From Phoronis australis (Eukaryota; Animalia; Phoronida), in assembly GCA_002633005.1 (NCBI GenBank), contig NMRA01000812.1, positions 62,001 through 126,000 on the forward strand: a stretch of 64,000 nucleotides of DNA, given 5' to 3'. A program made the translations under genes and the position numbers. Below, piece after piece: positions 1-64,000 of the stretch (positions are counted from its first letter, which is position 1; each line of letters opens with the position of its first letter). The notes under the pieces are model-generated. The model did no database searches and was not told the origin of the DNA. It saw only the letters and a program-made list of their open reading frames with translations.

Positions 1-2639
1 ATTATGTGCTTTTGTTATACATGTGTTTTAATGAGTTACACCACCAAATTGTATGACCACTAAGGTATGTGTGAATATCTATTATTTGTATTTATGCATG
101 TGAATTTTTTGATAGGCTGTAGGCTCATCCATCATGCAGTCTGTCCTTAATGTTGTCAGAGCAAGAGGAGTCAGCAATATACGTCGTGTCCACGCAACAT
201 TGTCCATGTCATCTGCACACAGCAGGTACTTTAGTGCAGCAGACTTCTTGGATTCAAATGCAAAGATGTTTCTATACCTACATGTCGGTTTAATGTCCAA
301 CAAAATACTGCAAACTTTTATGGCAGTTTGATGTGTGTGTCTAGGCGTTATACTACACACCTGCATAAATTTGTCACTGTCTTACCATCATANTTTGGGG
401 AAACCTACTCGTGTTTCGACTCACTGTCAGCTCGAATCGAGTCATGCTGCAAACAACATTAGTCGATTCCGAGTCTTAAAAATTAACAAGCAAATGCTCC
501 ATTTCATGTCCATCACTCCCCCTGAAATCACTCTTTTACCTCAACGAAATGTTCAACTATGATAATGTATTTGGGGAGTACATGTTGTCACTTGTCGCCT
601 GCAAGTGACAATGTCAAAACAATGAACAGAGGGCTATTTTTCAGCAGCAAACGCAATCCAGTCTCAATAACTTTTCACCCTCACAACATGGTGTGGGCAA
701 ATCCGAAGTATTTTAATACCGTATCTTTGGCATAAATCTGACCTAAGTTGAGATGTCTCAAACATGAAATATGAACTCAAGCTTTAAATTTACTATTTTC
801 ATCAGAATCTCTCCTTATTCATTAAGTAACCTTAACATTTTTCATCTCACAATTTGTCGGGTCAAATATTAATCGAGACTTGACACTGGCAGCTTTTTTC
901 AAGGGGTATTGGAATACGATCGTTTTGCTCATAGTTGTGCTTGTTATTAGCCAATGTTAGGTCAGTTGTGTAAGGGCTCTGTATATTCTTATTTTGCGTG
1001 CAAATTTCTTGTATATTTTACAAATAATCAGGTACTATAAATCTCGACTTCTATTGTGCTTCCTTTGTTTCTTTCCATTGAAAGACTATGTTGTTGTTCA
1101 GGTTTTCAATCGTTCAATTTATTTTTCAGTTTTATTACATTTCATCTGTTGTCTGGCCTGGCACCATGGCCCATGGGTACTATTCATCATATGCACATCA
1201 GTCCAGGAATAGCCGTGACATCTCTGATGAAAAGTGTCTAAAAATTATTCAAATGCTGAGAGGTGAGGTGTTGTCAGATGGCCTGGTCAGTTTTCCAAAA
1301 ATCAAATGGTGGATTGGAAACAAGCATATCGGCCTGCTATAACTGCTTGGTTCGAATGTCACTGACAGGCTGGGTATTAACACAGAAAGGTACTCGCGAT
1401 TTTACAGCAATCGGAATGAAACATCTGACTGATAATGATGAATGACGTAGTTTTGATTATGTGCTTTTGTTATACATGTGTTTTAATGAGTTACACCACC
1501 AAATTGTATGACCACTAAGGTATGTGTGAATATCTATTATTTGCATTTATGCATGTGAATTTTTTTGATAGGCTGTAGCTTCATCCATCATGCAGTCTGT
1601 CCTTAACGTTGTCAGAGCAAGAGGAGTCAGCAATATACGTCGTGTCCACGCAACATTGTCCATGTCATCTGCACACAGCAGGTANCTGTAGCTTCATCCA
1701 TCATGCAGTCTGTCCTTAATGTTGTCAGAGCAAGAGGAGTCAGCAATATACGTCGTGTCCACACAACATTGTCCATGTCATCTGCACACAGCAGGTACTT
1801 TAGGGCAGCAGACTTCTTGGATTCAAATGCAAAGATGTTCCTATACCTACATGTCGGTTTAATGTCCAACAAAATACTGCAAAGTTTTTATGGCAGTTTG
1901 ATGTGTGTTTCTAGGCGTTATACTACACACCTGCATAAATTTGTCACTGTCTTACCATCATACTTGGAGTAAAAAATAATAGGTGAAGTAAATTCTGACT
2001 ATAAGTAACCAATACCTTTTACTGACAGCTTTGATGATACAATTTCCTTATTTGTGTGTGCATTTAGAAGTTGCTGGTGCATACCTAGATAAGATAGATT
2101 TTAGATTAACATTTTCTGGTACGAATTTGATTTCTTGATGACACATTAAAAGTCTACATTCTGGGAAATTAGTGGGAGAAAAACAGTTTGTGAAATTGGC
2201 CGATTGGAATCGGTAAATGATGTACTTGGGGCTGTGATCTTGATCTCAAGCAACTTGAAGAAACTGACTGGAAGCGGATGCGTGCATTTATCATAAGTGT
2301 GACGGACATTAGAAATTCTGTGGTAACCGCAGAGTTTTCCATCGCGTATATCATTCAAAATCATGAATTTTGTGGGTGGTTTTTGAAAATTTCCTCACAT
2401 GTTAAAGTGAAATGCTCTACTAGACGTTAGCAATTGTTGACGAGCAATCACTTGCCTCTTTCAAGAGAAGTGTGAAGTTGTTCCATTATCAGAAATTCAT
2501 GACAAGATATTATGCTGATTTCTTGTGTACTGTTTAACTTATGATTTTTTTCGTTTCCAGCTGCGTTGCGGTGTGGACAAGTCTTCTTCAAGGTTACAAC
2601 ACACACGCTTCTGGTGTTTTCAAACGGCTACCTAACAAT

Positions 2640-3519
2640 GCCAGTTCTTTGGCTCTTGTATATAATAAAATGAGAAAACATGTATTTATAGTCCCTAAAC
2701 TTTCAAGACACTTTGGGAAAAATATTCTGTACAGTTTTATAGACTCTCAGAGTTGTAGATTTTGAAAGCAGTTGCGTATTAGAATACTTTTGGGATTCAG
2801 TAGCGACCTCAGTTATGCCAGCTTTTTGCTTCTCACAGATAACCAAGTTCAGGATTATTTATTTTTGTCTTCAAGGCTTTCTAATCTGTTAAACTTATAC
2901 TAGACAAAGTTCAAAGCGTATACGCGAGATCGTTAACTTGATTTTGAAAGTGATTTTGTTTTGAATATATTGTAAAATTTTTGCAAATTTCTCAGTGATG
3001 TTAGTTTTTTGGCTCTCAAAGGTAATCAAACTAAGGAACATGTGGTCTTGTCTCCAAGACTTTCATTAGACATGAGGAAAATGCACTGTACCATTTTTCG
3101 CAGATGTGCTCCATAAATTGTAGATTTTGAAAGCGATTTTGGTTGGAATATGTAGTAAAATTAGTGCGAATTTGATTATTCGCCCCAGTCATGCTAGCTT
3201 TTTGCTTCTCACAGTTAACAAAGGTAAAGACCATGTGTTTTTGTCTTCCAGATTGTTAAGGAACGTGTGTTTTTGCATTAAAGATTTTCATTAGACATGG
3301 TGAATATGTACTGTACCAACTTTCGCAGATATGCTCCAAAAATTGTAGATTTTGAAGGCGATTCTGTTTTGAGTATGTACTAAAATTTGTGCGAATTTCA
3401 TTATTGGCCCCAGTCATGCTAGCTTTTTGCTTCTCACAGTTTACCAAGTTAAAGACCATGTGTTTTTGTCTTCAAGATTTTCATTAGACATGATGAATAT
3501 ATACTGTTCCAACTTTTGC
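2640..3519. repeat. 192-193 bp satellite array (diverged left edge)
   Basis: Units share the core ttttcattagacatgatgaat...cagatgtgctccaaaaattgtagattttgaaggcgatt. Confidence 0.88.
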
Positions 3520-3599
3520 NAACCGAGCTTTTCTTAGCGCCCTGGGCGGTTATTACGGCGAATACGGTGTCGCGTAAAATTTCTTCCCAGTGATTATAT

Positions 3600-3909
3600 T
3601 TCTTCCCACTCCGACTTTGCGCATGCGCAGATTGGCCAGGAATGTATACATCCGGTTTTGAGAGCGTGAAATAGCTTCCCACGGCAATTCTGTACGCTAC
3701 AGTGAGACATTTGAGTCGTTATCTGCTACGAACACGAATATTTCAGACGTTTTTTTGCAAAGATGCATGGTCGCAAGTACATAGAGAGTGATGTGAATAA
3801 GATTTTGGAGGATGGATCCCTTCCGTTGACTTTGACGAACAATCAGCTCAAGGCTGTACGAAGTTGGGGCAGTCGTGCCAAGGACTTTCGCCGTTTCAGT
3901 TAGGTAAGT
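3600..3909 (+). promoter_or_regulatory. Putative housekeeping-type promoter and first exon
   Basis: Perfect NRF1-type palindrome TGCGCATGCGCA (3618-3629), inverted CCAAT (3631-3635), CpG-richer tract and a strong donor AG|GTAAGT at 3903/3904. Confidence 0.45.
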
Positions 3910-6719
3910 CGACTAAAATTATACTTCAATAATTTAAAAAATACGCGAACTATGCTGAGGCTATATTTGCTATAATAACTACCAGGCAAGCCCTGCAGTG
4001 ATTAAGATATTACTAAAGTAAACACTTAAGTTGGTTGTCACTGTTGTTACCAGTTCTCATCTCATGGAGAATATTGTACAGTTGTTATTCAGCAGTTAAT
4101 GGATTTTGTGCCATTTAGTACTCATCTTGTTGTAATGCCTTCCTTTATTACTTATTGAGTTTAGCAACAGTTCATAACATTTCTCTTGTAGTTGTGGTGT
4201 GTATGCTATTGCATGCTGTTGTACCTCATTAACCGCTGATGAAGACTCCACAGTAATAGAAGCATGATGCCAAAAGCTTGTCTTGCTGCATGCCTTCAAT
4301 TCGGTATAGTATAATCTGCGGAACTGGGTGTTTGTACGGAAAACTTCTTCATGATGAGTCATACATTCTAATGTGTTCAGTGTCCTGAAATTAAGTTGTG
4401 ATATCTGATGGTGCTACTACGGACTGGATCAGGATTTGCCTGCATTAGAATAATTAGGTCATTCTAATATGGACAGTCTAGGCTTGTGCTAGCCGTTTGC
4501 CACCATTGGTGAATTCTGAGTGGCACTGGCGATGGTATAGCTAAGTCCATTCGCCAACTTGGCAAATGAGTTTGCAGCTTCAAAAATAAATTTTGGGGAA
4601 ACCTACTCATGTTTCGACTCACTGTCAGCTCGAATCGAGTCATGCTGCAAACAACATTAGTCGATTTGGAGTCTTAAAAATTAACAAGCAAATGCTCCAT
4701 TTCATGTCCATCACTCCCCCTGAAATCACTCTTTTACCTCAACGAAATGTTCAACTGGGGATTACATGTTGTCACTTGTCGCCTGCAAGTGACAATGTCA
4801 AAACAATGAACTGAGGGCTATTTTTTCAGCAGCAAACGCAATCCAATCTCAATAACTTTTTACCCTCACAACATGGTGTGGGCGAATCCGAAGTATTTTA
4901 ATACCGTATCTTTGGCATAAATCTGACCTAAGTTGTGATGTCTCAAACATGAAATATGAACTCAAGCTTTAAATTTACTATTTCCATCAGAATCTCTCCT
5001 TATTCATTAAGTAACCTTAACATTTTTCATCTCACAATTTGTCGGGTCAAGTATTAATCGAGACTTGACACTGGCAGCTTTTTTCAAGTATTGGAATACG
5101 ATCGTTTTGCTCATAGTTGTGCTTGTTATTAGCCAATGTTAGGTCAGTTGTGTAAGGGCTCTGTATATTCTTATTTTGCGTGCAAATTTCTTGTATATTT
5201 TACAAATAGTAAGGTACTATAAATCTCGACTTCTATTGTGCTTCCTTTTTTTCTTTCCATTGAAAGACTATGTTGTTGTTCAGGTTTTCAATCGTTCAAT
5301 TTGTTTTTCAGTTTTATTACATTTCATCTGTTCTCTGACCTGGCACCATGGCCCATGGGTACTATTCATCATATGCACATCAGTCCAGGAATAGCCGTGA
5401 CATCTCTGATGAAAAGTGTCAAAAATGATTCAAATGCTGAGAGGTGAGGAGTTGTCAGATGGCCTGGTCAGTTTTCCCAAAATCAAATGGTGGATTGGAA
5501 ACAAGCATATCAGCCTGCTATAACTGCTTGGTTCGAATGTCACTGACAGGCTGGGTATTAACACAGAAAGGTACCGCGATTTTACAGCAATCGAAATGAA
5601 ACATCTGACTGATAATGATGAATGACGTAGTTTTAATTATGTGCTTTTGTTATACATGTGTTTTAATGAGTTACATCACCAAATTGTATGACCATCAAGG
5701 TATGTGTGAATATCTATTATTTGTATTTATGCATGTGAATTTTTTTGATAGGCTGTAGCTTCATCCATCATGCAGTCTGTCCTTAATGTTGACAGAGCAA
5801 GAGGAGTCAGCAATATACGTCGTGTCCACGCAACATTGTCCATGTCATCTGCACACAGCAGGTACTTTAGTGCAGCAGACTTCTTGGATTCAAATGCAAA
5901 GATGTTCCTATACCTACATGTCGGTTTAATGTCCAACAAAATACTGCAAACTTTTTATGGCAGTTTGATGTGTGTGTNNNNNNNNNNNNNNNNNNNNNNN
6001 NNNNNNNNNNNNNNNNNNNNNNNNNNNNNNNNNNNNNNNNNNNNNNNNNNNNNNNNNNNNNNNNNNNNNNNNNNNNNNNNNNNNNNNNNNNNNNNNNNNN
6101 NNNNNNNNNNNNNNNNNNNNNNNNNNNNNNNNNNNNNNNNNNNNNNNNNNNNNNNNNNNNNNNNNNNNNNNNNNNNNNNNNNNNNNNNNNNNNNNNNNNN
6201 NNNNNNNNNNNNNNNNNNNNNNNNNNNNNNNNNNNNNNNNNNNNNNNNNNNNNNNNNNNNNNNNNNNNNNNNNNNNNNNNNNNNNNNNNNNNNNNNNNNN
6301 NNNNNNNNNNNNNNNNNNNNNNNNNNNNNNNNNNNNNNNNNNNNNNNNNNNNNNNNNNNNNNNNNNNNNNNNNNNNNNNNNNNNNNNNNNNNNNNNNNNN
6401 NNNNNNNNNNNNNNNNNNNNNNNNNNNNNNNNNNNNNNNNNNNNNNNNNNNNNNNNNNNNNNNNNNNNNNNNNNNNNNNNNNNNNNNNNNNNNNNNNNNN
6501 NNNNNNNNNNNNNNNNNNNNNNNNNNNNNNNNNNNNNNNNNNNNNNNNNNNNNNNNNNNNNNNNNNNNNNNNNNNNNNNNNNNNNNNNNNNNNNNNNNNN
6601 NNNNNNNNNNNNNNNNNNNNNNNNNNNNNNNNNNNNNNNNNNNNNNNNNNNNNNNNNNNNNNNNNNNNNNNNNNNNNNNNNNNNNNNNNNNNNNNNNNNN
6701 NNNNNNNNNNNNNNNNNNN

Positions 6720-8990
6720 TTTGAGAAAAATATTCTGTACAGTTTTATAGACTCCCATAGTTGTAGATTTTGAAAGCAGTTGCGTATTAGAATACTTTTG
6801 GCATTCAGTTGCGGCCTCAGTTATGCTAGCTTTTTGCTTCTCACAGATAACCAAGTTCAGGATTATTTGTTTTTGTCTTCAAGGCTTTCATTAGACAATT
6901 TGAATATGATCTGTTTCAAGTTTCGCATATGCGCTCTAGCAATTGTTGATTTTGAAAGTGATTTTGGTTTGAATATATTGTAAAATTTTTGCAAATTTCG
7001 TTATTGGCCTCAGTGATGTTAGTTTTTTGGCTCTCAAAGGTAATCAAATTAAGGAACATGTGGTCTTGTCTCCAAGACTTTCATTAGACATGATGAATAT
7101 GCACCGTACCATTTTTCGCAGATGTGCTCCAAAAATTGTAGATTTTGAAAGCGATTTTGGTTTGAGTATGTAGTAAAACTAGTGCGAATTTGATTATTGG
7201 CCCCAATCATGCTAGCTTTTTGCTTCTCACAGTTAACCAAGTTAAAGACCATGTGTTTTTGTCTTCAAGATTTTCATTAGACATGATGAATATATGCTTT
7301 TCCAACTTTCGCAGATGTGCTCCACAAATTGTAGATTTTGAAGGCGATTTTGTTTTGGGTATGTACTAAAATTTTTTGAATTTCATAATCGGCCTCAGTG
7401 ATGTTAGTTTTTTGGCTCTCAAAGGTATTCAAGTTAAGGAATGTGTGTTTTTGCAATAAAGATTTTCATTAGACATGATGAATATGTACTTTACCAACTT
7501 TTGCAGATGTGCACCAAAAATTGTAGATTTTGAAGGCGATTCTGTTTTGAGTATGTACTAAAATTTGTGCGAATTTCATTGTTGGCCTCAGTGATGTTAG
7601 TTTTTTGGCTCTCAAACGTAATCAAGTTAAGGAACATATGGTTTTGTCTCCAAAATTTTCATTAAACATGATGAATATGCACTGTAACATTTTTCGCAGA
7701 TGTGCTCCAAAAATTGTAGATTTTGAAAGCGATTTTGGTTTGAATATATAGTAAAATTTGTGCAAATTTCATTATTGGCCCCAGTCATGCTAGCTTTTTG
7801 CTTTTCACTGTTAACTAAGTTAAGGACCATGTGTTTTTGTCTTCAAGATTTTCATTAGACATGATGAATATGTACTTTACCAACTTTCGCAGATGTGCAC
7901 CAAAAATTGTAGATTTTGAAGGCGATTGTGGTTTGAGTATGCAGTAAAATTAGTGCGAATTTGATTATTGGCCCCAGTCATGCTAGCTTTTTGCTTCTCA
8001 CAGTTAACCAAGTTAAAGACCATGTGTTTTTGTCTTCAAGATTTTCATTAGACATGATGAATATATACTTTTCCAACTTTCGCAGATGTGCTCCACAAAT
8101 TGTAGATTTTGAAGGCGATTTTGTTTTGAGTATGTACTAAAATTTTTCGAATTTCATTATCGGCTTTAGTGATGTTAGTTTTTTGGCTCTCAAAGGTAAT
8201 CAAGTTAAGGAACATGTGTTTTTGCATTAAAGATTTTCATTAGACATGCTAAATATGTACTTTCCCAACTTTTGCTGATGTGCACCAAAAATTGTAGATT
8301 TTGAAGGTGATTCTGTTTTGAGTATGTAGTAAAATTTGTGCGAATTTCATTATTGCCCTCAGTCATGCTAGCTTTTTGCTTTTCACTGTTAACTAAGCTA
8401 ATGACCATGTGTTTTTGTCTTCAAGATTTTCATTAGACATGATGAATATATACTTTACCAACTTTCGCAGATGTGCTCCACAAATTGTAGATTTTGAAGG
8501 CGATTTTGTTTTGAGTATGTACTAAAATTTTTCGAATTTCATTATCGGCTTCAGTGATGTTAGTTTTTTGGCTCTCAAAGGTAATCAAGTTAAGGAACAT
8601 GTGGTCTTGTCTCCAAGACTTTCATTAGACATGAGGAATATATACTTTAGTAACTTTCGCAAATGTGCTCCAAAAATTGTAGATTTTGAAGGCGATTTTG
8701 GTTTGAGAATGTAGAAAAATTTGTGCGAATTCCATTATTGGCCCCAGACAGGCTAGCTTTTTGCTTCTCATAGTTAACCAAGTTAAAGACCATGCGTTTT
8801 TATCTTCAAGACGTTGATTAGATATGATGAATATGTATTGTTCCAAGTTTCGTAGATGTGCTATAAAATTGGAAGATTTTGAAATCGATTTTGGTCCAAG
8901 TTTGTAGAAAAATTCTGACTGTGACTCCTATGCTAGGTTTTTGGCTTTCATATTTTATCAAGTTATAGAACACCTGTTTTCTTGTAAAAT
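6720..8990. repeat. 192-193 bp satellite array, about 11 units, two subtypes
   Basis: Equivalent positions at 7252, 7830 and 8408 are 578 bp (3 units) apart. Confidence 0.93.
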
Positions 8991-11118
8991 ATTTACTGTC
9001 TTCTTAGTAAATGAAAACTTGTCTGTGCATGTTTCACTGCTAACCAATAAATGTATAGGTAATTTAAACGTTTGATTGGGATTCTTTGATGAATGAACTT
9101 AACCTCCACACAGAAAATTGAGGGCATAGTAATTCTTCAACTTCAATTATGTCACACAACTTTTTCAGGTAAAGTTCATTTCGTTTATGGGCCTACAAAG
9201 CATTCTGGGCTTAGAAAAATCAGTTATCTTTACAGTGATGTATATAAATTGGCAAATGCATTGAGATAATTCCTTGAGGCGCATTTTAAACTGGATTGAT
9301 AACCCGAAAAAAAGTGGGAGACATTAAATATTAATCCAAAATCGATGGAATATCACTAATGTTGGGGTCTGTAATAAAGCAGTGTTTAAATAAACACTCA
9401 TGCAACCCATATATACATAAAGAGTAGACCCCTATGCCTTTGCTTTATGAAGAAAAAAAGAAGCGTCAGTTCCAGTCTTTCTGGTGCGAGCCTGAATAAA
9501 TCACATTTCGGGTACNGTCAGTTCCAGTCTTTCTGGTGCGAGCCAGAATAAATCACATTTCGGGTACGTTGAAATGTATTCAGTTTGGCGTTGTAAGTGA
9601 TTTACATCAGACCCGTGGGCTGACTGAAGGAGACGTCTCTCGCAAAATAACTATGAAAAAGAAATCTCCTTTAATGGATATTAGACCCGTGATCAACCAA
9701 GTCTTATAAGCAGTTTTACATAAACGTTTAACTAAAAATAGGATACTATATTCTCAAGTTTTGCGAAAGTTACACGGGCCTTCAATTTCTTTGGTCAAGA
9801 AATAATTTTATTCGACAATTTTAGTCTGCGAATTGTCAAGACATTTTTGATAGGCCTACAAATTGATAACTTTGTTTTGTTATATGATTTGATAGGCATC
9901 TTAATTATTTCAATCCACGCAGGATTCTCGTTCGTCTTGTTCCCGCATGCAGTAAGTAATTCCTACTGCATAAATATTTGTAAGTTCCTCGATATACTAC
10001 ACTATCATTACAGACTTTAAAAGCAGTATTGTTCGTCAAGGATTGAACTTAGGCTTCACTTCGGAGCNTTGTTCCCGCATGCAGTAAGTAATTCCTACTG
10101 CATAAATATTTGTAAGTTCCTTGATATACTACACTATCATTACAGACTTTAAAAGCAGTATTGTTCGTCAAGGATTGAACTTAAGCTTCACTTCGGAGCG
10201 ATCCATGCGCTCAGGGCACATTCAAACATTTTTAATCTGAAATGTCCTTGGCGAATTGTTTACTGAGCAAGAAAGAATAAATACAATTAGTACAAATTTT
10301 ACCCACTGTAGCTGTCATGGGCCTTTTTCCTACGGCGTGTGATTTTGTGAAATGGTCTTAGAGTTGATCACGATTAAAAGCGAAACAATGAAGTATGTTG
10401 GGTTGGAATTGACTCGTCAACGTGTGTCCTAAGTACCTGTACCACAAACAACTCTCACTGAAATCTTTACTTCCAAGGCCTATCAATAAATTTGGGCAGA
10501 AATTTAATCAATTAAAACGCGCAGTGTCAAAATTAGTTGACCTAAGAAAAGCTAGCAACGATGCTTGTAAGTCTTTGTATATGTTCAGTTTTAAAGTTAT
10601 CTATTATTAAGTGGAGCCAACATTATGCAGCCATCTATTCATTTCTTCATGGATTAGTTCTTACTTCATTACATTCATGTTTCCTTTCCTTGCTTCCTAT
10701 AGATTTGAGTTGACTTGATAGATCCTCTGTTATGTTAAATGTCTACAGGAGTTAGTGAGAGTGATAACCTATTGTATTCTCATACTTGTAGGGGCTTAAA
10801 TTCTTAATCCTATAGTCACCAGCCTCTATTGTTAAGTCTTGACTTGATTCACAAACAACACAGCCTAAGCTTCTCACTCACTGATTAGTTTTGTATTTGG
10901 CGAACATTCATGGACTAAGTTCACTTGCAATATCTTTATACTATCCACGGCTTGGAATTTTCCTCCTTTAAGGTGATTTCCTCTTTTTTGTCATTCAGAT
11001 CAGTTTCACAACATCGCACCAGTCTATGTCTTAGTGGAGTGATGCATCACCTGGGAAATTTTCCTCTTTTTTGTCATTGGTGATTGCAAGTCCTAGTAAT
11101 TATCACGCCAGAAGCTTN

Positions 11119-11590
11119 GCGATTTTGTTTTGAGTATGTACTAAAATTTTTTGAATTTCATTATCGGCCTCAGTGATGTTAGTTTTTTGGCTCTTAAAGG
11201 TAACTAAGCTAATGACCATGTGTTTTTGTCTTCAAGATTTTCATTAGACATGATGAATATGTACTTTACCAACTTTTGCTGAAGTGCTGCAGCAATTGTA
11301 GATTTTGAAGGCGATTTTGGTTTGAGAATGAAGAAAAATTTGTGCGAATTCCATTATTGGCCCCAGTCAGGCTAGCTTTTTACTTCTCATAGTTAACCAA
11401 GTTAAAGACCATGCGTTTTTATCTTCAAGACTTTGATTAGATATGGTGAATATGTATTGTTCCAAGTTTCGTAGATGTGCTATAAAATTGGAAGATTTTG
11501 AAATCGATTTTGGTCTAAGTTTGTAGAAAAATTCTGTGACTCCTGTGCTAGGTTTTTGGCTTGCATATTTTATCAAGTTATAGAACACCT
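11119..11590. repeat. 192-193 bp satellite, right-edge units
   Basis: Same unit, followed by the same unique flank as the array ending near 8990. Confidence 0.88.
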
Positions 11591-14500
11591 GTTTTCTTGT
11601 AAAATATTTTCTTAGTAAATGAAAACTTGTCTGTGCATGTTTCACTGCCAACCAATAAATGTATATTAAACGTTTGACTGGGATTCTTTGATGAATGAAC
11701 TTAACCTCCACACAGAAAATTGAGGGCATAGTAATTCTTCAACTTCAATTATGTCACACAACATTTTCAGGTAAGGTTCATTTCGTTTATGGGCCTACAA
11801 AGAATTCTGGGCTTAGAAAAATCAGTTATCTTTACAGTGATGTATATAAATTGGCAAATGCATTGAGATAATTCCTTGAGGTGCATGTTTAAACTGGATT
11901 GATAACCCGAAAATAAGTGGGAGACATTAAATATTAAACCAAAATCGATGGAATATCACTAATGTTGGGGCCTGTAATAAAGCAGTGTTTAAATAAACAC
12001 TCATGCACACCCATATATACATAAAGAGTAGATCCCTATGGCTTTGCTTTATGAAGAAAAAAAGAAGCGTCAGTTCCAGTCTTTCTGGTGCCAGCCAGAA
12101 TAAATCACATTTCGGGTACGTTGAATTATATTCAGTTTGGCGTTATAAGTGATTTACATCAGACCCGTGGGCTGACAATTTTCCGTCAGGAGACGTCTCT
12201 CGCAAAATAACTATGAAAAAGAAATCTCCTTTATTTGATATTAGACCCGTGATCAACCAAGTCTTATAAACAGTTTTACATAAACGTTTAACTAAAAATA
12301 GGATACTAAATTCTCAAGTTTTGCGAAAGTTACACGGGCCTTCAATTTCTTTGGTCAAGAAATAATTTCATTCGACATTTTTAGTCTGCGAATTGTCAAG
12401 ACATTTTTGATAGGCCTACAAATTGATAACTTTGTTTTGTTATATGATTTGATAGGCATCTTATTTCAATCCACGCAGGATTCTCGTTCGTCTTGTTCCC
12501 GCATGCAGTAAGTAATTCCTACTGCATAAATATTTGTAAGTTCCTTGATATACTACACTATCATTACAGACTTTAAAAGCAGTATTGTTCGTCAAGGATT
12601 GAACTTAAGCTTCACTTCGGAGCGATCCATGCGCTCAGGGCACATTCAAACATTTTTAATCTGAAATGTCCTTGGCGAATTGTTTACTGAGCAAGAAAGA
12701 ATAAATACAATTAGTACAAATTTTACCCACTGTAGCTGTCATGGGCCTTTTTCCTACGGCGTGTGATTTTGTGAAATGGTCTTAGAGTTGATCACGATTA
12801 AAAGCGAAACAATGAAGTATGTTGGGTTGGAATTGACTCGTCAACGTGTGTCCTAAGTACCTGTACCACAAACAACTCTCACTGAAATCTTTACTTCCAA
12901 GGCCTATCAATAAATTTGGGCAGAAATTTAATCAATTAAAACGCGCAGTGTCAAAATTAGTTGACCTAAGAAAAGCTAGCAAGGATGCTTGTAAGTCTTT
13001 GTATATGTTCAGTTTTAAAGTTATCTATTATTAAGTGGAGCCAACATTATGCAGCCATCTATTCATTTCTTCATGGATTAGTTCTTACTTCATTACATTC
13101 ATGTTTCCTTTCCTTGCTTCCTATAGATTTGAGTTGACTTGATAGATCCTCTGTTATGTTAAATGTCTACAGGAGTTAGTGAGAGTGATAACCTATTGTA
13201 TTCTCATACTTGTAGGGGCTTAAATTCTTAATCCTATAGTCACCAGCCTCTATTGTTAAGTCTTGACTTGATTCACAAACAACACAGCCTAAGCTTCTCA
13301 CTCACTGATTAGTTTTGTATTTGGCGAACATTCATGGACTAAGTTCACTTGCAATATCTTTATACTATCCACGGCTTGGAATTTTCCTCCTTTAAGGTGA
13401 TTTCCTCTTTTTTGTCATTCAGATCAGTTTCACAACATCGCACCAGTCTATGTCTTAGTGGAGTGATGCATCACCTGGGAAATTTTCCTCTTTTTTGTCA
13501 TTGGTGATTGCAAGTCCTAGTAATTATCACGCCAGAAGCTTTTAAAACACGAATATGTTTTTCTCTCTGAAGCACCTCGGGTTTTTTAATTCATAAGAAA
13601 ACCCACAAAACTTAAATAATTCTGAATGGAGTCTGTACTGAAATGAATTTTGAAAATGAACCTAGCACTGGGCTGTCTGTCAGTAGATACTTAGCGATAT
13701 TAAAACCTGCCAATACTTTCTGAGAATAACAGCCTGCCATGTCATTGAGCGAAACTACAACCCGGAAAACTGCCTTTCTCCTCCGTTAGCTGTGCTGTAT
13801 AGGTCAGCTGAGTGAGCGGTATGCAGTACACAATAGAGGTACAGTATTAATAGCACCTAACCCACAACGAAGCAGTGACTCGGGGAAAAAGCCAGATGCA
13901 CGTTGACCTTTGTCCAGTGCATGCCCACGTGCCTGTCAAGGCGTATTCAATTTTCGGATATTCTTGAGATACGATAGAGAATGTCATGAATTGACGAAAT
14001 AATCATAAACAGTGAAAATAACTTGCATGTACTTATCTTTTCATTGTTTCATACCCGCAATGCCTTCAAAAAAAGTCTTCAACTCTCTTTACAAACGACT
14101 CTGAGGATCAATGATCTTAATTCAGTGTACAAACTACTGTAGACGCACACAAAACGACATTATCCGCCCTCATGTGAACGACTGCCTCCACAGAACGGCC
14201 GGGCTCGTACATATGTATGTTAGTACACAATTTTCCCTTAGATATACATAATGGTTAATTACTAATGGCAGGTGACTGACCAATTCTAAGTGCACTCTAA
14301 TTATAACAAGTCCGCTATGAAATCCTCAGTCGGTTATAATATTTTTCGACACATCTCAATGGCCGGTACTTGTATTATTGCCAGCACGAAACTATATCAG
14401 TAACTGACGAACGAACCATTCTTTGTGGTACGAAATTAAAACAGTTTTTTTGTGTTTTGACCAGCGTACGTGAAATTATTAGTATATTCCGTCAGTGGCT

Positions 14501-15556
14501 GTATTGCACCTAACTGCTAGACCCAACACAAAACACGATCGTTCAGCTAAGGAAAGCAAGACGGAGACATTCTTTCAGATCACACGGACCAGTCACGGCC
14601 TGTATTGATCGCGTTGGCTTAGCTCCTTTGTGCGAAGATTGCCTCAGGGCTCATTGCTGAACCACCAATTGTACCTCGCCATTGTGCGCAAGTAAAAATA
14701 AAATCACAACGCGGCCGCATATTGATGGTACTTTCACTAGTTGCAACTTATACGGCGAAATCTGATAAGCAGTTGTTGTGTAACCCGGGGTAGTCTAGTT
14801 TAATATGGTGTCAAAAGGCAAAATGAACACACAACAGTAAGCTATAAACGAGGCATAATTTATCAATGGCCCCATGGACTACTGCAAGGGGCCACGTACT
14901 GCATTGTAAAATTGTGGGGATACTCCAGTTTTTAAAAGATTCTGAGTCACTTCCATTCAGTAGCGTCAAGACGTGATTTATTTGTCGCTCGTCCACAATA
15001 TGTTAAATAACCATCACCTCTACACCACTGGATCGAATGAAATCCGCACAGCTAATATTGATACCACGAACTCCGAAGAGAATCACGTGGCATTCATACC
15101 ACTTGCAGTCTTTTCCTCCCCCTTCGCCATTACGAATTGTATGGTGCCGTAGTCATGCCACTCCTTCAACCTTTCGCCATCAATTTTGCGACCGTTCCCG
15201 TCGTCAAATGCCAAGTCCAATTTAATTCCTCCCCCGAAAATCCTAGCACTCAATTTAATTAAGAAACATATTCGACACAAAAGCACAACCTTGACAAAAA
15301 CCTGCGAGGAAATCAAGCCATGAGTGCAGGTTCAGCGGTTAGTGGTAGCATATGCAGGGGTAAGCCCCCGGACATTTAATGACTCAATAACCGCAGTCCA
15401 ACCGAGTCCAACCTAGGCCAGTCTTAGGTTGAGTCACAACCCAACCGAGTTCAGAACGCGTCCGGGCGAAGCCTGACCTCACTCCGGTTGAAGGTCACCC
15501 GAGGCCTGACTAAGGCTGAAGTGCGTTCGACGGGAAGCTGGATTCGATCAGCACTG
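11119..15556. mobile_element. Copy of a large satellite-bearing duplicated unit, putative TA-targeting DNA transposon (right end ...gatcagcactg|TA)
   Basis: Near-identical to about 26700-31578 and, in part, to about 8650-11117; homology stops exactly at CACTG-TA. Confidence 0.6.
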
Positions 15557-16038
15557 TAATACCAAGAATTTCTGTTATTATGCCCTGTGCATGCAATCTA
15601 GAAGTCAGCCTCTTTGTCTGGTACAGGGAGTGATATCGTATGTCCTGTCAAGTAGCTTAGTGGAGGTTAAGGTATGTCACGTTCATCTTGGCTTAAAACA
15701 ACTTTATTTTAAAGTCAGTGTAAATTGTGGCATTTTAGTACAATTTACAATACATGCCCATAGCCAGAATAAGAAAATGTAGAAAATTTCAAACAACAAA
15801 TACAAATTGATGCAAATCTGAAGAGTTTTCTTCAACAACTTGTACTTCAGATAAACATAGCATCTCTTTTGAGAAAGTTCTCTCTGTGGTCTATGTTTGC
15901 TAAACAGTGAACCAATGCATGAGCAGGTAATACATGAATACAATGCTACCTTGAAGGAGAGACATTTAAAGTTATTTTTTGTTTTATTTTTTTAAGTTGT
16001 TACTGCTACTTAAGGTGTAACCAGCCAAAATTCTACTA

Positions 16039-16213
16039 CAGTCAAACATTGTTAGAATGAGCCCGTTTTTAACATTTGCTCACTCATAACATTCTTTTCC
16101 GTAAGTCCTAAGACAGCCATACCACTTGGAAATTACTTTGGTTAAATTTAACTTCCGATACAACGGGTTTTTTCAAAAGTCTTGAGAGGTTTTGTTATAA
16201 CATGATTTTACTG
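16039..16213. mobile_element. Degenerate MITE (CAGT...ACTG termini)
   Basis: ta|cagtcaaacattgttagaa ... ttgttataacatgattttactg forms an imperfect TIR. Confidence 0.5.
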
Positions 16214-17614
16214 TGTGTAAGTGCTTCACGGTATATTGTTGACCTTTCTCTAGATGTAAGGGAATGTACAAGTCAGGTGGTAGGAGTGTGCCTTCTACAG
16301 CTTTAATTTATAGATGCTTCTTTTGACTTCCTACTTTGAGAGATGCTTAATGTTCTCTAGCTTATCCGTCACTGGTGTGTGACTGCGCAAGCATTCTGGG
16401 GACTAATTATTCATTGGTGAATGTACATGCTCAAAAACTTTGAAAATCTATAAGAAATGAAAAAATATTCAATGCATGGTAAAAAATTCTCCAGTTTGGG
16501 ACAATGAACTTTTAAATGATTTCTGCACAGTTTCAGAGGTTGTACCGTACAAAATTTTGAAAGTAGGCAATAAAGGGTTTTACCATTATGTTGTTGAACA
16601 GCTGATTCTACTTTCACTCTGTGTTCACACAAAATGCATTGCGAAATTTAATATAAATATGATGGACAACACCAAAATAAATCATTGTCTCTAACCATGA
16701 AAATTCAACTTTGGCTGGTCGTATTTTAGTGGCTGCCCCAAACTGGAGAATATACATATATAGACTAAAAGTGGGTGTACCCTCAAGAAGAGGTCTCATT
16801 GCCGCACTCTCACTGCTTGTGATCCTTTTTTTAGTGCCCGTGCCTGCACACATACACACTGGGATTGGAAATCAGCTTTTCCTATAACATTGTTGTCTAC
16901 AGCATCCACTTTTGTTTGTTTAAATATCAAAATAACTTTTGTGGAAACTGGTGGTATATATTGTAGTGTACTTAAGTATGCCCGTTTTGATCATACTGCA
17001 TTCGGATAAAATTACGGTTCCATGATGAGATGCTGAACAAATAATTGCAGTTGACATGCTTAAAAAAATGACATCTAGCTCTGAGGAATATGCACATTTT
17101 TGGAAATTGCCATTTTGTCATGATTATTGCCTGTTATAATTAAATATGCAGCTGTTGTTTACAGAGGGTACATTATGTAGTCATAAAGAAACTGTTATTA
17201 TTTAAAAAATGAAACTGTTATTATTTAATTAGGATTGAAGTGTGAAAATTTTCCAGGTATTTGACCGTCTTTCTGCTGTTGGTATAATTCTTAATGTATC
17301 ACTATGCTAATTTGGTGCCAGGCATTTAACAATAATAAAGTGTTTCTGTTAACAATTGTTTCTGCTCAGGCAAGTTGAATTTTAAAATTTTGCAGATCTG
17401 ATGCTCTATGTTTCTTATCCTTGTCATCCCTGATTTTGTGGATTTTGTTAAATGGCTTTCAGATTCGGTATTGAAAAAATTGACGATCAATTGTTGGCTG
17501 TGTTAGAGTTCGTGAGGCTCGATTTTAGCAAGTCCGATTGTTATCACCTAGCTCCTGCTTGCCCCCTTGCCAAACCAGATCAAGGCTAAGTTGGCCATTG
17601 TGATCGACTAATAG

Positions 17615-17899
17615 CAGGGGCGGGTCCAGGATTTTGAGTTAGGCGGGGCCAGGGGATAACCAGAATTTCGGCAGATGCGCGCGCCCAGCCTAAAATGTGG
17701 GGATGCAGGGGTCTCGAATTTTGGGTATGAGGACCTGTTGACTAAAAAAAGAAAGGGGTATGCATTGCCTAATCACCCCCGAGGGCCCCTGGTTGCGCGC
17801 ATGTGCAATTCGCATCAGAACTCCCAAATGGTATCTGGTAGAATTTTAGAGGGGCCATGACCCCCTTGCCCCCCTCCCCCCCTAAATCGGCCGCCACTG
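17615..17899. mobile_element. GC-rich non-autonomous DNA element (CAGGGGCGG...CCGCCACTG)
   Basis: Termini caggggcgggtccagg and ctaaatcggccgccactg; related ends near 34848 and 41624. Confidence 0.55.
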
Positions 17900-18420
17900 A
17901 GGAGCCAAGTGACCTCATGTGATTATGAAAACAAAGTTAGTGTTCACCAGTTCACCTTCTTCACCAAAAGAAAGAATTAGAGCTTCCCTATATATCTCTG
18001 TTGGGCCAGAATGGCATTCAGCGGGCTGATTACTAGACACACAGACTTCTCAACTTAATTGTCCCCGGGCTGCAAGCAAGCCCGCCTAGATAGGCAGTAC
18101 TTCCATCATCCCGTCAGCAATATACCGACCACATCGCCACCACTGGCACACACCTTTATACATCGGATTTGCTTCGGCTTAAGCCACTGTATCGGGGTTT
18201 TCTTGGTCTTATTCACTTCCACCACTGCCCGTTTTAACAAAATGCAACTACTTAAATCCGTTGTCGCCATGCTTCGCTATTTGTAAACTGAAAGGGGTTT
18301 CCCAACTTTCAACCAATGGGAATGACTGAATGTTATGACCTCAGTTTCATTACTTTAACAAATGGGAGGCCATATTAAACAACATTCTACAGTGCTAACT
18401 TTCGTTTAGCACTGTGATAG

Positions 18421-20814
18421 AGTGTATAACTTTACCAAGAGTACTTAAGTTTCTTTTTGACCATCTCACAATTTCCTTTTTAATATCAACTAACTTGCGA
18501 TCAAAATTTAAATTACTCATTTCCTGGATGTCAGAAGAAAAGACAATCCCGAGCATAGTAAACTGTAAGCTAGACCATTTTAAGTCCTTTTCAGAACAAA
18601 CCCTTGAACTGCTTTGCCTCATAGAACCTATCCAGACACATAAGTTGTTTTTTTTCTAAATTTGGAGTTAGACCTGAATACTTCAAGAACTGGTCAAGTA
18701 GATCAAGAGATTTTTTAATGATCTTTCGGAGCCATCAAGGATGATTAGCAGTGTCATCTGCATATTGGACTAGTTTAAATTCTTAAGATCCAATCTGGAT
18801 ACTTTTTATATTTTTGTTTTTCCTAAAGAGATTTCTCATAATCTCAGCACATAGTAGAAAAAGATAGGGAGATAAAGGGCCTCCTTGTTTGCACCCTCTA
18901 CCCATTTCAAAAACTTGAGAAGTTTTTCCATATTGAATTACACAAGCCATAGCTCCCTCCTTAAGCCACTTTGTGATGTTTGAGCCAAAATTAAAAAAGA
19001 TAGGGTTTTTTTGTAGAAATACCCAGGAAACAGAGTCGCACGCCTTCTCAAAATCAACCAGGACCAGTAATCCAGGGATATTCAATTGGTGAGTTGCACA
19101 AATAAGATCATAAATTAATTGAATATTTTCTCCAATGAATCTACCAGCAATAAAACCTTTCTGGTTTTCCTGGACCAACCAATTTAAGACAGACTTAACA
19201 GGTTCAGCAATACAGGCTGAAATTAATTTATAATGTACATTGAGCAATGAAATTGGCCTCCAGTTTTGGAGTAGTTCCCTAGGTTTGTTAGCTTTTGGAA
19301 TAATTTGGATCACACCTTGTTTTACAGCGGATAGTAGGGAATTCTGTAAAAACATACAATTAAAAGCTGTAACGAAATCAGGCCAGAAATATTTGTATAA
19401 TTCCACTGTAAAACCATCAGGACCTAGGGTCTTATTATTTTTCATCTTTTTGAGAACAAATAGAATTTTATCATAAGCAATATTTCCTTCCAATGAATCT
19501 CTATCTTCCAGTTTTGGTGAATCAGTGTTTTCTAAAATTGCATCTAAATCATATTGGGAAAAGTGGTCATCCTTCGAGGCATAAAGATTGGAGAAAAAAA
19601 ATTTCATTTCTTCCAGAATTCCCTTTTGACTGCATATCAATGTACCGTTGTCATCTATTAAACTTGAGATATCTTTAACCACAAAATTACGTTTTTCTAA
19701 ATTACTAAAATATCTTGTTGGTTTTTCACCATTTTCTATCCACTGAGCGCGAGATCTCAATATTAAACCGTCAATGTTTTCCTTTCTAATTTCTTCGTAC
19801 TCGGCCTGAAGAATTTTTAGCCAAACGCCAAAAAATTTGAGAATCTATATTCTGAATGAACTGGTGGACAGTATTTCTTAATCTTTCTAAATGCAGTTTT
19901 CTGTTTTTCTTTTCTTTATTTTTGAAAGCACTACATGACAGAGTGAAGGATCTAATGTTTAGTAGGAACATGTTAAACAGTAAAGCTTCGTCAAATTGTC
20001 AGAAGCACCTACACTTTTGGTATCATGAATGATAATTTTTACTTGCTCCACATACTTTTTGTCCCGGAGTAGAGAATTATTAAATTTCAATGAGCCTCTG
20101 CCACGTTCAAAAGAGTGCAATTTTATTTTACTGAATGGTCAGTTCTGTAGCCTGGGTTTATTTCTACCCTGTTTAACAAAGATAATAACTCATGGGAAAT
20201 TAGAAAAAAGTCAAGGCGTGATTTCTTGGCAGGGTTTTTCCTACTCCATGTAAAAGAGGTACGGTCCAGAATGTAAACTCTCCAAGGGTCAACCAAATTA
20301 AATGTTTGCATAAATTTAAAACCGCTCTTCTAACCTGAGGATGGTTCAGACTGAGATAACCAAAACAGTAACAGTCTTAATCTTGGACCAAATTCCAATC
20401 TCCACAAAGAACAATAAATTCGGAGTTGAACAGAGAGTTGCGATCTGCTATGTTTTCAAAAAAAGTGGAGAATCTTGGTTAGGACCATATATGCAGGCTA
20501 GGGTAACTGTGATAACTTTTCCAACACTATTTCAATAATCAAAAGATTCTCTTTCTCGTCATTATAACTATATGTAATTTCATAATCAGAATTATTATTA
20601 ATTAGGATAGTCACACCCCGCGCATCTCTTCTATCTGGACTCACAAAAATGTCAAAGCCCCACTGGGCCCTAATCATATCATCGTCTGATTCTATGAAAT
20701 GTGCATCTTGGAGACAATTAATATTATATTTTTCCCTTTTAGATAATTAAAAACATCCTTACGTTTTTGAAAATTTCGTAAACCTCTGCAGTTTAAAGAC
20801 ATAATGTTAATCAT
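18421..20814 (-). mobile_element. Decayed non-LTR retrotransposon ORF2 (L1/Tx1-type APE endonuclease plus reverse transcriptase), 3'-truncated
   Basis: Starts MINIMSLNCRGL...CLQDAH at 20814; endonuclease SRLDFFL and TDH; RT motifs LGPDGF, NWRPISLLN, DFEKACDSV, GCKQGGPLSPYLF and QYADD (about 18755-18770); broken by stops and frameshifts. Confidence 0.92.
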
Positions 20815-21417
20815 CTTTGCGATACTAGGTAAATGTCAATGAAAAGACACGGATACGCAGATTCATAGACCTGTAAACAAAAACTGCAATATATGACTTC
20901 TGAGCTATGTGATAGACAGGTCTTATGAAGACAATACCTCCCCCTTCCCAGATATAGGTCAATTATTACATAGTTACAAAACTCTAAAAACACACATCCA
21001 AAAACCTTCCCTGCACTCATATATGTTGGTGTCACTATAACATGCACTCCAGAGTGTGGGAACTTACGCGCGCGCACCACTACAAAGTCGCACATCAAGA
21101 GAACAGCGACAGTCCTAAGTAAAAGAGTATACAAGTGTGACTCTGTACTAAGCTGTTGTTATAAAAGACCCAGTGCTTTGCAGCATTCCTCTGTTCCAAT
21201 ATTCCCCAAAACTGCGATGTCACATCTGGTCTGACATTTCCCAACTGTCAGAATATACATTGATTAAGCAATTAGTAAGAATAGATCCATTTTAAGTTGC
21301 CCAAAGTTTGTGCATGGGGTCAGACTTGTTGACATGTACTTTAACGTCAAAATTTATTTTAAGAAGGTGTTTACAACTTTGGGTTCTGGGGTCAAACTGC
21401 TTTAGAGATTCTAGAAC

Positions 21418-23529
21418 AAAGGTAATCAAGTTAAGCAACGTGTGTTTTTGTCTACAAGATTATCATTAGACATGATGAATATATACTGTTCCTACTTTTG
21501 CAGATGTGCTCCACAAAATGTAGATTTTGAAGGCGATTTTGTTTTGAGTGTGTACTAAAATTTTTTGAATTTCATTATCGGCCTCAGTGATGTTAGTTTT
21601 TTGGCTCTCAAAGGTAATCAAGTTAAGGAACGTGTGTTTTTGCATTAAAGATTTTCGTTAGACATGATGAATATATACTTAAGTAACTTTCGCAGATGTG
21701 CTCCAAAAATTGTAGATTTTGAAGGCGATTTTGGTTTGAGAATGTAGAAAAATTTGTGCGAATTCCATTATTGGCCCCAGACAGGCTAGCTTTTTGCTTC
21801 TCATAGTTAACCAAGTTAAAGACCATGCTTTTTTATCTTCAAGACGTTGATTAGATATGATGAATATGTATTGTTCCAAGTTTCGTAGATGTGCTATAAA
21901 ATTTGAAGATTTTGAAATCGATTTTGGTCCAAGTTTGTAGAAAAATTCTAACTGTGACTCCTATGCTAGGATTTTGGCTTTCATATTTTATCAAGTTATA
22001 GAACACCTGTTTTCTTGTAAAATATTTACTGTCTTCTTAATAAATGAAAACTTGTCTGTGCATGTTTCACTGCCAACCAATAAATGTATAGGTAATTTAA
22101 ACGTTTGATTGGGATTCATGTACTAAAATTTTTTGAATTTCATTATCGGCCTCAGTGATGTTAGTTTTTTGGCTCTCAAAGGTAATCAAGTTAAGCAACG
22201 TGTGTTTTTGCATTAAAGATTTTCATTAGACATGATGAATGTGTACTTTACCAACTTTTGCAGATGTGCACCAAAAATTGTAGATTTTGAAGGCGATTCT
22301 GTTTTCAGTATGTACTAAAATTTGTGCGAATTTCATTATTGGCCCCTGTCATGCTAGCTTTTTGCTTTTCACAGTTAACTAAGTTAAGGACCATGTGTTT
22401 TTGTCTTCAAGATTTTCATTAGACATGATGAATATATACTTTACCAACTTTCGCAGATGTGCTCCAGAAATTGTAGATTTTGAAGGCGATTTTGGTTTGA
22501 GTATGTACTAAAATTTTTCGACTTTCATTATCGGCCTCAGTGATGTTGGTTTTTTGGCTCTCAAAGGTAATCAAGTTAAGCAACGTGTGCTTTGTGTACA
22601 AGATTATTATTAGACATGATGAATATGTACTGTACCAACATTTGGAGAAGTGCTGCAAAAATTGTAGATTTTGAAGGAGATTTTGGGTTGAGTATGTAGT
22701 AAAATTTGTGCGAATTTCATTGTTGGCCCCAGTCATGCTAGCTTTTTGCTTTTCACTGTTAACTGAGTTAAGGACCATGTGTTTTTGTCTTCAAGATTTT
22801 CATTAGACAAGATGAATATATACTTTACCAACTTTTGCAGATGTGCTCCACAAATTGTAGATTTTGAAGGCGATTTTGTTTTGAGTATGTACNATTGGCC
22901 TCAGTGATGTTAGTTTTTTGGCTCTCAAAGGTAATCAAACTAAGGAACATGTGGTCTTGTCTCCAAGACATTCATTAGACATGATGAATATGCACCGTAC
23001 CATTTTTCGCAGATGTGCTCCATAAATTGTAGATTTTGAAAGCGATTTTGGTTGGAATATATAGTAAAATTTGTGCGAATTTCATTATTGGCCCCAGTCA
23101 TGCTAGCTTTTTGCTTTTCACTGTTAACTAAGTTAAGGACCATGTGTTTTTGTCTTCAAGATTTTCATTAGACATGATGAATATATACTTTAACAAATTT
23201 CGCAGATGTGCTCCAGAAATTGTAGATTTTGAAGGCGATTTTGTTTTGAATATGTAGTAAAACTAGTGCGAATTTGATTATTGGCCCCAGTCATGCAAGC
23301 TTTTTGCTTCTCACAGTTAACCAAGTTAAAAGACCATGTGTTTTTGTCTTCAAGATTTTCATTAGCCATGACGAATATATACTTTACCAACTTTCGCAGA
23401 TGTGCTCCAAAAATTGTAGATTTTGAAGGCGATTCTGTTTTGAGTATGTACTAAAATTTTTCGAATTTCGTTATTGGCCCCTGTCATGCTAGCTTTTTGC
23501 TTTTCACTGTTAACTAAGTTAAGGACCAT
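21418..23529. repeat. 192-193 bp satellite array, interrupted by a piece of the right flank (about 21950-22117)
   Basis: Same repeat unit. Confidence 0.92.
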
Positions 23530-23534
23530 TTCAG

Positions 23535-24696
23535 AAATTTTGAAAGTGTGATACCACGTAATAATCCAACAATCGCTTACTGGCTTGCCTTAGAAAGTGT
23601 GCACTACATTGGAATTGACTTGGAAGCCATTTTTGATGATACCGAAGGAACCATTGATGAGTTTATCAACCGCCACTTTGGCAATCTACCTCCAGAGCGT
23701 CCGCATGGGCCTGAAGAAATGAACCTCGGGAATGAAGTAGACCACTTGGCTGCCGGAGTAGAAGGTCTGGACCTACACGTAGATCGTTTAAGAAGGGACA
23801 ACGATTATTTTACGCAAGTTGAAGAAAGAATTGCAATGTTTGACAGCATTGAAGAGGCCGGCGATAATATCCCACTAATTGCTGTACTGGCACTTCAAAC
23901 ATTTCTTTGCATCACGGAAGATCAGGAGAGGTTAAATAACTGTCAAAATGCTGATCGTTTCCGAGACTTTCTCAGGAAATGGCGCAACAGTTTTAAGTGC
24001 GGTACCTACAAGGAAAGCACACGACGTGTGTTGAGAGCTCTGGGAGGACGGGTATCCAAGTGCATGAATGTGCCATTATTTGTTGACAACTACGGAGAAA
24101 AGAAATGCTATGAAGAAAATGAACTTGAGGAAGATGAAATTCCTCAAGAAATTTTCCATGATACCCATCTGGAGGAGTCCGATCAGATACTAGCAGATGA
24201 AAGATTCAGGCCTAGTGACAACAAAAACGGTATCCCAGGGGTATGGTTTGGCTCAGGCGCCGGTAGGCCGAGTCACTATGGATCACACAGATTTAAAACC
24301 ACTCTGGATCGACTGGGTGTAACCGGACTTCGACAAGGGGAGATTGTCAAGTACAAGAACGAAATAAACGTAATCCTTTACGCTCATAACGACGTTGGCG
24401 GAGGCGTTTTTGAGTTTAGGAAACCAATTATTGACGTCGTTACTGCAGAAAACCCAAAGGCTTATGTGCACATTTCCATATTTATTCCTGAATTTATTTT
24501 CTTGGGAGACAACCCAGGCGCTATTGTCACTGAAGAAGATCATTCCATTGTCCACCACCGAGGATTCTGTGTAAGAGAGCAGCGAACAAATTTCAATTGT
24601 AACGAACTTTTGAGATTTAGGAAGGGCATGTGTTTAGCCCAATATAATACGTTCGAATGTGAGGTCTATGGATGCAATTATGATCATGATTTTTGA
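23535..24696 (+). CDS. Uncharacterised protein, probably a terminal exon or 5'-truncated; putative ADP-ribosyltransferase-like fold plus C-terminal CCCH-like zinc finger
   Basis: Uninterrupted frame of more than 380 codons with protein-like composition in repeat DNA. No in-frame ATG at the 5' end, but tttcag at 23529-23534 is a possible acceptor. Motifs: FHDTH, GVWF, SHYGSHRF, YKNE, C-x8-C-x4-C-x3-H. Confidence 0.7.
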
Positions 24697-25127
24697 TTTT
24701 CTGTTATTATACCGTACAATTTATGTGCATCGCAAAATGAGACTGAAGTCAATCAAGGTGACCTCACAGCTTAGAAATACGCTGATGTCACAATTTTATA
24801 AACTACTGTTTTTTCATGGTAAAATGTAAAATCTAGATCCATTTGCGACTTTTCGGCGTTATCTTGCTACCATTATCATTGTGTTCGATCCCAGACTATG
24901 TTTTGGCTATACATGTTCAGTCAAACGTTTCATGTCAAATACACAGTTGAGCCATATGGCCGTAATCGTGTATTACTTCAACATCCAGTTCCTAGAACCC
25001 CATGTACAGTGTTAGTGTACACTGCATGTCTCTCTTTATTCTCATGATGTTATAATGTGGGTTGTGACCTCAACCACCTCTCATGGGACTGAGACTGATT
25101 CACATGTGGCAGTGGAGACTCATGTAC

Positions 25128-27060
25128 CATGTGTTTTTGTCTTCAAGATTTTCATTAGACATGATGAATATATACTTTTCCAACTTTCGCAGATGTGCTC
25201 CACAAATTGTAGATTTTGAAGGCGATTTTGTTTTGAGTATGTACTAAAATTTTTTGAATTTCATTATCGGCCACAGTGATGTTAGTTTTTTCGCTCTCAA
25301 AGGTAATCAAGTTAAGGAACGTGTGTTTTTGCATTAAAGATTTTCATTAGACATGATGAATATGTACTTTACCAACTTTTGCAGATGTGCACCAAAAATT
25401 GTAGATTTTGAGGCGATTCTGTTTTGAGTATGTACTACAATTTGTGCGAATTTCATTATTGGCCTCAGTCATGCTGGCTTTTTGCTTTTCACTGTTAACT
25501 AAGCTAATGACCATGTGTTTTTGTCTTCAAGATTTTCATTAGACATGATGAATATGTACTTTACCAACTTTTGCAGAAGTGCTGCAGCAATTGTAGATTT
25601 TGAAGGCGATTTTGGTTTGAGTATGTAGTAAAATTTGTGCAAATTTCATTATTGGCCCCAGTCATGCTATCTTTTTGCTTCTCACTGTGAACCAAGGTAA
25701 AGACCATGTGTTTTTGTCTTTCAGATTTTTATTAGACATGATGAATATGTACTGTACCAACTTTCGCAGATGTGCTCCAAAAATTGTAGATTTTGAAGGC
25801 GATTTTGGTTTGAGTATGTACTAAAATTTTTTGAATTTCATTATCGGCCTCAGTGATGTTAGTTTTTTGGCTCTCAAACGTAATCAAGTTAAGGAACGTG
25901 TGTTTTTGCATTAAAGATTTTCATTAGACATGATGAATATGTACTTTACCAGCTTTTGCAGATGTGCACCAAAAATTGTACATTTTGAAGGCGATTCTGT
26001 TTTGAGTATGTGTACTAAAATTTGTGCGAATTTCATTATTGGCCCCAGTTATGCTAGCTTTTTGCTTTTCACTGTTAACTAAGTTAAGGACCATGTGTTT
26101 TTGTCTTCAAGATTTTCATTAGACATTATGAATATGTACTTTACCAACTTTTGCAGATGTGCACCAAAAATTGTAGATTTTGAAGGCGATTCTGTTTTGA
26201 GTATGTACTAAAATTTGTGCGAATTTCATTGTCGGCCTCAGTGATGTTAGTTTTTTGACTCTCAAAGGTAATCAAGTTAAGGAACATTTGGTTTTGTCTC
26301 CAAGACTTTCATTAAACATGATGAATATGCACTGTACCATTTTTCGCAGATATGCTCCAAAAATTGTAGATTTTGAAAGCGATTTTGGTTTGAATATATA
26401 GTAAAATTTGTGCGAATTTCATCATTGGCCCCTGTCATGCTAGCTGTTTGCTTCTAACAGTTAACCAAGTTAAAGACCATGTGTTTTTGTCTTCAAGATT
26501 TTCATTACACATGATGAATATATACTTTATCAACTTTTGGAGATGTACTCCACAAATTGTAGATTTTGAAGGCGATTTTGTTTTTAGTATGTTCTAAAAT
26601 TTTTCGAATTTCGTTATCGGCTTAAGTGATGTTAGTTTTTTGGCTCTCAAAGGTAATCAAGTTAAGGAACATGTGTTTTTGTTTTAAAGATTTTCATTAG
26701 ACATGATGAATATATACTTTAGTAACTTTCGCAGATGTGCTTCAAAAATTGTAGATTTTGAAGGCGATTTTGGTTTGAGAATGTAGAAAAATTGTGCGAA
26801 TTCCATTATTGGCCCCAGTCAGCCTAGCTTTTTGCTTCTCATAGTTAACCAAGTTTAAGACCATGCATTTTTATCTTCAAGACTTTGATTAGATATGGTG
26901 AATATGTATTGTTCTAAGTTTCGTAGATGTGCTATAAAATTGGAAGATTTTGAAATCGATTTTGGTCTAAGTTTGCAGAAAAATTCTAACTGTGACTCCT
27001 ATGCTAGGTTTTTGGCTTGCATATTTTATCAAGTTATAGAACACCTGTTTTCTTGTAAAA
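25128..27060. repeat. 192-193 bp satellite array, about 10 units
   Basis: Same repeat unit; diverged right edge. Confidence 0.93.
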
Positions 27061-30000
27061 TATTTTCTTAGTAAATGAAAACTTGTCTGTGCATGTTTCA
27101 CTGCCAACCAATAAATGTATAGGTAATTTAAACGTTTGATTGGGATTCTTTGATGAATGAACTTAACCTCCACACACAAAATTGAGGGCATAGTAATTCT
27201 TCAACTTCAATTATGTCACACAACATTTTCAGGTAAGGTTCATTTCGTTTATGGGCCTACAAAGAATTCTGGGCTTAGAAAAATCAGTTATCTTTACAGT
27301 GATGTATATAAATTGGCAAATGCATTGAGATAATTCCTTGAGGCGCATTTTTAAACTGGATTGATAACCCGAAAATAAGTGGGAGACATTAAATATTAAT
27401 CCAAAATCGATGGAATATCACTAATGTTGGGCTCTGTAATAAAGCAGTGTTTAAATAAACACTCACGCAACCCATATATACATAAAGAGTAGACCCCTAT
27501 GCCTTTGCTTTATGAAGAAAAAAAGAAGCGTCAGTTCCAGTCTTTCTGGTGCGAGCCAGAATAAATCACATTTCGGGTACGTTGAAATGTATTCAGTTTG
27601 GCGTTATAAGTGATTTACATCAGACCCGTGGGCTGACAATGTTCCGTAAGGAGACGTCTCTCGCAAAATAACTATGAAAAAGAAATCTCCTTTATTGGAT
27701 ATTAGACCCGTGATCAACCAAGTCTTATAAGCAGTTTTACATAAACGTTTAACTAAAAATAGGATACTAAATTCTCAAGTTTTGCGAAAGTTACACGGGC
27801 CTTCAAATTCTTTGGTCAAGAAATAATTTTATTCGACAATTTTAGTCTGCGAATTGTCAAGACATTTTTGATAGGCCTACAAATTGATAACTTTGTTTTG
27901 TTATATGATTTGATAGGCATCTTAATTATTTCAATCCACGCAGGATTCTCGTTCGTCTTGTTCCCGCATGCAGTAAGTAATTCCTACTTCATAAATATTT
28001 GTAAGTTCCTTGATATACTACACTATCATTACAGACTTTAAAAGCAGTATTGTTCGTCAAGGATTGAACTTAGGCTTCACTTCGGAGCGCTCCACGCGCT
28101 CAGGGCGCATTCAAACATTTTTAATCTGAAATGTCCTTAGCGAATTGTTTACTGAGCAAGAAAGAATAAATACAATTAGTACAAATTTTACCCATTGTAG
28201 CTATCATGGGCCTTTTTCCCACGGCGTGTGATTTTGTGAAATGGTCTTAGAGTTGATCAAGATTAAAAGCGAAACAATGAAGTATGTTGGGTTGGAATTG
28301 ACTCGTCAACGTGTGTTCTAAGTACCTGTACCACAGACAACTCTCACTGAAATCTTTACTTCCAAGGCCTATCAATAAACTTGGGCAGAAATTTAATCAA
28401 TCAAAACGCGCAGTGTCAAAATTAGTTGACCTAAGAAAAGCTAGCAACGATGCTTGTAGGTCCTCGTTGTATATGTTCAGTTTTAAAGTTATCTATTATT
28501 AAGTGGAGCCAACATTATGCAGCCATCTATTCATTTCTTCATGGATTAGTTCTTACTTCATTACATTCGTTCATGTTTCATTTCCTTGCTTCCTATAGAT
28601 TTGAGTTGACTTGATAGATTCTCTGTTATGTTAAATGTCTACAGGAGTTAGTGAGAGTGATAATCTATTGTATTCTCATACTTGTAGCGGCTTAAATTCT
28701 TAATCCTATAGTCACCAGCCTCTATCTTGACTTGATTCACAAACAACACAGCCCAAGCTTCTCACTCACTGATTAGTTTTGTATTTGGCGGACATTCATC
28801 GAATAAGTTCACTTGCAATATCTTTATACTATCCACGGCTTGGAATTTTCCTCCTTTAAGGTGATTTCCTCTTTTTAGTCATTCAGTTAAGTTTCACAAC
28901 ATCGCACCAGCCTATGTCTTAGTGGAACGATGCATCACCTGGGAAATTTTCCTTTCTTTTGTCATTGGTGATTGCAAGTCCTAGTAATTATCACGCCTGA
29001 AGCTTTTAAAACACGAATATGTTTTTCTCTCTGAAGCACCTCGGTTTTTTAATTCATAAGAAAACCCAAAAACATAAATAATTCTGAATGGAGTCTGTAC
29101 TGAAATGAATTTTGAAAATGAACCTAGCAATTGGGCTGTCCGTCAGTAGATACTTAGCTATATTAATACGTGCCAATACTTTCTGAGAATAACAGCCTGC
29201 CATGTCATTGAGCGAAACTACAACCCGGAAAACTGCCTTTCTCCTCCGTTAGCTGTGCTGTATAGGTCAGCTGAGTGAGCGGTGTGCGCAGTACACAATT
29301 GAAGTACAGTATTAATAGCACCTAACCCACAACGAAGCAGTGACTCGGGAAAAAGCCAGACGCAAATTGACCTTTGTCTAGTGCATGCCCACGTGCCTGT
29401 CAAGGCGTATTCAATTTTCGGATATTCTTGAGATACGATAGAGAATGTCATGAATTGACGAAATAATCATAAACAGTGAAAATAACTTGCATGTACTTAT
29501 CTTTTCATTGTTTCATACCCGCAATGCCTTCGAAAAAAGTCTTCAACTCTCTTTACAAACGACTCTGAGGATCAATGATCTTAATTCAGCGTACAAACCA
29601 CTGTAGACGCACACAAAACGACATTATCCGCCCTCATGTGAACGACTGTCTCCACAGAACGGCCGGGCTCGTACATATGTATGTTAGTACACAAATTTCC
29701 CTTAGATATACGTAATGGTTAATTACTAATGGCAGGTGACTGACCAATTCTAAGTGCACTCTAATTATAACAAGTCTATGAAATCCTCGGTTATAATATT
29801 TTTCGCCACATCTCAATGGCCGGTACTTGTATTATTGCCAGCACGAAACTATATCAGTAACTAACGAACGAACCATTTTTTTGTGGTAAGACAAGGCTTC
29901 TCATCTAATTAAAACAGTTTTTTGTGTTTTGACCAGCGTACGAGAAATTATTAGTATATTCCGTCAGTGGCTGTATTGCACCTAACTGCTAGACCCAACA

Positions 30001-31578
30001 CAAAACACGATTGTTCAGTATAGCCGCTAAGGAAAGCAAGACGGAGACATTCTTTCAGATCACACGGACCAGTCATGGCCTGTATTGATCGCTTTGGCTT
30101 AGCTCCTTTGTGCGAAGATTGCCTCAGGGCTCATTGCTGAACCACCAATTGTACCTCGTCATTGTGCGTAAGTAAAAATATGAAAGCGCTCTGAGGAGCG
30201 AAACTTGGCGAAATTAATCAAAAAAAAACACGTTCGAGAGGAAGAGAAAAGACGACGACAGAGATGATGACGAAGATGACAGCTATGACGACGATGGTGG
30301 CGATAATGGACAACCGTAGTTGTGATATCATTCATATAACGAACGTAGAGGTCAGAAATCACTAAGAAATAGGCTACAGTCTTCAGCGACACTTGGCGAA
30401 ATTAACTGAAGAAAAGACGACGTCGGAGATGATGACGAAGATGACGAATATGATGATGCTGGTGGCCATGATGAAGAACTTCATAACATTCATATGACGA
30501 ATTTAGATGTCATAAATCATTAAGAAATAGGCTGCAGTCTAGTTCAATAGAAGCTAAACCAACCTCAATGCAGCAANNNNNNNNNNNNNNNNNNNNNNNN
30601 NNNNNNNNNNNNNNNNNNNNNNNNNNNNNNNNNNNNNNNNNNNNNNNNNNNNNNNNNNNNNNNNNNNNNNNNNNNNNNNNNNNNNNNNNNNNNNNNNNNN
30701 NNNNNNNNNNNNNNNNNNNNNNNNNNNNNNNNNNNNNNNNNNNNNNNNNNNNNNNNNNNNNNNNNNNNNNNNNNNNNNNNNNNNNNNNNNNNNNNNNNNN
30801 NNNNNNNNNNNNNNNNNNNNNNNNNNNNNNNAAATAAACACAAAACAGTAAGCTATAAACGAGGCATAATTTATCAATGGCCCCATGGACTACTGCAAGG
30901 GGTCACGTACTGCATTGTAAAATTGTGGGGATACTCCAGTTTTTAAAAGATTCTGAGTCACTTCCATTCAGTAGCGTCAAGACGTGATTTATTTGTCGCT
31001 CGTCCACAATATGTTAAATAACCATCACCTCTACACCACTGGATCGAATGAAATCCGCACAGCTAATATTGATACCACGAACTCCGAAGAGAATCACGCG
31101 GCATTCATACCACTTGCAGTCTTTTCCTCCCCCCTCGCCATTGCGAATTGTATGGTGCCGTAGTCATGCCACTCGCAGTCTGTCCTTCAACCTTTCGCCA
31201 TCAATTTTGCGACCGTTCCCGTCGTCAAATGCCAAGTCTAATTTTATTCCTCCCCCGAAAATCCTAGCACTCAATGTAATTAAGAAACATATTCGACACA
31301 AAAGCACAACCTTGACAAAAACCTGCGAGGAAATCAAGCCATGAGTGCAGGTTCAGCGGTCAGTGGTAGCATATGCAGGGGTAACCCCCCCGGACATTTA
31401 ATGACTCAATAACCGCAGTCCAACCGAGTCCAACCTAGGCCAGTCTTAGGTTGAGTCACAACCCCACCGAGTTCAGAACGCGTCCGGGCGAAGCCTGACC
31501 TCACTCCGGTTGAAGGTCACCCGAGGCCTGACTGAGGCTGAAGTGCGTTCGACGGGAAGTTGGTTTCGATCAGCACTG
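25128..31578. mobile_element. Second copy of the satellite-bearing unit (right end ...gatcagcactg|TA)
   Basis: Same terminus as 15556 with a different flank; this flank matches an uninterrupted site at about 25005. Confidence 0.6.
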
Positions 31579-34500
31579 TACAGTGTTAGTGTACACTGCA
31601 TCACTGCATGGCTCTCTTTATTCTCAAGATGTGATAATGTGGGTTGTGACCTCAACCACCTCTCATGGGACTGAGACTGATCCACATGTGGCAGTGGAGA
31701 CACATGTACCGTATTAACCAGAAGAAATAGTTAGGAAACTTTAGTCACAAGACAGCACCAAAATACCCCTCCAACACATTAAAGCTCATTCAGAGAAGAG
31801 AAAATAGCTATGCATGTGCTCAGGAACCTACTGTATAAATAAATGCTCTTATGCTTAACATCAACTGAGTGTGCAATCACTAATTGGTAATTCATTGTGT
31901 TTTGTCAGTGCCTGTTCCATTAGATTTTATCACCTAGGGTTATTTATGTATTTTCTGTTGTTAATGGATTGAAGACAACGAAAAGTAAATATACCCGTAA
32001 ACAACAGTGTGCCTACGCGAAACTTGATTCTTTCTCAAGGCGCGGCCCGGCCTCGGTGTTTTATATCATGAAACACTACGGTAAGTCTATGGTTTTCGAG
32101 GAACTTTTGTTAGTTCTGGGTAATGCCAGTGAACCACAGAGTACTTTTTACTTGTTACTACATCAAGTACTAAACTTTTTGCACCAATTAATCAAAACAA
32201 TTTTTTTCAAATACTAAGAAAATCACTGGCAGCCAAGAATAACCTGCTAGATAGTGCTGTAATCGGGCTTCTGAAAAATATTAACATCTAGGGATTCGTG
32301 ATTCATTAAAAATTTTCTGTGAAATAATAATTTGACTTGTGTTGCTATTTTGTATTGAAATGGATAATAATCAGAATATGGTAGGTTAGGACACTACTAG
32401 TCTGTTTAGACAGCTGGTAACTCTACGTCATAGTTACAAAAGGGTCTTGATCAGCTGGACTTTAAAATCCATAAGAAATACACGGGAACAAACTATAATC
32501 AGTAATTTGAAAGGGAAAAGAGGGTATTACAAAGTTTGATGTTAAACTTGTTATATCAGCGTTAGTGGTGAAAAATTGTCCACGTTTCTTGAGGTTTGAA
32601 GTTTGCCCAGCTCAGACTTATGTTAACGACGATCATTCGGAATCCAATATTTAAACGCGCAAGTCATTTTTAAAGACAAAGTTTCACACCAAAACAATTG
32701 CTTTTCAATACAAATAATAGCACTGTGTGAATCTGTTACACAGGGCAGTTTTTGTCCGCACAGCTTGGTTAATTAGAAAAGCCCAGCAGTAATGACCTTA
32801 TCCGACTTCAGCCAGAGTCAATTCTGAGAACAGGCATATGTGGTTACATAACCGTCTGTGATGTCAGACCAGGCAGACAGCTGTGTATTGAAATGGCTAT
32901 AGCTTGCTTCATATGTTAATTCCTTTCAACTCCATTTGTTGGCATAACTAAATTGTTTTTTTTTTTGCCAACGAGGTGTAAAGACTAGTGTATCACAGAA
33001 AATAAAGCCTAATACAAAATATTACAATTTTCATTCTTCTTCATTTTCAGCAGTGAGTAGGAAGGATGTCACCTTTTAATTTAACCACGTATATAATTGA
33101 AAATTGAGTGGATGTGGCAACCTCAATGACAGAATTACAAGAACACTTGAAATGGAAGTCTTCTGAACTTGTTTTTTTAAATTCATGTGTTTATCTATTG
33201 AAATAATAATAAACCCAAGGTATCAAAAAATATTACCTGAAGATGCCAGCGAACATATTATTTCAGGCGTTCATTATGGCAAGCTAATTCTACCATGCTT
33301 TGGTCACTGAGTCATAGAAATCAAAGAACAAATCATAGGACGATTATGATTTAATCCACAGTTCAAATTATAACAAAGTGCTTCAGGCAGAATTATATAT
33401 TTGGTTTCTACAGTGAAAGACTTTTAAGGTAGTTGAAGGTTACACCTACTGTACATAAGTCAAAACTGAAATAATCTCAGTACAGTAAAGTTGATATGTA
33501 AGTCAAAATGATCAAATCTTTTACCAAAATAAGTAACTTAGAATGTGCAGTAGTTTAGAACATTTAAGCAATTCAAACGTTATCCAACAACAAGACAAAT
33601 TTACATGATATGAAAGTGGATATGCCTAACTATTACCATGGCGACCAGGTATTTCCTTACATTAGAATTCGACAAGCATGATTTGAAAAAATAAAAAGTT
33701 GCATGGAAAAAGGATTGGAGGCTGGAAGCTTCACAATCCAACATGGCCTATTACTCTAATTAAGAGCCTTTACATTTTGGGCCTTGATAACTTGAATTAA
33801 GAATGCAAAAAGTTACAACGCATGTATTAAAATTTAGAAAAATTTGAATTATATTGTGACACATAATCAAACCTTGAAGCGCAATTGACTTTCAAAGAAA
33901 AAAACGATTTCAAAACTTGTCCAACTATTTTTAAGCTGAGTGTATGGTCAACTGAATGGGATATTAACACTACAATAATTACAATATTCCTGATTATTAT
34001 TTTTTGCACAAAAACATAAACATAAACATTGTGCAAAGTTGCTTTTTGTAGCAGCTTTCATCTAAATGTATCAAAATTAAAACTTAACCAAGTACAAAAT
34101 AGCCGATTGAAGATGTCCTTCAAGTTTGTAATGGAATTCATTTCCGCTATCGCATTGGCCAATAGCCTAGGACGACCAGGAATATCCAGATATAGTGCTG
34201 ATTCAAATTTCAGGCTATTTTTCGAAAATCCCGTTCACGTATCTCTTGCTCCGAAAATGGGCCCACGTAGGCTACAGAGGTGTAAGAAGACGTGTTACCG
34301 GTCGCCTGGCGTCTTGCAATGGAATTTTTCACTAAGTTGAGGAGAAATTAGCTCACAATCGGTACGAAACAATGTAACCATTTTTACATCAGGTATGATC
34401 TTAAGAGTGCTTTGGAAGTTGGAAAAAATTATACATAATTATACATTTTTCGCCTGTAAGTAGATGGTTTGAGGTTATTTTCAAACAGTCTCTTCAGTTT

Positions 34501-36504
34501 TTGTAATCCACAAATTATACTTGTGACAACATGAGCATTTGTTTTACGATTGAACGTTTTGCAATTGTTATTTTGTCTCATTGTGAAACGGTGAACATAA
34601 TCATCACTGTCCCATTCCGGTGATGAGACTCTAAGGTCATACTCGCCCGGGCACAGCCGGTCTTTTCCAATTTAAGACCGATGTAGACAATTCATTCCCA
34701 ATGCGACGCAGCGTTTTTTACAAAAGCAAAACTTTGCAATGTGACGTAATATACCTAGCGTAACATGCAGCAAGTGTGTTGGGTATTGTAATGGCCGTCA
34801 TGTTTACGCGTCCATTTGAAGACTGCAAGTTTGAAACCATATATGACCAGTGGCGGATTTAGATTGGGGCCAAGGGGGCCATGGNTCTCGATACCATAAC
34901 TTCAGGGGTACCATAGGAGAAGTAAACTAATTCTATATTTTCGTGCAAGTATAAAAAGAACCACTCTGAATAAGCTTATGTACATACTGCACACTTTATG
35001 TGCATGCCCTAATGAGACTGCAGCCAACAAAGATGACCTTACAGCTTAATACACTAATGTCACATTGTCATAAAATATTCTTTTTTCATGGTAAAATGCC
35101 ACATCTAAATCCATTTGCGACTTTTCGGTTGTAGCTATATACATGTTCAGTCAAACGTTTCATATATGCTTTCAACAACATTAAAGTGAACAGGTCAAAT
35201 ACCAGTTGAGCCATGTGGCCCTAATTGCGTATTGCTTCAACATCCAGTTCCTAGAACCCCATGTACAGTGTTCTGTACAATGAATGTGTCTCTTTACTCT
35301 ATTTCCCCCTTAAAATTCTCCCAGATTCCATTTGGCAGTTCGGGGGGCGAATGTCTGACGGGCAAAATCCTGGCTTACACTCTGCCCTGGCCCACCTAAC
35401 TCAAAAATCCCGGATCAGCTCCTGCATTTAATTCGAGTTTGTGAAAATCATGGGCTCACTACAAATATAACAATCATGGTGCAGACCCGTAGAAAGGTAA
35501 ATTTCATATGCCACCACCTTCCCCATTCTTCCGATGTTGCAAATTTTGTATCGACTCCCCTTGTACAACATCCGTGAAGGTGAATTCGGGGGAGGCGCAC
35601 TGTAAAACTTCGCGAATTTCATTAGTATTTTTACTGTTTTTCAGATAGACAAATGTCGTTAAGTGAAAATTATTATTTGGGGAACGGGTGATTTTCTTTA
35701 CTTCAGCCTGCAACTAAAGTCACTGAAGCATAAACAGTTCTTATCAGCTTAGCTCCTAATCGTCAGAAATTACCTCTCGATGTTAGTATTTTCATAAAGA
35801 TGCCAGTCAGAAACCAACGGGCACTCTCTCCATGAGTGGCACCTTACGAACTAATCACTAAAAACACGAAAAGATGCTCTTTCACTTTCTACATCGGAAC
35901 GCTGTGTAGATCAGGGACGATCTCTGAAGCCATGTGTTCTCGTCACTTACCTAGTTAGAATGATGGAAAAAAATAATCGGTCTCCCTAGAAAAAACATAG
36001 TTGTAAGACCAACACTGACTATTTTTGGAAAAGTTTAGTTTGTAGATTAAAAATAGTTCAAAACCTTGTTAGAACTCATAAAATCTTGTCTACCGTTTGA
36101 TCAGAGACCGTCATTGGGTTCATTGATTTTTTACGTCTTTCAACATAGATATTCCACTAATCAACAATTAGCTATTTACTGATGCCGAGCAGCGAGGATA
36201 TTGTTCTTTTGTTATGCAGCAGTCTTTTCGACGGTCATGTTGATTGATTATTACCGGCGTCACGGCTACAGTGGCCTTTTGAGTCACAGGCCAATTTTTT
36301 GTGTTGCCAGTACTGTTGTTGTCTATTCCAATATTAAAAGAAAGCCTGATGTTTGAAATTAGTGCCTGGTTGAGTATTTTGGAACTTGAAGTGAAATGTT
36401 TAATTTAAGTATTCTCTCGAAGGAATAAAGGAACTCTAAACAGCTGTTTTTTTGTGTAGGCCTATCAGATATCTTTGACTTTGTGAAGGCCTATCATTTA
36501 TCCT

Positions 36505-37300
36505 AAAACTTGGAAAATTCAATTTCTTGTGTAGTAAAAATCGTGTGGTAAACCAAGTATCACCTGAATGGTTGTAAAGCATTGTAAAAGCGTTTTATAC
36601 TACTTTTGAAACACCTCTGAATGCTTTCACACTTGTTTTCTATCCAATTTCAAGTTTAAGCAAGCCGCGTCTATGCTTTAACTTGGAATAATTCGATTTC
36701 TGCTATACAAAAAATCTCTAGGATACCACATATTCTCCAACTAGGTGCAATACGTTGTAAATGCATTTGTACTTGTTCTGTCTAATTCCAAGTTCAAGCA
36801 AGCCACGCCCTTGTTTAAACTTGGAATAATTCAATTTCTCCATTACAAAAAATCGTGTGGTCAATCAAACATTCTCTGACCGGTTACAGTATGTCATGAA
36901 TGTATTTTCTATTACAACTGGAATACCTCTGAATGCATTCGCAGTTGTTTTCTATCCAAGTCCAAGTTCAAGCAAGCCACGCCCTTGCTTAAACTTGGAA
37001 TGATTGTATATTAGCTTTACAAAAAGTCACGTGGTGAACCAAACATTCTCTGACTGGTTACAATATGTTGTAAGCACAATTTTTTCTTATCGTGAGACTT
37101 TACTGAACACGAATTCCAAGTTTAAGCAGGCCACGCCACTGCTTCATCTTGGAATAATTCTGAGTTCGCTTTACAAACCTTAGATGTATGTCGTGAATCA
37201 AGCATTCGCTGACATATTACAAGACATTATGAGCAATGTTTTCTGTCCTTGTAAATTGTCGGCGATTAATTTTTAGCCAATGCCAAGTTTAAACGATGAC
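36505..37300. repeat. Degenerate 140-175 bp tandem repeat, each unit carrying a 16-17 bp stem hairpin
   Basis: Variants of tccaagttcaagcaag-ccacgcc-cttgcttaaacttgga at about 36648, 36786, 36961 and 37114. Confidence 0.8.
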
Positions 37301-40300
37301 TGTAGAAAAATAACGCAGCAGTAAACCGGTTCTAACGTACAAATAAAACTCACGTTTGGCCCAGTTGCGCGCCAAACAAAAGCTCCTTCACATTTATTGT
37401 AAAAACACTGACAGCAATCTCTGATTGGCTGATATGTCAGTGGTTGAAAGGGTATCGACTGCTTATCAGATAGTGCTGCTCCATATTGTGGCATTGACTT
37501 GATACAGTTTACATAGCATTTTATCATTGTATCACCGGCTCTTGTTATTTACTGTTTGTCAGTGTGGTAAAAGGTTCGCCTTTTTGTATGGCACCTGGTT
37601 GTTCGAACTCTTCAAAAAAGGTATCGTCTATGGGGAGGGACATAGGATACCATCCGTTGACCTTGCCTTGGTGTAAAGCTGCATGCTAAATTAATTCAAA
37701 ACAAAATACTGTTCCCTTTAGTAAGCAAACATGGAATAATTGTCTGTTCATTTTCCAAAAATCAGTGGTGAAGTAAGCTTTCTCTCGCAGATTACAACCT
37801 GTAAACGCAATTCCTGTTCTTTAGACTACTCTTACGTGTTAGCAATCGTCGTCTACAAAATTCCAAATTTAACCAGTACTTAGAACAATACTGGATTTCA
37901 CACTTTCATTTAAAAAAGAAATTAATAGCTTCGATGAGACACTTTCATAGCCTAACAGTGAAATCCTCGAGTTGGAAGCTCAGGGGGTCACAGAAAACAT
38001 GTTCTCCATGTTAGTGCAGGTGGACCGGAGTGACTGCACCTGATAGATGTTACGACGAAAATGGTGGATAGTTTTTAAAGATATTTAAAAATAAGTATGC
38101 GACGTTGTTTTAACGATATCTGCATGGACAGGTCTAAATTTTTATCTTCTCCAACATACAACCTAATTACAATACAGCATAAATCATTCTGTGTAATGTA
38201 CAAAGACTAGCATACAGTATTTNTTGTTATTTACTGTTTGTCAGTGTGGTAAAAGGTTCGCCTTTTTGTATGGCACCTGGTTGTTCGAACTCTTCAAAAA
38301 GGTATCGTCTATGGGGAGGGACATAGGATACCATCCGTTGACCTTGCCTTGGTGTAAAGCTGCATGCTAAATTAATTCAAAACAAAATACTGTTCTCTTT
38401 AGTAAGCAAACATGGAATAATTGTCTGTTCATTTTCCAAAAATCAGTAGTGAAGTAAGCTTTCTCTCGCAGATTACAACGGTAAACGCAATTCCTGTTCT
38501 TTAGACTACTCTTACATGTTAGCAATCGTCTTCTACAAAATTCCAAATTTAACCAGTACTTAGAACAATACTGGATTTCACCCTTTCATTTAAAAAAAAA
38601 ATTAATAGCTTCGATGAGACACTTTCAAAGCCTAACAGTGAAATCCTCGAGTTGGAAGCTCAGGGGGTCACAGAAAACATGTTCTCCATGTTAGTGCAGG
38701 TGGACCAGAGTGACTGCACCTGATAGATGTTACGACGAAAATTGTGGATAGTTTTTAAAGATATTTAAAAATAAGTATGCGACGTTGTTTTAACGATATC
38801 TGCATGGACAGGTCTAAATTTTTATTTTCTCCAACATACAACCTAATTACAATACAGCATAAATCATTCTGTGTAATGTACAAAGACTAGCATACAGTAT
38901 TTTTCACACTACACTACACAATGTCGTAATTTGGCAAGGTTAATAAAATACATGTTTCTTTTCGAATAGAATCCAATTCGATTCTAGCTAAATCTCAACA
39001 AAAACAACTTATTCCGTAAGTCCATTCACAAACAAACAGTTAACGACTAGAAACAATGTCACATTCAACGTAAACTGACAAATTATTCTGGTAAGAAATG
39101 TATCTAAATTTGGAAGTCTTGGAGACTGCTGATGAAGTCTGTCTAGTTTATTTTGAAATCCTTTGGTACATGCACCTTTAAGCAACAACGCAACATCCCG
39201 ACTTGCGCACATATTCTGCTGCAGTGGTCAATAATAATTATTTGATGATAACTCTGGGCAGACTCGATGGGATGAGTGTTTTGTATGGTATTCATTTTAA
39301 AAGCAATCTACCCCCCTACACACTTATTATAACCTTTGGCAATTGCAGTATTGCAATAAATGCTCATTCGACAAATGGTTTAATTTTTTCGATGCTTGCT
39401 TTCTGCATGCTATGTGGAGTTTTGAAATGCACTTACGATTGCAACGCAATTCCAGCAGTGTTTTTAGTATCATAAAGATGGTCAACAGATGGTGCATCCG
39501 AATTGAGAAGGTGGAGTCATCTCTGTAAAACACAACTATTTGCCAAATTTCATGTAAATATGCCAGCCAACTCCCAAAGGCAAACGTAAACAAACTGACA
39601 TTCGGGTGCACAGTAGATGTTATCTCAATAAAAGGTTCAGGTTCCATTTTTGCCTAGATTGTGTCCTAAGTGTACTTCAAAGGAAAAAATTGTTAAACTT
39701 CAAGAATAATAAGCAAGAATTATTAATATTTTCACACCCCATATTTTCGGGTGGCATCAGGTGATACATAGTTACATCTAAAATGCTCTCTGTCCCCGAC
39801 CAAGGTTTGAGCCTAGGACTTTCTGNGTTATCACAATAAAAGGTTCAGGTTCCATTTTTTACTAGATTGTGTCCTAAGTGTACTTCAAAGGAAAAAATTG
39901 TTAAACTTCAAGAATAGTAAGCAAGAATTATTAATATTTTCACACCCCATATTTTGGTGGCATCAGGTGATACATAGTTACATCTAAAATGCTCTCTGTC
40001 CCCGACCAAGGTTTGAGCCTAGGACTTTCTGATGACCTGTTAGCCAACACCTGATGTGATCAACATATGGCCCATGTGAAGACCAATAGTTATATGATAT
40101 TCAATGAGCAGTAAAAGAACAATAATCAATCATCAGGTTAAGGTTATCATTGACAGATCCTAGACAAATGTTCAAACTTAGTAAAGCTGAAAACATATCT
40201 TACAAATGGCTGATAAGATTCCAATAGAAACTTTCAGATTTTGTACTTGATGCACTGTTCCCCATCAGGCTTTTAGAGATTGTTTTTTGACTGATCTACT

Positions 40301-41884
40301 TTGGCATGGGAGGGCTAGCTAAAACAGGGACTTTCTGTAATTTCATGTAAAATTCAAACACTGAATAAAATGAAAAGGATTACTTAGAAAACAGAATCGG
40401 CATTTCTCAGATTTCATCTTGAATAATTATATCAAAAGAAAATTGGTCATATTACCGACCGGCTGTTTTGTTATGAATGTATTCCTTTCTTCCAAAATGT
40501 TATTAAAAATATGGTCAAGGGACCCAATTAATGGCAGATTGATACATAAAGTCGATATATACACTGTATTACAGACTCTATGCTTTCATGAATTACAGTA
40601 GTGTAACAGAAAGTTAAAGTCCAAAGTTTGTAGATATTTGTCAGTCAGGTGCCACATAACCTTGTGTTGTGACATTAAATTTTGGATTACTCATGTTGTT
40701 TCATTACATGACTACTGATACTTCTGTCCTCTGATTGTCTGGAACACAGTTAGATAATTTTGACCCACCTCATTGTGGAATAACACTTTTCAGTTATGCC
40801 ACCAGGATGTCACGTAAATAGCAATGCGACCACAGTACCGTAAAAACCATAAACCCTGACAACAAAGCAAGCAGACAATGTCAGTACACCAAAGCAAAAA
40901 AGAAACATCAGTAGCCATTTAATAAAAGAAATATAGACAGATCTATAGGGCATATCAGGTTACATAGACCTGCCTTTGACCTCGGCAACATTGCTTTTCC
41001 TTGGTCCATATTACGCTCGGCTTGATCAGTATAATGCTTGGGGCACTTCCTACATCATTCACTGTTATACTGGTAGGACAAATATCAGAAATTCATTGGC
41101 TAGTAGCATTTAATGTTATTTATTGGCAAGCAGCTTCAGATGCTGTAACAGCAATGAAATGGGGTCCTCCAAACTTGGCTAAGCTGTTGACCTACACAGT
41201 GTACAGTAGCACGAATGGTTATCACATATTCTGTTTAAGCGATAAAGATGTTCACTAACATCTGCCGTCAATGAGACCAGTTGTGTGTCCCTGATTTAGG
41301 GCGACTCTTCGTCTTAACCAGGACTTTCTGGAACACAGGAAATCGATTAGAACCTGTTTAAAATAAATAGAATAGTTTCAACTTCTTTTATACAAACACA
41401 ATTATACTACATACAAGACTCTACAATCAAAAATACACATTACAGACAAAATTGTTTTCATGTTGACGTGCATAATACCTGTTACTAATACAAAGAGCTT
41501 TGAAAAGTGAACAAGGATCAAGATTTATTGTCAATACATGTAGGTGAATGTAGGATCTATAAGGAAATCAAGTAAATGGAAAATATATTATTTACCTGTT
41601 TCCACATGGCATTGTACGGTGCGGTGGCGGATCTAGGATATCACAAGGGGGGGCCAACACCTTGTCTGAAAACATTTGTGCAAAGCACGATTAGATGCGC
41701 ATAGCACCGAATGGGGGGAGGTCGGGAGGGGGGTCCGGCCCCTCCCGCCGCGGAAATTTATCTGTTTTTTCCTCTAAAAATCAACACTTTCCGTGATTCC
41801 TGAAGTATTATCCAAGAAAAAAAGGCAAAAAAAAAAAAAAAAAAAAAACGGAACGTGTCAAACATAAAAACGGCATTTATCACA

Positions 41885-41940
41885 CACTCGAACTCACGAC
41901 CTGGCGGACAGAGCGTGCGTGCTTTACCACTGCATCACCA
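41885..41940 (-). mobile_element. tRNA-derived (SINE-head-like) fragment
   Basis: Minus strand tggtgatgcagtggtaaagcacg...ggtcgtgagttcgagt has A-box-like and B-box-like motifs but no complete cloverleaf. Confidence 0.4.
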
Positions 41941-43079
41941 CGACTTCACTCCCAATTTGATAATAAGAGACCTACTTGTTTATGGTCCACAGCGTTTGTG
42001 CGCGAAACCTACTTCTATTTGTAATGCTTATTACACTTTTTATATTTGTGCAATCAGTTCGTAACAAATTTGTTGTATTTAAAATAGCCTTCAATTGCCC
42101 AAAAGACCAAATCCGTTTTTTGTGTTGGCATTAATGACGCGATTGCTTTGGAAATCGTCTTAAGTTAAGGTTTGGCAAAGAGAACATTATGAGTTTCTGA
42201 GTGATTCAGTAAGGCTTCGATTAAAATTGATATCTTACCAGCAGCTTCTGTTTTTTCATCGTCACTCAGATTCCATTTTTTTNNNNNNNNNNNNNNNNNN
42301 NNNNNNNNNNNNNNNNNNNNNNNNNNNNNNNNNNNNNNNNNNNNNNNNNNNNNNNNNNNNNNNNNNNNNNNNNNNNNNNNNNNNNNNNNNNNNNNNNNNN
42401 NNNNNNNNNNNNNNNNNNNNNNNNNNNNNNNNNNNNNNNNNNNNNNNNNNNNNNNNNNNNNNNNNNNNNNNNNNNNNNNNNNNNNNNNNNNNNNNNNNNN
42501 NNNNNNNNNNNNNNNNNNNNNNNNNNNNNNNNNNNNNNNNNNNNNNNNNNNNNNNNNNNNNNNNNNNNNNNNNNNNNNNNNNNNNNNNNNNNNNNNNNNN
42601 NNNNNNNNNNNNNNNNNNNNNNNNNNNNNNNNNNNNNNNNNNNNNNNNNNNNNNNNNNNNNNNNNNNNNNNNNNNNNNNNNNNNNNNNNNNNNNNNNNNN
42701 NNNNNNNNNNNNNNNNNNNNNNNNNNNNNNNNNNNNNNNNNNNNNNNNNNNNNNNNNNNNNNNNNNNNNNNNNNNNNNNNNNNNNNNNNNNNNNNNNNNN
42801 NNNNNNNNNNNNNNNNNNNNNNNNNNNNNNNNNNNNNNNNNNNNNGGGTCGATACGCGGAGCAATATCTTGTGGGATATTACTTCATGTACGCCAATCTC
42901 GGTACGTTTTGTGTATGTAGACACACGGCAGTCCCATCCCACGCTCCTTATCAATGTGGCTATGCTCGTTTTTTATAAAAACGGGAACCATCTCACCCGT
43001 CCTTCCAAAGGTTGGCACGTAACAAACGGTAAAAGTGATGTAGATGGGATGACAACATGTGTGTGGAGAAGTGTTTTAA

Positions 43080-44020
43080 AGTGTACACAACATGACTCTA
43101 GTACCCCAAAATAAATTTTATTATTATATCTTACTTGATTTCAGTGCCTTTAGTGCACAGCTCATAAAGAAACACGCAAAAATTGAAAAAAATAATAATT
43201 ATGTACAACGTTATGGGTTGAACCCAAGTCGTTCGCCATACCGTTCGGATCAGAGACAAAGTGTATAGAGTGAAGAGAATGCAAAGTACATTTAGCGTCG
43301 AGAAGGTTCGTAGAGGGATCAAAAGATGTATTTCCGGAGGCTGCAGCAACAGCAGCCAGGCGGAAAACGTCTCGGTGTTCCGAAGGACACCAAAGTTGCG
43401 CAGAAGTGACATGACTTCGTGCGCCGAACGAGAGTGTGGGACGTCATCGTGGACCAAGCGATTCGGTCCGGGGCCACTCTGTGTTCTGCCCACTTTGAGG
43501 ACTCGTGTTTCGACTCCAGTCACAGGAGACGATGAAGGCCTGGTTCAATAAAGGACAATGTTTATCATTCAGAAACATCAGCTCTAAATTCAGGATCGTC
43601 TGTTGGATGACTGGGTTGACTCGCCGAGACCGAGGCCGCTTCTCTCACGGGAGGATCCAGTTCATAAGGCTCAAAGTAGAAAAGTACGCAGCCGGAAGCA
43701 CATTAAACTTGTTGTCGCTTTCGTGTAACCCCATTTCCTCATCCTAGCCACCATTCTCATTCGTTTCTTCATAGTATTCGTTGAATTCTTGCTCATAATC
43801 GTCGTCACTTTCAAATTCCCTGATCAAAGTCACTGATCTCTTGTGTTCAACCCATGACGTCACATGGCGGGAAATGTGAAAATTGGCAAAATTGAAAGAA
43901 AAATCAAAATTTTGAGCTAATTACACAAAATAAACATGGGTTTAGCTAAATTTTACGTCATACATTTAGTCTGTGGCCACCGGTAATTCAAAATGTGCAA
44001 AAATCCATGGTGTGTACTGT
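43080..44020. mobile_element. Non-autonomous Kolobok-like DNA transposon with THAP relic
   Basis: TTAA on both sides (43076-43079, 44021-44024). Imperfect TIRs agtgtacacaacatg and acagtacacaccatg (reverse complement of the right end). Frameshifted THAP relic CISGGCSN...PKD...LCSAHFEDSCF at 43327-43511 (+). Confidence 0.72.
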
Positions 44021-45172
44021 TTAACATTGCCGGTGACCTGTGAGGTCTACTGTCGTGTCGAAACGCCATACTGCGATACTGGAGAATGCGTTAACGGGAA
44101 GACGACTTATTCAATATTGAGGTGTGTGATGCATGACGGGAACTTAACGGACGAAGAACGGGGCTGGTTTGAGGCTAGGTAACAATAAGGGCTAGCCATG
44201 AGCTAAGGAACACTTTCGTTGAATAAGAAGAGCTTGCTGGTTGGAACTCCTAAATGTAAGGCTGAGGGAGTGCGGACAGAGGAGTGGGAGCAATAGTTAG
44301 TCGCGTTTAAAACTGCGTTTCCTCGGCTTTAGCTGTCAAAATTGCGAATTCGCGACGGCGCATGTGCACATTGCTTGCGAGTTTCCAGCGCAGTTGGTAA
44401 CAACTCAGTGTCGGAGAAGTGTGTCCCCAAAGCACTTGGCTTAAGAGCTAAACAGCGGCTAAATAAGCAATTAAACTGTTTAAACAACGACGTTATGCAT
44501 TGAGATTTCTTGAATAAATCCGCCACTCAGGTTGGTTTTAACATATTTATAGCTGCATCACGTCCTGATAAGTTTAATGAGGCAAGTCCTAAAATTATGA
44601 AATCGAAAGTGGGTCACAATTTAATGGAATAGGCAAGACCTAAAATTACCACATCGTAAGTGACTCGCGTCCCCATTGCCTTTGACATAAGTTGCCGGCG
44701 TATTCGGCAACAATTCAAAACAGGAGTATGATTGTAACATTTTCAAACAAAATGCGAACTGGTTAAGAATGATTTAATATTGACAGACAAACAAGCGCAA
44801 AATACACCTTTAAAGAAATGTATGTTGAGAGGTTTGTCGGAGACTGAGGGGCTGAGACTTTTCGCTCTGGGCTGCATTGCATTGCAATTTAAACTTTGCT
44901 CACTAGATAAGTTGCCCTAAAGAGAGGTCTAGGACAACACCACTCTTCAGTCTGATATGTGATAAGGGAGTGTGGTGGTTATTACCCACAAGTGACTTTT
45001 AACGAGGTCACTCGTTCTTGTTACCTGTCAGTGATGTTGAGAGGTCATTAGACACTGCCTGCCATAACGCAAATGCATCGGGAATTTTTCAGCAAGATCC
45101 AGGGCCTATTTTGGGAAAGTGGCACTTGGGGGAACCTATGAACGGACAATGAACCATGGTAATTTTTAACTG

Positions 45173-45178
45173 TTTATT
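45173..45178 (-). terminator. Candidate HDAC6 polyadenylation signal AATAAA
   Basis: tttatt on the + strand about 950 nt past the stop; not verified. Confidence 0.35.
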
Positions 45179-46131
45179 TCTTCTGACCAAGGATATGCAA
45201 GACAATACCGTGCATGTCCACAAACAGTACATACACCTAAGTATTACATTACTGACAGCTGCCTGGTACAAAGTAGTTGTAAGGATTACAAACGAGCGTC
45301 TGAAACAACCACCTTATTGTAAATTAACAAAAATATAAACCACAAGATCTTAAAAAACATGTTTAGATACATACACACAAAGAGCCAAACGATTCTGTTA
45401 AAATTTACGAGCTCTGAGCGGATTCATTGTCTACGCTTGACTTCCTGACTTATGGAGTTCACTTTGTCAGTTTCACCATTAACACTCCTGGAGTTTAGCC
45501 ACGTGGACTCTGAATGTCCATCAAAGTTAGCACTTATGGTTTAGTAAAGCACATTTTGGTTGAGAAATCAGAAACCTACCATAATAAATGCTCTCTACTT
45601 CTACTAAAGCCTAATTCTGTCTGAAACATGCAGATAACATTCTCTTTGACACTGCAAACCCTGAATAATGTCAATGTGTTTTCAAAAGTGGGTCCAGGTG
45701 CTTACACTTGGGAAATTCCCGAAGACATAATGATGTAGCTGTCCTTGCAGTGCAGACTTCCTGGTGTAGAATGTCTGATCTATGCGCCCTCTACTGCCAT
45801 CCACAGAACCCATTTATATGTAATAGCAAGCCCTATCACTGTGCACTATTTGCTGCAACTGACAGTTGAATCATAACCAAAGACACTGACTGGTGCTGAC
45901 GTTGAGCATCCATCACTGCAACTCAACATTTTTTGGTACACACAAACCCATTTTGGTGGATGTGAATTCAAAGCAGGCATGAAGTTTGATCAGCCATCTG
46001 CACCATTTATATGAATTCATAGAAATGGTTGATACGAATTCCCATAAAGAATGAACAAAATACGATCAACCAAAGAAGCCTGAAGTGTGGTTCAAAATGA
46101 TGATCCTTATAACTAGCGCCTATTTCTACCA

Positions 46132-46194
46132 TCAATGAGGTATCTGTTCCCCAAACTTGCTTCTGTGGGCGGCATCTTTGGCTTCAAACAGAAT
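46132..46194 (-). CDS. HDAC6: HDAC6 last coding exon [20 protein letters not shown]-stop
   Basis: ttgtag acceptor; AHxxKFGE motif typical of the HDAC6 C-terminus. Confidence 0.92.
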   Translation of the reverse strand: MLFEAKDAAHRSKFGEQIPH

Positions 46195-49100
46195 CTACAA
46201 GACAAAGTGATGTGAAATCAATATAAGACAATTTTAAGACAACCGCTTTATAAAAAGATCAGCTGTGTGCTCAACATGTGAAACATTAACTGTTATGAAA
46301 TCCATCCACGTCATTGTGCATTTTGCAGACTGAGGTATTTTGATGATTAAGAAAACAAATCTAGTAAGGGCTCGCCACTATATTCATAGGTAATGGCCTG
46401 ATGTAAGGTACCCTAATTTTGAGAACCAGTTTTCTCCACTGAATAACAGGCATCATACTGGTTCTCTATTTCCGGATCCTCCAACACAATTATCAATAAT
46501 TATTAAATTAGGTCATCCAGATTCCAACAATTACAGCTCAACAGCTCCAGTTCGATCTCTTCAACTCAAGTGAAAAGAATCATGAGAATGGCGCACTCTA
46601 TGATCAAACAACTGACTTACTGGGTGGTGGACATATGAGTCGCATGCGTAACACCACACTGACAGGTCGGCGTAACTCAGCACCACCCTATGGCCAGTCT
46701 CCAAGCCATGCATCAACATGTGCTCATTAATATATCGACCACAGTACACCTGAAACAGAGTGCATAGAATGACAACTGGTGCAAACTTCACAGATATCCC
46801 ATAACCCCCCATGAGGCAAGACACTAATGAAACTGAAAAGTACACACATGCTACCTTGCCTGTCACATTACAACTATTTTGAAATCTCTGATTTGCACCT
46901 AGTTTTAAAAACTAGCTGTACAAAAGCCATTTTACTGATAAATGCTCCCATTAATCCAAGCTAGCCAATCACTTTGTTATTACCTCGTAACACTGTAAAC
47001 AGACCCAGTTCTCTGTAGTTCCACCACACTCCCTACAGGGGGCAGCACAGTCCAGTACTCCACCAGGAACCTCCTGGACCAGCTCAAGATGCGGGCACCA
47101 AGGCAACGGGACTACAGCAAACATCTGGTCCGGTGGATTCTGCAGTTAGAAGATGAAGTAACTATGTGCTCCAACATCTTCAGTGTGACCCAAAAGAAAA
47201 CAAAACTCACAAAATGTTGCATAAAATTCTAAATTCTAAATGTTTTTTTTTGGAAACAAAAATGGCAAAACTGCGGAAAGATGAACCATAAACAAAAGTT
47301 TCAATTAAAAATTAAATTTTCATGGGTTTGTTTTTTGTGGTCACTCTGTTTACTTGATCTCGAAATTTAGAAAGGTCATCCCAGTCAGTGTCAAAAAAAA
47401 AAACAACACTTCATCAGTATATATTCCCAAACAAAAGTTTTCACTGAACATTTGTATCCAATGCCCCCCACCGACTTACATTTCCCAACCCTAAGTACTC
47501 CAATACCGTTGTTTGATCTCCAGGGTTGCTTGATCCTCCGCAAGCTCCAACGAGCTGTTGGTTGTCACCCTGTGGACAACAACAACAAACTACAGCGAAA
47601 CAAAGGCAACACCATCCCAACAACAACTTATAACAAGTACAATGCAGTTGGGACTGTCAGTTTGCTACTAGCTCTGCTTGCGATCCTAACTTCCCATTCA
47701 GATGTGGAAAGAGTGAACCCAAAAGATGGGCTAACTACAAATAAACTGTTGGATTAAGCTTATTCCGAAAGCACCAAAAATTTCTTTGCATCAGAATGTT
47801 TATCTGAAGCATTTTAACAATCTGTTCTTGTCTATGTTAATCCCTATAAATGACTAAATATCCAGTACCATATTCGCCCTAAGAAGCATCCAGGGCACTT
47901 AGAAAAATTCATTTCAGGAGGGGGGCGCCTATTATTAGCCTAAGGTGGTTGAAAGCTGGTCTCCGAAATGGGTGAAATCTTAAGCTGGGATTCATCAAAT
48001 TTACGCTCCGTGACGTACCTGTAACCTATGACAGACTTTCTGCAAATTTGTGATGCAATGCTATCAAACTTCGTTGTTAAATTATGAACATTTTTCAGAA
48101 AATTATGCTGATCTCCCAGATCTTATTGATAAATTGAATACGTTACTGTAGAATTTTTAGAATTATAGGTAAGGCATTTTTCGCATGTACACATTCTTGG
48201 ACTGGGCGCTTATTTTAGCAAAGTCTGAAAACACGTGGGGTCGTGCTTATAAGGGCATGGGCGCTTATTAGGGTGAATACGGTATATTGTTTTTTGATTA
48301 AGACCATTGAATTAATCAATAGCTCAACACTTTACTCAAAATCTCATCACAACTTGACAACAGAACATGCAGACGGTGCACCTGTTCAGTCTCCTGTGAA
48401 CTCCCTGGCTCATGGTTGCCATAGTTACTACTATTCTGGTCAGCATGATCATCCACGGAAGGGTCAGAAATAACTACAAAGGGCAAAAATAAAAGAATCA
48501 TAAATGACCAATCAGTGTCTACAAGCATTCCCCGTTAAATGATCAGTTCTCAAAAGTCCGGTTTAACAGTCGGCACTTACCACATCAACAGTGTCCTGCT
48601 ATACACCTTATTCATGCAATTGCCATTTTAAAAGTGAGCTTCTTTAGGTTTTAAAAACAATATAAGCTGCATTTAGACACAACGCAAAGCGTGATTTTTC
48701 CGCATACTTTGTTACATTTGTCCCAAAAACATTGTTTTTTAAACCTGATAAAAGGCTCTCTACTGAAATGGTGACTGCGTGAATAAGGCCTATTGCAGAA
48801 CATGAATTTGCGAGAGGTTTGTAAGGCGAAAAACTAACAGGACGCTAGTTTTCCGCCAGCAAGGCTACAAACCATATGTGAAGTTAATATGTAATGGAAT
48901 TCAATTTGGAATTGTGTCCCTCTTCTCTTACACAGTTAGGCAACTTGCAATTGGTCGATTACATACAAGACATTTCGAATTGACCAATCTACACATACCT
49001 AATGTACTTTCAACCAGCTGACTTATCTTGTCAATATTGTCAGTGCTACTCCCCCCAGGTGTCGCTGCAATGTTGTCAACAACCTCAGATACATTGTTAC

Positions 49101-52100
49101 TTGAAGAACTTTTGTCAACAGCTGTCGCTGCTGAGACTATAGCATCGACCACAGCTCCAACATCGGAGACGGCCTGTGCGTGGAGATCTGTGTCACTAAG
49201 AGGCTCTACTTCAGTGACATCTGTTGCTGATGGCTCCACCATAACAATTGGTGGAAGTTTTACTAAAAAATACAAATTAAAAGTTAATATGTTTTTAAGA
49301 CATACAGACAATGTTATATATACAGCAATTATTGCATATTGCATGCAGGCATTGTTCTCAACAAAATTTTCAATTAATTTTAAAAGCAAAACAAAAAAAT
49401 CTGGCAAATCTTCCTGTGACCACCACTTTTTCAAAAAAAAGACAAAAACTTTACTCAGACTGCGTGAAGAATCATTCAAGCCTTTAGAGCTAGCAGCACT
49501 AGTACTCGAAGACACGCACCCCTGAACTGAAGACATTTCCAATATTGTCGTTGAGTGTCCAACACATTGCCAATGGAAATACAAGCACTGAAATGACAAA
49601 GGTAAGACAATCATTACAGTGACTCATTGACTTAACATTGTGAAATGGAAATATGTGAAGTACTTTAAGAGGCCCTATCATGATGACTAGAACTCCATGA
49701 ACGAACTTACATCTCAAAAGCACAATCCTGCAAATGTACGTTAGTGAATGTACAAAAGGACATGAATGAGAGCCTGGATGTAATGTGACAGCAATTTCTG
49801 AGGCTGTGCTCATATTTATTCAGGAAAAAAATTCAATCCAAAGCCCCCAAAATAATGCACGGAAAATGTGATAAGCTGAGAAAAAAATTCAGCGCTTGGT
49901 TTTTCAGAGTTTCTACACCTCATGATTGAATGAAAAATAAATAAATTCTAATTAATCTAACTGGACATCAAACATTTTGTGACACTGTCAACTATTTGCA
50001 GCATACCATGAAGATGGTCAGACGGCACAACCAACTTATTTTATGTTTCTCTAGATTTCTCAAAAACATTTTTGAGAATAGAGTACCGAAAGGTTCTTGC
50101 ACACAACGTATCTGAACAAAATAGAATATGCAACACTATCATGTTCATGTTGTCAATGAGAAATATTTCATTAGAGCACACAGCGTTGCATTTACTAGAT
50201 ATAAAACCAAATGTCAATCAAAGACAAACTCTGCACCCTGTTTACCTTAAGCACGGTGGCTGAAGATTGTCCAGGGGAGGACATGGGTCCCCCAGGAGGC
50301 TTGATGTGCAGGCAACAAACGACTGTGATATCGAGTAGAGGTTGTAGCCACCCTCCAGGGCCAGGATCACACGTCCGTTGGCCAGGCTCATTAACATATG
50401 AGTCATGTGGGCGTAGGCTTCAGGACTCACTCTATAACCACCCTGCGGTAATTAAGCAAAGATGTGATTTGAAGACACCACTGAAGTAATACAAATGAAG
50501 AAAGGATGTGATTCTATAATTACCCCGCAGCAAACAATAAAGAAAGAGACTTGATAGCAACTCTGTTGTGACCAAGAAATTATGAGATTTTACGAAAATC
50601 CCTTAACAATTTTTTGAGAGAAATTACATCAGTCAGTTAACACAAAAATTAGACTACTTATTATTTTCACTAGCAAACTATTCACTTGTTTGCGAGTCGA
50701 GTGAATGTAAACACTTAAGATGACACTGACAGTGAAAGTCTATCTTACGCAGGGTTGTAATGCAACCGACAACCTGGAAGTAATTGACTAAAAAGCTTAT
50801 GTCCTCCTATTGGCCAAGATTGACTCAGTCGATCGTACCTCACAGTGATGTCAGATGAGTGGAAACATTTGGAGGAACATACGTAGCATGTCAACAAAAC
50901 AAACGTTTTCTTGAAATATTCCAATAATTGGATAAATATTAATAACAAATACCTATACCAACCGCATTAAGAAGAAAATATTTCAACACACCCAAAAATA
51001 GGTTGGCTTCTTGTGACGCGACCTATTTCCCACGCATTTGGAAATTTGATACAATTATAATCACTAAAATGCAGCCCTAGCACTACTAAACAATAAAATC
51101 TTAACATTTGTACATCAGAGAATAAACATTGATGACAGCACAACTACAAGTTAAATGTGAATGACGTAATGGAAACAGTAGTGATTACCAGCACGTTCCA
51201 CGGGTGGTGTTCATGATGGTGATGGTGGTGATGGTGCAACGTGGNGCATGATACTGTGTGATTTATGTTGAATTATTCAACGGTTCTTTTAAGAACCATT
51301 TCACGCCATAGCTACAACCAACGGCCCTTTTAAGGGCCACTCAACACTTTCCAGAAGAACTGCTCACTTGAGAATGTATAAACATGCTTTCGTAGTTTTC
51401 TCAGTAGGCCTATGTGAACCATAAATCAAAAATTGTGCGATAGCTATGCTGCTATTGGGCAAGCAGACGACATAATCAGTTGGCACCGAAGTTTGAATTT
51501 TGTAATTAATTACCAGTAGCATTGCCAAAAGTACTCATAATACCAACACTTCTACTATTGAAAGACTTTGAAAAGCATTTCAATGCCGAAATTAATATTT
51601 TTTTCGTTGTTTTGGACAGTAAAGTAGATGCAAGTATTTGTCGTCAAAAAACACTAACCGGAAACTGCACGAGAAAGGTCAGGAGAGTTCAGCTCAGCAG
51701 GTAAGGATATGCCGGAGTTGCGAATCTGTTGTCTATAATCTATGGTTCCACGGGTGGTGTTCATGATGGTGATGGTGGTGATGGTTCAGAGGCAACGTGG
51801 TGAAGATGAAAATCAACAATGGTAAGGATGATGATGTTGATGATGGAGGCGATGATGACTACATTGGTGGTCATGACAGTGGTTATGGTAATGGTGGTTA
51901 TTGTGGTGGTGGTGCTGATAATGGTATTGTGGTGATTGTGCTGGTGCTGATAATGGTGGTTGTGGTGATGATTGTGGTGCTGATAATGGTGGTTGTGGGG
52001 ATGGTTGTGGGGATGTTTGTGGGGATGATGATGGTGATGATGACTAAGCAGAAAAAACGTACCAGTGGATCACCGCGAGCTGCATCAAATCCTGCTGACA

Positions 52101-52965
52101 CCAGAACCAGTTCAGGAGCAAACTGTAACAGAAATTACTCAAAGATTCACAATAAGACATCAAGCTTCACCCAGGGGTAAAGACCATGGCTTAAATAGGC
52201 ATAATTTATGTTTAAGCAGGAAGCAATAAATGAATAGCAGAGAGTATGCCCCAATCCACACAAGTTCCTGTCATTAACAATAGCCTAGGTACTCAATAAC
52301 CAGAGCAAACAGGTGATAGAAAAACAAGACCATGTGATTACCTCGTATGCAACAGGCATGATGATCTGTTGGAAGGCAGCAATGTATTTATTGTCTCCCA
52401 TGGCTACCTGAAGTACACACAGCTCAACTCAATGTATGGTACCAAGTAAATCATACACGTTCACATGTGGCCTCGACTGCTACGTAGGGTGGTACTGGGA
52501 CTTGGCTTTTGATTACACAGTGCACCATCCTTAAAGTAGACTGACTTAACTAAAATCAAGAGCTTATCTGTCTAACTCATGCAGCCACATAAAATAATTA
52601 AAATAATTTTACAAGTATGCAAAAAAAGGTTAGGTTTGGAAAATACAGGTCAAAAGTTTACCCAACGGAAAAGCAAAGTCAGCGCCCACTATGAACAAGG
52701 CATTTCCAGGGATGCAGATACTGCTATGCTGTACTCAGAGTACACATGTCACGTGTAATCAATATTGCCCCTGGATGACAAAAACTGGTCTCCTTACGCC
52801 ATTCCAAGGAATGTTGATGTTGAAGCCGCGACCTTCACCTTTGCCAACTTTGTCGTAGTTTGCTTCTGTTGATCTAGGGAAAAATGCTGCGTTGTCGTAG
52901 CGATGCAGAGAGATGTACAGGACACTGGAAATAGAATGGCATGCACAATCATGCTTACATTGGGT

Positions 52966-53038
<73 letters not shown>

Positions 53039-56000
53039 ACGAGTTTATGTTTACATCACAAAAAACAGAATTATATGACTGGGTGGCATAAATGTTCTTA
53101 TGAATAATTTACCTGAATGGAGAGAACTTACTTGGGATCACCTTCCAACATGCTCTGTGTACCGTTACCATGGTGAACGTCCCAGTCAACAATCAACACT
53201 CTGCAATCACAACAAGGAAATAAATTATAAACAAATGAGACTGAATATCATCGTCAGTCACCAACATTGTAATTACAACAACCAGGAGACAGAAACCAAC
53301 TCTTACACCCAGTGTATACACTTACCACATATTGTACACAGTAACTCATACCGTGCATAAACACACATACCACGGAATGGCTGGACTTCAACCATGACCA
53401 GGCAATCTTACAATGGACAACGACCAGGCAATCTTACCACACACACTGTTTAGTACAAGTGACCAAAGTCCAGTTCTTGTGTTTTTTTCGGTCACTTGCA
53501 CCAAAGAGTGAGTCTTTTGCAAGACTGCACATGTCAAGTGGTTGAAGTTCAGATCCGAGGTAGGGAATTTTGTGCCTGGTATATTTGTGGCAAAAAATCC
53601 TGGTTCCTTGTATTTGTCATTCCCAAGGGTTACAGTTTCTGTAACTAGTTAATTGCATAATATAAATTATATCACGACGTGAATGTTCTTTTTCATCTAA
53701 CCATTTTGGACTTTCAGGACTTCGACTGTACGTGCGACAGAATGTTTTATCGCAAACTGCATAAACACATTCTGACGATTACAGTCCATAGTGGACACAA
53801 CTATGTCAACTTTGAAGCAATCTCAAGATAAAAGTTTGGAGTGGAGGAAGCTGACCTTTTGACGCCAAACTTTCTCTGTGCATATTTCGCCGCTACAGGT
53901 ACGTTGTTGAACAAACAGAACCCACATGCTGTGTCCTTCTCAGCATGGTGACCAGGAGGGCGGATAAAGGCGACACCATTCAAACACTGAAAGGATAAAA
54001 GTTATGCCTTTATATTACCCAGCATGTAAAATTCATGTACCAACAACACTGAAGGATATGCAATGAATCGTTTATTATGTACCAACAGCACTGAAGGATA
54101 TGCAATGAATCGTTCATTATGTAACAATTACAATACTGAAGGAAATGTAATGAATCGTTCATTACGTACCAACAACACTGAAGGATATGCATTGAATCGT
54201 TCAATATGTTTCAGATAATAGCATTAACATGACTTTCGTTTTGTGAGCAGTTTACAATGATGTTCTTTCAAAACATATGCATGAAAATCACATCCACAAC
54301 AGACAGATGTCAGATGTTAGTTTAAGTAATTACAAAATCCTCTTATTGCTACAGAACTGTAATAAACAACTCCAATAATTAACATCATATTACCTGTCTA
54401 CTGAGCACAGCATCCACCACATTTAGGAGACTACCAGCTGACAGCAAAGCACAATCATAGCTCTNAGGATAAAAGTTATGCCTTTATATTACCCAGCATG
54501 TAAAATTCATGTACCAACAACACTGAAGGATATGCAATGAATAGTTCATTATGTACTAACAACACTGAAGGATATGCAATGAATCGTTCACTATGTACCA
54601 ACAGCACTGAAGGATATGCAATGAATCGTTCGTTATGTAACAATTACAATTATACTGAAGGAAATGCAATCAATCGTTCATTACCTACCAACAACACTGA
54701 AGGATATGCAATGAATTGTTCACTATGTTCATATTATAGCATTAACATGACTTTCGTTTTGTGAGTTTACAATGATGTTCTTTCAAAACATATGCATGAA
54801 AATCACATCCACAACAGACAGATGTCAGATGTTAGCTTAAGTAATTACAAAATCCTCTTATTGCTACAGAACTATAATAAACAACTCCAATAATTAAGAT
54901 CATATTACCTGTCTACTGAGCACAGCATCCACCACATTTAGGAGACTACCAGCTGACAGCAAAGCACAATCATAGCTCTCCTGGATATAGAAAACACATT
55001 ATTGCACTATATACAGGTGACACATCATTACACAATACCTTAGTAATTTGCATATGACAATCAATGTTCCTATAAACACGCCTCCAGTAAAAAGAACTTT
55101 GCTTTAGACCACTTTCAACTTGTTCCATTCTCACACTAGAGGGGGCTTCAAAGCCTGGAAAGCATGATTCAGAACTATTTGTTACAACTTGATAGCAGGC
55201 CCAACAAGTTGGTTTGTCACTGTGTGCAGAGGATGTCCTCAAACAATAATGAGCTGTCAATTCATCACAAGTCCATGAATTAGTCTTATCTAAGTAAGAA
55301 ACAAGTTAAGACCAGGTTATTCATGTAGGGAACTGGTATTTAAACAAACATTCATTTGTCTGTTTGATGGAATGTAACTTAAAACAACTCCAGTACAACT
55401 CATACGAAACCAGACAAAGCACTGACTCCGTGTGACGATGGTCAATTCTGCCTGCAGATTTATTTTCCCCAATTCCAGCTGAAAATATGCATAACCTGTA
55501 AAGTACAGCCCTATACTAGAAGCAGTCTTACCAGTCAAGTTCTTTTCCACTGAGCAAATCGCAGTCTAATGACACCACGCCTTAATTTATGGACATGAAG
55601 TATATGAATGGTTGACTTACAGGCAGGAGGTATATGGATGTGAACTTTGAGGCTATCTGAAACAGCTCCCTGGGCTTGGTTCGAGAAAATGATTCGACTT
55701 CTTCAATGTATGATTGGCTGTAGGAAGAGAAGGAGAATTATAGTGAGGAAGGTAGTGAAATCTAGGCCCAAAATTAACACTCTCAAAGCCAGACATTCAC
55801 AATAATAGATAAACTCTTAAAGCCAGACATCCAATACTAGATACCTGACTCAAGGTACACTGTCTACTCTTAAAGTGTGCTATGAAACTCAATTTCAGAT
55901 AGCGCAAATGCCTCAGGACTGTTGTGGAGGCTTTATTTTGAGAAATCTATTCATACTTCAAAACAAACTACCTCACTTCATCATGGTACTTGACTTCAAG

Positions 56001-59000
56001 ATATAGTAACCTCCTGAATTCAACTCTTCTCNCTACCTCACTTCATCTGGTACTTGAGTTCAAGATATAGTCACATTCTGAATTCAACTCTCTTTTGTGG
56101 AGGTAGGAAAAAGCATATGATTGACCTAGATTTTGAAATGTTAAGTCACAAAACACTCCGGACTAAAGACAAACAAGAAAAGATCAAAACACCGTGCCCT
56201 GTCTTGTTTATTACATTGTTTGGTGCTGGCATTGCAAATCAATGTGGAGCGATAATACTTAATTGCTACCATTGAAATCATTAATGTCATCGTCAAAAAT
56301 TGTTGTCCTATTGAAGGTACACCTTGACAAATTCACTCACCTATGAACAGCTAATAACTCTTCATGGGTTACTCTTCTTGACTGAAAACAATATTTCAAA
56401 TCAGAATTCACTACACTGCATATCTCAGAGCTTAAAATAACGACCGCATTTTTAACAATTACAACATCAGCTTGTCAAACTTTCTGCGCAGTACTTAATC
56501 TGTTTAACAGTTACCCTTAAAAACAATTTGTTACCTGCAGTTGGCTATACTGGCTAACTTAATCAACTAGCTTAAAGCACCTGACAAATTGTGTAAAATT
56601 GCTGCATAGTATGTGACATAAAGTTTTCAACAATTGTAAACAACTTATTAATGACTTCACAACAAGTAATCAGTGTTAAACAAATAAATGCTACATTTAA
56701 TGTATGTCCTAAATATCCCAATCAATGGCAAGACGCACAGTGTATATCACAGTAGTATCACTACCTCAACTTGTATACACCTAGTCAACAAGTCATGGTC
56801 TTTGTGTGCGTTAAATATCTTGGTGATTCTGTCTGGCCTCTCAGGGTGGCTCCTAAAAACAGGGAATGCAAATCAGAATGGTGTACTAAGCAATCAATTG
56901 TGAAAAGACAGTTCACATCCTCCCTCTGAAGAATGAAGCTGCCTTGCAATTAAGTACTACAATACATTCATATGATTCAAGACATTTTAAGCTTAGTGTG
57001 GAAATGCCAAATTGGTATTCGTTGGAAATTTTAAAATATACGTGTCATCAATACAAAGAATTTGACGAGATGGAAGCCCTCCATGGAACAAGAGGGCAAT
57101 TCAGTAACAAAACTTGATTTCACAGTTTGTGTAAAATATTGACCACAAACATTTTTAAGTTTGATTTGACACAATGAGCATAAATCTGAAGGGATTTCTG
57201 CCCCATTCGGACTCAACACTCGGGACCTTCTGCTAACCGTGCAGCCAACAGGTGGCATGCAGACCAGACTTATACATTTTATGATCTGTATTTCCACACC
57301 GGTTCATGATTTAGATATTCGTATAAAATAATGACNCTGGCCTCTCAGGGTGGCTCCTAAAAACAGGGAATGCAAATCAGAATGGTGTACTAAGCAATCA
57401 AATGTGAAAAGACAGTTCACATCCTCCCTCTGAACAATGAACCTGCCTTGCAATTAAGTACAGAACTGCAATACATTCATATGATTCAAGACATTTTAAG
57501 CTTAGCGTGGAAATGCCAAATTGGTATCCGTTGGAAATTTTAAAATATACGTGTCATCAATACAAAGAATTTGACGAGATGGGAGCCATCCAGGGAACAA
57601 GACGACAATTCAGTAACAAAACTTGTTTTCACAGTTTGTATAAAATATTGACCACAAACATTTTTAAGTTTGGTCTGACACAATGAGCATAAATCTGAAG
57701 GGATTTCTGCCCCATTGGGACTCAACACTCGGGACCTTATGCTAACCGTACAGCCAACAGGTGGCATACAGGCCAGACTTATACATTTTATGATCTGTAT
57801 TTCCACACCGGTTCATGATTTAGATATTCGTATAAAATAATGACGTATTGACAAACTTTTCATGAATCTCTGGGGACATGTCCTTTAAAGCTTTACCTGT
57901 AGTCATTAATAATGACATTAATTTCCAGCAACAATACACAATTTTCCTTATGACTCGGCTTCATCTCCAGATCATGTCATATGCAAATAATGAACAATAC
58001 CAATAACCAAACTCACGTGTCCACAGTATTTCTATGCCTTCTCATGGCTTCATCGTAAACATAACACGTTCTGAAATTAAACACTTGTAAATTACTTCTA
58101 CAAACAGTTAAGTTCAAATTACCCAGAATAAAACTTGAACAAGTCATCAAAATCATGATTAAATTCCCGACATCAAATNAGTCATTAATAATGACATTTC
58201 CAGCAACAATACACAATTTTCCTTATGACTCGGCTTCATCTCCAGATCATGTCATATGCAAATAATGAACAATACCAATAACCAAACTCACGTGTCCACA
58301 GTATTTCTATGCCTTCTCATGGCTTCATCGTAAACATAACATGTTCTGAAATTAAACACTGTCTTGTAAATTACTTCTACTAACAGTTAAGTCAAAATTA
58401 CCAAGAATAAAACTTGAACAAGTCATCGACACCATATTTAAATTCCTGACATCAAATAAAATGGAAAATTATACAGGTTGACATTTGGCTGCGCATACGT
58501 GATGACCGAGCTGCTCGTGTTATAAAGTATGCATGCTTAACCATTAAAAACTACCTGTGTCACCTCATAATGGTCTTGCTCAACATGCAAGGCTCTTGCT
58601 CATGTGAATGAAACCCCAGCACAGATTCCAAACTGGGACAGCCTACCTATTAGGAGGGGTGGTCAGGTCTGTCTCCTTAATGAGCTGTTCCACTAAGGCA
58701 TTAGTCTCATCCACAACATCTTGAGGTAGAGGGGGATCAGTGTCCAGACTGTATACACTGGGTTTGTTCTCAGCTGTGATAAATGGAGGCTCATCACTGC
58801 AAGAGACAATAACAATACAAACCATTAGGGATCATTTTAGAGAAATGCGGGCAAGAGCAAATTGACCCACACAGCCTCATGTTTATGGGCCAAATTGGAG
58901 GACCCATGGGCCTTGTTATTTTATCAGCCTCATGTTTATGGGCCAAATTGGATGACCCATGGGTCTCGTTATTTTATTGTCCTTTTTCATTTCCAATTTT

Positions 59001-62000
59001 AATGGGCCCGTTGACCGGAGCTAAACAATAACAGTATGTGAATGAAATCATTTTGGTGACAATGACGAGGAACCCACTCCTAAAATTATCCCAACTATAG
59101 GACAAACTTCTTTGGCTTAAGAGACCAGCAGTCAAATGGCCAGGTGTCTCAGAAGACCAAACGAATATTCATAGGACATTTTCAGAAAATAACCAAGCTA
59201 CTAGTAGGTAATACTCAGATGACGTTGAAAAACATAATGGTCCAAAAGGCCATAACAACATAATGACTGCAAGAATTTTCATCAATGCCACGTGAGAAGA
59301 TCAGACTTGTTAGCATACAATGTATTTTACAAGCCTAAGAAAGTTAATGGTTGTCATTTGTGACATTAAAATGCCAAAAACATGAAAACATACAAATACT
59401 TACTAGTTAATGAAGGTTATGATGTCAAAAATATTAATTACTTAATCAGCTTTAAAACACTCAAATGAGACTCAATTGTAATACAGCATCAACTCACCAG
59501 ATGTCAGGAATGTTTGGTACCCAGAAGTTTTTCTCCGCCACTGCTTGATGACACAGACTTTTCCAATATGGCCGCAAGACACAGATACATCTCAAGATAG
59601 TGTCCACAACACTGTTAACAACACAAGCACATAAATATTAATTAGCCCGACATACAGAGACAACAAGTTTTAGATTGTAATTAAGCCGTGCTTGCATCCC
59701 TATCATAAGTTATCATTATCACTAATCACACACCCATTGATATGTGAAGCCTTGGTCCAAAGGTATGAAAACTTTGTGAAGAGTCTGAAAGTTTCACTGT
59801 CCGTGTTAAATAGCTTTGTTCGACAAAACAAATCTAAGATCTCAAATAGCCAGACAAGATCAACGTCTTCCTGTTGTCACAAAAATGTGAACCAATTTGG
59901 TGACTGTGCACATACATGTATTTGATACATACACATCTGAGGGTTCTCCAAGCGATGCAATAGCTGGACATGGGTCGCCTAGCAACCCTCTCAGTGTTAA
60001 GGCAACAGACTCGGCCAGCGATTTCAAGTTGTAACCACCCTGAAAGAAAAAATCATCACCATCAGATGTATGTTTGCATAATTCGCTAAAATTATGAACA
60101 CTTGTTTACGAGGTTGTTTGAAAACTGTGTTAAATGAACACAACATGTACTTTTAGTGATACAAGAGCTATGTTCACAATGGAGACATAAATCAAATGCT
60201 GGAGTGAAGAGAAGTCTGGCCACTTCAATTAAAACTGGACTAATTTGTGGACTGCCAGTGACCATACAGGGTGCTTAGTCACATCTTGCCTCAAGCACTA
60301 CTAACAGAGCTTGGTGTCAATCAGGAGAGATATGAATCACATCAAGTACAACACAGTGCGTTGTTAGGTAGGGGAGATAATTTAATGCATCGTATCTTAC
60401 CTCAAGCACCACACAGAGCTTGTTGTCAGCCAGGGGAGATAACATGTGGATGAAGTGAGGGAAACAGGCAGGTTCCACTTTCATTTCACCCTACAGACAA
60501 TAACACAAAAAACAAAATTACGTCACACCAAAGGAAACGCAACCCGAGGTTATAGACGCAAATTTAAAAGTTTACCCTTTACTTGTATCAGCAGATATTT
60601 GGCTCTGAAAGCAATGCACAAGACATATCTGAAGCACATAATTAGGCTAATTGTAACNAAAAAAAACAACATAAAAACGAGGAATTGTTTTGAGGTCACA
60701 AAGTCTGATTATGTTTCTGTGCCCAATCAATGGCATATTAGATCAGTGAATTAAACTGTGTAAGGTCCACTTTGACAACAAACATTATTTCCAAAAGAAT
60801 AACCTCTTTAGCAACTGATACTGTATTAAGAATTGTCTTTATAACTAAAGATAATAATTTACTAAATATCTGTCAGTCATGTACAGGTACAAATAAGTAA
60901 TCACCTTAAACTCCTGTTTCGCAAGTTCATGAATCGAAAGCTGACATGGGTGCTGACTACAGTAAGAAGGCGCCACACGGCAAAAACATTTACATTTGCA
61001 TGCCCTGTTCGCCAAAATCTACAGATCCCAAGGTAATTTACCACAGACTCCAGAAATGACCAGGTAGGAAAAGCTAGTTGCCGTGACAAGAGAGGTCTTT
61101 TCAGACTTGATGTCACAGTGTAAGGACAATGGACTGACTAAATGTTAATACAACAAAGTTGATGAAAAGGAGAAAAAAAATAAATTTATCATACAAAGTA
61201 AATAAGAAAATATTTACTTTATGGCAGCCAATTGCTGAATCAAAGCCAGCAGACACAAGAACCACTTGAGGCTGAAACTGAACAGAACAACAAAGTTTTC
61301 GGTACGAGTAACAAACTAGTACTAATAAGAAAGAATTCGACGAGAACAGAGGACATAGACATGGTCACATGGTGAGGTCAAAGGTCGGACAACAAGGTAA
61401 TGAGGGCACTGAATAAACTTGGTGGTTCAAGGAGCAATGAATTTGGAATGTTGTTGTAGATTCTCAGAGACAATTAGACACACTTGTGTGAGCAAACTGG
61501 CTGTGTGGAAGGTCAACCAGTTCACTACATAATCGCTTGCGCACTGATAGAGGTCAATTCCAGACATTTTAGTGCACCCACTGTGTCAGGCTCTGCATTT
61601 ACTGAGTGGCAAACAATAGGAAAATCAGTTGGACAGTGAAATGCAGAAATTAGAATGTCTGGACCTCAACTTCTCTAACAAGCGTCTGAGTAACAGAGTA
61701 CATTTCTTAAACATTCACATTTTAGAAGCAAAAACGATTCTAAAAAAGAGTTTTTAATTATACAATTAGGTATTCAGCAGAAAATTCTGTTTAACATTTG
61801 TCAAAAACTGTGACCATGTAAATGCTCCCTGTTCCCCTCATGACAACACAGCAGACATTCAAATACCTCGGGACATCCAACAGCGCCATCATACCCGGCA
61901 GACACTAAAACTATCTGTGGTGCAAACTGGAAAAATATTCAAGAAATGGTAACCAAAGAAATGTAATTAATTTCTACTTGAACTACCAACTTTGACTGCA

Positions 62001-63501
62001 CACGGAACAAATTGCGTTCCTTACAAAACCATTTCAATTGGTGCAGGTCTCCAGAGCATAAGAAATATTTAACTTCAAGTCTCCTTTAATCAATATAACA
62101 GTGGAAATTTCCTCTCAAATGAAAAACAGGATGAAGAATATCATGTAATACTTACCTCGTAGGCGACAGGCATCAACAGTTGTTGGAATATTGCCATATA
62201 GTCACTGTTACCCAACCCAGTCTGTAACAAAAGTCCATGACATCACCAATTTAGGAGTCAAATGAACAACCATTAACCAATCCACACAAACCAATGACAT
62301 CACAAATATGAAAGACATCGTAAAGCAATGACATCAGAAACACAACAGCCAATGAATGTTCTAGTTCTTCACCACTGTCACTGAAGCACCAAATATTATG
62401 CAACTCCCTCAAAAGTGATCACATACCATCATTTGTATTACGCAAAATAGATTTAGCAACAATTAATTGTAACTTTCCTAATGTTTTCGAGTATATTAAA
62501 CACGTTGCTTTTTATAGTAGTTACGTTTTACAAAAAATATTGTTCAACAAATAACAAACAAGTGTTAACTGAGACTGGGAAACAGAAATTGAATAAATAT
62601 TTCAAAGTATTCAACAAGATCAAACAGTCATGAAACACAGTAGAGTCCGCTCAGTGATCCACAAGTTTATTCATATACACACAAGGGATAGCTGTCTGCT
62701 CCAACAAGTATAGCTTAAGAACACACTAGACCCGAATCAAATTGAATAGTCATGTACTAACGACTCCAAGAAACACATTTAGTAGGAAACTGAGGCAGGG
62801 GCCAATAAACATGTACATTACGATAATTGTTTTTTCATTTAAACCAACTTATTGTTATTAAAACAACATAGGCAAAAATTCAATTTTGAGCTTCAAAAAT
62901 GGTGCCTCCCATTTTAATATAGTGCCCCACTTTTGAGGCCTGAAATTGAATTTTTGCTTATATGTGAAATATTAAAAATAAGTCGTTTACAATGACAAGC
63001 TGTAGATAACTGTTCTTTACTCACANGATAACTGTTCCTTACTCACAGTGTTAAGAGGAACATTGATGTTAAAGCCACGACCTTTTCCCTCGCCAATGTA
63101 GTCATAGTCGGACTCACGAAGATTTGGCCAGTAAAACCCATATTCAAAACGATGAATGGAAAAATAAAGAACCCTGTAATAAAATAACAATTGTACACTA
63201 AAATCATGTGCAGTGCAATTCTTAAAACTCTTGCTGAAATTACAGAATATAGTCTCAATTAGTTTGGGTCACAAAGTTGAGAGCAAACAAAATGATGAAA
63301 AAAGTTTGAAACAAACAACCAGATTATCTTGAGCAGGAGACAAAGAACAGTTCATGTAATTAGTTCACAAAGAGTATACCATTGAAGCAAAAATGGGCTC
63401 TTGGCATCAAAAACTACTTAATCAAGACTTGCCTTGGGTCATCGTAAAACATCTGTTGGGTGGCCTGGCCATGATGAACATCCCAGTCTACGATCAATAC
63501 A
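46132..63501 (-). CDS. HDAC6: Histone deacetylase 6 (class IIb; tandem deacetylase domains plus ZnF-UBP), multi-exon; 5' part lies beyond the window end
   Basis: The spliced exons give two HDAC domains ([10 protein letters not shown] twice, SAG[YF]D, LEGGY twice, RPPGHHA and GFC in CD2) and a C-terminal ZnF-UBP (CPHL...CRECG...WVCLQC...CGRY...H...H...WCYACDSYV). Exon phases are mutually consistent; stop TGA at 46132-46134. Confidence 0.96.
46621..46749 (-). CDS. HDAC6: HDAC6 ZnF-UBP exon [43 protein letters not shown]
   Basis: tttcag / gtaagt, 129 nt. Confidence 0.95.
46984..47139 (-). CDS. HDAC6: HDAC6 ZnF-UBP exon [18 protein letters not shown]...[10 protein letters not shown]
   Basis: ctgcag / gtaata, 156 nt. 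Confidence 0.94.
47480..47569 (-). CDS. HDAC6: HDAC6 exon [30 protein letters not shown]
   Basis: ccacag / gtaagt, 90 nt. Confidence 0.78.
47868..48282. mobile_element. MITE with TA target site duplication (Tc1/mariner/pogo-type) in an HDAC6 intron
   Basis: TA|ccatattcgccctaagaagc ... gcttattagggtgaatacgg|TA; a related end is at 3535-3568. Confidence 0.8.
48382..48473 (-). CDS. HDAC6: HDAC6 linker exon [30 protein letters not shown]
   Basis: ttgtag / gtgcac, 92 nt; phase 1-0 is required to connect the flanking exons. Confidence 0.72.
48597..48797. mobile_element. Palindromic MITE-like element in an HDAC6 intron
   Basis: ctgctatacaccttattcatgca...ttttaaaaacaat is mirrored by attgttttttaaacc...tgcgtgaataaggcctattgcag. 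Confidence 0.55.
48999..49262 (-). CDS. HDAC6: HDAC6 Ser/Thr/Asp-rich linker exon [11 protein letters not shown]...VESTL
   Basis: ttttag / gtatgt, 264 nt, phase 1-1, open frame. Confidence 0.8.
49520..49587 (-). CDS. HDAC6: HDAC6 exon [22 protein letters not shown]
   Basis: tttcag / gtgcgt, 68 nt, phase 2-1. Confidence 0.88.
50246..50442 (-). CDS. HDAC6: HDAC6 CD2 exon [35 protein letters not shown]...LQPPCL
   Basis: ccgcag / gtaaac, 197 nt; catalytic Tyr of EGGY. Confidence 0.95.
51760..52045. repeat. (TGG/TGA)n low-complexity tract
   Basis: Degenerate trinucleotide repeat; it explains the GG/DD/VV-rich ORF at 51797. Confidence 0.88.
52063..52122 (-). CDS. HDAC6: HDAC6 CD2 exon [20 protein letters not shown]
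   Basis: ttacag / gtacgt, 60 nt; canonical CD2 GDPL. Confidence 0.95.
52342..52407 (-). CDS. HDAC6: HDAC6 CD2 exon [22 protein letters not shown]
   Basis: cttcag / gtaatc, 66 nt. Confidence 0.93.
52798..52924 (-). CDS. HDAC6: HDAC6 CD2 exon [42 protein letters not shown]
   Basis: ttccag / gtaagg, 127 nt. Confidence 0.95.
52968..53033. repeat. (GA)n microsatellite
   Basis: Direct reading of the sequence. Confidence 0.97.
53132..53200 (-). CDS. HDAC6: HDAC6 CD2 exon [22 protein letters not shown]
   Basis: ttgcag / gtaagt, 69 nt; Zn ligands D-x-H. Confidence 0.95.
53856..53986 (-). CDS. HDAC6: HDAC6 CD2 exon [43 protein letters not shown]
   Basis: Catalytic His-His dyad RPPGHHA and GFC motif; tttcag / gtcagc, 131 nt. 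Confidence 0.96.
54030..54730. repeat. 42-48 bp intronic minisatellite (two haplotype-like blocks: 54030-54205 and 54505-54730)
   Basis: Unit tatgtaccaacaacactgaaggatatgcaatgaatcgttcat. Confidence 0.85.
54909..54980 (-). CDS. HDAC6: HDAC6 CD2 exon [24 protein letters not shown] (second copy at 54394-54464)
   Basis: atccag / gtaata, 72 nt. Confidence 0.9.
55621..55717 (-). CDS. HDAC6: HDAC6 CD2 exon [32 protein letters not shown]
   Basis: ctacag / gtaagt, 97 nt; SIY motif. Confidence 0.9.
56341..56381 (-). CDS. HDAC6: HDAC6 CD2 exon [13 protein letters not shown]
   Basis: tttcag / gtgagt, 41 nt. Confidence 0.9.
56765..56852 (-). CDS. HDAC6: HDAC6 CD2 exon [29 protein letters not shown]
   Basis: HPExPxR motif; ttttag / gtagtg, 88 nt. 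Confidence 0.92.
58292..58345 (-). CDS. HDAC6: HDAC6 CD2 exon [17 protein letters not shown] (second copy at 58017-58070)
   Basis: tttcag / gtgagt, 54 nt; the copy differs by one synonymous base and lies across an n join. Confidence 0.88.
58647..58796 (-). CDS. HDAC6: HDAC6 inter-domain linker exon [11 protein letters not shown]...ETDLTTPPN
   Basis: ttgcag / gtaggc, 150 nt, phase 2-2, open frame. Confidence 0.85.
59498..59611 (-). CDS. HDAC6: HDAC6 exon [37 protein letters not shown]
   Basis: taacag / gtgagt, 114 nt, phase 2-2; domain-terminal YW motif. Confidence 0.88.
59933..60039 (-). CDS. HDAC6: HDAC6 CD1 exon [35 protein letters not shown]
   Basis: tttcag / gtatgt, 107 nt; catalytic Tyr of EGGY. 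Confidence 0.92.
60401..60490 (-). CDS. HDAC6: HDAC6 CD1 exon [30 protein letters not shown]
   Basis: ctgtag / gtaaga, 90 nt. Confidence 0.92.
61218..61277 (-). CDS. HDAC6: HDAC6 CD1 alternative exon B: [20 protein letters not shown]
   Basis: gttcag / gtaaat, 60 nt, phase 0-0, open frame; homologous to exon A but clearly diverged. Confidence 0.85.
61867..61926 (-). CDS. HDAC6: HDAC6 CD1 alternative exon A: [20 protein letters not shown]
   Basis: ttccag / gtattt, 60 nt, phase 0-0; carries the Zn-ligand Asp (AGYD). Confidence 0.9.
62156..62221 (-). CDS. HDAC6: HDAC6 CD1 exon [22 protein letters not shown]
   Basis: ttacag / gtaagt, 66 nt, phase 0-0. Confidence 0.93.
62832..62997. mobile_element. 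Palindromic MITE-like element in an HDAC6 intron
   Basis: ataggcaaaaattcaattttgagcttcaaaa pairs with ttttgaggcctgaaattgaatttttgcttat. Confidence 0.55.
63047..63173 (-). CDS. HDAC6: HDAC6 CD1 exon [42 protein letters not shown]
   Basis: ttacag acceptor, gtgagt donor, 127 nt; a partial duplicate at 63793-63855 follows an n. Confidence 0.93.
63433..63501 (-). CDS. HDAC6: HDAC6 CD1 exon [22 protein letters not shown] (GC donor)
   Basis: Acceptor tttcag; donor AAG|gcaagt; 69 nt, same length as the CD2 paralogous exon. Confidence 0.92.
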
Positions 63502-64000
63502 CTGAAATAGAATCACGAGGAGTCAATATTGGTTGAACAGAATACTGGGCACTGGTTGTTATTTCCTTCAAATAAACAAGCTTTATTCACTTTCGTCCAA
63601 TATTCTTCACATATTAAGGAAACTACACGTAGGAGTTAATGTGTGCATAACGCTTAATCGTCGTGAGAGACCGTCCCGAGTTGGTATGTGGTGCAACTCA
63701 GGACGGTCTGGGGTCTACAGAAAACCATTGTTCAACTGTGAGTCTACACCAATGTGATAAACGAGAGTAGTTCTACTTGCTGCGTCAGCTGNGACTCACG
63801 AAGATTTGGCCAGTAAAACCCATATTCAAAACGATGAATGGAAAAATAAAGAACCCTGTAATAAAATAAAAACTGTACACTAAAATCATGTGCAGTGCAA
63901 TTCTTAAAACTCTTGCTGAAATTACAGAATATAGTCTCAATTAGTTTGGGTCACAAAGTTGAGAGCAAACAAAATGATGAAAAAAGTTCGTAACAAACAA

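Follow-up and report, generated by a model that had tools for sequence, protein, structure and literature searches.

Tandem alternative exons in a phoronid HDAC6 gene predicted to exchange the gatekeeper residue of the first catalytic domain

The role of the first catalytic domain (CD1) of HDAC6 is a long-standing puzzle. In the phoronid Phoronis australis, the HDAC6 gene carries two adjacent, homologous exons at one place in this domain, the first ending in glutamate and the second in lysine, which raises the question of whether one gene can make two forms of CD1 with different substrates. An earlier note on this DNA had proposed as much, namely that mutually exclusive splicing yields either an HDAC10-like or a vertebrate-HDAC6-like CD1. 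We consider it probable that this is a tandem-duplicated CD1 exon pair that is spliced alternatively (shown for the lysine exon, likely for the glutamate exon) and is predicted to switch substrate preference through its Glu/Lys gatekeeper.

The exon pair and its gene

The window analyzed here is a stretch of 64,000 nucleotides of P. australis (contig NMRA01000812.1, positions 62,001 to 126,000, assembly GCA_002633005.1), and all positions are counted from its first base. Using tblastn with mollusc HDAC6, we located part of an HDAC6 gene on the reverse strand (46153..63501), comprising the second half of CD1, the second catalytic domain (CD2), a linker and a ZnF-UBP; the 5′ part, with the first half of CD1, lies beyond base 64000. 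Two tandem deacetylase domains with a C-terminal ZnF-UBP are the architecture of HDAC6 (class IIb), and the nearest protein among those compared was HDAC6 of the brachiopod Lingula anatina (60.7% over 623 residues). Splice sites were checked for 21 exons and the 3′ end of the gene was read by eye. RNA support was drawn from three stranded raw-read runs bearing the same species label (X1/X2/X3, the order in which read counts are given; 18–19% of each run’s reads were used, with 3 reads as the threshold for listing a joint). One intron in the coding region of CD1 is of the GC-AG type (63432-63174; donor GCAAGT; RNA joint with 3/5/2 reads).

The pair lies between a constitutive exon of 66 nt whose translation ends in PVAYE (62156..62221, reverse strand like all features below; AG/GT; upstream joint 63047>62221 with 3/5/3 reads) and a constitutive exon of 90 nt that starts with GEMKVEP (60401..60490; downstream joint 60401>60039 with 9/2/4 reads). 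Exon A (61867..61926; recognized by translation, AG/GT sites, alignment and RNA depth) ends in Gly-Cys-Pro-Glu (GCPE) and so places a glutamate at the gatekeeper position, while exon B (61218..61277; translation, AG/GT sites and both RNA joints) ends in Gly-Cys-His-Lys (GCHK) and places a lysine there. Direct inspection of the sequence thus bore out the positions and translations that the earlier note had given, together with its description of two homologous 60-nt, phase 0-0 exons with valid splice sites. Both exons retain the zinc-ligand Asp, as had been claimed, and do so in 30/30 species compared. The single homologous exon of CD2 (52063..52122) was likewise as described, ending in leucine (GDPL; translation and splice-site check).

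Exons A and B are identical at 37/60 nucleotides and 13/20 amino acids (20 codons: 5 identical, 8 synonymous, 7 non-synonymous), and their intron flanks are unrelated (18/50 and 17/50 matches). By comparison, an exon duplicate of the haplotype type in another part of the gene agrees at 53/54 positions, and no N occurs between 60658 and 63026, hence none between A and B; the view that the pair is far more diverged than such duplicates, with no assembly join inside it, therefore stood. Near-identical extra exon copies adjoining single Ns occur at 63890-63792, 58070-58017, 54464-54393 and near 57345, and look like haplotype or assembly duplicates. In splice-site score, A and B fell within the range of the remaining exons of the gene, although the B donor scored toward the bottom of it. 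As neighboring homologs that agree in length and phase and have splice sites of their own, A and B show the layout expected of mutually exclusive exons, and the reading frame through CD2 stays open with A alone, B alone, A+B or neither.

Splicing of A and B and the intron between them

Exon B was joined to both constitutive neighbors in RNA. The joint 62156>61277, in 7/1/1 reads, skips A in those molecules, and the joint 61218>60490 was found in 10/0/6 reads, with no variant letters listed inside exon B. B is therefore a real exon, and A and B are not both constitutively included. Depth over exon A (bin 61866-61927) was 0/1.65/1.89, with zero in both neighboring bins; this amounts to ~102 and ~117 bases in X2 and X3, or at least 2 reads per run. 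Depth confined to A between empty bins fits spliced reads. At this depth of about 2 reads per run, neither a joint of exon A nor an A>B joint rose above the 3-read threshold, also at finer binning. Of the four junctions singled out by the earlier note, the two of exon B were thus both counted, while the two of exon A (62156>61926 and 61867>60490) stayed below 3 reads, with reads confined to A in 2/3 runs as the evidence in its favor. Counts of A reads (0, ~2 and ~2) were too few to call regulation of A/B usage between runs. In X1 and X2, the intron after B also gave sense-strand reads (60502-60811), with loose ends at 60662 next to an N at 60658; intron retention or pre-mRNA, together with an assembly join, is the likely source.

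At 60 nt each, A and B can be kept apart neither by frame nor by decay. According to the passages of PMC5740500 on such control, a plain steric block needs a donor-to-branch-point distance of <50 bases, and competing intron pairings are a recognized mechanism; at 589 nt, the A-B intron is too long for the former. Within it, we found a predicted helix of 27 pairs (3 G-U; −43.1 kcal/mol), whose 5′ arm (61809..61839) starts 27 nt after the A donor and whose 3′ arm (61339..61369) ends 61 nt before the B acceptor, leaving 27 and 61 free bases on the two sides. It appeared in the MFE structure as well as in the centroid, kept 26.7 expected pairs in the ensemble of the whole 1.8-kb region, was stronger than 29/29 control stretches by ensemble folding, and reached −43.1 kcal/mol on the sense strand versus −35.1 kcal/mol on the opposite strand. 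By plain match score it was equaled by 2/150 shuffles and 3/33 real stretches; the folding z-score of the region was −1.9, and the prediction comes from one species, with no covariation. Its 5′ arm could also pair with the downstream exon (−30.7), a pairing not in the folded ensemble. In the model, the helix would shorten the A-B intron to ~90 free bases and bring the A donor to roughly 40–55 bases of likely branch points, and it could in this way hinder or block the joining of A to B.

A weaker candidate is formed by an arm upstream of the A acceptor (61965..61993), which overlaps a branch-point-like UUAAU and is complementary to 61415..61443 inside the A-B intron; this pairing would loop A out (score 19, matched by 0/150 shuffles and 2/33 real controls; −19.8 kcal/mol) and is absent from the ensemble. 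Pairings between different introns, to which a cruder windowed duplex test was confined, did not exceed shuffles (2/12, 5/12, 5/12 and 6/12 as strong). There was no Rfam match in 60000-62600, and no second copy of the A-B intron occurred in the window, which speaks only weakly against its being a decayed transposon.

Distribution of the two forms and origin of the glutamate

The earlier note had called for a search of related invertebrate genomes, and conservation proved wider than the window could show, with both forms in molluscs, nemerteans, crabs and insects. Both were found in at least 15 of the 20 protostome HDAC6 clusters opened (9/10 and 6/10, among the members listed, up to 15 per cluster). 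In a table of 37 rows, 21 species had separate Glu-only and Lys-only isoforms, and 8 further species had A+B gene models (7 of these 8 rows were chosen because they showed both). Taxa with separate isoforms included oysters, mussels, Dreissena, Mercenaria, Biomphalaria, Haliotis, the nemerteans Lineus and Tubulanus, the crab Eriocheir, locusts, thrips, Anopheles and Lutzomyia. The remaining 8 rows showed the Glu form only: Patella, two spiders (one row), Musca, Stomoxys, Haematobia, two Lucilia and Drosophila ananassae. With only A in flies, two spiders and Patella, B is, judging from these sequences, dispensable in some lineages.

Across the A/B exon pairs of 30 species, that of P. australis included, position 20 was Glu in 30/30 A exons and Lys in 30/30 B exons, and position 18 was Cys in 30/30 A exons and Asp in 29/30 B exons, the sole exception being the present exon B. 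When the last residue was omitted, matching A with A and B with B still scored above the crossed match in 204/204 lophotrochozoan-arthropod species pairs (pairs that are not independent of one another), and exon order was Glu then Lys in 24/24 tandem protostome-type models. The simplest reading of these comparisons is that the pair arose once, before the two branches of protostomes diverged. In the history we propose, Lys would be the older bilaterian state, the Glu exon would have been gained once in the protostome ancestor, and B would have been lost in higher flies.

Exon B of P. australis is itself unusual. It ends (61218-61226) in GCHK where 29/29 other B exons end in GDxK, with Cys in place of Asp, and by score it is nearer to the A set (70) than to the B set (60). 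The combination of this Cys with Lys occurred in no other compared protein of ≥600 residues; B may have undergone gene conversion by A or may have been made anew.

As to mutual exclusivity, alternative use held up, as B is spliced with A skipped; strict exclusion is open to doubt, with the joints of A below 3 reads and 24 gene models that carry A+B in tandem. For Crassostrea, Mytilus, Lineus and Eriocheir, RefSeq lists A+B models beside single-exon isoforms; for Lutzomyia there is a model without either exon. The A+B models suggest that exclusion is leaky or that the models are artefacts. Among transcript-sized Logan proteins (n = 39, some of them paralogues), 38 had the Glu form, 1 the Lys form and 0 both. 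Decapod crustacean HDAC6 models run to ~1900–2000 residues, with an additional deacetylase domain. A GDxE gatekeeper also occurs singly in crinoid, leech and mite HDAC6, from which the change of Lys to Glu may have arisen several times.

In deuterostomes, the CD1 gatekeeper of 101 representatives (one per cluster) was Lys in 92, Met in 1 and Leu in 1, with 7 unparsed; by hand, these 7 gave 3 Lys, 1 crinoid GDPE and 3 that remained unread. In one amphioxus model the segment is present twice, with Met at the end of one copy and Lys at the end of the other. We then built a quick tree with the exon segment left out, in which 3/4 HDAC10 rows were unnamed and assigned by motif. Vertebrate HDAC10 grouped with vertebrate CD1 (SH-aLRT 96), and all protostome CD1s formed one clade (SH-aLRT 97) that included a mollusc gene named HDAC10; no HDAC10 orthologue was found among the sampled protostome sequences. 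Molluscs possess a second class IIb gene (~690–900 residues), which has no ZnF-UBP; its CD1 is Glu-only and its CD2 loop is altered. This gene groups with protostome HDAC6 CD1 and not with vertebrate HDAC10, and its Patella copy bears the name HDAC10.

These comparisons favor independent origins for the glutamate of HDAC10 and that of exon A. The opposing idea is that HDAC10 and HDAC6 of vertebrates each inherited one member of an ancestral A/B pair. An AU test did not reject a grouping of HDAC10 with protostome CD1 (p 0.118). The idea is disfavored by the grouping of HDAC10 with vertebrate CD1 and by the Lys of echinoderm, hemichordate and amphioxus representatives (one representative per cluster). 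Among the sequences compared, none was identified as cnidarian or sponge.

Substrate preference, alternative readings and known systems

Exon A aligns to residues 255-274 of zebrafish HDAC10, its last residue to E274; in CD1 of zebrafish HDAC6, the aligned stretch stops immediately before the lysine of GDPK. The swapped residue maps directly onto solved structures. The earlier note had identified this residue as the class IIb gatekeeper, and both the alignment and the gatekeeper passages of Hai et al. (2017, PMC5454378) agree. As described there, HDAC6 CD1 has a lysine gatekeeper, which selects C-terminal acetyl-lysine, HDAC10 has Glu, and the residue is otherwise Leu or Met; zebrafish E274 is a proven specificity gatekeeper, and K330 sets specificity for an anionic substrate. 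The E274L exchange lowers polyamine activity 20-fold and raises acetyl-lysine activity ~100-fold, and an HDAC10 mutant lacking ηA2 is bifunctional, with polyamine activity cut 15-fold. The same passages call the gatekeeper necessary but not sufficient.

The ηA2 (PACE) insertion lies in loop L1, outside the window; in relatives it was absent from 20/20 protostome CD1s checked and present in 4/4 HDAC10-type rows. The Glu form is therefore best modeled on the bifunctional mutant and the Lys form on vertebrate CD1. By this analogy, the Lys form would act like vertebrate CD1 and prefer acetyl-lysine next to a free C-terminal carboxylate, and the Glu form would disfavor C-terminal acetyl-lysine and favor cationic substrates, more likely as a mixed polyamine/lysine deacetylase than as a dedicated one. 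Of the earlier proposal, the Glu and Lys gatekeepers stand, but “HDAC10-like” was an overstatement, given the missing ηA2. It is likely, again by analogy, that one gene makes two enzymes differing in substrate preference. Because 7/20 residues differ between the exons, such an effect need not stem from the gatekeeper alone. We found no activity data for invertebrate isoforms in the literature.

Other readings of the pair were weighed against this one. If the Glu isoform were a dedicated N8-acetylspermidine deacetylase, protostomes would gain by splicing what vertebrates have as a second gene; the Glu at the E274 position and the lack of an HDAC10 orthologue among sampled protostomes, in a tree with clades at SH-aLRT 96 and 97, would suit such a full HDAC10 equivalent. 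Yet ηA2, whose loss so reduces polyamine activity in HDAC10 (PMC5454378, in the passages cited), is missing from every protostome CD1 checked, the Glu-only mollusc paralogue without a zinc finger could do the same job, and the AU test leaves HDAC10 with protostome CD1 unrejected, so that we regard full equivalence as quite unlikely.

Exon choice might instead act as an on/off or binding switch, with one isoform catalytically weak and CD1 tuned as a scaffold or a regulator of CD2 in place of a change in substrate class. Several points would accord with a switch of this kind: most peptides are poor substrates of vertebrate CD1, the exons differ at seven of 20 residues beside the zinc ligand, and Cys versus Asp at position 18 is conserved almost as well as Glu versus Lys. 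We nevertheless think it unlikely, as the zinc-ligand Asp is kept in both exons of every species compared, the other catalytic motifs are intact, and the sole fully invariant difference is a charge reversal at a known specificity site. That the pair is an assembly or haplotype duplicate, or a dead copy without function, might be suggested by the near-identical exon copies beside single Ns in the same window; the low identity of A and B, their unrelated flanks and the lack of an N between them make this reading wildly improbable, and it is refuted by the RNA joints and by the same pair in 29 other species across phyla.

The preferred reading of an alternatively spliced exon pair with a predicted substrate switch can be carried further. 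One splice choice might, for >600 million years and in most protostomes, have made CD1 either a C-terminal acetyl-lysine or a polyamine deacetylase, with an RNA clamp in the intron to enforce the choice, tissue or condition to regulate it, and vertebrates arriving there independently by HDAC6/HDAC10 gene duplication; we offer this extended version tentatively, as the less probable one. That molluscs, nemerteans, crustaceans and insects have kept both charges as splice forms is an argument for the importance of catalysis by CD1, and natural isoform pairs differing in few residues are now on hand. Since Drosophila HDAC6 shows the Glu form alone, it may be unsuited as a model of vertebrate CD1. 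By analogy with HDAC10, the Glu form also suggests a source of invertebrate polyamine deacetylase activity. One lineage would have reached this active-site change by duplicating an exon, and another would have reached it by duplicating a gene.

Compared with vertebrate HDAC6 CD1 (zebrafish K330, human K353), the domain is the same, exon B ends in Lys and the L1 loop has the same length in relatives. Vertebrate-type CD1 differs in having the usual Asp two residues before the Lys, where exon B here has Cys, and no alternative Glu form occurs among the 101 deuterostome representatives, save for the crinoid with its single GDPE. It also has steric bulk opposite the gatekeeper (human F105 and Y225); the site we take to be that of Y225, by inferred mapping and outside the window, was Tyr in 11 and Phe in 5 of 16 relatives. 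HDAC10 shares with exon A the Glu at position 274, within GDPE as against GCPE here. It differs in its ηA2 helix, which protostome CD1s lack, and in its second domain, a pseudo-deacetylase with no zinc finger following, whereas CD2 motifs are intact here and a ZnF-UBP follows.

Ancient tandem homologous exons that tune enzymes are a known kind, and the HDAC6 instance is one that we found undescribed: the isoform sequences sit in public annotations without comment, no description of the A/B pair was found in the open-access literature (listings and the openings of abstracts, with few subscription journals), and HDAC does not appear in the main text of PMC9741552. Catalogues based on human and Drosophila would likely overlook the pair, as there is a single exon type in human HDAC6 and only A in flies. 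The main text of PMC9741552 describes tandem duplicated exon substitution events in ACOX1, KHK, PKM and PFKP, and a protostome-wide pair in Ca-α1T older than 610 million years. Like the four enzyme pairs, of which one exon is used per transcript (PMC9741552, main text), A and B are ancient, homologous exons of equal length that encode the same structural region and touch ligand-binding residues, and they too may be used one at a time. Unlike those events, the HDAC6 swap is a clean charge reversal at one characterized gatekeeper.
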